NCBI GenBank assembly: GCA_030704615.1 | Contig: CM060731.1 | Span: forward strand, 3,348,001 to 3,412,000 | DNA length: 64,000 bases | DNA from: Takakia lepidozioides | Lineage: Eukaryota; Plantae; Bryophyta | Reading direction: 5' to 3' | In this document: positions 1-64,000 of the stretch, one piece after another | Numbering within the stretch: the first letter of the stretch is position 1 | Layout of the letters: every line of letters begins with the position of its first letter | Notes under the pieces: model-generated | Database searches by the model: none | What the model saw: only the letters and a program-made list of their open reading frames with translations | Told to the model about the DNA's origin: nothing | Made by a program: the position numbers and the translations under genes

Positions 1-2150
1 CTGTGCATACCGTCTGACAAATCTTCTGTAATAACTGGTTTGTCCAAGGAATCTCCTTAGACTCTTAACATTTACTGGTGGTGGAGAGGCTTTAATGGCC
101 TCTGTCTTTTTGGGATCCACAAGAAGTCCCCTCTTACACACAATGTGTCCCCAAAGCACCCCTGAGTTCACACAGAAAGTACACTTCTCTGGATTCAGGC
201 CCAGACCTCTCATCCTGCATCTGGCCAAACATAACTCCAATTTATGCAAGTGCTCATTCTTAGAGCTGTACACACTGAAATCATCCAAGAACACCTGCAT
301 GTAATCAGATACTCATGAAAAGATTCACTTATCACTCTATGAAAGGTTGCTGGTGCATTACAAAGTCCAAAAGACATGACTTTGTATGCATAAGCACCCC
401 AGTCTGTGATGAAAGCTGTCTTTCCCTGGTCTGCTTCTGCCACTTGCACTTAATTATAACCACTGAAGCCATCCATGAATGAGTACATCTCATGGCCTGC
501 CACAGTGTCCAATACCGCTTCTGTGAATGGCAAAGGGAAATGATCTTTCTTCGTACAAGCATTCAACTTCTTATAGTTCACACAAACTCTCAGTTTACCA
601 TTCTTCTTGGGAACTATCACAATGGGTGACAACCAAGTTGTATACTCTATCGGGTATATAAACTTAGCCTCAGCCAACTTCTTGATCTCTTCTCCAACCT
701 TTTGTGCATAGTTGGGATTCATTCTGTACCTTGCCTGTTTGATTGGTACTGACCCTGGTTCCAGTTCAATCTTATGCTGACAGATCTCAGGTGGTATCCC
801 TTTCAGATCCTCGTAGCTCCAAGCAAATACATCTCTGTATTTGATTAACAGACTCTTAGCTTCCTCAAAGAATTCTGGCTCCAAATCAGCCCCTATCTTC
901 ACCATCATCGGTTCCCTTTCAGTTTCCACATTCACTTCTCTCACTTGCTCATCAGCTGTGATTGTGCAACCAGTCACCACTTCATCCTATAAACTCACAG
1001 TGGCTGGTTCATCTAGGATTTCCATTTCTCCCTCTCTTTCTTCATAGAAATGTGGTGGGTAACTGCTTGTTTCACCCTCAATTGGTGTTGCCGTCACTAC
1101 ACCACAACAGATACCTTTTAAACAACTTAGGCCTTCTAGTTGCAACTCTGCAACCTGCTCCCACTCTGGGTGTGCAGCAAACAGGGTAGCTTCCTGCTCC
1201 TCATCAAGTCCTCCCCTCCAGTCATACTCCCTGACCCCTCGAGGTCTTCTCGTAACAGGTAATCTACTAGATTTCTTAGTGGTGATTTGTATCTTGTGCA
1301 TCCCATCATGCACAGTTAGTAACTGGGAATTCCAGTCATGGAATACCCTGGCCTGTTTCAGCCACGGTCGACCCAGCAATAAGGAGTAAGCTTCCATGAC
1401 TTCATCCATTTTCCACACAGTTACTGTGATCTTAAAGATCATCTTTTGAATCTGTATCTTAACTCCTCTTATCAATCCCAATGGCTGAACACTTCTTTGA
1501 TCTGCCATTGTTACTGTAAATGGGGCTGGTTTCATGTTACTTAGACCAAGCTTCTGCCTTAATTGGTCTGTCATGATATTCACTCTAGAGCCTTCATCTA
1601 TCAGTACATCAGTTAGTTTTGTGCTTCCAATTCTCAATTGGATTACTGGCATAGAATCATCAAAGTCCATGACTGTTTCTCGCCCTTCCGGCTTCACATT
1701 ATAACTGGTCACCTTGCTGTTCAGGTCTGTGTTCCCTGTCACATGGGCAATCCGATTGATTGCTTGATACAGCCTGTATCTACAATAAGGTGCCACAGCC
1801 AATAGCTGTCCAATGGTAATCTCCGCTTTGGACTGACATATTACTTCAGCCAAAGTCCCTTCATTACTCTTCATTTCTGCAGCTTCTTTCTTCCCTTCAT
1901 CCTCATTCACTTCCTCTTCTCTTTCAGAATCAGAGGAATCTGCCATAGGAATATCAGTACTCTTCTGCATTTCCCTTATGGTATCTGCCACTTCCTTGTG
2001 CAGTTCCTTCTCATCTCTCCAAGCCTCATCATCTTCAGGCACATCACTGCCATCTTCATTATCATTATCTTCCTCATCTACTGGAGGTATTATTTTGGCT
2101 TTGCTTCTGGTTACTATCATTGTACTTACTTCTGGTACAACACATGGCCT
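1..2150 (-). mobile_element. Ty3/gypsy LTR-retrotransposon gag-pol remnant (aspartic protease + reverse transcriptase), disabled, running off the window start
   Basis: ORF 987-2270 has a protease-like VLIDEGSRVNIM and YSLLLGRPWL. ORFs 450-980 and 210-449 have the RT motifs WLSPIVIVPKKNGKLRVCV, YSFMDGFSGYN and MSFGLCNAPATF; MQVFLDDF is in a shifted frame near 275-300. Protease-then-RT order fits gypsy. In-frame stops at ~987 and ~450. The ORF N-terminus beyond ~2150 looks non-homologous. Confidence 0.92.
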
Positions 2151-3097
2151 AACCATGTGAGCTGCAAGGTAGCCTATACTATATGCGCACACAAATGCAT
2201 GCATATGGAGGAATGTATGCGTGCATACAAATTTTAGATATGCATAGGAACAAATTTTTATGCACAACACTTAAATAAGGGTACCCAAAAAAAAATAAAA
2301 AATTGTGATTCATCTAATCTTAGGGTCCATAGTCAAAATATCAAAGAATGGAATAAGAATATTATATATAGAATATTCCATGTTCATTGTATTATTATTC
2401 CACATGGGTGAGTGTAGGAATGGGAGAGGAACATGTTGCTTTTATGGCTTTCCAACATGAGAAAAAGGGTCGAAAAATTAAAAAGTGACGAGGCACGGCT
2501 CCTTGTTAGATACAAATGGTGAAGGTACGGGCTCTTCCAATGGTGGGAGTCTAGTTTGAAGTTCAGAATGGAGCAATGCTAAGGGAATGCTACGGAGCTT
2601 GTTACATAGGTTTTGCAGTATCTATATATCTATCTTCTGAAACATTTTTATTTTACAAAAACATAATGTCCATCAGAGATAGAACCCACAACCTATCGGG
2701 TATCAAGCCTAGTTCATACCACTACACTACCCATTCAGACTTGAAACACTAATGAAATGAAACACTAATGAGATAAAGATAGTCACCCTGTGTGTACATA
2801 ACATGCCACAATACTCATAAGGGTTGATCTTACTAATGATGAAATTTGATAGTGCTGAAGTGCATGTCGAACTTGCATAGTAAAGGGATCTATGAAATGC
2901 AGTAGAGATCTATGTACAAACTATTACATAGATAAATCAAATGACAAGAAGATAACATGAAATCTGATTTCAACACCATGTCATTTGCCCCCATTTGTTT
3001 TACCTTACACTAGAGAGAAACACATGTATTATAAAAAATAACAAAAAATTCGGACTGACAATGAGGACAATGTATTGTATATGTAATTTCTAATTAC

Positions 3098-4400
3098 CTA
3101 CATAACATCATCAACTGATACTTCGTCATCCGTGTCATAAGCCTGTAATTCAGAGGCATACACATCCATGAAAGCCTCAACTCTACGCAACCTATCCACG
3201 GATTGTCCAACAATAGCTGCTCTTCGGTCAAACAACAGATCATTGGAAAGACCTACATCACGTTGTTGATGTATTGAATGCAAAGCTTGGGACTCGGCAT
3301 ACGAAGGTAGATAAAACGATGAAAGAGGACTTTGGGGTAGACTATCGTAGATGGTCCGCACAATCCCATCACTGCATCACACATACATGTATACTTATGT
3401 TAACAAATCAAATGGGAATGGTTTGCTTTGAGATTGCAATAAAGGGAATGGAGGCGAGACATACTCACTAGGAAGTACTGCCGAGATGAAGACCAAGCTT
3501 GCGCGCCACCTTAGGAGCGGGGGGTTCCAACAAACTCACAGGACGTTGAATGGTTGGAGTTACCGCAGATGCAACCAAAACGGGTTGAGTATTTTGAAGT
3601 GCAGAGAGACGTGCTGTATACAACGTCTGGTCCCCCTCAAGACCAAATACGTGACGTCCAGACTCGCGGGCAGCAATAAATGTAGAACCTGCAGGAAAAA
3701 AACATGCAATGATGATATTATATTGGATAACAGTTAATGATCAGGAATCAGCTCAGAAGATTTTAATTACAAAATGGAGACCAATGCAAACCTGTGCCAG
3801 CTGTGAGATCCAAAATGCGGGAGCCAGGAGGTGAGCATGTCTCCAACAACACTTGCATGAAACGGGACTACGGTCTCGCGCACCCCTCCAGGCTTGTTGA
3901 GGAGTTTGCATGGGTAGTGCAACATCTGGAATGTGGTTGTAGATGACATCCAACTCAACAGGGTCTGCAAGGGGGTCCACAACTTTGCCAGACTCACGCA
4001 GTTTGAACAGTCCTCCTTGCTTGGTGAGGACATGGGCGTGGAAGAACATGGTCTGTTAGACGTGCCATTTCCACAAAAACAGTGCACCCAGATGGTTTAA
4101 TAATATGTATGAGAGTAGGAAGATGAAACATCAAACAATGAGATATTGAAGAGGGATGATTTTTACCTTTCCTGTCTGAGTGTGTAGAGGGGTGGTATTG
4201 ATGCAAGTATATTTCCTTGATAATACGGAAATAGAGTTGCCCCTAGAGTAAGAAAAGAGCTCCAATGCAAAGAAATCATCGGAGCCCTGCAAGAACACCA
4301 AGCATCCATTGTCATCCAACAGGTCATTAGCAATGGAGAATGCATACTCCCAATACCGTTTATCACGCTATGGGTGCAGAAGAAGGTGATGAATGCAGAT
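3098..4400 (-). pseudogene. Degenerate spliced N6-adenine/N4-cytosine DNA methyltransferase-fold gene (copy 1, homologous to the MULE cargo gene at 42388-45771)
   Basis: GT-AG exons ~4400-4167, 4052-3792, 3688-3469 and 3371-3098 give RYWEYAFSIANDLLDDNGCLVFLQ / TMFFHAH..DVIYNH..WRGARDRSP(frameshift ~3862)FMQVLLETCSPPGSRILDLTAGTG / STFIAARESGRHVFGLEGD / PLSSFYLPSYAESQALH. These read as amino-MTase motifs X, I and II. Motif IV was not clearly recognisable. Confidence 0.75.
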
Positions 4401-5166
4401 CGAGGCATGCGACCAGCTTGATCGGAGAGAGGGCAATGAGTTTTGTACTATTTCACTCAAGAGGATCTGGTGATGCCATAACTGATCCTACTTTATGAAT
4501 CATTTGAGAGGTTGCCCTTTCGTCAGAGCATCTTTGGCACCTACGTTTGCGCAGTTATGAATAATATTTTGCTTGTTTCGGTCTGGCTGGGAAAGGATAG
4601 AAGCAGCCATGGCCCATTCGTCGTCTGCATCGACATGCTGGGTTGGCTGGTAAAATTCTGCAGCTTAGGGTTCCGACTGTTAATCTTGCCGTGGAATCAT
4701 CGAGTTCGCGTTACGTTCATGAGGTGGTGTTGTGCAGTTCATATGGAAGGCTTCTTCTGCGTTCAATTCATTCTGACGTGTTCGAATTAGCCTTTCCCTG
4801 CACACCGTATGCCTCCATGTGACCAAAATGATATCGAAAGGAAAAAGTAGAAGTAACTACACGGCTGTGGAGCTCGTTGATAAAGAAGTCTCGGGGTTAT
4901 GGACACTAATGAAGATGAACACAGCAACGTAGTCCATGAAAGAGACGCCCAGTCGTATGGAATCTCAAGAAGAGGTCCAGCTGCTAAGGACATCAAATTT
5001 GACGGCGTTATAGGCCCCCTCTACCCACCAACACATTCAAACAGAAGCAGACGAGTCATCCTTTCTTGCGAGTGCATTTTCTTCCTCCGCCATACGGGCA
5101 CCCCACTTTCAGCTGCAGAGTATGGAGGATATATTTACACAGTATCAAACAAGAACCCCTAGGCAA

Positions 5167-5400
5167 GCAAAAAATTTGAACTCTGTGACTGCCCCGCAGC
5201 TATTGATTATTCTTGAAGTGACAGTTCGTCCTAATCTCGCCTTGATTTCCTGTTAACACATGTGCTGATGTGAGCTTCAAGAAGCAAAAAATTTGAACTC
5301 TGTGACTGCCCAGCAGCTATTGATTATTCCTAAAGTGACAGTTCGTCCTAATCTCGCCTTGATTTCCTGTTAACACATTTGCGGATGTGAGCTTCAAGAA
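5167..5400. repeat. 117-bp tandem duplication covering the peroxidase 3' end
   Basis: 5167-5283 and 5284-5400 are near-identical, with AAG microhomology at the junctions. Confidence 0.95.
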
Positions 5401-6648
5401 GGCAGACGAGAAGGCTTGGTAGAAGCTATTTTCATCACCGGCAAAACCTGCCACAATGCCTGCTGTTCTCGGATCTTGGCCAAGCTCTGAGTCGATGGTG
5501 AAGAGGCCCCGCCCGTTCATAACATCTTGATAATACTGGTTGTCAAACACCAAGTTGGTGAGGTCCGTGGGGATGATGGTAAGGTTGGTCAATGATGATG
5601 TCAAGCAAGAAGCGCGCAGCTGACCACCAAATATCAAACCCAGTTGTGGATCACTCTCTGACAGCCGGTTCTGGACACTCACACAGTGCCCTACCCCAAT
5701 TGTGTGAGCCCCTGCAGCACCAGTTAGACAGCCAGCATATCAGCAAACTTATCTCCACTGCAGACCATAGGTGCAGGTTGAGGAAGATCGCAACAAGAAT
5801 CTAAATGATGATGCAAATCAAAATTTCATAGAATGTAACACCTCGCAGTTCATACCTAGGATAGCAACACTCTCTTCAAGGTTCATTCCAAAGGATTTAA
5901 AGACATCGATGAAACCGTCCACACTGACAGAAACTTTTGGCAATAGTGCATCCGCTCTCAAGTTGCTGCCAGTCGTAGCATCGCGACGCCCCAAGAGAAT
6001 TGGGAAGACTGGGCCTCCTGTGAAGGACACCGCATCCCGGCCTGCCATTGCAATTATGTCCGCACACGACACAGTGTTTGGACAAATGCTCTCCAGGACG
6101 CCCTTCACACGGTCAATAAACTCGAATCTTCGAACACCAAAATTGGAATCGGATACCATTTCACTTGTCATATCAGCGGTTGAATCCAGCATAATCGATG
6201 CATCACAGCCCTGCACACAACAGCGGATACCTGCACGTATTAAGGAACTGTTGGCAACTGTTACAAATATAGGGCATCTCAAGGCGTACGCGACGGAAAC
6301 TAGAGAGCTTGCTACTATACAGCACTGTGAGGGGCTTCAGCAAACTCTGAGCTCAAATGAGCTCTCCAATAGGCCCAGTGCAAGAAACGAAGAAGAAACT
6401 AATGCAGGGCCCGAGCAGGAGCACGCAGTTACCTGGACTCGACAGTCATGAAAGACCAGGCGAAGGAGGGCAGCAGGTGCAGTGGGGTCAGTTGCCAAGC
6501 TGGCATCTATAGTAGCCTTGGCCACGGATTCGGCCATGGAGCAGCTGTTGTTGTAGAACCCGAATTCTAGCTGACCCGTTGTTCGGCCCAAACTGAGTGT
6601 AATAACCACCACCACAAACAAAACTGTGGGCCATGCTTCTCTCAGCAT
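5317..6648 (-). CDS. Class III secretory heme peroxidase, ~321 aa; exons 6648-6433, 6210-5856, 5711-5317
   Basis: Signal peptide; distal motif LLRLVFHDCRVQ|GCDAS; VSCADII; GRRD; proximal G|AHTIGVGHC; FDNQYY; GEIRTNC. Two GT-AG introns with consistent phase. Confidence 0.95.
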
Positions 6649-9639
6649 TCTGTGAGTGGGAGTGTAACTCTGTCACCACGCCCTGAGAGAAGTTGGATAA
6701 TGTAGAGCAGCGTTCTAAGGGCTGAATGTCTCTCTGCTCTTTCGTGAAGGCCAAAGTGAGACGAATACTCCCTGCCACCTCTCTGCGACTGCTATGACCC
6801 CAACTAGACTTGCTCTCAGTCTCCGTGCAGGCAAAAGAAGTATGGTCGGCGTTTCTCTCCAGCCAGTCTCCAAACCAAGCCCAGCTTCTCCCTATGTCGC
6901 TCTCTCTCACAATGGCAGTGTACCTCAAGCTCTCTCTCTCTTCTGCCTCAATTTGTCCCGCCTGAAAGTAGAGAGACAAAGCTGGTGCTGAGGCAGTGAA
7001 TCAAAGACGTCCGACGGGAACTCGCGAGTGATCGTGGCGGGCACTTGCTCGACGATAATTGAAATGGGCATCATTAGCTTCCTAGAAATACTGAAGGAGA
7101 GCAGGTAGGTGTACTGAGTTGATAAGTACAGAGAGGGCTGCAGCTTTTGAACTTATTATCCCTCTTTAGATCTCTGTTTCCTCCCCATGTCAGTGCGCTG
7201 CATTGCTCGGTCTGTGGATGATGGCAAGAGGAGACGAACGCTATCTACTGCCCACCTCATTGTCCGCCTCGCCACACACTTCCCTGCAGCTCTTGCAGAT
7301 GTGCTGACACTCGAGGGCTTTCGCAAAGCGCAAGATATTCTTTCATCAGCAACGCCATCTAGGTACTCGATGCCAAGGACTTTACTCCCGTATTCATTGT
7401 GCACTTGCTGTAAGAATCTGACACTGCGCCTACCCCTGTCTGCTCTTCAACGACCCTTTACGTGTTGCCTAACGTTCAGTGACCAGCCTGAAGCTAGGTG
7501 ATGAGGTGAGCATGAAAAGAAATGTTTTTGAAAAGCGTGATGCAGTGATGCCATCACTGGGCTGCCACTGCGAGCTCGCCACTCTCGCATCCCTCTCCGA
7601 CCTGGCAAGGGGCTTTGCCTACACGTCTCAAACCGTTGGGATGCTCGTTGCTTCTTTAGTGACTCACTAGCAGAAGATCCTTACTATATACACAGTGTCA
7701 ACATGCTTCAGAAGCTCCATTGCTACAGACAAATTTGAGCTCATCACTTTATGTCACCCCTCTCAGCAATCCTTTCCTTTCCTGTGAGTATGTAATGGTA
7801 GTAGGCTACTCTGAATCCAAGCAACTTAAGAAGATTTGGATGAAAAGCATGAAAGGCTGTATATATTTTTCTTACAAAGTAGGGGCAGAGCCCAAAAACT
7901 TTCTTGGCTGGAGAGACCACGTGCCTTTCTCCTCGTGTACCTTCCCCAATAAATACTTGCCTGTGATGCAGTGTGAATGTGAAGTGGATCATTATTTTCC
8001 TTTGCAGTGGAGGCCTCCAGCCTCAATCATATATTTAGAGTTTCATCCATCTATCGTCATCCATATGGTGAGTGCTATGATATTCAGTTCCCTTCTTTTC
8101 TCATTTTTCTTTCTGAAAAGGAAGGGAGAATTCTTACCTCCTCAACTAAAACTAAAGTAAAATAAAACATGAGGCCTCCCGAAGGAGGCGTAAATCATGG
8201 TGTATTTTGACCCCGAAGACCGCTACCGCCCTTCAACAATGTAGTGAAGGCTTGGATAGGTGAATACCTGAACGAAAATGGACGCTTGAAAATGGATTAG
8301 TTTTGGAAAGACCCGTGCAATTGGAAGATATACACACCGGGTTATAGTGGTTGCATCATGCATGTGCACATGTGAACCTCTAGAGTCTACAAGTTGTCAT
8401 AATACATTAAAGGTGTGAAAATACAACAATTTGTGACCACAAGTTTGTAAACCAAGGCAGAATGTCAATGAAACAAAGGAAAATACCGGACATAAAGCTG
8501 TATGTCACAAAATGGACTTCAATCTTTAATATCAGCTGCTATGTAATTAGTTACACAAAGTGTGGGCTCTGGGGGTAGACCACATGACCATTCCTGGATC
8601 AGCCTCCATGGCCTTGTCACCTGAGGTTATTTTTTCCTCTATGTACTCTTTTGGGCTTTTAGTCCCTCTGCTATAAAATTTCAGGGCTTCTGTCCCCTTT
8701 CTTAAAATTAAGAATTAAAAAAATTAAGTTGGGTGATTGATTTGTTTGGTCGGTGGTTACTTGTTTGCAATTTTGTATCGGGGATTATTTGCTTGATTTT
8801 AGTAGAGAATGGGTCTATGATACACTCCGAGCCAATATTTAGGAACTTGTTTGTCGTCTTTAGATTATGTGGGATATATATGTATATATTCCCAATTGGT
8901 GTTGGATGCTATTTGGGGATATAGCTATGATAAAGGGCAGTCGTTTTGTTGTTATAAGGTCATCTCTTTATTTGTATATAATTCAAGCAGTAAAGGTTCA
9001 TTCACACCTGCCGATTGTGCATCACATGTTCAAGGCGTATCGTCACGGATTAGGGTTTCAACCTAGATTTTTTGTCACTACTTGCCTACACTACTTATCC
9101 ACTGCTACTCCTATTCATACTTAGGTGCAGTGGTACCCTACCATCATATGTACTAACCTGTCTGCTTGTGTTCATGGCTGTCTGGTGGAAAATAGTGAAG
9201 TACCTGCGACAAGATGAAGCACATGTGCGCACCTCTTTCTCGATGCATCAGGAAAATCCCTCGAACACAATCATGATGCAGTGAATCTGTCATTTTTCTT
9301 GCAGATTTAAGATCGTTTGTTCACCACCTTTAATTTGAGTGGTCCATTGTTGTGATCTACAGGAGTAATCAGTAGTTACAATCTGATTTCGAGCAAAAGT
9401 TTCACAAACATGAGGCCGTTGAAGGTGGTGGTGCTTGCACACTTCTTCCAGGTCATACTGCATGCGTATGAATCTCTATTGTCATGTTACGAGGATGAAA
9501 CGAACGCCATTATACCTGATATGCCACACATTCCAGAGCCACAAGACAATAGAATTGTTCTCTAGACGATGATCAACTCATTAGTGCTTCATCAAATATC
9601 GAATGTCTTGTGTATACGAGCTACTTTTGAACAGAAATT

Positions 9640-10730
9640 TGGGAGACTGGGTGAAAGCCCGGTCAACCACGTGGTTCTCCCATTTCTAATGACATAATAC
9701 AAAGATTCATGTTGGATAAAACACTTCCGGGTGACCAGAAAATTCATGAGCCAATTGACAGCAAAGCTAAAACCTCATATTGAGAAAAGAGATATCAAAT
9801 TTCGATGCGTCGTTCCTCTGATTATCAGAGTTGCTTGTACAATATATAAACTGTCACATGGAGTTGACTATCTCCAGTGCTTAGAATTGTTTGCTATCGG
9901 GAAATCAACTGTCCATTTGGTAGTTTGGGAATTTGTCTGCTCAGTGAACCAGGTTTTCAAAAACTAGTTAAAGTGGCCGGAGGAGGATGATTTGAGGCAA
10001 GTAATGTCCGGTTTCCAGAATCTATGTGGTCTTCCAGGAATCCACAGTGCAATAGACGTCACGCAAATTCATATTACCAAGCCTCGAGGACCTTTGCCAA
10101 CGATTATTTCAGCTACAAATCAAAAGCGCACAATCTTCAGCTCCAAGTGGTAGCTGACCACCAAAAGAGGTTGAGGGATGTATTGGTAGGGATATCAGGC
10201 TCTATGACCAACTCTCCCATTTTGCGAACCTCAAGCTTGTATCGAAAAGCAACGATGGGAATCTATTTTGACCTGAACTCGGCGATCAAGGGATCAAGCC
10301 TTACCTGATTGGCGATAAGGGCTACCCCCTTTTTCCTTGGTTGCAGATTCCTTACAAGCATGGGAATGTACACCACAATGTATTGGAAGCATTATTATTC
10401 AAAAAAAGCTTCACATAGTTGTCTCTCAAAAAAAAATTGAATGTGTTATTTCTACTAGATATGTGGTCTGTTATTGTATCATTTACAACATGATGATTGA
10501 GACAAAGATCTCTCGACATAAATGCTTTGATAATACAACTTGAATTTGAAAACCGCAATGATGCTGGTGTCCATCCTGCTCAAGGGAAGCTTGTGAACAA
10601 TGGATTCCAATAGAGCCTACAGTTGATAATAACGAAGATGAACCAGAGTTGGAAGCAGCAGAAATTTCAAGAAGGGAACAAAGCCACATTATTGAGCAAT
10701 TTCTTGCAAATAGACCACATTACAATAGAA
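9640..10730 (+). pseudogene. Harbinger DDE transposase remnant
   Basis: WVKPRSTTWFSHFL, FAIGKSTV, GLPGIHSAIDVTQIHI, LQLQVVADHQKR and YLIGDKGYPLFPWLQIPY, interrupted by stops and frameshifts. Confidence 0.88.
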
Positions 10731-10924
10731 GATAGAAATATGTACAATGGCATTGAGCCTGAATGATACAATGGCAATTTCAGCCTGCAATGTTTCACTA
10801 CGTTGCACTTAATAACTGTAGAATGATTGTTCAAATGAACACACTAGCTCCTGCAAAATCTCTTGCAGATTTAAAGGAATGCCAAAATTGAGCTAGTTGC
10901 TAATTCTTTCATTTACTGCTATTG

Positions 10925-12018
10925 CTATCCTTGAGTCACTGGTACTACAGTTGCTTCGTCTTCTGATGAAGAATCAAAATTAATGGCAATCGATGTTGGC
11001 ATCTGTATTTTGTCTGCAATGAACGCATGGCACATGGCCTGGCTTAACTGTTGAAGCATTGGATACCATGTTACGGCTGGTCTTGTGAACCTTCTTGTCA
11101 TGGTGTTTGAGGTATTCCAATTGTTCTTTAGCAGTGCGCTCATAAGTTTTATTGCGGCGATCTTCGATCTACACTTGAGTGTTGTTCAAGCGATCCATAG
11201 CCTCTACTATGACTTTGCTATTCTTATCACTAGCTTCAATCACGGGGGAGAATACACTTGTTCGTTTGCATTTTACGCCGGTGCTTCCGGGAACAGGAGT
11301 GATCGGTGCAGCGGGAGATTGGTTGGAAACCTGGCTGGTCAAATTTATGAATGCAGGGCGTTCGGTCTGGGTCTCCGAATAGTCATCCAAGTTAACCACA
11401 ACTCTTCCTTGTTGTTCTTCTGGTACCCGCTCAGATACTCGCTCTCCCCGCTTTTCAGGCACAAAATCCTCACCGAGAAAGTCTCTCGTGAGTGATGTTC
11501 TAGGAGCTGCGACTGAATCTTCTTCATGTTGATTATGAATCGCTTTTACCACAGGTGGTGCATAATTGCGATCACCTTCAGCATGCACATCTCAAACGTG
11601 CACTGACGCATTGATAATGCTTCACCTTGGAAGACCTCGATAACCTCGTAGAATTCCTTGTTATATTGTCGAGGGAGGTGAAACTTGTCCCGTTCACCAA
11701 TTGTCAAATCCTAATAGCACGTGTTGTGGGCATATTCCTTGTGATAGTCCGAGAGTTTTTTGTAATTTGAGTTGAGACCATTCCACTTATCTTTACACAT
11801 TTTTTCATTGCGTGACATTCTGCTCTTGGTAATCTTTTGAAGCTCTTCTGCAATAGTTTCCTTTCGTTGTGGAGCGAGTACCATATATGCCCAGGGATCC
11901 ACGAGTGTGCGGTGTGTTCAGCATGCTTGCATTTGATTAGGGCTACACCTTCTGCATGATCCCAGTTAGTTTGTCGTTGGCGACTAGGTCCTGCTCCTGC
12001 AACGCCTCTTCGCGTCAT
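10925..12018 (-). pseudogene. Harbinger Myb/SANT (trihelix) DNA-binding protein remnant
   Basis: RQTNWDHAEGVALIKCK and KMCKDKWNGLNSNYKKLSDY, frameshifted, inside the TIRs. Confidence 0.8.
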
Positions 12019-14960
12019 CTTCCAGCGATGCCTCTTCCTCGTGCTGGCACTGAAGCTCCTGATGCACTTGAGTCGTCATGGATCCCCTTGAGCTACAGTG
12101 TTTCGTGAAGCTCGGAGCTCAGAACGATAACGGCGGGAGAGAGATTGGTACTTTACTCATAACAGTTTCAAAATGCTAGTTTACCTCTGTTGATAGGATC
12201 ATAAATCTACAAAAATGGAAGATGGAGTGGCCCTGCTGATAGGCTTAACAACGGCGATAACAGTCGAGATAGGCTTGTGAATAAGCGGTGTCACGTCACT
12301 TACTTGTGGCGTGGTCTCAACGGAGGGAGTTATAATCAGGCTTACTAACGAACGTATCACAAGGTGTGAATGAACCTTAAGAGAGGAAAGAAATAAGTTA
12401 CTATAGTCAATTTGCAGTCAAGGGTCAAGTGGCTTATGAGTAGCTTAAGTAGTATGGAGGTTTTGGTTTTAGCCACTAGTAATGCAATTAAGTGTAGGTG
12501 GACACTGTACAAATCACCAAGATCGTACTGTAGACTATGTCAACGTGGTCTTGGTATATGACATAGGTACGTTATGTAATGGGATGTTGTGAGAAATGAT
12601 GTTTGTTGAGGTTTAACATAGATATGAAATGTTGGCAGGATGCTTATGGCTCCTATATTTTGATTGGTTGTTGTATATAATATTTAGTATAGATTATTGG
12701 GATTAATACAGTGTGTTGTGTGGTGATGGAAGTGAACTTTATTGCGTCAAGGGCATTATTGGGGAAGAGATACCAATTGGGGCCTCAAAAAAGAAAGATG
12801 ACATAGTTGTTATCGTCAAAAGAGAATTTACCGCATAAATTATATCAATATTGGTAAGTAAAAAATATGAGTGCTCAATTTACAATATGGTGTGCCAGAA
12901 TACCTTATGGTTAATCTTAGTACTGTGGTTAGGTTTGAAGGGAGACTTATGGATAGCAGACATGTATCAAAGGGGACTAGGTCCTCATTCATGTTTTGAA
13001 ATAGGTGGGGATGTACAGTGGCGGAAGGCCAGCTCTCGAACATGTATTGTGACTCTCAATGTGGTGATTGAGAAGGAGCAATGAAATTTGTGAAAGACGA
13101 TTGTGGTAAATGTAGCATACGATGCAGCTTATGACAAGCATTTGATCGGTCCAAGAAGAGAGTGCTGATGTTTTATTAGCGGTCGCTTCAATCGCATTAG
13201 ATTGCCTTCCGTTTTTCAGATTTCAATTTTTTCATTCAGTTCTGTCGACTTCCATTATCTTCAGTTCCCATTAGATCTATGCAAGTTTTTTTTGGTGTAG
13301 TTGTTTTTAAGTTTTCTTTAGTTGTTTTTAACTTGAGGAGGGGATAGAGGCCCTTGAAATTTATTAAAGGGAAAAAAAAATCCCATAGGGCCATAAGGCA
13401 AACAAACGAAGCACTAAGGGCAAACTCGAGAGAACAACAAAGGTGGTCAATTGGGGAAGACAAATGTAGAGCTCTGTGAGGCCCTTAAAAGAGGTCCATC
13501 GAGTGGTGTGATGATAAAACAGCTATAAGTGGCAATGTTCGAAATGACCAGAAGCAACAATTAGTAATAAAGAGACGTGTTAGTTGGAGTAGCTGTTAGG
13601 AAAAAGCCGTTAGCATGTGTTCTATGTCGCTAGCAGCGCGGTGCGTTTGGGGCCTAAGCATGATAGCATGATAGCAATTCTAACGATCAAAGCTAAGTCT
13701 GGTCGATTGTGATAATTTGCCTATGTGCTTCCAGTTGATTTCACGGGCGAGATAAAGAAGCGTCGAGTAGATGTCTTCCAACTGGAAGCGGGTCGTGCCA
13801 AACAGATGAGGATGGTGCAGCACTTGTGCACATGAGATTCTCTTCTCCATGAGGCCTCAAAACATTTGTGGATGCTATGTTGTTCCATTATATTCACTTC
13901 CCATTCCTTCAGTTTATTTTTCCATGGATGTTTTGTTTGAGTGACTATATGCCCAAAAATATTGAGAGTCAAGTTTATTGTGTTGTGATATGTCTAACAA
14001 ATTATTTGCACATATCAATAATTATATGGTCTAATATAATGGACATGTTACAATTATATTTCATTAAATACATTTATATCTTGTCTTCTTTATGAAGCCC
14101 AATATTTCTATCTTACAATATTACAAGAGAACATTTTACAATATAGTTCTTTATTCACAAGACAATGGACAGATGCCCCAGTCGCCAAAGCCAAAAATGT
14201 ATATATTGAACTACGATTGAATCGTACTGGACTGATCATTAATCAATATTTATTGTTCTTAAACTACATTGATCATTTTTCATGTATATATATGAAGTCA
14301 TTACGCGATCCTAGTCATTAGTTTGGGATTATTTGAGGGGAAAATAGATCAAAACCCTTGGTAAGCCATAATGTACTCACATTGAAACAACGAAGGATGA
14401 AGAAAACGCTAAAGAAATTTTTATCCATGAAAACTAATGTTATAATAGGTAAGATACATGGAATACCGCCTCAAGAAAATTGAAATACAACATCTAATTA
14501 CATTGTGGAGTTTGAACAACATGCATGATAAATGGATGTTGATGTGCCTAGCCTTGTAGCGACACAAAAATATGGCCGACGGATCCAACACTTCCATCCA
14601 TATTTTATCGACAATTTAAGCAAATTAATATTTGTCACATCATTCAGATAAGTAACTACCCCACCATTAACCCAATTTGTTGTAACAACCTACAAGCCAT
14701 CGTACAAACTATTACATAGTTATATGTTGAAATTGTGAGAGGTTTAATGTTGATATTTCATCTTAATTTAAGCCGGCAAGGTGTACTCCGATCATAGTAC
14801 ACCAAAGTTCTCTCCATACATCATCTAGATCCAGACACATGGGAGCTAAGTGTACCTTGGTATTTTAGTTTGTCAATCGGATCATATGACCATCGCCCTA
14901 TCATCAACTATTCCTAAATAGATTCATCCAAATATTTGTGAGACAATGATCATAAACTCT

Positions 14961-15392
14961 CTATGAGCCCATAGTGTTAGTAGCCCAGATAGGGGAATTC
15001 GTCGACTTGCAGTAGATAACAACATTTCCATCATCTTGCATATCCAATTGGTAGTCTAAATTGTCACATTTGGCTCTGTTGGTGCCAGAGGACCATACAG
15101 GGGCTCCTGAATCAGTATAGACCACCAAGTTTCCGTCTGTTCCCAATGTCAATTGGCAGCCAGAACCTTTGCCAGTGCTTCCGGAGGACCACGGTGCAAA
15201 GGTGCCGTCGTATAGCACCAAATTGCAGTCGGGTTGGATTACAAACAAGTAGCGCCCACTTGGGCTTGATAGAAGATATCCGGTGCCCAATGTGTCTCCT
15301 GCATTTAGGACGCTACTAAGGCAGCTAACACTAGCTGGAAGTGTGAATAACGCTACAATTAACACAATTTTGGACATACCCATTGCGCCCAT
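14961..15392 (-). CDS. GNA-type (bulb-type) mannose-binding lectin, secreted, intronless, 143 aa
   Basis: Hydrophobic signal peptide followed by three QxDxNxVxY-type repeats (QPDCNLVLY, GTDGNLVVY, QDDGNVVIY), plus WSSGT and WATNT. Confidence 0.92.
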   Translation of the reverse strand: MGAMGMSKIVLIVALFTLPASVSCLSSVLNAGDTLGTGYLLSSPSGRYLFVIQPDCNLVLYDGTFAPWSSGSTGKGSGCQLTLGTDGNLVVYTDSGAPVWSSGTNRAKCDNLDYQLDMQDDGNVVIYCKSTNSPIWATNTMGS

Positions 15393-18300
15393 GCTAGATT
15401 TTCAGCTATATGTGCAACTATTTGTGAGTGTGAGAGAGAAAGCAATTTCACAACTCACACCAAAAGGCAAAACATGTGTAATATAGTGAAAGAGACAAGT
15501 GGTTTGAGACTTCCTTTTCCCTCAAAGAGTTTGGAATTTATAACTTAAGGCATACTGTAGTTGTTGTCGAAACATTAATAATCAGTCCAAATGCAATTTA
15601 TGGGATTCTGTGACGATATTCTAATTTCTAATATCAGACAGCCTCAAGTAGAGAAATATAGAAACTCTTTGCATGAACGGAGTATGTTGTTGGACAAATA
15701 GATTTCTTGGATTTGTTTTCTTGGTTTGCTTGGAAATCGGGGATACCCATCGATTGGGCAACATTTGGCAAATAAACAAGCTTATCTCAAAATTTCTTTA
15801 AAGAAACAGGATGGGCAGGTACACTTCTAAACTTTAGGTAGAAAAGGAAAGAAAAATTAGACCACAACATTATTATCCAACAATTTGTCCCTTCTTATCT
15901 CTTTATTGATAAAATAGTCTGGTTGGATTTTTGGATGCAGCTGTATCAAATAGCACATTTTTTCTTTTTTTGAAGTATTGAACTACTTAATAGTTAATGA
16001 GCCATCATCGTTAGTAATAGGACCCACCCCCCATATCTAGGCACTAGCCTAAAGTTGAAGTGGCTATTACGTATGCCGATGTTGACCAACATCTTCTCTC
16101 TTTCTCTCTCTCTCTCTCTTATATTTATATGAAGTATTGTTTTTTAATGATTCTGAGTTAGTATCACATCATCTAGTACAAGAGAGTAACTAGCCAATTC
16201 GATAAAATGTACAACGATGTACAACGGTTCTAATTTTGTTGCTGTAAATTCAACGTGTACCTTATTTATTCATCATTTTTTTATTTGAAAAATGCTAAAA
16301 TATTTTCAAATAGATTGAAGGCATATATACACTTGATTAAGGTATATGCTCATCATGGCTATCCTTGACCTCCTACTAGCATACGTTATTTTTAGCAAGT
16401 CATATGAGTGTGAATTCTTTCAATGGCGTTGTCTCTTTCACACACGCTAAGACGGGCTGCCAACCTCTTGAAAAAAGCCTCTTAAAATGTGGGTTCCATT
16501 AAATATTTGTCAACATCTTGAAAGGTCAAGTAAGTGCACAAGTCATCCCACTCTCTTTCTTAACTGCACAATGTGTGGTCCTATGGTTGATCCATGTTCT
16601 CTATCCAACATTAACATGTTTTTGGGCATGTTCCACCTCCTTTGCATGCATCCCACATATGCATTCTTACTATATGCGTACCATCGAGCTTGTAAGATTT
16701 TAAATTCGAACTGAGATCGATCAGACCATAATATTTCAAATTTGAACTAGTATTCAAAGACATATGGCATATCCAGCTCCCGCCAATTGGCATACATATC
16801 TTCATAAAAAGAACATGATAGCACTGCCACAAGTGTTGGGCAGTTATCGAATAATGATTATATGAAAACGTTATGTCAGCCATGGCCGACGTCCTCTCTC
16901 TCTCTCTCTCCCCCCACAAGCCCTTTATCAATATATTTATAATCACAATAGATAATTCTTTTTGTTAATAAATTAGTTTTTTAAATATTATGTAATTAAA
17001 CAGCTTGAAAGTTTATAATTAAATACTTACATGTAAAATTAATTGATAAGTATATTTATGTAATATATATAGAGGAATATTTTTACAAAAGCAAACATGA
17101 TTTAAGGCCATCCGTAGCTGGGTTTGCCACACAGCCTTTAAATGGAACAGGACATGGCCTGATTTTTTTGCCAGAAGTGCCTAACGGAGCAAACAATTTT
17201 GTATTTGGTGAGCCAAAATAATTGAACCTACTCATGACAAATAATTTATAAATTATTCCATTGGATTTGGCTGAAAAGTTTACAAGGAGGCTTGGGCGCA
17301 TTCGACATTGCACCCTCAGAGAGGATGGATATGCAAATTTATTGATTTTGGATGGCTTCATTTGGAGCCACAATTTATTTTTGAAGCTGTCAGTTATGCA
17401 GAGCAATTTGAACACCTGAAAACACCTACAAATGAGCTGCAGGCTAAAGAAGGCCTTTTGCCTAATTTTCTGTGGCAAGTTTTCATTCCTACTACAGGTT
17501 AGAAATTATGTGGGACGAACATTTAGCAAAAATTAAAATTAAAAATCACTCAAATTGCATGGTCAAAGCAAAAAGAAATGGTGTTTAATAATTTTTAAAC
17601 ATAAAAGAAATCCCCATTAAGTCTGGATAATCTGCCAAATTGGTAGGTGGGTCGTAATTTTTAGGCATCTAAAAATGAACTACGTGGGCAATTAAGGGTC
17701 AACTATAATAGTCTTTAGCTATTTATAATTAAGCTACTTATATGGTTGACTATAGTTATCTTTAGCTATTTCAAGATAAGTTCTTGGTACTTTTCGTGTT
17801 GGGACCTCATTTGGCACATGTCTTATTTGGGCTATATAATTATGTAACCCACTATTATCAACCTGGGCCTGGATTTATAGAAAAAACCCTTCAACCATTT
17901 TTGAAGAGTGCTTTTAAAATTAAAAATTTATCAAAAGTACTTAGAGATACTAACTAATTAAATCAAAATATTATCTAAACACTAAATAATACCAGAATTA
18001 ATACTAATGACCTAGTAATAATCCTTGCAACATTGTACATAATTACGGGTGGGGGCCAAATATCCAAAAACTTGATAATGCTACTATGATATTAAGAGCA
18101 GCACACAACGAGTGCAATAAATGTCATGCAAGGTGGCGGCAAAAAGCAAGCTGTCTAGCCTCTTAATATTGATATTGGAAATCTAGTTTTTTGTTAGCCC
18201 TCATAAATATCAATATTAATATCAGTTTAAGCCTTATTCTAGGGTCTGGGTCTCAACATCAATATTAGTTACTTAAGCACTTAACCAGTGGGTAGGTTAT

Positions 18301-20479
18301 GAACTAGGTATTGTCCCACAATATACCCTACGGGTCCGGGTCCACATACCCGCATTGATACCTGTGCTGATATCTTGGACATACCCACATACCCTCCCAA
18401 CATTGGAATAAACTCTAACAAATTAGTGACGGCTGAAGGTCGGAGACTAGTTTTAGGCCCTTACCATATGAGCGGCAGCGAAAAGCAATGACGTGGAAGT
18501 CCCTGCCTATGACTTTTACGAACGATGGCATAGAGCGTAGGTATACGTCAACAAGAACCAGAAACCCACTACCACACGACCGACAATTGGGTATGGATAA
18601 GGCAGCGCAAAAACGATGAGAACAAGACGTCCGCTCTTCTTTCTTGCCAACGATTTTTTTGGGTCTCTGAGACAGATGCAAGTGAAGAAGAAGCATCACA
18701 GCCATGGACCTACCAATACGCCAAAACCTACTATCTTAAAATATAGAGACATAACAATATATATATGTATATATAAACTCTTTTGCATCTTGACTGATCT
18801 TGATTGATATTAATGTGCTATTACTGTGCATTTCTTTTTTCATCCTAGTTGTTTACATGTTCAAAAAGGTTGTTTTAGAAGGATTCGAACTCCTCATCTT
18901 TTCCTCTTGACTGCAATTAATGTGATACACACCTCATTAACTACACGTTTATGGAGCTCCTCCATATTAACATTCATTGCTAACTAGGGCAGGTTTATCT
19001 ACAACATAGGGCTTATCCGAGGGTGTTGTATCTTGTTGTAGATAAGATCCGGTGTAGGTATATCCCACTTTTTCAAAACTGATGCGTGGTCTCCTCTTGA
19101 GGGAGGAGCCAACAAAAGAATGTTACTGTCATTTGGTACAAAGCACTCCAAAGGTTTGGTTGCACAACTATGAAATGAATGGTATCATGTGAAAATGCAT
19201 GCAAATATAGTACCCTCAAATTACCACTGGTTCACCACAACGTGTATTATCCCAACACATGACACCATCATGACGTGGTCACTCAAGTGTCATTATTTCA
19301 TGTCTATCTTGAATTCCCTTCGGAAGAGTTCGAATTGAAGACCTCCACGTTACAATGTTGTTACCAACACATTTATTAAGATGCACAATGTAATAACTTC
19401 TCTCTGAACACCTTTGTGGTTGAGTTCAAACCAATCCTGGGAATGTTTGTCTCTCAACATCTAAGGGTCAACAAATCGATCGAGAGAGAGGAAATAAAGA
19501 GATTTATTATGTCCATGGCATGCCTAAAGAAAAAAAAGAGAAAAAAAGAATGTCATCACGTCCACATAGTGTCAAAAGGGGGCCATGAGACAACTTGGAA
19601 CAAACCAAGGACTGCTGGAGAAGACATGACCAAGTGTTGCTTGAAGACGAAGTGCCTTAAGCAGATAAGCCATAAGACACTTCACATTCACGATTTTACA
19701 GAAAGAAATAATTTAGAAAACAACATTAAAATCACTTGAGTATGCTACATCACTACACTAACACAAAGAATCTGAAAAGTAAGCAATGCAATAAGTGTTG
19801 TTGGGCACATATCTTAGAAATGAGCATTGTCAAAGTATGAGCTACAAAGCTCTCCTAAATGCCACAATGTGTCAATCAACTACAATCTTCAACTCTTTCT
19901 ACCATAGTTTGTCTAGCATGCACAATCATCTTTCATGGAGGTCTCTTCCAACCCTTTACATTTCCTGCCTAACAATTTGATAGTCTATGCTCATGCTTCC
20001 AAGCACATGCGGCCAAAAGGACAATATGTATACAAACATGTCCAATAAACTTACACAAATGCTACAAGCATATGTCAGTACTTTGGAAAGTTTGGAATGG
20101 TCTCTATGAAAAGTACGTCGACCAAAGAGCGGCGGTTGAGCATAGTTCTAGTGGTCCATATGTAAAGGCCATGTTTGACTATATCTCTATGTGAGGCTGA
20201 GATATACTGTTCGAGATTTCTCTGTCCGGGTTGCATTCCTTGATATAATGGTGGGTGTATGTAGTGGTTGTGGTTATATCACATGGTGTGGTGAGTATGT
20301 GCTAGGTGTGTTAGTCATGAAATCGAGATACAATACATAAGAATTGATTGAAGATGTCTCAACAACAATGGAAATACAAGCGGTGCCACCACTTGTGATC
20401 ACATGTTTGCACACTATAATATAAAAGGTGGACGCATTGCCGAAGCAAGCGTAACTTATGGTGCCACTTGACCCAGAAG

Positions 20480-20903
20480 GGCTACTGCCTTCCGGTAGGA
20501 AGGTGGACACTTTTGTAACAACCAACAGGGTGGTTTGAACCCACAACCAAGAGGGTATATGCCAGTGGGCTACATGTTGGTTGTTCACTATAATATCTTC
20601 TAAGTTGATCCTGCACATCAAACCCCCTCATGTATTGTTGATAATACTTCACAATAGAGGAAGTAGGAACCAATCGCCAAACATTCCGGTCAAGTCATTT
20701 AACAAAACTGGACTAGAAAACTTAAAAAAAATTGTCTTTCGTGTCCATTTCCCTCAAAACCCGCCAACAATCTACTTACCACAAAGTTCCCTTGACCATG
20801 TGTCAAATCAACAACATCATTGTGACCAAGGTACACTTCCATTCTATGTATGTATCTACAGTTACCACCGGCCAAATACCATATCTTTATCTCCATTTTC
20901 CAG

Positions 20904-20934
<31 letters not shown>

Positions 20935-21160
20935 TTGTTTTTTCGTATTGTTGCAATTGGAGGACTTACCCTTGTATTTCAATGTCATCTCATCAACACA
21001 TAGGTTTTGCTCGGGTTTCCAGAACTGAGCATAGAACTCATTTCGCCGGCCTATCAACAATCGGGCCTTCGTAATTTTATCATAACGAGCAAGTGCCAAC
21101 AGGTGATATGCACGAGCCGGTGGCAGGTTCCCAACAATGTGACCATGGCCCCTCGTCACG
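20480..21160 (-). pseudogene. piggyBac-like DDD transposase fragment
   Basis: PEQNLCVDEMTLKYKGK, KIWYLAGGNCRYIHRMEVYLG, DNFF (~20727-20738) and YQQYMRGFDVQDQLRRYY occur in piggyBac order. Frameshifted, internally deleted and interrupted by a (TTTTG)n tract at ~20903-20944. Confidence 0.8.
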
Positions 21161-21199
21161 GCCCTTTCAGGATGGTCTCGCCCAACATTTCGAGGAGTA

Positions 21200-22119
21200 G
21201 GCTTTGAAACCTCTATATGAAGGGTGTTCTTTCAGTAGGTTGGCTGCAACCCTTCTATTGTTGAACACATGTCAAACACATGGTGTCTCCAACATTGTTA
21301 ATGAGATACTTTCATTATTTCCAAAGAACTCTTGCCTGTTGAAAATTGTTTGCCCAAATCCCACTATAGAGCAAAACAACTCATAATGGAGTTGGGGCTT
21401 ACTTATGACAATATGGATGCATGTCCGAAGGGTTGTGTGTTATTTAGGGGAGAAAAGTTGGAGAAATTGGAGGCGTGCCTACAATCCAGTCCAATCCGTA
21501 TCGAGTGGGGACAAAGACACGGGTTCCATGTAAGGTTCTTCGTCACTTCCCTGTCATCAGGCTTCTACATATGTACAAAGTAAAAACAATTGCAGAACTC
21601 ATGACCTGACACTCTACAACCGAAGTGAGGATGGGTTGGTGAGGCACCCAGCAGACAGTAGAGCTTGGGCACACATTGACCAGACAAGTGGCCATATTTT
21701 GCGGAACCTAGAAGTATTCGACTAAGGTCTTGCTCTAGATGGAGTAAATCCATTCAATGACAAATCAACCAAATGATCGACATGGCTTGTCTTTCTCATC
21801 AATTACAATCTACCCCCCTGGTTATGCACCAAGGCTTTTTTTACAATGCTAACTCATCTGAATACCTGGGTCGGATTCAATGACGAATGCCAACATAGAT
21901 GTGTATTTGCAACCTGTGGTGGATGAATTAAAGTTGTTGTGGGAGGTGGGTGTTCAAGCAATAGATGGATCGAAGCAGGTGGGAGAACAAACATTCCTCA
22001 TGAGACCCATTCTAATGTGGTTAATACACAACTTTCAAGCATATGGGTTGTTGGCGGGGTGCAAACATGGTGGATACAAGGCATGCCCAACTTGTGATTC
22101 CAGGTACTCCAAGGCCTGA
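21200..22119 (+). pseudogene. CACTA/EnSpm (Transposase_21/TNP2) transposase fragment
   Basis: LPKSHYRAKQLIMELGLTYDNMDACPKGCVLF, DGVNPF, NYNLPPWLC, IDVYLQPVVDELKLLW and GYKACPTC, with stops and frameshifts. Confidence 0.9.
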
Positions 22120-23540
22120 TCTAAAATTTCCATTAGGATATGGATAGCCAACGAAGTCTTCAATTTTGCAACATTCATAAGGTACTTCTGCCACTTTCTC
22201 CTTCGAAGGCCCCTTGTGATCTAAGATTAGAGCAAACAAATTTGTCTGCGTGCTACGGACCGCATTATAGGTACATGCCAAGATAGATAAAAAAAAAATC
22301 AACAAGTGCAACATTATTGTGCAAAGGAACTTCTAGCTCCAACTCACCCCACTCCAAATTACCTTTGCCAGCTTGGAGGCATCTACATGTCATCGACAAA
22401 CTTTAGTTTAGGTGGCCATTCATTGCAACTTCTAGGCAAATTGTAAAGGCCAAGCTCATGTGTAGCATTTCAAGTGTACTCCAAAAAATTCCACATGTTA
22501 GGATCACAAAATGCATCCAAGTTTGCTCGAGCCTCCTCAGCTGGGCCACAATTAGAGTCCGAATCAATTCCAAGCACTATTACTGTTTTCAAAATTATCA
22601 TGAGGTCCCAAGTCCCAACCTAAGTGTGTCACCTACAGCTACTAGCATTGGCTCCTCAAGGTTCATGTCAATGGAAGCTCAGTGATGCATCCCAAGTGTA
22701 TGGGACTCCAGGACTGGAAGCCAAGGTTTTGGGTTTCTTATGCAGGCTATGCCTGGCATGGGAAGCCAAAAACAGTCGACATATCCTGTGCATTGGCCTG
22801 TGGGTCTGGGGTTCAAACCCCTGTGAAAGGGGGTTGATTTTCCTCTCTCTGGCTGCCGGGAAAAAATAGAAAGAAAAAGAAAAGGCTGAGCAAGTGTAAG
22901 TAAGGAGAGACTGTTGCTCAACTATTTGTTGCTGTGAATGCCAGCAGACGTTGGGAGGGAAAGGGATCCTTTCTTGCTTTACATTCTAATTGTATTTCTC
23001 ATGGATTGCTTGCGGTCTGCGATGGGTTCGCATTGCAACGGAATCTGTTCAGCAGCATCAAACTCAGAATTGGCAGGTCATCTGCGAGGAAGCAGAGAGT
23101 GGGCCCTGAGCAGGTGGGTTCCGTTGGAGAGATTAGCAGACGGAGAAGGGAATAGTTTTCATTATGGGTATTCAATGGAGGTCTTGAAGGCTTTGGGGCT
23201 TGCGTTATAACATCATCATCATCATGGTAGTGAGAATCGGCGTACGTTTTGCCAGGAAGTGGTAGATCGAGCCTAAGTGAAGGATTAAGATTCTAGGGAG
23301 AGGATGCAGATCGTTATAAAGAGAGTGGAGAGTTCAATATCACCCAGAGTATGAGACTTTCGATGCCTGCGGGTCGTTTGAAGGGCTTTGGAATGCGCAG
23401 AATCACATGACCTCATCAAGAACTTGTATGGAATCCTCTTTCAGGGGAAGGACAGGCAGTTGGGATGTTGGAGGGGGGCTTGAGAGAAATCTGATACACC
23501 CAGGTCAGGAAGGGGTCCTTCTGCCAGTTGGCTCATAGCT

Positions 23541-26500
23541 ATGGCTTCCACAGACAGCTTGACGTCAGCGACGTCCATCCCCTTCGCTGACCTCTCCTTA
23601 CGAAAGAAGCAGGACGACTTTCAAGCAGGGCGTCGAAGGCTCGATGAGTTCAGGCAAAAGAAGAAGGGGAAGAAAGCAACTCCCACCCCACCCCGATCTG
23701 CACTGCCCTCTGATGTGCCAGCTTCAAAAGGTAACGAAGATGGTCGATCTCTGCAAGGAACAGACGGCCTGCCACAACAAGGTGTGGAATCCAAGCCGCA
23801 CGTCTCAGGAGCTGAAAATGGTGTCAATTGTAGCATGTCTACGAAGCGTGGGGATGAGAGCTTCAAAATTCCTACTGAAGCGTCTGATATCGGGGGATTC
23901 AAAACATTCATGGATTCTTACAAGCCAGTGAATGGTACCACCAGGTCAGATTCGATGGTGACATCCATTGGGGATTCTTCACAATCATTTCTGCATTTAT
24001 CAGCCAGTCATGTGCCTAATGCAGCCAACACAAAGACAAGTCCTGATTTATCTGAGGCAGCACTGCCGGTGATTTCAGGTCAGATCTCGACACTGATCGC
24101 CACTCCTTATTCAAATGCATTCGAAGTGAACAGGTATCTGGAAAGAGGTCCACCCAGGAGTTCAGACAGAGAGCCTTCGCCAGCTTCTAGGCTGTTTAGG
24201 GTTGACAAACCTGAGGCCACGTTGAATTCGCCGGAGATGCATTCGTTGTCGCTTGCCAATGGGACGGAACAACATTGTATTGGGACGTCCCGGGGGCACA
24301 ACGCAAGCCCAGGCAAATTGCCAAGCAGTCGGCTGGGAGAGTTGGCATCTGTTGCATTGGGTTCGACTGGTCTGGGTGGCAGTGCAAGAAAGACAGACGA
24401 TGTCTCAAAGTCTGATGCATTTGCAAGTGTCTTGGTATCTAACTGGTCTTCCTCAGAACCGCTTTTGACATCTACTGCCACAATACCGACAGAAAGCTCT
24501 CCCTCATTGTATGATGCCTGGTCCCAACCCTCCGTTGCTGGGTCGTTGACATACCCCGCCCCTTTCTTGCCACTCCTCCCCATTCCTACTAGTGCTTGTC
24601 AAGATAGTGAGAGAAATTCACCATCTACCAGTTCCACTGTTGTCGTGTCTACATCTTTAGCCAAATTGGCGATATCTTCTCCCTCTTCATTTTCAAGTTC
24701 CCCTTTGAGACCATTTGGGCCCTCATTGTCACAAATAACAAATGTTACAAATGAGTCTTTGCAAAATAAATTTGTCTCAACTGATGGTGACTTTGGGTCG
24801 AGGTCTCCATGGACGACAGCTTCGGCTCCAGAACCTTCCTTTTTCTCACACTCATTGTCATCCTCAAGGCCATCTTTATCTTCTTTTGCATTTTCCGACC
24901 TGTCACCTAGACCACATTCATCATCATTTCTCCAGGTATTCCCTTCACAATCAGCGACAGTTGCTGTAGGAGACATTGAAGATCTTGCAAGTCTCAATAT
25001 TCATGAGACAGTAGAGGGGCAGAGTGTAGAGTTATTGCCAGCCTCACCAGTGGCAGCACCTTGGGTCCATTTTATTGGCCAGGAAAATGCCACTAGCAAT
25101 GTCAAGAAAAGTGAGCATGAGGAGTTTGCATCGCTAGAGCAGCACATTGAGGACTTGACTCGGGAAAAGTTTTCACTGCAGCGTAGCCTTGATACCGCAA
25201 GAACCTTGGCAGAATCTCTGGCAGGGGAAAATACCACACTCACTAAGGACTTCAACAATCAGGTAATGTTTTCATTCATGCACAAGCTCCTGTAAATCTG
25301 GAAAGTTTAAGGCTTTCCTTTGGCAACTGAGTGTCCTGTATGGGAGGTTGAGGTCGCCCTAATGAGGTGGTGGGACACAGACACTGGTGCCACACCTGTA
25401 ATGCCTGGGGGAAAATTCTTGTTATAAATAAGATTCATGCAGAGTCCGTTCTCATATTTGTCTCTGTGTTATTCTTGTTTTCATGTCCTCGTTGAACGGG
25501 TTCGTACTACATGATTCTGGGGGGAAGGAATGGTAGGATCTCACTGCCATTTGTCCTGAAGTTCTTAGAGAAAGCCAATGTGAAATGAGTCAGAGAACAT
25601 AGCAATGCTATCTCTATCTGCTACAACTTTGAGGGTAATCAATTGTGTTGAATACGAAGTCTTGAACAAGGAGCACAGGTGCCTCTGCACAAAGTTGTTG
25701 TTGTTGGATTGCCCAGGAGTAGGGAAGCAACTGGCGCTCTATTTGCTGCAATGTTCAATGTTCACTGGATTGTCAGTCCAATTGATATACACTCGCCTTC
25801 TTCTCACCAGGGGGCACTAGTCAATCAACTAAAAGTGGAGATAGAAAGGCTTAATGAAGAGATGCATGCTCGAGAAGTTGTTGTGGAAGGTATGACGGCT
25901 GAAAGAGACAGGGCTCGGCAAGAAAACTGTTCAGCAACTGAACGGTGCCAGACGCTGGCTAGTGAAGTTATCACACTGGAAAACCGGGTATGCAGACTGC
26001 GGTCCCATGAATTAAAGCTGGAACAAGACATGGAAGCGTTGACTTCCAATGCAGAGTCACGGAAACGAAAGATTGCTTCCTTGGAAAAGGACCACAAGCA
26101 CTTAAGGTGCATGGTTGATGCCCTGCAAGAAGAGAAGAAGGTGTTGCAAGTTCGTCTCCAACAGGCAGCTCTTGGTGGAACACTTGATGATGCACACACA
26201 TTGTCCAGAGAGAACACTGCAGCTGCACTTGAGAGGGATCGGAGCGTAGCTGATGCCTCAACTTTCACTGATGATCTAGCAGAATTGCTTCCTGCAGCAG
26301 GTCAAGGACAATCCTCTCACCTAGAGTCTCCATCACTTCAGGCAGACCAGCGTTCACATAACCAAGACTTGGGACAGGACAAAGGGTGTCCAAATTTAGT
26401 ACCTTTTGAGCCACCAGTGCTCCTGAGATCTCCCCATTCCTCTCTTTCACAGGTCCCTCTCCCTCTCTCTTCATTGTCTAGAGGCCAATCTTCTTTCTCG

Positions 26501-26968
26501 CCCATGGGAGCAACGTTTGTGGGGCTTTCATCCTCCTCAAGGGTGGCAAGTGGAAGTCTTCACAGTGGTGGCTACCGCACTCTCCACCTCCATGCATTCT
26601 CATCTTCAATACCTGCAGACGTGGTGAGGACAATCAGTAATATCAATGGCAGCATCACAGAGCTTGGTGAGGAGAAGGAGGCACTTGTGAAAGCCTTGAA
26701 GGCAGAGTCCAGGGGGGCAGCAGAGCTTAGGGCCATGAATTCAGATCTGTCACAGAAATTGGAAGCTCAAACACAGCGCCTTGAGCTTGCAATTTCTCAA
26801 AGTTTTGCCCAAGGAAGCAGGGCTGGTGCAGGGATTCCATCTAAACCAATGACAGCTGCATTGGACTTTGTCGATGAAGGAGATGAGGTTGTGGATCGAG
26901 TGTTGGGATGGATAATGCATCTGTTTCCTGGTGGCAATTCAAGACGCAATGGCATCAAGCGGCTATGA
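23541..26968 (+). CDS. BLI: BLISTER-like coiled-coil protein, ~959 aa; exons 23541-25262 and 25811-26968
   Basis: N-terminal AGRRRLDEFRQKK; EFASLEQHIEDLTREKFSLQRSL; LSQKLEAQTQRLEL; C-terminal DEGDEVVDRVLGWIMHLFPGG, all recalled from Arabidopsis BLISTER. Phase-0 GT-AG intron at 25263-25810. Confidence 0.88.
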
Positions 26969-29194
26969 TTGTCGATGAGATCATTGGCATAGTATTTCTA
27001 TCAACATTGACGACAAAGTGTTTAGGTTAAAGGAATTTTTTATGACTAGTTTACACGGATAACAATTCTTTCTAAAGAGGGATGTTTATTTCTCAACCAA
27101 TCATACATTACTAGGCTCTTTCAGTTGACAACTTGGTCTCGAGGTTACAATGCAAACATGTCTTCCCTGTTGCTCTCCCCCTCTTGACTAAAGTTGAGAG
27201 ACCTGTGGAATCTCAGCCTGCTCTTTCAAACACAAGCCTCTTCCAGCCTGATCGGCACCATTTGGAGAGGGACAAGTGGATGACATCAGGATTGTATGCT
27301 GAGAGGCTGGATGCAATGTGCTGATGATTTGGCAGAAGCTCACTGCCTTATTTTGGAGTTTCTGGTCTACGTACGCTTCTACTCCACTCACCATATTTTG
27401 ATGACGAGATGTGTGAGCTTTTCTTGTTTTTTGTCTGAGCATTACCAGTGGAAGCAGTTGATGGCCATGTTATCAAATTTCCATTGATCAGACACCTTTT
27501 CCTTTGGTTCATTAATACTATATTGTCCTGCTGAATATATGGATGCAACTGTCTTGATACATATGCCTTCTTGGAGGTTCATCCTTTTGATATTATATTC
27601 GTGCGGTGACAAATAAAGTTGGTCTTTGTGCAGGTGTGTAACTGGCGTTGTAAGGTCCTCCTTCAGTGTTTGATGTTTGAGGGGCCTCTTTGATGGTAAT
27701 TCACTACTGTGGCCACAGGGGGAGGATGGGGAATTTGCTCTTACCATCCATGGGGGCGTTGGTTCATTAAGGTAGTGACTGATCCATTAAAGGCTTTTGT
27801 GCCTTTGGGCAAAGTTATGAAGATATGCAAGCTCAAAGTCAGTTAGTCACAGCTAGGGTATGGGACTACATCCGGCGTTTTATGAAGATTGGGGTGTGAA
27901 AGCCCACTTCTGTGTAATGGTGGGAAGGCAGATGATGGGACTGTTATGACTATTGATACCAAGTCAGGAAGTAACTTGGTCTGTCTTCCATATTGAGGAT
28001 CCAAGGCACTCCTGTTAAGGTCAGTATGTCATACAGCCTCCAAAATCTGCTACCAGTTGGGGGTGGTTGGTCTATTAGTCTTTTTGTGTTACTAAATCAA
28101 CACACGTAAAATCGTTTGTAGTACAGAAAGGAAAATTCACCGTTGTGTTTTCCTCCGGATGGCTTCATGGACTCACTGTGCAGGGCATGTTCCAACCTAT
28201 TGTGCAACATGATGCAGGTTGAACCCAGAAAATCTCCTTCCACACCTTTGGACTTCCTTGCGAACACGGTTCTTCAAGAACCAGTAGCTTGTAAGCAAAT
28301 TCCAGGATCCATGTCAAACTATCTCAATGCTTGCAATCTCTATCTCCACAGAGGTCTTCCTGTAGTAAAACTAACTGTGGGCCTTCTAAATAACGATTTA
28401 CCCCTGAACGAGTTACCCCTAAGCGAAAGAAGAGATACCGCCATTTTGATGTGAGATGTTAAGTTAGTCCAAAAATCATTGCAAAGCTTGGTGGCCTTCA
28501 ATACAAAGAAAATGCATGTAGGACTTTCCTTCAACGCACAAGCACTCAGAGAAACTGAGCACTCCAGTATATTCCATCCTCAGAGGTTGACATGTTTTTC
28601 TGGTACCTAGTTGACTGACTGCGACTGTTGCTAGTGCCTATTGATGCAAGGAGATGCCCCTGCACAAACATGTGGCTGAGCCCAGTGTGGGAATAATGGT
28701 ACAAGATTCTGTGCAATGGAGTGTGTGGCCATTCAAACATGAATGAATCTCATGAGTATCTTATGTTTACGACAAGAGAGATTGGAGAGAGATGAACATG
28801 CCCCAATTAAGATAACTAAGAGCCTCTCACCCAGGTGGGCACTTGACATGAAAGATGGAAAGATGTGTCATTCACCTAAAAGATCTGTTAATAATTAGAA
28901 ATGGTGTTTGACAACAAGTGATTGCTTGCAATTACCTATCATCGATTTCATGTCCCTGCAAGGGTAGAATTATTTTACAAAAGCAAAGATTAAATTTGCA
29001 TGGGTGCAGAACCGAGTGGAATGTTCGAGTGAATAACACAGAGAGAATGCAAAGCAGAGTATGTAACATAGTCACTTGAAGTTGCCTCGTCACAATTCAG
29101 TGCCTACATATTCTTTCAATTTTGTGTATCTTGGGTCTTGTCGGCGAGGCTTGAGTTTCGTTTTGGGCGTCATCTGCAATCTCGAAACGCAGCA

Positions 29195-32100
29195 ATGGCA
29201 GCCGCAACGGGGGCGCGCTGCCTGCTTCCCCCGCGCTTGAGTCCCAACGGATCCAGGGTCGCAGAAAAGGTGTCTCTCTCTCAGTGTGAGTGTGTGGGTT
29301 CTTTGAGTTGGAGTTTTGAACGTACTGGGTGTGAGCAGTCGCTGATCATCTTCATTTATGGAGACTCGTCCCAGTATTGAGCGTAAGTGTGTGTTTCTGG
29401 GGGATTGGTGGGTGATGGAGAGGAAGAGTCGGTCATGGCATTGCAATGTGGCGCCTTGCCTTGTGCTCTGCTGGTGTGCGTAGTTTGTGTGCTGTTCTCT
29501 CAGCTGGAAATCTCTCTCCAGCCTGGGTTTCGAGGCTGTACCGAGGGGATGTTGTGTTATTCGAGGCATACTGTTTAAGTGATCACAAATTGAAGCGTGG
29601 CTAATAGCCTTCCCAGCAAACCTTCCAAAGATGTCCCAAAACTGATGAAGTGAAAACTTGCAGAAAGCGGTACAACTTAAGATGCGGCCACCCGCTGTGC
29701 GGCCGATGGCCAAATTTGACTTGCGCCCCCTTCCATATAAAACTGTAAGTGGTCCTGCCTTTAAAATTCCACTTTGAAAAACTGCTCTAATAACCAGCGT
29801 GGAGGTGCATGGGGATTTTGACCCGGCATTTTTGGCAATTGGGTGGCAAAGGGCAGGGTGCTTTGGAGCCACACATGAGCAAGCAGACACTAGAGTTCCA
29901 TTGGGGAAAACACCACCGGGCCTATGTGGAGAACCTCAACAAGCAAATAGCCAACACTGATTTTGAGCGGAACTCGCTTGAGGAGATAGTGAAAATCTGC
30001 TATAATAATGGGAATCCAATGCTTCCATTCAACAATGCTGGCCAGGTTACTCTTCTTTGCACTTGTACTTTCATTTTCTAATGTTAGTGCTTTCCACTAA
30101 ATATTCTTGGATCCAGTGCAGTGACCTTTTCATGCAAGGCTGGAAAAGCTGCGCAGTATGGAGTTGCTCGCTTCTGGAATTAGCATCTGTTCAGGTTGAG
30201 AAGGCAGAAAATGAGTCGGGGTAAGGGTATCTTGGAGTTCTACGAGAAAGAGATGGACCAAATTTTCCAGTGATTAACGCACTCCTGTGCCATGATATCT
30301 GTGCACAATGCAGGTATGGAATCATGACTTCTTCTGGTCATCGATTGGACCTGGTGGCGGGGGCGTACCTAAAGGCGAGCTGTTGGCGTTGATTGAGAAA
30401 AACTTCGGGTCTTTTGAGAAATTTTCGAAGGAATTCAAGGACGCTGGTGTCACACACTTTGGTTCTGGTTGGGTGTGGCTTGTCTGTAAGTGCATTATTG
30501 TGATCTTTCTTGACAGTCAGTTACTTGTATGCTCCCAGCCCTTCACACTTAGATGGAAAAATAGGTCTAGCTTCAACCCTAAATAAGGTGGGTAATCTGC
30601 TTTCACGAAATATCCAATGTTTAGAAACTGTATCTAGAATGACTGGAAAGGTTGAAACAAGAGTATATTATTAATATCCTTGTTCTTCTTTGTGATATCA
30701 ATGCAGTGAAGAAGGATGCAAAGCTGGCGATCCTCAAGACCTCCAATGCACTTAGCCCAATCCTATGGGGCCACATTGTAAGCCTTCAATCTCTCCTTTC
30801 TGTTTTGAGGAGTGCACGCACTCCTGTGGCCCACTCACCAATGAGGAAGGACTCCTGGTCCCTCTCTTTTCTGCTATCCTGGTGGGTGGGAGCCACCCAT
30901 GGTGGTTGCAACCCCACAAAAGGCTCCGGGAGGGTTAGTTTCCCGCAGGGTCAATGGCCATAAGGCTATGGCAAGCCAACGTTCGGAGGGAACAGCATGA
31001 GTACATTCTTTTCTGCTATCATCTTATATGCTTTGAGCTGTCCATGACAATAGATGCATTTCCTCCTTTCTATAATTTGTGGGGTTATCATGTCCCCTAG
31101 AACTATACAGAGACAGCTTTCAGCTGAGATCTAGTGCAGATCTGTGTCAGCTGAGTGTTTCATCCCATCTACCAGACCACATAATATCAACTGCATTTTA
31201 TGGACCCTTTATCACATCTTGTTTCTTTGAGCAAGATGGTTTGTACTTTCTTGGCGAGTGCAGCCCAGATATGGTGCATAATTTTGCATGTTGTCACGCA
31301 TCCTAATACTATAACCCGGTAAGGCAGAAAAGCGGCCCCTAACCAAAGATGCATTCCTGTGGTTATACTACGGAGTACTTCACCTCCAGAGCCATTGATG
31401 AGTTTTCAATCCACTATGTTCCAAAACACCTGAAACGACCACAGGACTGTGAACGCATCAAACACAAATCAGATCAGGGATGGATACTAGAAAGGCTGAT
31501 GGATAGAGGGGAGAGGTGGAGTGCATTCAACCTTCTAATTGGCTCCCGTTGTAAATTGTTCCAGCCTCTGACAGTGATCGATGTTTGGGAAGTATGTATC
31601 CATGACCCTTTCTTTGTTGTCTTAATGATCTTTGGACATTTCAATTTTTAGCTAGAAAATGTTTTGGTATCAATTCAATTTTCTGGACATAATTTGTTTG
31701 GTAGACAACTGTCTTAGAAAGTTTGTACCGTTCTTAGTGTCTTCCCAGAATCACTATTTCACAATCGACTACAGAAGCCAAAGTGGTAAGAATTTGAGCC
31801 TGCATGTATTGTGGCGCTGATGAGGGGTTGGGAGGGTTGTACTGTGCAGCACGCATATTACCTTGACTTTCAGGTGTGTGAAATCCCAAGTAGTGAATAG
31901 TTTAATTGCCTAGGTTCTTACCCTGTTATTGTTGGAAGTACCAAATTGCCAGATAGTACCATTGACACAATTTGGTAGGTCACTGGCAATGTCGCAAATT
32001 TTGCTGTCAATGGCAATTCTCTCCCTCCCTCTTACTTTCGGTTCCATGACCCCCTTCAATCCCCATGGTATTCTGGTACTGACCCCCATTCTGCTGTTCT

Positions 32101-32484
32101 TGGCCCCTTCTCCCACTCCCCCTCTTATTTTCTGCTCCATCCAACCACGTGGGGTTGATGGCCAGCTATGCATAGAGACTTGAATGAGGAGATCAGCATA
32201 CTCCTCCCTCTCTATCTCTCTCTCCATCTGGGCTTCCTGTGGATGTAGTTATTTCCCCTCATCCTTCAACTGAGCAAATGTAAATTTGAGATGCTCTCTC
32301 TTTTTAAGGAAAGATATAAATATCCTACTTACAGTGGTTAGTTTCCTGTTGTTGGCAGAACCTGCGGCGCAAGTATGTGGACACATTCCTGGAGAAGCTT
32401 GTTTCCTGGGAGGTTGCGGGAGCCCGTCTTGTCGGTGCCAAGGCATTTGTTAATATTGGGGAACCCAACATTCCAAACAAGTAA
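29195..32484 (+). CDS. FSD3: Plastid Fe superoxide dismutase, FSD3-like; exons 29195-29269, 29664-29744, 29857-30045, 30314-30485, 30707-30777, 31565-31591, 31850-31873, 32359-32484
   Basis: [16 protein letters not shown]|[20 protein letters not shown]|HAYYLDFQ. The C-terminal [11 protein letters not shown] resembles Arabidopsis FSD3. All junctions are GT-AG and in phase. The transit-peptide exons are less certain. Confidence 0.9.
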
Positions 32485-33532
32485 ACTCTAGGTAGTTGGT
32501 TTACACTGTGCAATGAATGGCTGCACGAACAACAGTCATTTCGACTCTCTTGACTGGGGGTCTGGCATGTTAGAAAAAGGGAGACTCATAAGAGTAGCCA
32601 TACCGCAGTCACCCATCTTTCGTAGGAGAAAGAAATTAATCCTATCAGGGGGGTCCATGAGGGACCTTACATTGAGTTATATTTCAATACACCAAAAGCC
32701 ATTTAGTTGTGAAGTTTTGGTTTCTCTGGCATACAGCATCTCTCACACAGTATGTAGGGCGCAAGGACTTGCCGGATTGTATGGCTGGAATGTATTGACA
32801 AGAATGCTTGATAGTTATTTGTTGTCTAGAGCTATCTGAGAGTTCGGTTTTCGCATGTTGTGATGCTACTACAGTTCACACTTCTGTTGTGAAAACTATC
32901 CAAGACTTTATGAGACCTGCAGCTGCAGAACCTATCGGTGAAGATCGGCTATTAGTGAGCTTTCTATTTTCTTTCCAGATAGTTATACTTTACAGGCTGG
33001 TACAATCCCACGGCGCAATGGATATCGCAGAGCGAAAAATGGAATAAGTTAAGGGGCTTTATTCAAACACATGTCAACTATTTTCGATGGAATCTGTCAT
33101 TTTCTCATGAGGTTGACTAACTTACTTTTCGACAATCGACAATCGCCACATCTTGTACTCTTGAGAACTAAATTTCCCAGCACCCTTCCCAGCAAATTTG
33201 GAGGAGAAGGATTACAGACAAGAACATTCAATATGAACTTAAGACTCTAGGCTTTAATGATGCGAGTCTCAAAAATACAATGGCATGACTTCATTGCTGA
33301 ATGGCTACCTCAAGAGGACTTGTATTTGCTGGGTGTTAACTTTGTTCTGGACTTCTGTACAGTGGACATGACCAATACTTATGAAAAACAAACCCTTGTG
33401 GCTTGAGCACCAATTTCAGGCCTCAGTGAAACATCAATGAGAACAGGGTATGGTACAGATAACCATATACCGAGCAAATGTGTGGGACTGCAGACTACTG
33501 AAAAATGCCCTCAAAGGATGACTATTAATGAG

Positions 33533-36500
33533 CTAGGGTTGAGCATGGGATGCAAAAGAAGCAAAGGCGTGGAGTTTTGTATAATTACAGCGCCTGAGGT
33601 TTGGGTACAGATTGAGGAGATGATTAGACATGAAATCATGCCGTGTTAACAGCCCAAGTATTGGTCGGTCCTGCAAAATGCAAACAAAGGTAAACACAGT
33701 TATAAGATACTTCTAGGAAACTGAACCCGAAACCGAAACTGAACCAGTACATCACCAAGTAAGACAGGTGACTTCTGGTACTGTTGCTGGATTCTGGGAC
33801 AGAGCTGCCAAGATATATCAATGTGAGAACCTAATAACGTCTGAACTCACATTTGAGATACAAAATGAGATAAGCCACATCCAATGTACAGAAGAGCTTG
33901 CAAAGATGAAAACAAGGCACCAGGACAAAACATACACTGACGGAAAAACAATGACAAGTGGAAGGAAATTAGAAAGAATGCTGTCTCAGAACTTGGAGGA
34001 TCAATCTAGGAATATGAGACAGAGTCAACTGCATCCTGTAGGATAAGAGGTTAGTTGAAGAGAGAAGGGTTCATATACCTTGGCTGTCTCCCCATTGGAA
34101 AGTTAGTTTCAAGACTGCACTTAATTTGGTTCTACTATTTTCCACTGGTTTGAAAGAGAAAGATATAGAGAGCTGCTTCCCTCACGAGAGGTCAGAAATG
34201 CTATATACCTCTGCAGTAGTTGGCATAACACACAAGTGTCGGAGCCCAAGTTGCTGGAACAGAGTATATGCCTTGGCAAGTGACATGGTTTCCACCACAG
34301 TGTAGGGAGAGGTGTTGGTGACAGGTTGCATATCCAGAAACATCTCCTCCTCTCCAATGCTCAACTCCACATCCTCAATCTTAGCCCCCTTCCCTGACCC
34401 TGGCTTGGCAAAGTCTGCTGATGAGAGTGACAAGCTGTGCTCTAAAGACCGAGCACATCTAATAGGTGTGAACTCTCTTTTCTTCAATAAGACTAAGAGA
34501 TGTGACCGAAGAACTAGTCCAACAAACACTGGCTTAAGGTCCATGCCCTCACCACGCTCATCAATCACAGGAAAAGCATTGTGTTTTGTAGTACGCAGAA
34601 CTTCAACAATTATGCCAACACTCTCTATCGCGGAGAACCAAACCAGAGGACTGGTGATGGCATCCCGGGTACTGAGGTGACGCATGAAGGGCTGTGGATG
34701 GGCTTCCAGGAAAGGGATACTTTTGATCTGGACATGCAGCTGGTACAGTGCTAAATTGAAGGAGTCTCCAACCATTTTTGAAACTAACAACACCAGCATA
34801 ACAAGAGGAAGCATCAGCAGGTTATTGGTGAGCTCCAGTAGAATAATACAGAGAGAAACAGTCATACGCATTGAACCCCCAAGAAAGGAGGCAGCCCCTA
34901 GAAGGGCATACATGCCCTCGTCCATAGGTCCAATCCCATAGTGCGATGTCATTACCAAGCCCATTAGACGGCCATAAGTAGCTCCGCAGAGGATTGCAGG
35001 AACAAACAACCCAGAGGGCACTGCAACCCCATATGTAAGGAGTGCCAGCGAGTATGACGTGATAAGATATATAACTAAAGAGGAAGACTGGAACTCTTGT
35101 GGGGTTCCTGTGCTGAACAGATTCCGAATTGCGTCGTCATTTGTATTAAAGAAAAGGCCTGCAAGATCATTGTATGTGTTGTCAGGACAGTGAAATGATT
35201 TGAAGTTGCCATTGCGGCCATAGGTGGGGCAAACACTGTCCCCTTTGACGTTTGGGCAGGGCTTACAAGTTGCCAACCACGGCAGCCCAAAGCTGCAGAC
35301 AGAGGTGATGAAGGTCACAATGACTGCTTGTACTAGCTTTGCAAGTGCTCCTTTCCTGATGACAACAGAAAGCACCACCATTAGTTACTGAGAAATGTAT
35401 TTCCTTGCAGCTTTCTTTTCTCTGAACTTTGTGACCACAATACTCACGCCAAAGAAGAGGCATCCAATCCACAATGCTATTGTCATGCCATGCTACCAAG
35501 GCTGATCTATTAAGGCAAGAGGATGAAGGCACATCAGCAATTCCACTGTAAGGTTCATACCTGCAACTGGCCAATTCTAAGATTAAGTTTACGTGCCAGA
35601 AACTGTGGTCATGTTCACCACATAGAAGTAAAATTGCATGTATTTTGAATCCAAATGTTTACCCCTCCAAGTTCTACCACTTAAACCCCAACAGATTTCT
35701 GCAGTTAGGAAATCAAACATACTTCTTTAGCCACCCGGTACTCCACATGATAATCTTGCCATTGAGTTGGTTGAAAAGGCTGCCAACCACACCACCTATG
35801 ATGCCCAGAATTACCACTGGAAAAAGCTCCTTAAGCCCATAGTTGTCTTGGACTCCACTGATGTCAAAGATTATCAAGCCTCCTTCACCAAAGAGCCCAC
35901 AGGATCCCTGTTTGCACCATGCTATCCCTGTGCGTAAAACCACAGCAACCACAGCCGTGGTAAAAAACGCCCTCCATAATAATGGGCTTCGCCACCTGGA
36001 CACATAGTACATGACATTGAGAAATAGGTCACAAGTTCTCAGGCTTCAGCATACATTACACAATCTACCCTTCTGCTTCAGCCCTGAAATTTCAGCAATG
36101 CATGCGGGATTGGCACGACATGCAAAATTTAAGCAGTCCCTGGACAGAGAGCAAAAGTCTATTTAGAGTGGAGGATCACAGAGACAGAGAGATGGGGAGT
36201 TGGATTACCAGGAGGTAACCTCCTCTAGAGCGAAGAGTACACCTCCCACGGGTGCCCGAAAGGCAGCTGCAACGCCCGCAGCTGCACCACATGTAACAAG
36301 ATCCCGGCGATCTCTGTCGTTCTTAAGGTACCGCAACCACTTCCATGTTAGATGGTACCGAGCGGATCCTCCTTGACCCAGCAAAGAAGCAATGCAAGAA
36401 CCAATGTGCACCAGAGGACCCTCCTTCCCCACTATCAAACCACCAGACACCGAACCAATGCTTCCAAGTACCTGCCTCCATAACAAGATCTCCATTTAGG

Positions 36501-37938
36501 AAAGCACCAACAGTGTTGACATTTTTCAGTTGTAGTGGAGCAGAATTGTATGTCCAACAAACTCAAATACAGGGTTGACTCTCTCCATTGCCATCTCACA
36601 CATTTAAACCCATTCTATTGAGTTTATGGACAGCATAAGGAGAGAGTACCAAGTGTAAGGGTGGTCTTCTCAAGTGATCGCTGGTCCCTGCTAAGACTTA
36701 TATCTGTAGCATCAGCTTCAAGCATGCGGTGTTTGCAATCATTTCAGAAGAAGAAACCAAGGAAGAAGAAAAACCCTTGGTTGAATGTCGGATCTTGTGC
36801 ATAAGATGGAGAAGAAAGGCTAAAGTAATCCTCACCTTTACAAGAAGGGTCTTAAGAGAAAATATGTTGGGAGTATCAACACCATTAAGATAAGCCTTGA
36901 CTTCAGGAATCCCAGAGCCTGCTGCCGAGGGGCTTAGATATATACAAAGCATGGCAGACAGCAGGACCAGGAACATATTGGTGCCTGCAAAAACAATGAA
37001 TGCCATAGCAATTCTGCACACCTCACACAGTTCAATATTTCAATTCACAACAGTCCAGAGGAGAGATCATCCAGCTCTCAACATTGACTATCCCCAACAC
37101 AGAGAAAAATCTTAGAATATGCTCCTTACTACTCACTCGGCAATGCTGTGCATGGACCAGCTATCTGTACATCCATAAAGAACATGAGAAAGGGAGGTAC
37201 CGATCCGACTGCATGAAGTTGAGGGTGACAAGGAACTTGGCGCCGGCAATATTTTCAGCGGCCACATTTACAGTCAAGGCAGCCAGGCCTGTGAGGAGGC
37301 CCACAAGAAACACAAACGTCCATTTCACCATTACATATTGCATAATTTCCACCCGTGTCCTGGAGCGCCAATCCTGCCTGAACAGCTCATTCTCTATGAG
37401 TCTGCATATCACAAACCCCCCAAGGATACTCTCGTGAATGAATAGTCTGTGTCACCTGAACATCTATTAATCCAAGAGTTGACTTTCAGCGACCTGGAGT
37501 AACATACAAAAGTAGAGATGATTTTCCACGCTCTAGATCCCACAAGGAAGCATACTTGAGCCCTGCATTTTACTGAGGTTATAAGTGACATGCACAGAGT
37601 CGGGCGACAAAAAGGTTTACTACTCTCGCGCCAGGCTACATTAGGCCAGTTGTTTAAACCAGAATTTAACTCTTGCCAGCCTCATGCATTGCTCCTCTTC
37701 CATTGACGGTAAAAGACGTCACTTGAATCAACGACTCCCAAAACAGAGCAATTAAAGGAGACAAATGCACATACTCATAATCAAGGCTCTCAACCGGGGA
37801 AGCTATTGTTCCAATCATCGCAACATGATGAGCGCCATTTCCAGCGGTATCGTTTCCGTTCGATCCCCTGTCCACTAAAGGCTCATAGAAATCCAGGAGA
37901 GGAGGCTGGACAGCCTCCACATCCCCATTCTCGTCCAT
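33533..37938 (-). CDS. CLC: CLC chloride channel/anion:H+ antiporter with CBS domains, ~787 aa; exons 37938-37775, 37401-37201, 37013-36836, 36471-36209, 35995-35723, 35355-34209, 33670-33533
   Basis: ESLDYE, GSGIPE, GKEGP, GVLFALEE, PSGLFVP, MRMTVS, HNAFPV, LGLRHL and GLLTRHDF. Six GT-AG introns, all in phase. Confidence 0.95.
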
Positions 37939-40207
37939 TTCTGCTCCTAACAGTTCAAATCAAGATCCCTCTCCACATTGCAGCCTGCACGCCAACCGGG
38001 AACAGGAAGAAACAGACACACACACACTGATGTCACACTGATGCACCGGGTAGGACATTCTCTCTTTTTCAAGCAATGTGTGAGTGTTGGCCAGCATATT
38101 ATTCAAATCTCTCCTAGTTCTTGGACCGGATTCCATTGAACCTTTGGAAAACATGTTTGTCTACCATATCTGATCCAACTGAACACTAGAGAGCGTTAAT
38201 AGCAGCAGCCTGCTTGCTTTCTTCCTTGCTGCTACAGGCAAACTTATGAGAGCAGGGATGGAGAAGCAGGCAGCGCAATGCGAGCACCTGATCGCGCTCG
38301 CATTAACCCTGGCCTCTTTTCATACCTTCGCAGGCCCCCCTCCCTCTATTCTAATTGACCGTTAATTACCGGTCTGCGGTCCTCCTGCGCACCAGTCGTC
38401 CACGTGGATGAATGAAGCTCTGCTGATGTCACTCTGACAAGCGAGCGACAAATACCTCGTTTGGATGGATGTCGGCGACCGGGCATTCATGCTTACAAGG
38501 ATGTGCGGCAGAATAACGGCCGGGGCGGTGGCCGACAACCGCCGCTAGGCGGTGGCCAGCCGGCTTGGATTGGAGGATTGGCATCCGCCGGCGAAAGCGC
38601 CGACCGGACCCGCCGAGGCCACTGAACCCGGCCGGCAATTGAGCGCCCAGAAATTCTCTCGAAACGCGAAATACGATTGTCGGAAATTTTACGGCCCACA
38701 GTCGCGTGGACGAATAAGCAGCTAGCCGATGTGGATGATGAATGGATGCATTTGAGTGCATTGATAGCAGATCACGTTCATCCACGGGCGACATTCGCGT
38801 GCCAGGATTCACACGTGCAGTAGTTCTCGGCAGAGTAATGATTCCCGCATTACAAGGTCCCAAGTCATCAGTGTCCTGCTGACACGTGTACGTTTGAGTA
38901 CAAATATGGTGACAAGGTTGACGAGTGCAGTGCGGATAGGAAGGTGACAAAGTATGTGTACCCGCTCAATCCATCGTACCCTCCAAATAGGATGTTTTCA
39001 AAAATAAACAAAGATCTACCGTCAGAAAATATCAAATCAGAAGACCGGACGGCTCCAGATTCCAGACTTACGACCAGTTTTTTATTTTCTCCATTTTTCC
39101 AAAATCAGCACAGCGGCTACATGTAAGATATACCCACTGCCCATGTGGCGAGAACAACGAGGTGGCAGGGTTAGAAAAGTGGCTATATATATATATATGG
39201 CTGTACAGGTGGCGCATTTTAACAGGTTTCCGCAGGAAAAAAAAACAGGCTCCTGATATTCAACTACTTGCGTTCTTGGCGAATTTTTTGAATTCTTAGT
39301 ACTTGCCAGAGTTGGGTGGGTATTAGTTTTTTTAATACTAGCGGGGTCCTGGTATTGAAAAAAAATAAAAAATCAATACCAGCCCGTTCCATAGTACTGG
39401 AAGACTTAATTCTAATATCAGCCGGTTCTCTGATTTTTGATTTGTGGACAGGTATCAATAGGATGAGTATTCCAATCTATTACCAGCCGGTTATCAACCC
39501 GGATATAAATAATTAAAATAAACATCAAATAATTAATATGTCTTTAATCGAATTTAGAAGCATACTTGATTTGCCAAAGAAATTTATTATTATCTTGGAA
39601 AATTTAGACTTTGCATTACATAATAATGTTGCATATTTTAGCATGCAAAGTAAGGCAAGTTTAGTTAAAAGAAGACTGATCGCAAGCCTCATCGTCAAAT
39701 AAACCAGCATATGCAATGAGGTCCGCAGTTTAAGACACCCTACATGTGCTAAAAAATGAAGAATAGTGGCAGGCCCTTGGGGCTGGACATGTGGTGACCC
39801 GTGACATGTACACCCTCTTACCCCTAACATGTGCACCCTCTTACCCAATTTCATATGGTTAGTTTTATGTATTTTTCTAGGGGTCCGTTTTGGGTACCGC
39901 TCCATTTTAGGTGTTTCTACCTTATACCATAGTGGGAAGGCTGATCCGGCACTAAATAATTAGAAATGAATCTGCCTAATAATTAAGTGAAAATTTAGGA
40001 AAAACTGCCAAAATTCCAGAAACTTTATAGAAAAATGCCTAAAATCTCAAACAAACTCCAAATATCTAATCTCCAAATGCATGTTTCAAGGCATAAAGCT
40101 CTAGGAAAATATTTTCCTTAGCTCTGAGAAATCCTAGAATAATTGGCTGAACAATCACTGCATTTGATGATTGACCAGATGCTCTCATGGCTCTTAACAA
40201 TCAACAT

Positions 40208-40445
40208 ATTATTTTATTTTATTTTTTATTTTTTTGAAAAAAGGGAAACACGGGAGCGACAACTCACAAATCAGGCCCCTTTGTAGTGAGAGGAGAAAAT
40301 AACCTATTTCATTTATGCGCCATGGAGGCGAATGAGTTGGACATCGCCCGAGAACCATACCAACGCCGGCAGTAGCAAGATTTGACCCCAGAATCATCTG
40401 GGTGGCACTCAGTGCACTTAACCATCTGAGCTACTGACTGTTGGT
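40208..40445 (-). mobile_element. tRNA-derived SINE (family A)
   Basis: On the minus strand: A-box TAGCTCAGATGG, B-box-like GGGTCAAATC and an A-rich tail. The 3' body (catgg.cataaatgaaa...ggcctga.ttgtg.g.tgtcgctccc) is shared with 56735-56955. Confidence 0.75.
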
Positions 40446-42387
40446 ACATAATTCGCTTACCACATCTGGTACAGTAGATAGAGCAAGTTCATGCAGGGAG
40501 TCACCGCCGAATTACTTAAAATCTCCTCGTAGCATTGCCGTAAAATCTAGAAATTTCCTTAGGAGTGTTTTGTTGTAAAGAAAATAAATATTCGGCACTT
40601 CACTACCGGATCAGCCTGCCAAGTACGGTAGTCCTTGTTTTTGCCCATAATACGGGTATTGGATGGGTATTGCCAGCCGGTCCGGTTATTAACCCTAGTA
40701 TTGGAACTGCAAATGCCAGCCGGGTCGATTATTAACCATAGTATTACAATAGCCAATACCGGGTAGGTTATTCACACTACAAGATATGAGCGTTTTAGGA
40801 CTACGACTTTGGCGGAGTCATAAAAACTGCACTAGGTAAACGACTACAGAGCGTTGAAATGCGTTGCAGTCATAGTTTTATGACTCTATAGTAATGGATA
40901 TCACTACATAACTTTTTTTTTTAAAAAAAAAAATTGCTAATAAGGTTGTAATCGTGAATAGAGAAGAGGGCTGGGACTTCGCGTTTTTTTGTCTCCTGCG
41001 CCACAGCACGTAGCCGAGGGATGGAACGCGATGATAGCAGGATATGCAGGGGCGTGGGATGGAGGCGTTGAGCAAATGATGCAAGAAAGAAAAGAGGAGG
41101 AGGAGACGAGACGAGACGAGACGAGGAGAAGCGAGCTCGCCGTTCTTGGGAGAGTCAGCTTGGTCTTAGCAGGCATGTTTCAATCTCTGCCTACTCAGCT
41201 GCACCATAGTGGTTTGATCTCACATACCAACAGACACAAGCAGCACACACAAGAGGTCATTTTGGGTTGATGGTCGGTCAAATCCTCTATTGGTCAGGAC
41301 ACGAGGTCAAGGACAATGTGGTGAGGGCACCTTCTTCTTCAACCTATTTTAGCCTGTGTTGCCCTCTCATCGGACTCGGCCGCAAGATGCATATTGAATT
41401 CTATAAGTTAGGTCGTTGGGTAGATCTGTGGTGGTTTGGAGTGACTTTGGCAAGTTACTGCCAGTGTGGCAGCAAGGAAGTATCTAAAAACATATAACAG
41501 AGGTGAGGAGAAGCTTTGGGGTGAACACTTTCCGACCCCAGTCAATGGTGGGACAATGGAGACAAAAAGGTGAATGCCTGTTGGATTACAGAGAGAAGCA
41601 GATGCATTTTAGATTGTGATAAGTAGGGTTGGGGTGTTTTGGGAAAGAACTCCACACCAGTATGGTTACAGGGATGCCTCGGCGTGAGCCTAGTCACGTG
41701 AGCGCGTGAGCGCAACTGCGCTCACGCCACGTCACCTTGCGCAAATGCCACGTCACGTTGCGCAAATGCCACGTCACGGGGCTCACTCCACGTCATCACA
41801 CGTGAAGGCCGCGTCACCACGCGCCCAGAAAGAAGTGGAGTGTATTCCCGCGGATTGGCACCCTTTACCGCGGAAACAAGCTGGACGACATAATAAAAGG
41901 CATTGAATAAAGGATGGATGAATGTACAGTTGGATGATAAACAGATGGATGAGTGTGAAAAATAAATGTAGATGGATGAATGAGGGATGGATAAGAGTAA
42001 AATGGATGAATGTATAATGGATGTTGAGCAATGACAAAAATTCATGACAGGAAGATGCATGACCAAAACTTTTGACAAATGCACAACGTATATGAAATGA
42101 GTGTGGAAGGTTTGTGGGGTGGATTAAAGAGTACAGAGGATGAATGTACAATGGATGTTGAACAAAGGAAAAAATTCATGAATGGAGCACGCATGAATAC
42201 ACTGTAGATGAATGCACAATGGATATGAGAAGAGTCAGGGAGGTTTGTGAGATGGATTCATACATATTGCAATTTAAATGAAAGTTGATTATGTGATTAT
42301 TATTTGTTCTAAAGGAACAACTACGGTGGAGGAAGGGGATTCAACGTTTTCCAGATAGTATGAAAATGAATATTAAAAGAATACAGT

Positions 42388-45300
42388 TCAGTCTGACTCA
42401 GAGTCAGTACAATGTATCCCCGCTTCCTCTGCATCTAAGTCTATGTATTTTAGAACACCGGATCCACGCTGGATACACCTACGGCTGGCCACTAAAAGTC
42501 AGGGGATAGGGACTCGGCCGCGTGAAGTGCTATTGCTTCGGCATAAACAGGAAGCAGAAAATTGGAAAGGGGGTTGTTGAAAACAGACTCGCCAGAAATG
42601 ACTGTATCTCCTGAAGATCCACCGCTGCCTTTCCTGAAAGACAGCCTGAAAAAGTTATTACTGTAACTTTGATGTTATTGAGAAATTGAGTATGACTCCC
42701 AAAGAGGGTTTAGCACTTACTCACATGAAAAGTCGTTGTCGACCTGCTTATCTTCGGGATCGTCATCATTTCGAATTTGAATCCGATCAGTCTATGTGCC
42801 TGAAGTGGAGCCAGACAAAAGGGGGAGGAGCACTGTGTTGTAGAGGTCAGAATCACCCTCCATGCCAAAAAGGCTTCTTCCGCCTGTCTTGCATGCATGG
42901 TAAGTTGCTCCTGCACCACACAGGAGGACATGAACAGTTTGGTGGGGGGGATTTAAGCAGATGAAACTGTTGAAAGAAAACCAATTCGGAAGGGAAAGAA
43001 CGAACCTGTGGATACAGAAAGATCGACCACCCGTGCAGAGCGGTGGCTGCATGATTCCAGCAGTATTTGCATGAACGCTGGGGACTTTTCCTTTGCACCT
43101 CTCCAGGGAGTGCCATCTGGTCTCTTCAGAGTCTGACTGGACTGCATGAAGTTGTACAAAATGTCATCGACATGGGGCTCATAGGGGGGGTTGACGAAAC
43201 AACCCTGGTCAAAAATCTCAAAGCTGCGGATGGAGGATGGTGTCTTTGAGGTGCGAATCCTCCGCAGGCAGATCGCCTCGAACATCCTCGTCTGCCAAAG
43301 ATAGCAGGTTAGTGTGGTAAACACAATGTATAGTAGAACTATGTACATCGGCTATTCAGAACTCAGACACAAAAAAATCATTTTTATCACGAATCGGTGA
43401 TGATCGTTGTCGATCATAACAGATTCTACTAGAGTGGAGCTGCAGAGAACATTGAAACTCATCATGAAAGCACAAGCAGAAGGGAGACGACATACCAGCT
43501 GACCAGGGAAACCCCCTTTCACAAGGTAGAGGCTGTTCACATAATTCCATGTGCGCAAAACTTCAAACCTTGAAGACTTGAGGTATGATGCCAATGCCCG
43601 ATGACTATCATTGTCACATGACTGAAAAAGCAAAAGTGTCCCTGCATCAGAGAGGAAGTTATTACAGAACCCGAATACCCAACTCTAGTAGTTGTCCTCG
43701 AATTTGTTCCAGCCTGGCGTCTTGCCCTTTGGAAGAACTTCTGGCACAGCCTGGCCATCCGGAATGTCGAGAATGACAATGTCGGCCACATAAGTTTTCT
43801 GCACACCGCACACGAAGGTGGGACCTGTGCTCACCTGCAACATACATGTTTTTTATAAGAACGAAAGCAAGAATGTTTTCAAAGAACGAGACTGAAATAC
43901 TGCCAACGAAACTTTCAGAGAAAAAGGAAAGAAACTGGAATTCTCACCAGATTGAGGAATGAGATTATATTGTCCCAGGTAGGCGATGGCACCCCAGTGT
44001 ATCCTCTCTTTCGACTCTGCATCATTGACAGCCAACCCTCATTAACAATTTTCATCTCTCCTGCCGAATCAGAACGGGAAGGGTGTGGCTTGGCATCGAA
44101 CACGCACTGAACAGTGCGGGTATATCTTCCAGTAGTAAAGTCCTGCGCACTCTCCATCTCCTTTTCTTTCTCATTCCCCTTGTCTTTTTCCTTCTCTTTG
44201 GACTTGTCTTTGTCATTTGGCTTTGCTGGTGAGATGGCTATGACATCAACAGCCTTGTCTTTTGGTTTGCGGCCCGCCTTCTTTCCCTTCTGCGGCGTTC
44301 CCTGAGCATCAGGCTCCTTGGCAGCCAATGTTGCTATGTTTCGTTGGTACTCTTCGTCAATCAAAGGCGCCAGCATCTCAGCGTTATTGTTCAAGTATTT
44401 CATATGTTATTCTTGAAAGATCGTGTGCTCCGGTGGGCAGTCAAGGTACCACCCACAGTCTCTGAAGTGAGAAGGACTCCAGTCGTTCAATATCCCTGCA
44501 GTATACATGGTTGGATCGTTTGCAGGGTCCGACCACATGTCAAGATAGTCTGGAATTCCGCTCAGGTGATTTCCTTCCATAAGCACATATTTCGTGTACC
44601 TGAAAAAAGGAGATAAATCCCAACCCACAAAAGCGCTCAGTGAGTAAGATGCAAGTAGAACAGAATGAAAAAAACATAGATTGAAATGGCTCTGAGAACT
44701 GCTCCAAGGACCTTTCAGGACCACACGAATGCTCCAGATGTGAATGTCGTCAACGCCATTCAAAACATTCCATTCAATGATACTGTAAATACACCCTAAT
44801 CCAGGTGAATGCAAACTATCGTTTTGGAATGACACAGACATAGAAGTGAATGTCGTCAACGACATTCACTAATCAATCCTAATTATTCCTCAAATGAAGC
44901 AAAATCACAGGATGGAAATCATAAACTCGAGTAAGGAACCCTCCAGGAAAACTCAATGCACATTCATAACGAACATATCACTGAGGACCTCACAACAACA
45001 CTGTATGTGAATGGCGTCAACGCCATTCACAAAAATACCAACAAGGAACCAATTACTTAGCTCCCAATCCATGTAAATTCAAATTGTCGCTGTTGAATAA
45101 TACAGACACAGAAGTGAATGTCGTCAACGACATTCACTTTGGATTTCTCATAACAGAGCTTATCAAGCCTCCAGATTCCTCGCAAGAGGCAAAAACAATG
45201 CAGAACAACTGAATGTCTGCATTGACATTCAGCAATATGAAGTGAGGAACCCTCACTGTAACCTCTATGGACATTACAAAAATTTACATAACTCTGAGGA

Positions 45301-45771
45301 CCTCTCAACAACTCCGGATGTGAATGTCGTCAACGCCATTCAAGGACATTATCAATTCTAATCAGGGACACTATAATTACACCCTTAGATCCTAACCAGG
45401 TGAATTCATATACTCGCTTAAGAATGACTCAGACAAAGAAGTGAATGTCGTCAACGACATTCAATCTGGATCTATGATTGCAATCCTTATGAAGCCACAT
45501 TTTTTCCCAAAAAAAACAGTAGAGTTTCAAGTATGACATTGCACCTGTACACAACTCGCATCATGGCCCACTCTCCTCCAACCTGACTGTCAAAGTCGTT
45601 GGACGGTAAAATGTTACCATCTTTGGAGAACTTCCGGAAAAAACAGTATCTCCAGGTGAGACCTCTCCACTTCCTTATGTATGCCTCCAATGACATTTGG
45701 GGAGGGGAAACAATCGAAATGTTCAGGTCCTTCAAAGTCTGATCCAGCACAATGACGACGCGCTTTTCGAG
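42388..45771 (-). pseudogene. Spliced beta-class N6-adenine/N4-cytosine DNA methyltransferase-fold gene inside the MULE (copy 2), with nonsense mutations and the 5' end missing
   Basis: Exons 45771-45583 (tentative), 44599-43948, 43834-43496, 43291-43006, 42910-~42725 and ~42645-42388. Motif IV-like ADIVILDIPDG (DIPD at 43757-43768), then FLSDAGTLLLF, then WRGAKEKSPAFMQILLESCSHRSARVVDLSVSTG|ATYHACKTGGRSLFGMEGD (motifs X, I, II). In-frame stops at 44407, 43685 and 42792. Confidence 0.8.
44740..45464. repeat. Array of six 24-bp palindromes GTGAATGTCGT-CA-ACGACATTCAC plus one variant
   Basis: Copies start at 44740, 44846, 45007, 45114, 45320 and 45441. A variant CTGAATGTC-N6-GACATTCAG is at 45209-45232. 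Confidence 0.95.
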
Positions 45772-45844
45772 CTGCAAATTGTATATTTGTCAGAATTGCA
45801 AATAAGATACTCATCACATACTTGAAGAGAAGAAAACGGCATGT

Positions 45845-48017
45845 TTGAATACACACCTGCCAGGTCAAGGTGCCATCAAAGTTTTTCTTTTCAAAATGTC
45901 GACTGTTGGGGAGGGCAGTGGGGTTAGCCTCGTGAAGCGGATGCAGAAGACTGAGGACTTGCAGAACTGTTTTCTTATGTTTGATCATGTGAAACGAGTG
46001 AAGGATTGGACAACAATGGCTTGTCATGTCTACGATCCAGTGTACCAACGAGTTATGACAATTGCAGTTTGTGACATGCAATCCAAGGATACGGAATCCC
46101 AGAAGCTCATGTGGAATTCCCTGATACGTGTCATGGGCTGCCATCTCCAAATTTCGCAGGTTTCATGGCGGATAGTGCTCAAGCAAATTTCAATGCTGTT
46201 CGTATTGTCTTCGGATCGGGCGACCCAAAAGTTCCAATGCGAGGAAGAGAGCGTACATGTCTATTCCATTGGACACAATCTCTGGAAAAACATACAAAGT
46301 CGGACATCAAACCAGAGATGCAGACTCAGCACCGTAAATTGTGCAAAGAGTACAAAGATGCTAGAACAATGAAGGAGGCGGACACTTTGTTCCAGACAAT
46401 TCGTGCCTAGTGGTTCTCTTCTGGAGCTGCATCACTTGAGAGTATGAGAGCATTGGAAGATTGGCTGGCGTTTTGGCACTTCCGGTATAGACAGTGGGGA
46501 GCAGCCATGCCATTGGTACGAGGCTTATATTTATTGTTTTTTCATACATTTGTTTTCCATTTTATTGTGTCCTCGCTTTCTTTATGTTGTTTTCTGTTCA
46601 CTGTTTTGAAGTGTGGTTCTGCACTTTGCAGAACATGTCCATTGAGGAAATGGCGGACATGCCATCTTGCAATTTGGCAGAAACTGTGCACAACGCATGA
46701 TTGCAGCAGTCTGGGAAACGAGGTCGGGATTTGTATGTGGCAACAACAGATGATTTGATATGTGCCTTGCAACAACAAACCCGATACTGTGATTTCATAC
46801 GAGGTGGGGTTGGTGGCAAGGGTCCGGACAAATGGGAGTTGATGTTGCGTGCTGCAAACAGATCTGGGGATCCAATCAAGATAGCACGGGCGGTGAGCAT
46901 GTATGCCCAGGGAACGCCATTTGTTTCTAGAGTTCCACATCTTGAAGGGGAGGAGAGATTCGGCTCCTGTAAGAGGAAATTGAACACTCCACCTGGTTCG
47001 GATTCAGATTCCCACAGGGCAGACCGTGATAACTTCTCGAAGCCTCGTGTTCCCCTGCATGATAGCTCCATGTCCGGAACCTCCATTGTGGAGGAACCTC
47101 CAACACGACGGCAAACTCCAGCATCAAACAGTGCCACTGAAATGGTGCAGGAGAGAAACAACCCCCTTGATGTGCTTGAGTCCGCATGCCCCGACCACGT
47201 TTGGCACATAGAACGCACAAGTGTAGGGTCTCATGTGAAATGTACAGCGATCAGGGCAACTAATTTCGAGAAGTGCACTTCATCTATATCCAGAGGTGGT
47301 GCCCGAACTCCTACTCCGACTTTCACGGGCTTGATGCGTCCATACGGTCAACCAGAAGCCAAGAACCACAAGTTCTGGTTCTGCGCAGATGATTGTGCCA
47401 GATGTGTGCATGGAACTGTGCGTCCTTCCGTAGTGATGAAGCCATCTCCTCCAACCGTTTGGCCCATGAAGGTGGGAACACATCTCAGCTTTCGGGAGAT
47501 TGAAATGCTGGAGGAGGCAGGTTTTTCCCTTGCGAGACAACCCCAACTCCATGCATGTGCTACTACTTCTGCGTCCTCCCGGGTCCCCCCGACAAATCTT
47601 GACTTGTGGCCAACCAAACGAGATGGAAAGCTCGTTCGGTGTTTCCCTCCAACCGCTGAACACTTTGGCAAAGTGGAGTCCGCAAGAATGCTCCAAGCTC
47701 GTGTTGGAAGCACCACGGAAGTATCTGATCCAGGATATGGTCGGGTATTCACAATCATCACTTCCACATCTGCTGTTCATGACAGGACCTACGACATCAC
47801 GGTTTCCAATTTCCCCAATTGCATATGTCCTGATTTTGTGAATATGCTATCAACCAGTTTGGGCAAGAGAGGTAAATTCATACCCTGCAAACATTTGTAT
47901 TTCATATTTTTGAAGAGGATGGTTTGCGATCCCAAACGTGACAACTTCATTCACCAGGCCACTATGAGTTTCAACGAGGTCGATACTCTTTTGCAGCGGG
48001 ATACAACACATGGGTAG
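45845..48017 (+). pseudogene. MULE DDE transposase with a C-terminal SWIM zinc finger, 5'-truncated and disabled
   Basis: Candidate catalytic residues in MFDHV (D), FMADSAQAN (D) and CNLAETVHN (E); the MULE CxxH signature RTCLFHW; SWIM CICPDF...CKH. Intron 46516-46631; frameshift ~46137; TGG-derived stops at 46388 and 46698. Confidence 0.85.
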
Positions 48018-48659
48018 CATCAACTATGCAATGTGGTATGTGGACGACCATGATTTGAAATGTGTAATTCACATCAATTCGTCGGCGGTGCAATGATATG
48101 GCCTCCAACTATACGGAGTGAGCTCTGAGTGACAACTTTTAGGTAGTGCACATTTGTCATTGCACCGTTCGAAGTCTACATGTCTTGCTGTCGCTATGCA
48201 CTACAATCATCTTTTGAAGATGATCCTAACTCTCATTGTTATTTGAGGAGGGAGGAAGGTCTTCCCGTGGCAGTCTTTATGGCGCACACTTTGTGAGGAT
48301 ATTTTTTCGTCCTCGTAATTGTAAAAGTGAAACAAGCATTTGTAATTGCACAATGTTGGATGGTGCAATTGTAGGCCTCAACGCTCGTCTTGATTATATT
48401 TAGGCAAGATTCCCTGCATTAATTCCACGGTCATAGGACCATCCACGGTTATAGGCGGCGCATATTAATGCTGACGTGGCAGATGACGGACAATGTCACA
48501 TCATCATTTACCGCCACATCAGCATGCTGACATGACGCTCACGCCACGTCAGCGTGTGTGCAGGCTCACGCCACGTCACTCCGGCGTGAGCGTACGCTCG
48601 CGCGGTCACGCCATTGCGTCGTTGGTATGGTTAGGGTGTTTGCTGGTAGAATTCTAGGT

Positions 48660-49290
48660 TGTCAGAGGCATGGATAGCTGAAGGAGCAGGGATAGAGTGT
48701 GGGTCAAGATTCATCCAAGAGGGCTGGATTTCAAGCTCCACATTACCTATGATTCCATGTGGAAGGATAGCTACAAGAAACCTACATGGGTAGATGGTCA
48801 ACTGGTAGCGGCAGCAGCAGCGGCACAATTGATAAAGTCAGGCACTTCTACTGAAGGCACCTCCTTCAACACATTTCACCTGTTTTTCCCTCTTATCAGA
48901 ATCGGCCCTAAATTTCCATGTTGAATTCTACAAGTTAGCTGGTTGAGTGAATCTAGTTTGGAGTGAGTTTGACATGATACTGCCAATGTGACAATAGGAA
49001 AGACGCAATTTAGTATAGGAACTAGTGTCATAAGCTGAGTTGGGTGTCTAGGCTGTTATTGTCAGCTGCTAGCAGCAAGACAAGGATGAATGCATGATTT
49101 GTGCAGACACATTGATAGCTGAAGGAGCAGGGATAGAGAGTGGGTACAGATTCTTCCAAGAGGGCCAGATTTCAAGCACAAGATTACCTATGATTCCCTG
49201 TGGATCAATAGCCACAAGAAACCTGCATGGGTAGATGGTCAACTAAAGGCAGTAGCTGTAGCGGCATAGTTGATAAAACCAGGCATCTCA
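48660..49290 (+). repeat. Diverged ~190-bp direct repeat pair (~48665-48845 and ~49105-49285)
   Basis: Both copies share GATAGCTGAAGGAGCAGGGATAGAG...ATTACCTATGATTCC...ATGGGTAGATGGTCAACT...TTGATAAA. Confidence 0.8.
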
Positions 49291-49349
49291 ACCGTGACCA
49301 CAACTTCTGGAAGTGGATCAAGAGAGGGAGTCCACAATGCCTCTTTTGG

Positions 49350-50089
49350 CACTTATGGGCATGTGAAAATGCTTTGTGAGGCAGGCAAACTGACAGAGGC
49401 TCTACAGACTTTAAACCAAGGAGGCATTTCAAGGTGAAAAGTCTGTCTCTTGCATAAGTGCATCAAGGTGAAAGGCCTAGAAGCTGAAAAGCAAGTGCAA
49501 ACTCACATTATCCATAGTGGATTCACACCAAATGTTTTTCTCCTCAACACCCTTGTCAACATGTATGTTAAGTGCGGGAGCATCATGGATGCTCACCAAG
49601 TGTTCAACAGAATGCCTCAACGATCTCCTGTGCAAGCCTGGCAGCTCTGGAAAAGGGCAAAGAGGTGCATGGTGCAATCGTCAGAGCTGGAATCGTACTA
49701 GATGTGATCCTGAACAATATGGCTAAACAAAATGTGGTATCGTGGAGTGCGATGCTCGAAGGGTATGCACAGCAGGGGCGCGGGATGGAGGTTTTGGACA
49801 CGTATGAGCAATGATGTGTGAAGGGATGAAGCCCGACCACATCACATTTGTGTGCATTTGCAGTGCGTGTGCAAGCCTGGCAGGCTTGGAAAAGGGCAAA
49901 GAGGTGCATGGCGACATCGTCAGAGCTGGAATCGTACCAGATGTGATCCTGAACACTGCCATGGTGGACATGTATGCCAAATGTGGGAGCATCGAGGATG
50001 CAAAGGGAGTGTTGAACAATATGGCTGAACGAAATGTGGTGTCGTGGAGTGCGATGCTCGCAGGGAATGCATCTCTCCGACAATGGTAG
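49350..50089 (+). pseudogene. PLS-class pentatricopeptide repeat (PPR) gene remnant
   Basis: GFTPNVFLLNTLVNMYVKCGSIMDAHQVF, NVVSWSAMLEGYAQQG, PDHITFVCICSACASLAGLEKGKEVH and NTAMVDMYAKCGSIEDA, broken by deletions and frameshifts. Confidence 0.9.

Positions 50090-64000: not shown

Follow-up and report, generated by a model that had tools for sequence, protein, structure and literature searches.

A dead, internally deleted Mutator-like element in Takakia lepidozioides probably represents a two-gene family with a methyltransferase-fold accessory gene

Positions 41669-48624 of the window (the whole stretch of 64,000 nucleotides that was analysed) correspond to a DNA transposon, and the 9-bp target-site duplication (TSD) that flanks it is exact. 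This copy is dead and can do nothing itself. Our overall reading, which we consider likely, is that it has suffered an internal deletion and belongs to a Mutator-like (MULE) family with two genes, whose accessory gene has a methyltransferase (MTase) fold that is probably non-canonical. That the beta-class MTase fold is real and its gene a conserved passenger of the transposon we hold with high confidence.

Boundaries and class of the element

The element termini, CAGGG... on the left and ...CGTTG on the right, directly adjoin the TSD copies.

41660-41668: left 9-bp TSD copy GTATGGTTA, read directly and identical to the right copy
41669-41689, plus strand: left terminus CAGGGATGCCTCGGCGTGAGC, which forms an imperfect inverted repeat with the right end
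41719-41800: left subterminal repeats, four copies with the core CCACGTCA (repeat family D4)
45857-48017, plus strand: transposase remnant comprising the C-terminal ~60%, with a frameshift near 46131 (tblastx to the related locus L001; 41 homologues)
47820-47903, plus strand: SWIM-type zinc-finger motif CxC...CxH, read in the window; the orthologous L001 stretch passes Pfam SWIM
48470-48583: right subterminal repeats with the core CCACGTCA / TGACGTGG, as at the left end (repeat family D4)
48604-48624, minus strand: right terminus, reverse complement CAACGACGCAATGGCGTGACC
48625-48633: right 9-bp TSD copy GTATGGTTA, abutting the element end

Of the terminal structure originally predicted, the 9-bp duplication is exact; the inverted repeats are imperfect and pair weakly, only about 14 of the 21 outermost bases matching between the ends. 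Repeat search found subterminal repeats with an ACGT core (CGCTCACGCCACGTCA; family D4) at both ends. A paralogous empty site was searched for and none was found.

Members of the Mutator superfamily have TSDs of about 9 bp and terminal inverted repeats, and a C-terminal SWIM motif is common among them, though not universal. Such a motif is readable in the window, where the Pfam search of the transposase ORF did not report SWIM; the orthologous stretch of L001 scores 21.2 bits against Pfam SWIM (PF04434, cutoff 19.6). With the MULE transposase core (PF10551), no match was obtained on the L001 or L003 cores even at E 10. The ESM Atlas neighbours of the L001 core, at 0.94-0.95, are MULE clusters, the window keeping the C-terminal part only. 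We assign the transposase to the MULE class because of the TSD, the SWIM motif and these language-model neighbours, and together with the SWIM finger of L001 (transposase 72% identical) such MULE-type features support the predicted Mutator-like nature of the element. Of the DDE-SWIM transposase of the original prediction, only the C-terminal ~60% remains in the window.

Decay of the window copy

45778-45856: junction of an internal deletion of ~4.4 kb relative to L001 (tblastx)

By tblastx, window position 45711 corresponds to L001 2006 and window position 45860 to L001 6487. This deletion took with it a ParB/Srx exon and two more exons, the intergenic region, and ~450 residues from the start of the transposase. 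The copy also carries two premature stops and has lost another 10 bp, in agreement with the earlier view that it is disabled. At the transposase frameshift near 46131, another copy (run X6) has 10 extra nucleotides, CATGGGCTGC.

The accessory gene on the opposite strand

The minus-strand gene of the window is real, and its five exons join in frame. Spliced, they give 531 in-frame codons with two internal stops, and all four introns have canonical GT..AG sites.

45545-45777, minus strand: exon X, conserved ..YIRKW....W.. block (tblastn to L001 1842-2069; frame fits the phase of intron A); upper boundary uncertain because the copy is truncated there
44600-45544, minus strand: intron A, 945 nt, GT..AG (splice sites; skipped in X8 contig 19)
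44741-45463: the 22-bp palindrome TGAATGTCGTCAACGACATTCA in seven copies with 0-4 mismatches, set in a ~300-bp tandem unit and lying wholly within intron A
43948-44599, minus strand: exon Y, conserved C.WYL(D/E)C block, K/E-rich linker and N-terminal lead-in of the MTase domain; premature stop at 44407-44409, C.G in other copies
43799-43947, minus strand: intron B, 149 nt, GT..AG (skipped in X8 contig 18 with CT..AC ends)
43496-43798, minus strand: exon Z, the half of the MTase fold on the catalytic side (family profile matches; aligned to CcrM DPPY); DIPD at the motif IV position (43757-43768), then PGWN and LSDAGTLLLF; premature stop at 43685-43687
43292-43495, minus strand: intron C, 204 nt, GT..AG (splice sites; X8 joint 43289/43496)
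43006-43291, minus strand: exon W, a variable region followed by the conserved PWRG.KEK.P.F...LLE....(V)VDL..STG (motif X and motif I; alignment A2)
42911-43005, minus strand: intron D, 95 nt, GT..AG, phase 1, interrupting motif I after S-T-G (splice sites)
42792-42910, minus strand: exon V, with the rest of motif I (its second half) and motifs II-III (..ATYHACKTGGRSLFGMEGD..), stop at the end (tblastn of P0177 518-550; canonical acceptor)

RNA-like contigs of run X8 omit 44600-45544 and 43799-43947, with CT..AC ends corresponding to GT..AG on the minus strand, and also ~43290-43495 (joint 43289/43496). Three of the four introns (A, B and C) are joints in such contigs, which show transcription of related copies, their RNA status being putative and a guess of the tool. 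The spliced opposite-strand gene of the original prediction stands in its five in-frame exons and their GT..AG sites, but intron D is retained in X8 contig 17, the one RNA-like contig spanning 42911-43005. A matching frame change occurs at the equivalent place in window copy 2, L005 and L012. The peptides quoted in that prediction (DIVILDIPD, LSDAGTLLLF, KSPAFMQILLESCS and VVDLSVSTG/ATYHACKTGGRSLFGMEGD) are all present, and phmmer aligns the spliced product (X in place of the stops) with family proteins along almost all of its length (E 2e-43 for P0196, E 6e-31 for P0106 of Ceratodon).

Intact relatives also carry an N-terminal exon of ParB/Srx fold, absent from the window copy by deletion. 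Its model has a pLDDT of 77. The best 36 Foldseek matches are all of the ParB/Srx fold (sulfiredoxin, ParB, Noc, KorB, PadC and SbnI; best E 5e-3), and among 48,161 PDB representatives all 8 with Z>=5 are ParB/Srx proteins (top Z 7.9). Sequence searches of the exon gave no match to Pfam PF02195 or to PDB sequences, a conserved G-N-H-R motif being the only sign at that level. In four loci the exon has a conserved GT donor at its end, and it would form one putative gene with the MTase exons; the annotated Ceratodon gene begins downstream of it. The earlier description of the element had missed this exon.

A permuted methyltransferase fold

As judged from profiles and models, the C-terminal domain of the accessory gene is a genuine permuted (beta-class, PF01555-type) amino-methyltransferase fold, related to PF01555. 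Against PDB sequences, profile A2 retrieves CcrM (E 2.4e-5) and the DpnA-type M1.HpyAVI (E 1.3e-3), with N4C-MTases next, and hhalign against E. coli YhdJ gives a probability of 86% (E 5e-6). The AlphaFold model of the relative P0177 (pLDDT 74) matches CcrM in Foldseek (E 8e-9); its VIA Z scores are 13.9 for CcrM, 13.6 for MboIIA, 13.2 for rotifer N4CMT and 12.3 for RsrI. In the ESM Atlas, 10 of 10 rows of fold neighbours are clusters that are 100% PF01555. In the proposed comparison with PF01555, the fold is matched by Foldseek and VIA on P0177; no member scored reaches the Pfam gathering score of 26.7 bits: P0177 comes best with 20.8 bits (E 4e-4), and P0192 of Ceratodon has 15.5 bits (E 0.017).

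The permuted order, too, is visible. In the alignment to CcrM residues 30-242 the catalytic region precedes motif I, and the window exons run Z, W, V; the beta-class fold with the catalytic motif first, as originally proposed, agrees with profile, hhalign, Foldseek, VIA and ESM Atlas alike. The motif I region reads D-(L/V)-x-A-(S/G/N/A)-T-G, then GR and E, and aligns to the CcrM motif (reference D-P-F-x-G-S-G-T-T plus the acidic residue of motif II) in a low-confidence part of the model. There, at residues 251-310 on the C-terminal AdoMet side, pLDDT falls below 50 because few sequences cover it.

An altered catalytic motif

Across 177 family sequences, the motif IV position begins with D (131), E (18), Q (12) or N (8), continues with I/V/Y/L and then P (154), and closes with E (101), D (50) or K (12). 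The second residue is never P and the fourth never aromatic, being E or D in 85%. We infer that the catalytic (D/N/S)PP(Y/F/W) has been replaced family-wide by D-hydrophobic-P-[E/D], and that the AdoMet-side motifs (D..A.TG, GR, E) have been kept. Since motif IV is replaced throughout, the accessory protein is most probably no canonical writer of 6mA/4mC on DNA, and we lean towards a non-canonical or non-catalytic role. Some substrate might still be methylated at a D-x-P-E site.

The original prediction went further and saw an active DNA N6-adenine/N4-cytosine methyltransferase, with which the transposon would mark DNA for self-marking, anti-silencing or transposition control. This we regard as unlikely. 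In its favour, active beta-class DNA MTases have this fold, motif order and set of AdoMet-side motifs, most members retain the D of motif IV and the second P, purifying selection acts on the gene, related copies are transcribed (as RNA-like contigs), and eukaryotic PF01555 writers do exist, namely N4CMT (PMC8885841) and MpDN4MT1 (bioRxiv 10.1101/2021.02.12.428880). However, both of these 4mC writers keep the canonical motif, whereas the family has D-x-P-[ED] without an aromatic in any of the 177 members. The NPPY of exon W (43181-43192) is not conserved (VGTD in L005), and PF01555 scores stay below threshold. Moreover, the disrupted-motif METTL14 (many representatives) and the MTase domain of DIRS1 are considered probably or likely inactive (PMC4738411).

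Less probable again, in our estimation, is an enzyme active on another substrate (a protein amine, RNA or a small molecule), in which a positively charged acceptor would be held by the acidic residue that has taken the place of the aromatic one. The strong conservation of the replacement motif, D-x-P-[ED]-[GN]-L-P-V, the retained AdoMet-side motifs and a dN/dS below 1 would suit it. Yet a module that only binds predicts equal conservation, and the proposal is purely inferential. We know of no precedent for it in PF01555.

A passenger of the transposase lineage

A profile search with exon Z retrieves 225 proteins at E<=1e-3, including KAG0605740.1 and KAG0624017.1 of Ceratodon purpureus and KAL3675109.1 of Riccia sorocarpa. 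The family is known so far from bryophytes, and no published description of this transposon and accessory-gene family was found in the literature. The MTase-fold gene and the transposase recur as a head-to-head pair at four more loci, which belong to three other element lineages; two of these loci are from Ceratodon purpureus. These are L001 (transposase 72% identical to that of the window), L004/L005 (38%) and L007 and L008 of Ceratodon, which are near-identical copies on different chromosomes. The co-occurrence of the two genes, which the original prediction had proposed to test, is observed with transposases 38-72% identical to that of the window. The accessory gene is under purifying selection, with a dN/dS of 0.41 between two copies (25 non-synonymous changes against 18 synonymous ones).

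That the gene was captured only once (as in Pack-MULEs), arrived as a nested insertion or is a host gene from next door, with no lasting tie to the transposase, is very improbable and largely refuted. The window gene does lack its 5' part and lies only ~80 bp from the transposase remnant, and the Ceratodon gene is annotated as an ordinary hypothetical protein. But the two genes keep their order and orientation in L001, L004/L005 and L007/L008, both genes lie inside one TSD-bounded unit in the window, and near-identical Ceratodon copies occupy different chromosomes. Because of this recurrence, the MTase-fold gene is supported as a stable passenger of the transposase lineage, real and conserved. 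Least probable of all, a chance pattern in decayed sequence would fit the silence of Pfam on the raw window ORFs (no PF01555, no match at all) and the single-exon searches, which gave no match, but is refuted by independent sequence-profile, profile-profile and structure searches that converge on PF01555-type enzymes.

Proposed explanation

Intact relatives carry two divergently oriented genes, a MULE/SWIM transposase and a multi-exon accessory gene. In the latter, a ParB/Srx-fold exon would be followed by a middle part that is helical, a linker rich in K/E, the permuted PF01555-type fold and a short conserved tail. It probably descended from a prokaryotic or phage amino-methyltransferase gene, a ParB-methylase fusion being a possible ancestor, and has probably travelled for long with this transposase lineage. 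In a search for prokaryotic or phage donors, the best phage tblastn match had only E 0.09.

We suppose that the accessory protein is more likely a DNA- or chromatin-binding accessory factor of the element, comparable to METTL14, a non-catalytic partner protein with an amino-MTase fold. The ParB/Srx half may direct it to the palindrome arrays of the element itself, where it may help transposition or oppose silencing. This link with the palindromes is a conjecture because neither an HTH nor any other palindrome-binding module is recognised in the accessory gene.

Comparison with known systems

The family shares with the PF01555 enzymes CcrM, M.RsrI, M.MboIIA, M.PvuII and E. coli YhdJ the fold, the motif order (IV-VIII, X, I-III) and the AdoMet-side pattern P..L...L......GD.V.D....G...A....GR......E, CcrM being the best match (E 2.4e-5 and Z 13.9). 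It differs from them in motif IV, which is D-[IVLY]-P-[ED] instead of (D/N/S)PP(Y/F/W) in 177 members, in a gene that is eukaryotic, spliced and transposon-borne, and in scores below the Pfam gathering score.

Bdelloid N4CMT (PMC8885841, PMC10406627) and Marchantia MpDN4MT1 (bioRxiv 10.1101/2021.02.12.428880) likewise bring a prokaryote-derived beta-class fold into a eukaryote, and N4CMT structures reach Z 13.2 against the model. Both have demonstrated 4mC activity. They are, however, host genes with the canonical motif (TSPPY in the bryophyte MpDN4MT1), whereas the present family is transposon-borne and lacks it. The original prediction also saw in the family a possible reservoir for domesticated plant amino-MTases; the canonical TSPPY of MpDN4MT1 sets that enzyme apart from the family.

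METTL14 and DIRS1 share with the family an amino-MTase fold with a substituted yet conserved catalytic motif. The DIRS1 retrotransposon offers a precedent for a transposon with a probably inactive amino-MTase domain. These proteins nevertheless belong to the MT-A70 and PCIF1-like clades, with another transposon class and another partner domain.

Prokaryotic fusion proteins of ParB_N and N6_N4_Mtase exist, and they too combine a ParB/Srx-type function with an amino-MTase on a mobile element, as do the phage MTases found at ParB-terminase (ParB-Tls) loci (PMC4738411). In the family, by contrast, the catalytic motif is altered, and the status of the two domains as one transcript is putative.

MULEs may carry accessory genes, such as mudrB of MuDR and VANC of VANDAL. 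DAM, an alpha-class enzyme with a preserved catalytic pocket, is carried by retrotransposons (bioRxiv 10.64898/2026.05.21.726589), and TET/JBP by fungal DNA transposons (PMC12730594). No protein combining ParB/Srx with a beta-class MTase fold is among them; as with the present family, each is a non-transposase gene kept by a transposon lineage, plausibly for managing host chromatin.

Element boundaries and genomic setting

The 9-bp target site duplication of the original prediction holds: an exact GTATGGTTA, read directly, stands at window 41660-41668 and again at 48625-48633. The two copies enclose a unit of 6,956 bp that begins with CAGGG and ends with CGTTG. Its termini pair imperfectly, with some 14 matches over the outermost 21 bases, and subterminal repeats with a CCACGTCA core (repeat family D4) are found on either end. 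The element is inserted in a tandem or dispersed repeat of about 441 bp (window 48663-49292 and 41390-41480), whose units on both flanks are 79-83% alike. A paralogous empty site was sought in these flanking tandem repeats and none crosses the junction. Elsewhere in the window, LTR retrotransposon ORFs occupy 210-2270 (-), among them a 427-aa ORF that resembles gag/protease, along with fragments of a reverse transcriptase. Two host genes read by eye fit a land plant: a class III peroxidase-like gene, represented by exons at 5317-6648 (-), and a pentatricopeptide-repeat gene at 49450-49701 (+), the latter adjoining the element on its right.

From its sequence features the transposase can be called Mutator-like, since a SWIM domain, MULE neighbors and the 9-bp TSD occur together. 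SWIM is the sole family that Pfam reports, on the transposase of L001, a related locus; Pfam did not place the transposase cores in MULE (PF10551), the family whose clusters are the core's ESM Atlas neighbors at 0.94-0.95. A 154-nt stretch of the transposase (window 46306-46459, +) occurs in sequencing runs X8 and X9 at high depth with 2 mismatches, and both its flanks in these runs are unlike the focal copy. It may be an exon joined to exons lost or diverged in the focal copy, or part of another transcript.

Structure of the minus-strand gene

Related copies of the opposite-strand gene appear to be transcribed. Contigs of run X8 (RNA only by the tool's guess), aligned over window 42600-48100, skip 44600-45544 and 43799-43947, both with CT..AC ends corresponding to GT..AG on the minus strand, as well as a third stretch at about 43290-43495. 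In the window, canonical GT..AG sites are present at all four proposed introns.

Gene model of the methyltransferase (MTase)-like gene, in window coordinates
45777-45545, minus strand: exon X, joined in the gene model
45544-44600, minus strand: intron A, GT..AG sites
44599-43948, minus strand: exon Y, joined in the gene model
43947-43799, minus strand: intron B, GT..AG sites
43798-43496, minus strand: exon Z, joined in the gene model
43495-43292, minus strand: intron C, GT..AG sites
43291-43006, minus strand: exon W, joined in the gene model
43005-42911, minus strand: intron D, GT..AG sites; interrupts motif I after S-T-G
42910-42792, minus strand: exon V, joined in the gene model

Intron D is retained in the sole X8 contig that crosses it, and its position is identical in a second window copy and in two related loci, L005 and L012. 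Once spliced, exons X, Y, Z, W and V give 531 in-frame codons with 2 internal stops, and all the peptides originally quoted for this gene are present. With the stops read through and written as X for protein comparison, the product matches family proteins nearly end to end in phmmer (E 2e-43 to P0196 and P0082, 6e-33 to P0177 and 6e-31 to P0106 from Ceratodon). Pfam on raw window ORFs detected no methylase or transposase family, a homologue search with the 131-aa ORF returned no protein, owing to its length window and the decay of the focal copy, and phmmer of one exon against the PDB gave no match.

Another relic of the gene, in a more advanced state of decay, lies at window 3098-4400 (-), w​ithout transposase homology nearby. 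It keeps part of the exon Z equivalent, then those of W, V and a C-terminal tail, and reads ..ILDLTAGTG / STFIAARESGRHVFGLEGD.., the slash marking an intron position unchanged from the focal gene. The tail (..LP.YAE..A...) is a short conserved stretch past the MTase domain with its own last exon (L009:2695-2979, L012:2253-2438). It is also found at the C-terminus of P0106 and at window 3098-3361 (-), and was not located in the focal copy.

The focal copy is a fossil

The copy was claimed to be disabled, and it is. Window positions 45711 and 45860 correspond to positions 2006 and 6487 of L001; thus about 4.4 kb are absent, which held the ParB-like exon described below together with two further exons, the intergenic region and about 450 residues from the start of the transposase. 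Premature stops interrupt the gene at 43685-43687 and at 44407-44409, the latter a site that reads C.G in other copies from the runs. The transposase has lost 10 bp at 46131; CATGGGCTGC is present there in run X6. A 20-nt difference at 43212-43233 was considered as a further lesion and rejected: the window frame agrees with that of the family, so the deletion belongs to the transcribed X8 copy.

A long-standing passenger of the transposase lineage

The C-terminal ORF of the transposase has 41 homologues, and the same head-to-head gene pair recurs in contigs that carry them. L001 (Logan contig, transposase 72% identical) combines a full transposase with the ParB-like exon and exons X and Y. L004/L005 (ENA contig, transposase 38% identical) has the ParB-like exon together with exons X to V, in unchanged order, and bears two nonsense mutations of its own. 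In two loci of Ceratodon purpureus, L007 and L008, which lie on different chromosomes, the transposase is accompanied by the ParB-like exon and by the annotated genes KAG0624017.1 and KAG0605740.1. Among 1.84 billion representatives, an exon Z profile matched 225 proteins at E<=1e-3, mostly exon-sized, some being long ORFs of 430-810 aa; one match is in the liverwort Riccia sorocarpa. Between L012 and L013, two related loci 3.7% apart, 18 synonymous and 25 non-synonymous changes give a dN/dS of 0.41. The recurring pair together with this ratio identifies the MTase-like gene as a long-standing, selected passenger of the transposase lineage. A one-off capture, in which other transposase copies would never be linked to the gene, is contradicted by L001, L004/L005, L007 and L008.

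A beta-class fold with a rebuilt catalytic motif

The MTase-fold domain is a real beta-class fold, as originally proposed. On full-length relatives Pfam PF01555 remains sub-threshold (P0177, E 4e-4, 20.8 bits versus a cutoff of 26.7; P0192, E 0.017). A2, a 30-sequence family profile searched against all PDB sequences, retrieved CcrM first (E 2.4e-5, 205 profile positions), followed by DpnA-type M1.HpyAVI (E 1.3e-3), N4C-methyltransferases, a type III Mod subunit and TTHA0409, all PF01555-type. In hhalign, A2 aligned to E. coli YhdJ over the motif IV block (probability 86%, E 5e-6). The AlphaFold model of P0177 residues 270-596 (mean pLDDT 74; core good, C-terminal ~75 residues poor) matched CcrM (E 8e-9), M.BceJIV, M1.HpyAVI, M.MboIIA, MTA1 and M.PvuII in Foldseek. 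With VIA-align, this model scored Z 13.9 against CcrM (207 residues aligned), 13.6 against MboIIA, 13.2 against rotifer N4CMT and 12.3 against RsrI. In the ESM Atlas fold rows, 10 of 10 clusters had 100% PF01555 members; the language-model neighbors of exon Z alone, amino-MTase Rossmann families at 0.89, serve as a lead only. Against phage genomes, tblastn of the MTase domain reached E 0.09 at best, all matches being annotated DNA methylases of Gordonia phages, and hhalign to one of these gave a probability of 15%.

The predicted writing of 6mA or 4mC fares less well. The family A-D-x-P-E-x-L aligns to A-D-P-P-Y-N-L of CcrM, and we aligned this motif IV site across 177 family sequences. At position 1, D predominates (131), followed by E (18), Q (12) and N (8). 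Position 2 is occupied by I, V, Y or L, never by P, and 154 sequences have P at position 3. The fourth position is mostly E (101), D (50) or K (12); Y, F, W and H are absent throughout. The window copy reads DIPD (43757-43768). Amino-MTase chemistry is defined in part by an aromatic residue that stacks on the flipped base. The family has conserved an acidic residue in its place, so the exchange is not random decay. The AdoMet-side motifs are kept (PWRG.(R/K)EKDP.F...L......GD.V.D..A.TG, then ..AC...GR....LE.D). An NPPY at 43181-43192 was also considered as the catalytic motif and rejected, being a variable loop that reads VGTD in L005 and other residues elsewhere. Judged by motif IV, the family protein is probably not a canonical writer of 6mA or 4mC; an active canonical writer, for all its kept fold and AdoMet side, is unlikely.

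A ParB/Srx-fold exon and private palindromes

In intact relatives, an upstream exon carries a conserved ..F.V.(D/E)GNHR..AW.. motif. The top 36 Foldseek matches of its AlphaFold model (pLDDT 77) are all ParB/Srx-fold, including sulfiredoxin (E 5e-3), Noc, CTP-bound ParB, KorB, PadC and SbnI. In an exhaustive VIA search of 48,161 chains, all 8 chains at Z of at least 5 are ParB/Srx proteins (top Z 7.9). Profiles of the exon against PDB sequences gave no meaningful match, and Pfam assigned it no family. Its language-model neighbors, fungal DUF3723 clusters (0.95-0.96) and ParB_N (0.91), are leads only. For the exon at L008:8718-9200, the neighbors at 0.95-0.96 are eukaryotic, namely DUF3723 of Ascomycota and unnamed cnidarian proteins, which hints at a ParB/Srx-like module common to other eukaryotic mobile elements. 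In four loci the exon terminates at a GT donor whose codon phase is identical, suggesting an internal exon with a putative join to the MTase exons.

Intron A contains 7 copies of a 22-bp palindrome within a tandem unit of about 300 bp. In L001 a different palindrome, ..TCAACCTTGCGT NN ACGCAAGGTTGA.., occurs 6 or 7 times, within the intron that corresponds to A and around the ParB exon; in L005, three long palindromes lie upstream of that exon. Private palindrome arrays, each locus with its own, are thus recurrent in the family. In relatives, these arrays, built of palindromes or of short tandem units (L001:870-1150 and 3600-3940; L005:7965-9134; L008:6941-7405), sit in introns or the upstream region of the ParB/MTase-like gene, and their sequence is unlike the window palindrome. 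A parS-like role of the palindromes, serving the ParB/Srx half, would be attractive and is purely conjectural.

Possible role and relation to known systems

We favor, with some reserve, a role in regulation or in the binding of DNA or chromatin, by which the protein would serve the element, rather than that of a canonical base-amino methylase. Disrupted active sites have precedents: a review of eukaryotic amino-MTase clades regards many METTL14 representatives, whose active-site motifs are disrupted, as probably inactive, and considers the MTase domain of DIRS1 likely inactive (PMC4738411). Alternatively, the conserved D-x-P-[ED] could belong to an enzyme with a new acceptor, which we regard as very unlikely. 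A long shot of similar kind is self-recognition by the MULE, in which an NTP-gated ParB/Srx domain would load at the private palindromes and deliver an MTase-fold enzyme whose D-x-P-[ED] site would be active on a non-canonical acceptor (an amine of DNA, RNA or a chromatin protein), so marking the element's own chromatin and allowing it to escape silencing or licensing its transposition.

A full-text literature search found no described MULE with a ParB/Srx plus beta-class MTase-fold gene, and the excerpted text of the same review mentions no such transposon-borne clade (PMC4738411). Bdelloid N4CMT is without eukaryotic homologues according to PMC8885841, and the transposon-borne adenine methylases of a 2026 preprint are DAM-type and reside in retrotransposons (bioRxiv 10.64898/2026.05.21.726589). 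MpDN4MT1 retains the canonical TSPPY (bioRxiv 10.1101/2021.02.12.428880), whereas this transposon family has D-x-P-[ED] at motif IV. Transposon-borne prokaryote-derived methylase domains are thus already known as a concept; new are the architecture, the host range and the rebuilt motif IV of this bryophyte MULE family. Intact Ceratodon copies and the established moss genetics toolkit make experiments feasible.

Transposons with chromatin- or DNA-modifying genes include VANDAL MULEs with VANC, retrotransposons with DAM and C5 methylases and fungal DNA transposons with TET/JBP, in which selfish DNA steers host epigenetic control. To these is added a bryophyte DNA-transposon lineage that keeps, under purifying selection, a probably prokaryote-derived, putatively joined ParB/Srx plus beta-class methylase-fold gene together with its own palindrome arrays, and whose catalytic motif has been rebuilt, not randomly lost.

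Follow-up and report, generated by a model that had tools for sequence, protein, structure and literature searches.

Palindrome Arrays That Differ between Lineages in a Plant Mutator-Like Element with a ParB- and Methylase-Like Accessory Gene

Results

An intron of a Mutator-like element in Takakia lepidozioides contains an array of 24-bp palindromes that are more conserved than the DNA between them, and related elements contain dyad repeats of their own. The sites differ in sequence from one element lineage to another, and they keep their symmetry through changes on both arms. Judging from these sequences and by analogy, the explanation that we favor, and that we regard as quite possible though short of probable, is that the palindromes are cis-acting dyad recognition sites, similar to the targets of VANC, which co-diversify with a DNA-binding protein encoded by the element. 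Together with the accessory gene described below, the palindrome arrays appear to form a new system by which a transposon recognizes itself.

The element and its transposase

The window (the whole stretch of 64,000 nucleotides that we analyzed) contains one internally deleted copy of the element. Here and below, features are unstranded unless a strand is given.

41669–48624: Mutator-like element, internally deleted (non-autonomous) copy of 6,956 bp with a 9-bp target-site duplication (TSD) and short imperfect putative TIRs
41660–41668: TSD, left copy, GTATGGTTA, 9 bp, a perfect match to 48625–48633
48625–48633: TSD, right copy, GTATGGTTA, 9 bp, perfect
41704–41727: left subterminal palindrome, GCGTGAGCGCA-AC-TGCGCTCACGC, 24 bp, not a member of the intronic palindrome family
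48583–48604: right subterminal palindrome, imperfect, the partner of 41704–41727
45857–48017, plus strand: transposase remnant, N-terminal approximately 450 residues absent, frameshift near 46140

The perfect 9-bp TSD on both flanks is of the MULE type (about 9 bp, range 8–11). The putative TIRs (CAGGGATGCC.. versus the reverse complement CAACGACGCA..) are alike at 14 of 21 positions over approximately 21 bp, and one subterminal palindrome is common to each end; the left boundary of the element carries an uncertainty of approximately 30 bp. The insertion site lies within a tandem repeat of approximately 440 bp. The C-terminal ORF of the transposase (46701–48017; 438 amino acids) is intact and has a SWIM-type signature (CxC..CxH), the C-terminal zinc-finger signature C-x-C .. 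C-K-H being seen in the window ORF and in the related elements L001 and L003. The Pfam SWIM model gives no matches on the transposase ORFs, and the 438-aa ORF has no exact entry on record. The MULE-type DDE domain (PF10551) likewise has no Pfam match up to an E-value of 10, but inspection by eye shows the order D .. D .. C-x-x-H together with an N-terminal Cys/His-rich region, both in keeping with the superfamily. The window copy has neither the N-terminal half of the transposase nor the ParB-like exon of the accessory gene.

Conserved palindromes in the window

The palindromes of the array are listed here with the tandem units that contain them.

44690–45530: three diverged tandem units of approximately 270–310 bp each, with one A-type and one B-type palindrome per unit
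44740–44763: palindrome A1, 2 mismatches (G1/A24, T8/C17)
44846–44869: palindrome B1, perfect
45007–45030: palindrome A2, perfect, G..C variant
45114–45137: palindrome B2, perfect, symmetry reaching 13-bp arms
45209–45232: seventh, diverged palindrome of 24 nt with 9-bp arms, a 6-nt center, an outermost pair C:G rather than G:C, and both CpGs lost
45320–45343: palindrome A3, 2 mismatches (G1/A24, T8/C17), same sequence as A1
45441–45464: palindrome B3, 1 mismatch

An earlier note on this DNA had described six copies in three pairs and a seventh variant at 45209 with 9-bp arms and the same 24-nt length, and both descriptions are correct. In the 64-kb window the motif pattern matches exactly at 44740, 44846, 45007, 45114, 45320, and 45441, with start-to-start distances of 106, 107, and 121 bp within pairs, against no match in 100 shuffles of the window. 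The rest of the 64-kb window has no extra copies or isolated half-sites. The palindromes have 11-bp arms around a 2-nt nonsymmetric center (CA) and fold into a 10-bp stem capped by a 4-nt loop. The note had also described the spacers as homologous and much more diverged than the palindromes. This holds as well: between tandem units the palindromes are 94–100% identical, while the spacers and flanks are 42–73% identical, which argues for a role as dyad recognition sites. The retention of CpGs that it reported is complete. The six copies still have all 12 of their CpGs, which represent 12 of the 19 CpGs of the array on 23% of its bases; the observed/expected CpG ratio is 0.52 in the window and 0.69 in the element. 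One claim needs correction in part. The copy at 45007 (A2) is a perfect palindrome and differs from the B-type copies in both arms, as stated, but a single substitution separates it from the A-type homologues (T..C), and within the window it therefore reflects one event.

The imperfect copies A1 and A3 are identical and yet fold weakly (−3.9 kcal/mol, z = −0.9), so conservation is independent of hairpin strength. The mismatches (7 GT versus 13 AC) have no wobble bias on either strand. Since, in addition, the sites share no single transcription context, a role at the DNA level is favored.

Other readings of the array were considered. A CRISPR-like array of interspaced repeats was ruled out, the spacers being mutually homologous as tandem-repeat units rather than unique. 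Rfam at gathering thresholds finds only a tRNA in the whole window, and the snoRNA and miRNA readings were dropped when a permissive Rfam scan of 44400–45700 gave nothing relevant. In a metagenome scan the window palindrome occurs as eight single sites on unrelated contigs with no element homology, and the scan gave no more copies of the exact family.

The accessory gene

The array lies in an intron of a second gene of the element, which runs on the minus strand.

44600–45544, minus strand: array-bearing GT-AG intron of 945 nt, supported by splice signals and frame continuity, with flanking exons homologous to L001
43945–44599, minus strand: accessory-gene exons downstream of the array intron (tblastx to L001 163–770), with an in-frame stop near 44404
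45545–45789, minus strand: accessory-gene exon (middle region) upstream of the intron (tblastx to L001 1839–2006; weak tblastn match to P0213 residues 138–187)
42816–43798, minus strand: beta-class (N6_N4) DNA-methylase-like domain (tblastn of P0226, P0222, and P0178), with in-frame stops and DIPDG at the motif-IV position

The GT donor is at 45544, a polypyrimidine tract and AG acceptor are at 44600, and the reading frame runs on across the splice junction, in agreement with the earlier placement of the array in noncoding or intronic sequence. An internal deletion truncates the gene 5′ of the 45545–45789 exon.

The accessory gene encodes a ParB/sulfiredoxin (Srx)-like domain and a beta-class DNA-methylase-like domain, a combination resembling bacterial ParB plus DNA methylase. 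Both domains are found in a single gene in the full-length element on L018+L008. In the ParB/Srx-like domain, the G-N-H of a DGNHR motif is invariant, and the D and R nearly so, among 42 sequences; the nearest relatives by this domain are P0043 and P0044. Its AF2 model has a pLDDT of 88, and in a Foldseek search against the PDB nearly all of the top approximately 46 matches belong to the ParB/Srx superfamily (Noc, Srx, ParB, KorB, and others), although these fold matches are weak (E-value 0.06–1, TM 0.3–0.6). The domain has no match to Pfam ParBc. In the middle region of the protein we suspect a helix-turn-helix from a conserved helix-like pattern in a thin alignment. Neither the window element nor the full-length one on L018+L008 has an ORF for a ParA-type ATPase, and Pfam finds nothing in either.

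The gene had been called an “MTase” gene, and an NPPY motif had been noted in the window. A beta-class methylase-like domain is indeed there, but the NPPY motif is absent from the 58 relatives of that ORF, which were found by exhaustive search only. For the window NPPY ORF itself, Pfam (including PF01555), PDB, and word searches are all blank. Its relatives match PF01555 just below the cut-off (E-value 7.6e-6; 26.5 bits against 26.7), PADLOC MTase_II (8.7e-8), and an NCBIfam methyltransferase model (1.2e-5); DpnA and M.RsrI are their best matches in a PDB profile search. The matched part is the AdoMet-binding C-terminal segment (motif I region) of beta-class methylases. As aligned, the catalytic motif IV, (D/N/S)PP(Y/F/W), appears to be absent. 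The aligned position reads DIPDG in the window and DIPEG, DAPEG, or DCPEN elsewhere, i.e., D-x-P-E/D-G/N with the aromatic residue missing (window, P0226, P0213, and L018), and the glycine-rich AdoMet loop is degenerate (S-T-G). These features suggest that the domain probably no longer methylates. The AF2 model of the methylase-like domain (pLDDT 67, pTM 0.38) was set aside, its template ORF reading through introns.

Related elements carry their own dyads

Five related elements from public assemblies each have their own dyad repeat of 12–50 bp, in several copies and always in noncoding DNA of the element (L001: 16 copies; L003: 3; L007: 3; L008/L018: 4; L009: 6; all above shuffles). Dyads are found in the upstream regions of the two divergent genes, within introns of one gene or the other, and beyond the 3′ end of the transposase gene. 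In L001, the closest relative, the array is in the homologous intron, with seven palindromes between the same two exons. The window and L001 introns cannot be aligned apart from an 8-bp core, CGTYRACG; the arms are wholly different and still complementary. The core is found in all six window sites (0.56 expected by chance) and in eight sites of L001 (0.26 expected), and its central hexamer varies as GTYRAC only. Other lineages have different cores (CGGYRCCG, TCGGATCCGA). The array belongs to the Mutator-like element itself and keeps its position there among relatives, rather than being an unrelated nested repeat, the other outcome that the earlier note had considered. We read this positional homology, the kept core, and the presence of a multi-copy dyad in every sampled lineage as further arguments for dyad recognition sites.

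The symmetry of some relatives is longer. In L003 and L008 it extends over approximately 50 bp, and the outer arms vary between copies yet remain complementary; stems in L001, L003, and L008 reach 19–25 bp, with z-scores of −6 to −10. In one alignment (A5), double changes affect 12 of 24 pairs; shuffles give a covariation score of 0.165 ± 0.029, and 1 of 500 reached the 0.264 observed. In another (A3), there are 13 cells with double changes versus 6.0 ± 2.1. The covariation control leaves the relatedness among tandem copies in. The contigs of L003 and L007 end too soon to cover any accessory gene. In L001, a 42-bp tandem array with one palindrome per unit, five in all, also lies approximately 200 bp past the transposase stop codon and is possibly subterminal. 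The terminal palindromes of L008, like those of the window element, differ in sequence from the internal dyads. At the termini of the full-length L018+L008 element we see one candidate 9-bp duplication and weak inverted ends.

Discussion

What may read the palindromes?

We infer that the palindromes are bound by a protein, most likely a sequence-specific DNA-binding protein that is encoded by the element and acts as a symmetric dimer. The sites would be kept by selection in noncoding DNA of the element, i.e., in the accessory-gene intron and the divergent upstream region, and for some lineages in the transposase intron and 3′ flank as well, and their sequence would change along with the element lineage. 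Our favored candidate for the reader is the accessory protein, with its ParB/Srx-like domain, conserved middle region, and methylase-like domain. Its binding may tag cognate copies, as VANC does VANDAL copies, for regulatory effects such as anti-silencing or autoregulation. The window copy has neither the ParB-like exon nor an N-terminal transposase half and would depend on protein supplied in trans. The presence of a conserved accessory gene and the VANDAL precedent (PMC5735166) are reasons for this preference. Against it counts that the ParB-like exon is missing from the window copy. The earlier note had proposed dyad sites for a dimeric element-encoded protein; the conservation and the lineage pattern support this in part, but a simple dimer site does not explain symmetry of approximately 50 bp with compensated outer arms. 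Such symmetry is longer than that of typical dimer sites; hairpins and cruciforms would be expected to show it.

It is possible, though we doubt it, that the palindromes work in folded form, as RNA hairpins (in the pre-mRNA of the accessory gene or transposase, or in UTRs) or as extruded DNA hairpins or cruciforms that are read by shape. Splicing or stability could then be under their control, or they could bring in a factor that recognizes structure, for example the ParB-like nuclease-type domain. The window array is intronic and hence transcribed with the gene, the long stems fit, and arms that are wholly different between lineages have kept their complementarity; it is the copy-specific compensated outer arms that keep hairpins or cruciforms in contention, and RNA hairpins had already been named as an alternative in the earlier note. 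However, two of the six copies in the window fold poorly as hairpins though their sequence is perfectly conserved, and within a lineage the arm sequence itself is conserved beyond pairing. Wobble bias is absent for both strands, no Rfam family matches, sites in divergent upstream regions and 3′ flanks have no evident common transcript, and the covariation scores retain the kinship among tandem copies. The compensated arms have another potential source. The array might be an ordinary internal tandem repeat with no function, its copies alike by gene conversion and perfected by intrastrand template switching (quasipalindrome correction). Template switching yields apparent compensation and outward growth of the arms without selection, fitting the copy-specific symmetric outer arms, and tandem repeats evolve in concert. 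We nevertheless find this quite unlikely. It leaves unexplained the survival of the 8-bp core between window and L001 in an otherwise unalignable intron, the multi-copy dyads in the same element parts of all six lineages, the stop of conservation at the palindrome edge, and the imperfect copies that remain imperfect and identical.

Two further accounts keep a protein reader and assign it differently. The palindromes might be bound by the N-terminal zinc-finger region of the transposase and act, within the element, as enhancers or regulatory sites either of transposition or of the transcription that the transposase drives from cognate copies. MULE transposases are reported to be able to activate transcription of cognate copies sequence-specifically (bioRxiv 10.64898/2026.08.24.746577). 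The ends of the window element bear a 24-bp palindrome of like format, and the palindrome cluster of L001 adjoins the 3′ end of the transposase gene, which suggests a possible role in transposition and counts against our preferred reading. In the window copy, however, the termini have no half-sites of the intronic palindromes at or near them and carry a different palindrome, so the intronic palindromes are not transposase end sites there; since the terminal palindromes of L008 differ as well, we consider binding by the transposase rather unlikely. As for the suggestion in the earlier note that an active DNA methyltransferase encoded by the element methylates the core (GTCAAC and two flanking CpGs), we consider it very improbable. 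The methylase-like domain is of a class that usually recognizes short palindromes, the central hexamer is always GTYRAC in the window and L001, and the two flanking CpGs are kept in all six copies. Yet an active methylase aimed at the core is unlikely because NPPY is not conserved and the motif-IV position reads DIPDG; the AdoMet loop is degenerate, the variation in GTYRAC is that expected from CpG deamination of GTCGAC, and the cores of other lineages are unlike.

Comparison with known systems

The VANDAL MULEs of Arabidopsis have an anti-silencing protein, VANC, and arrays of its target motifs (PMC5735166, PMC10398659). These arrays are lineage-specific, lie in tandem repeats in MULE introns and upstream regions, and are bound by the accessory protein (PMC5735166); the motifs are 9-nt long, asymmetric, densely packed, and in a single orientation (PMC5735166, PMC10398659). 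Our element resembles VANDAL in being a Mutator-like element with an accessory gene adjoining the transposase gene, with short motifs in noncoding tandem repeats (accessory-gene intron, upstream of the transposase) that vary among related lineages and turn over by gain and loss of repeats. The VANC-like arrays that the earlier note had proposed are in this respect well matched by lineage-specific palindromes in tandem repeats, introns, and upstream regions. The likeness does not extend to the accessory protein, which is set apart from VANC by its ParB/Srx-like and methylase-like domain content. The sites are also of another kind, dyads of 12–50 bp spaced 70–560 bp, and any protein binding or hypomethylation at them is putative.

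A second comparison is with the bacterial ParB family. Its members act at palindromic sites, as in ParB-parS, SopB-sopC (F), KorB-OB (RK2), Noc-NBS, and VirB; sopC consists of 43-bp repeats, and fusions of a ParB-like domain to a beta-class methylase are common in phages and plasmids. Shared with these systems are a D-G-x-H-R type motif in a ParB/Srx-fold domain and clustered, multi-copy, lineage-specific palindromes, and the 42-bp tandem array of L001, with one palindrome per unit, recalls sopC. Unlike them, the element has a eukaryotic host, its ParA partner was not found, its fold matches are weak, and its sites can be much longer than parS. We offer, as speculation that is on balance doubtful, the proposal that a plant MULE family captured a bacterial/phage-type ParB-methylase gene, which would now be a catalytically silent, sequence-specific factor reading parS-like arrays in its own element. 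The element would then hold a eukaryotic module for self-recognition resembling ParB/parS (or KorB or VirB), which diversifies together with each transposon lineage and governs how cognate copies are expressed or packaged in chromatin. Our literature search found no paper on plant Mutator elements with a ParB-like gene, an absence that is not proof.

TnpA of En/Spm (CACTA) binds 12-bp subterminal motifs that are partly inverted dimers, and its binding is coupled to regulation and epigenetic state. That system is like ours in having an element-encoded regulator (here proposed) and repeated internal motifs, some in inverted pairs (bioRxiv 10.64898/2026.08.24.746577). It differs in superfamily and protein, and its motifs are subterminal, whereas the arrays here occupy central positions, and the ends of the window copy have none.

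If the palindromes are indeed read by the accessory protein, the element would be a second, mechanistically independent transposon with a private recognition code plus reader, VANC in VANDAL being the first, and self-recognition systems of transposons would have originated repeatedly. There would then be a eukaryotic role for a ParB-methylase-type protein of prokaryotic ancestry. The lineages would also provide natural orthogonal protein-palindrome pairs, one site per lineage, for studies of how specificity and target co-evolve, and possibly for tethering factors to chosen sequences. The compensated symmetry of up to 50 bp, for its part, raises the question of whether plant DNA transposons make use of cruciforms or hairpins.

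Structure of the palindrome array

The pattern described in the earlier note matches the window exactly at 44740, 44846, 45007, 45114, 45320 and 45441, and has no match in any shuffled window. In every copy, arms of 11 bp stand on each side of the two-base centre CA; symmetry is complete in three of the six, broken by a single mismatch in one and by two mismatches in each of the other two. The array consists of three diverged tandem units (approximately 270–310 bp each), and the pairing described in the note is borne out, each unit having one A-type copy (44740, 45007, 45320) and one B-type copy (44846, 45114, 45441) at a spacing of 106–121 bp. The palindromes are indeed better kept than the spacers (94–100% identity between units versus 63–73% for the within-pair spacer); the outer flanks between units are 42–66% identical. 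CpG retention also holds, with 12 of 12 present across the six copies, which contain 12 of the 19 CpGs of the array, in a genome with clear CpG depletion (observed/expected = 0.52). The proposed seventh variant at 45209 is real, a diverged copy whose outermost pair is C:G where the other copies have G:C. The copy at 45007 had been said to differ in both arms while remaining a perfect palindrome. It is perfect and both arms are unlike those of the B copies, but it is only one position away from its A-type homologues, and the change is therefore a single event within the window.

Each A-type copy has a second, short palindrome (GAGGACCTC or TGAGGACCTCA) approximately 20 bp upstream (44715–44740, 44980–45000, 45293–45312), which is degenerate in unit 1. 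A non-symmetric conserved block, CAGACAnAGAA, immediately precedes each B-type copy.

The transposon and its accessory gene

Features of the transposon holding the array
41660–41668 and 48625–48633: perfect 9-bp target-site duplication GTATGGTTA, flanking the transposon
41704–41727 and 48583–48604: subterminal palindromes, one per element end, same 24-bp format, arms GCGTGAGCG..
45857–48017, plus strand: transposase part, C-terminal two thirds, order D..D..CxxH, C-terminal CxC..CxH signature

The element is Mutator-like by its 9-bp duplication and transposase layout, with short, imperfect terminal inverted repeats; a Pfam search did not recognise the window transposase. The subterminal palindromes are unrelated in sequence to the intronic ones, and the motifs GGCGTGAGC and CCACGTCA are repeated around them. 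The insertion site is an approximately 440-bp tandem repeat (41322–41471, 48659–49285). Because the target has a near-duplicate (GTAGGGTTGGGGTGTTT at 41623–41639 versus GTATGGTTAGGGTGTTT at 48625–48641), the left boundary is uncertain by approximately 30 bp. Long low-complexity ORFs in the left subterminal part are due to an internal tandem repeat (41981–42258; approximately 132-bp period, 77% identity). Relative to L001, the contig with the nearest related element, the window copy has lost approximately 4.5 kb, and with it the ParB-like exon, half of the transposase (the N-terminal one) and the palindrome cluster upstream; this makes it a non-autonomous derivative. L001, the "full" relative, may itself be defective, because an in-frame stop at 2353–2358 splits its two accessory-gene ORFs; a relative protein, P0213, reads through there. 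A literature search, with repeat libraries such as Repbase outside its scope, found no published description of the family.

The accessory gene is on the minus strand. As the note had allowed, the array is intronic: it lies in a 945-nt intron (44600–45544) with a GT donor, a polypyrimidine tract and an AG acceptor, across which the frame is continuous, and the exons on both sides are homologous to exons of L001. In L001, L008 and L009 the gene opens with a conserved domain of approximately 190 residues, whose DGNHR motif has an invariant G-N-H and a nearly invariant D and R in an alignment of 42 sequences. Among more than 180 relatives of this domain, none has a Pfam assignment. Its AlphaFold model is confident (pLDDT 88), and of the approximately 46 top-ranking PDB matches in Foldseek, nearly all are members of the ParB/sulfiredoxin superfamily (including Noc, Srx, ParB, KorB, SerK, SbnI and PadC), with weak scores (E 0.06–1). 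The predicted fold thus suggests, as a remote assignment, that the N-terminal domain is ParB/Srx-like.

The ORF taken in the note for a methylase (42953–43348, minus strand) is without a match in Pfam, the PDB or a word search, and an exhaustive search found 58 relatives. Their conserved block is the C-terminal AdoMet-binding segment of beta-class N6/N4 methylases: the relatives reach 26.5 bits against PF01555 (cut-off 26.7), they match PADLOC MTase_II (8.7e-8) and NCBIfam methyltransferase models, and the best PDB matches of the profile are DpnA and M.RsrI. What remains of the proposed methylase is a remote beta-class methylase-like segment; the NPPY offered as its motif is not conserved among the 58 relatives, and the position aligned with catalytic motif IV is non-canonical (DIPDG in the window; DIPEG, DAPEG and DCPEN in relatives). 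This equivalence comes from sequence alignment, the structure model of the domain being poor. Since the position is of D-x-P type, the domain is probably not an active amino-methyltransferase. In P0213 the methylase-like domain shares a single ORF with the middle region. A full-length element is seen on the merged contigs L018 and L008: one strand encodes the methylase-like domain, followed by the middle region and the ParB-like domain; next comes a palindrome array, and then the transposase, which is on the opposite strand.

Palindromes in related lineages

We compared the window with five related lineages, several of them from short or cut contigs, and dyad counts exceed all shuffles in every one.

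Dyads in the window and in related elements
Window: GTGAATGKCGT-CA-ACGMCATTCAM, 24 bp; 6 copies and 1 variant; accessory-gene intron
L001: core GCGTTGACGC, approximately 30 bp; 16 copies; homologous intron (7), immediately upstream of the accessory gene (4), past the transposase gene (5, in a 42-bp tandem array)
L003: AAAACCTGTGCGG-YR-CCGCACAGGTTTT; 3 copies; upstream of the transposase gene
L007: CTGTCGGATCCGACAG; 3 copies; upstream of the transposase gene
L008/L018: CCGTCGGATCCGACGG; 4 copies; upstream of the transposase gene, in units of approximately 500–560 bp
L009: TTCGGYRCCGAA; 6 copies, among them one immediately upstream of the transposase gene and another in the gap between its two ORFs (presumed intron)

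The transposase genes of the window and L001 share approximately 73% nucleotide identity. Between their arrays, the 8-bp core CGTYRACG is the only alignable part, and the arms have been exchanged on both sides with complementarity kept.

The five L001 copies past the transposase gene form a strict 42-bp tandem array at 8811–9016, approximately 200 bp past the transposase stop codon (the contig ends at 9055); in them, symmetric changes have turned the CpGs into TG..CA (GTGTYRACAC). L008 has a further palindrome family, AATTTGGGA..TCCCAAATT, at 25–50 and 12064–12089; one copy falls within the accessory-gene region and the other approximately 800 bp beyond the full-length element's transposase gene.

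Proposed recognition of the palindromes

What might read these sites? Short palindromes are typical targets of beta-class methylases and of ParB-family proteins. Tentatively, the arrays may well be cis-acting dyad sites with which an element-encoded protein that reads them co-diversifies. The reader we favour would be the accessory ParB/Srx-plus-methylase-like protein, as a conserved, family-specific partner; that the palindromes are a true methylation target is scarcely credible. Binding by the transposase is clearly unlikely: the window element ends have no half-site of the intronic palindrome and bear a different palindrome, which argues against end recognition by this protein. Sequence recognition is favoured by arms that are conserved as sequence within one lineage, by half-site position 8, where T and G occur in every combination, by the two imperfect A copies of the window, which are mutually identical despite poor folding (-3.9 kcal/mol, z = -0.9), and by the L001 mismatches, which have no wobble bias toward either strand. 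Moreover, no one transcript would cover all the sites, which are spread over upstream regions, 3' flanks and the introns of either gene.

These observations weigh against a hairpin or cruciform function, which we consider possible but rather unlikely. Symmetry as such is favoured by the dyads of L003 and L008, which span approximately 50 bp (23/26 and 22/26 positions paired) and whose outer arms vary among copies of one array, yet are compensated. Two alignments of palindrome copies were tested for compensated changes. In A5, double changes occur in 12 of 24 pairs, and the score of 0.264 (versus 0.165 ± 0.029) was reached in 1 of 500 shuffles; in A3, 13 cells have double changes versus 6.0 ± 2.1. 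Because the shuffle controls leave in the relatedness of tandem copies, these figures are supportive rather than decisive. Symmetry of this kind may reflect selection for a hairpin or cruciform. Alternatively, it may be the work of intrastrand template switching, a process that makes palindromes longer and more perfect in the absence of selection. This process also speaks for a neutral repeat whose form is due to palindrome-perfecting mutation, a very unlikely account of the arrays.

The VANC targets of VANDAL elements are described as motifs that differ between lineages and have been multiplied in tandem repeats, both within the intron of the accessory gene and upstream of the transposase; the present family has lineage-specific motifs as tandem repeats at the same two locations (PMC5735166). 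The analogy with VANC drawn in the note therefore holds for location and lineage pattern but not for membership: the accessory protein appears unrelated to VANC, and long dyads stand here in place of densely packed 9-nt direct motifs. By this analogy, we take the arrays to work like the VANC/VANDAL system without being a member of it.

Other features of the window and contigs

3550–4091, minus strand: second, isolated fragment of the methylase-like domain, motif I more canonical (LDLTAGTG)
5317–5682, minus strand: class III peroxidase C-terminus, a gene fragment adjoining the fragment at 3550–4091
5165–5398: 117-bp tandem duplication (96% identity), which overlaps the C-terminal end of the peroxidase-like ORF and lies at and just downstream of its 3' end
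49450–50100, plus strand: PLS-type PPR (pentatricopeptide-repeat) sequence, just right of the element
61429–61500, plus strand: tRNA-Trp (CCA), the sole Rfam or ARAGORN match in the window

No transposase, ParB-like sequence or palindromes were found near the fragment at 3550–4091. The PPR sequence is split over several frames and is thus probably a pseudogene or intron-containing. Together with the peroxidase C-terminus, it marks the window as land-plant DNA. In L018, a copia-type reverse transcriptase fragment (RVT_2; 13458–13988) adjoins the full-length element, so this contig also comes from a transposon-rich eukaryotic genome.
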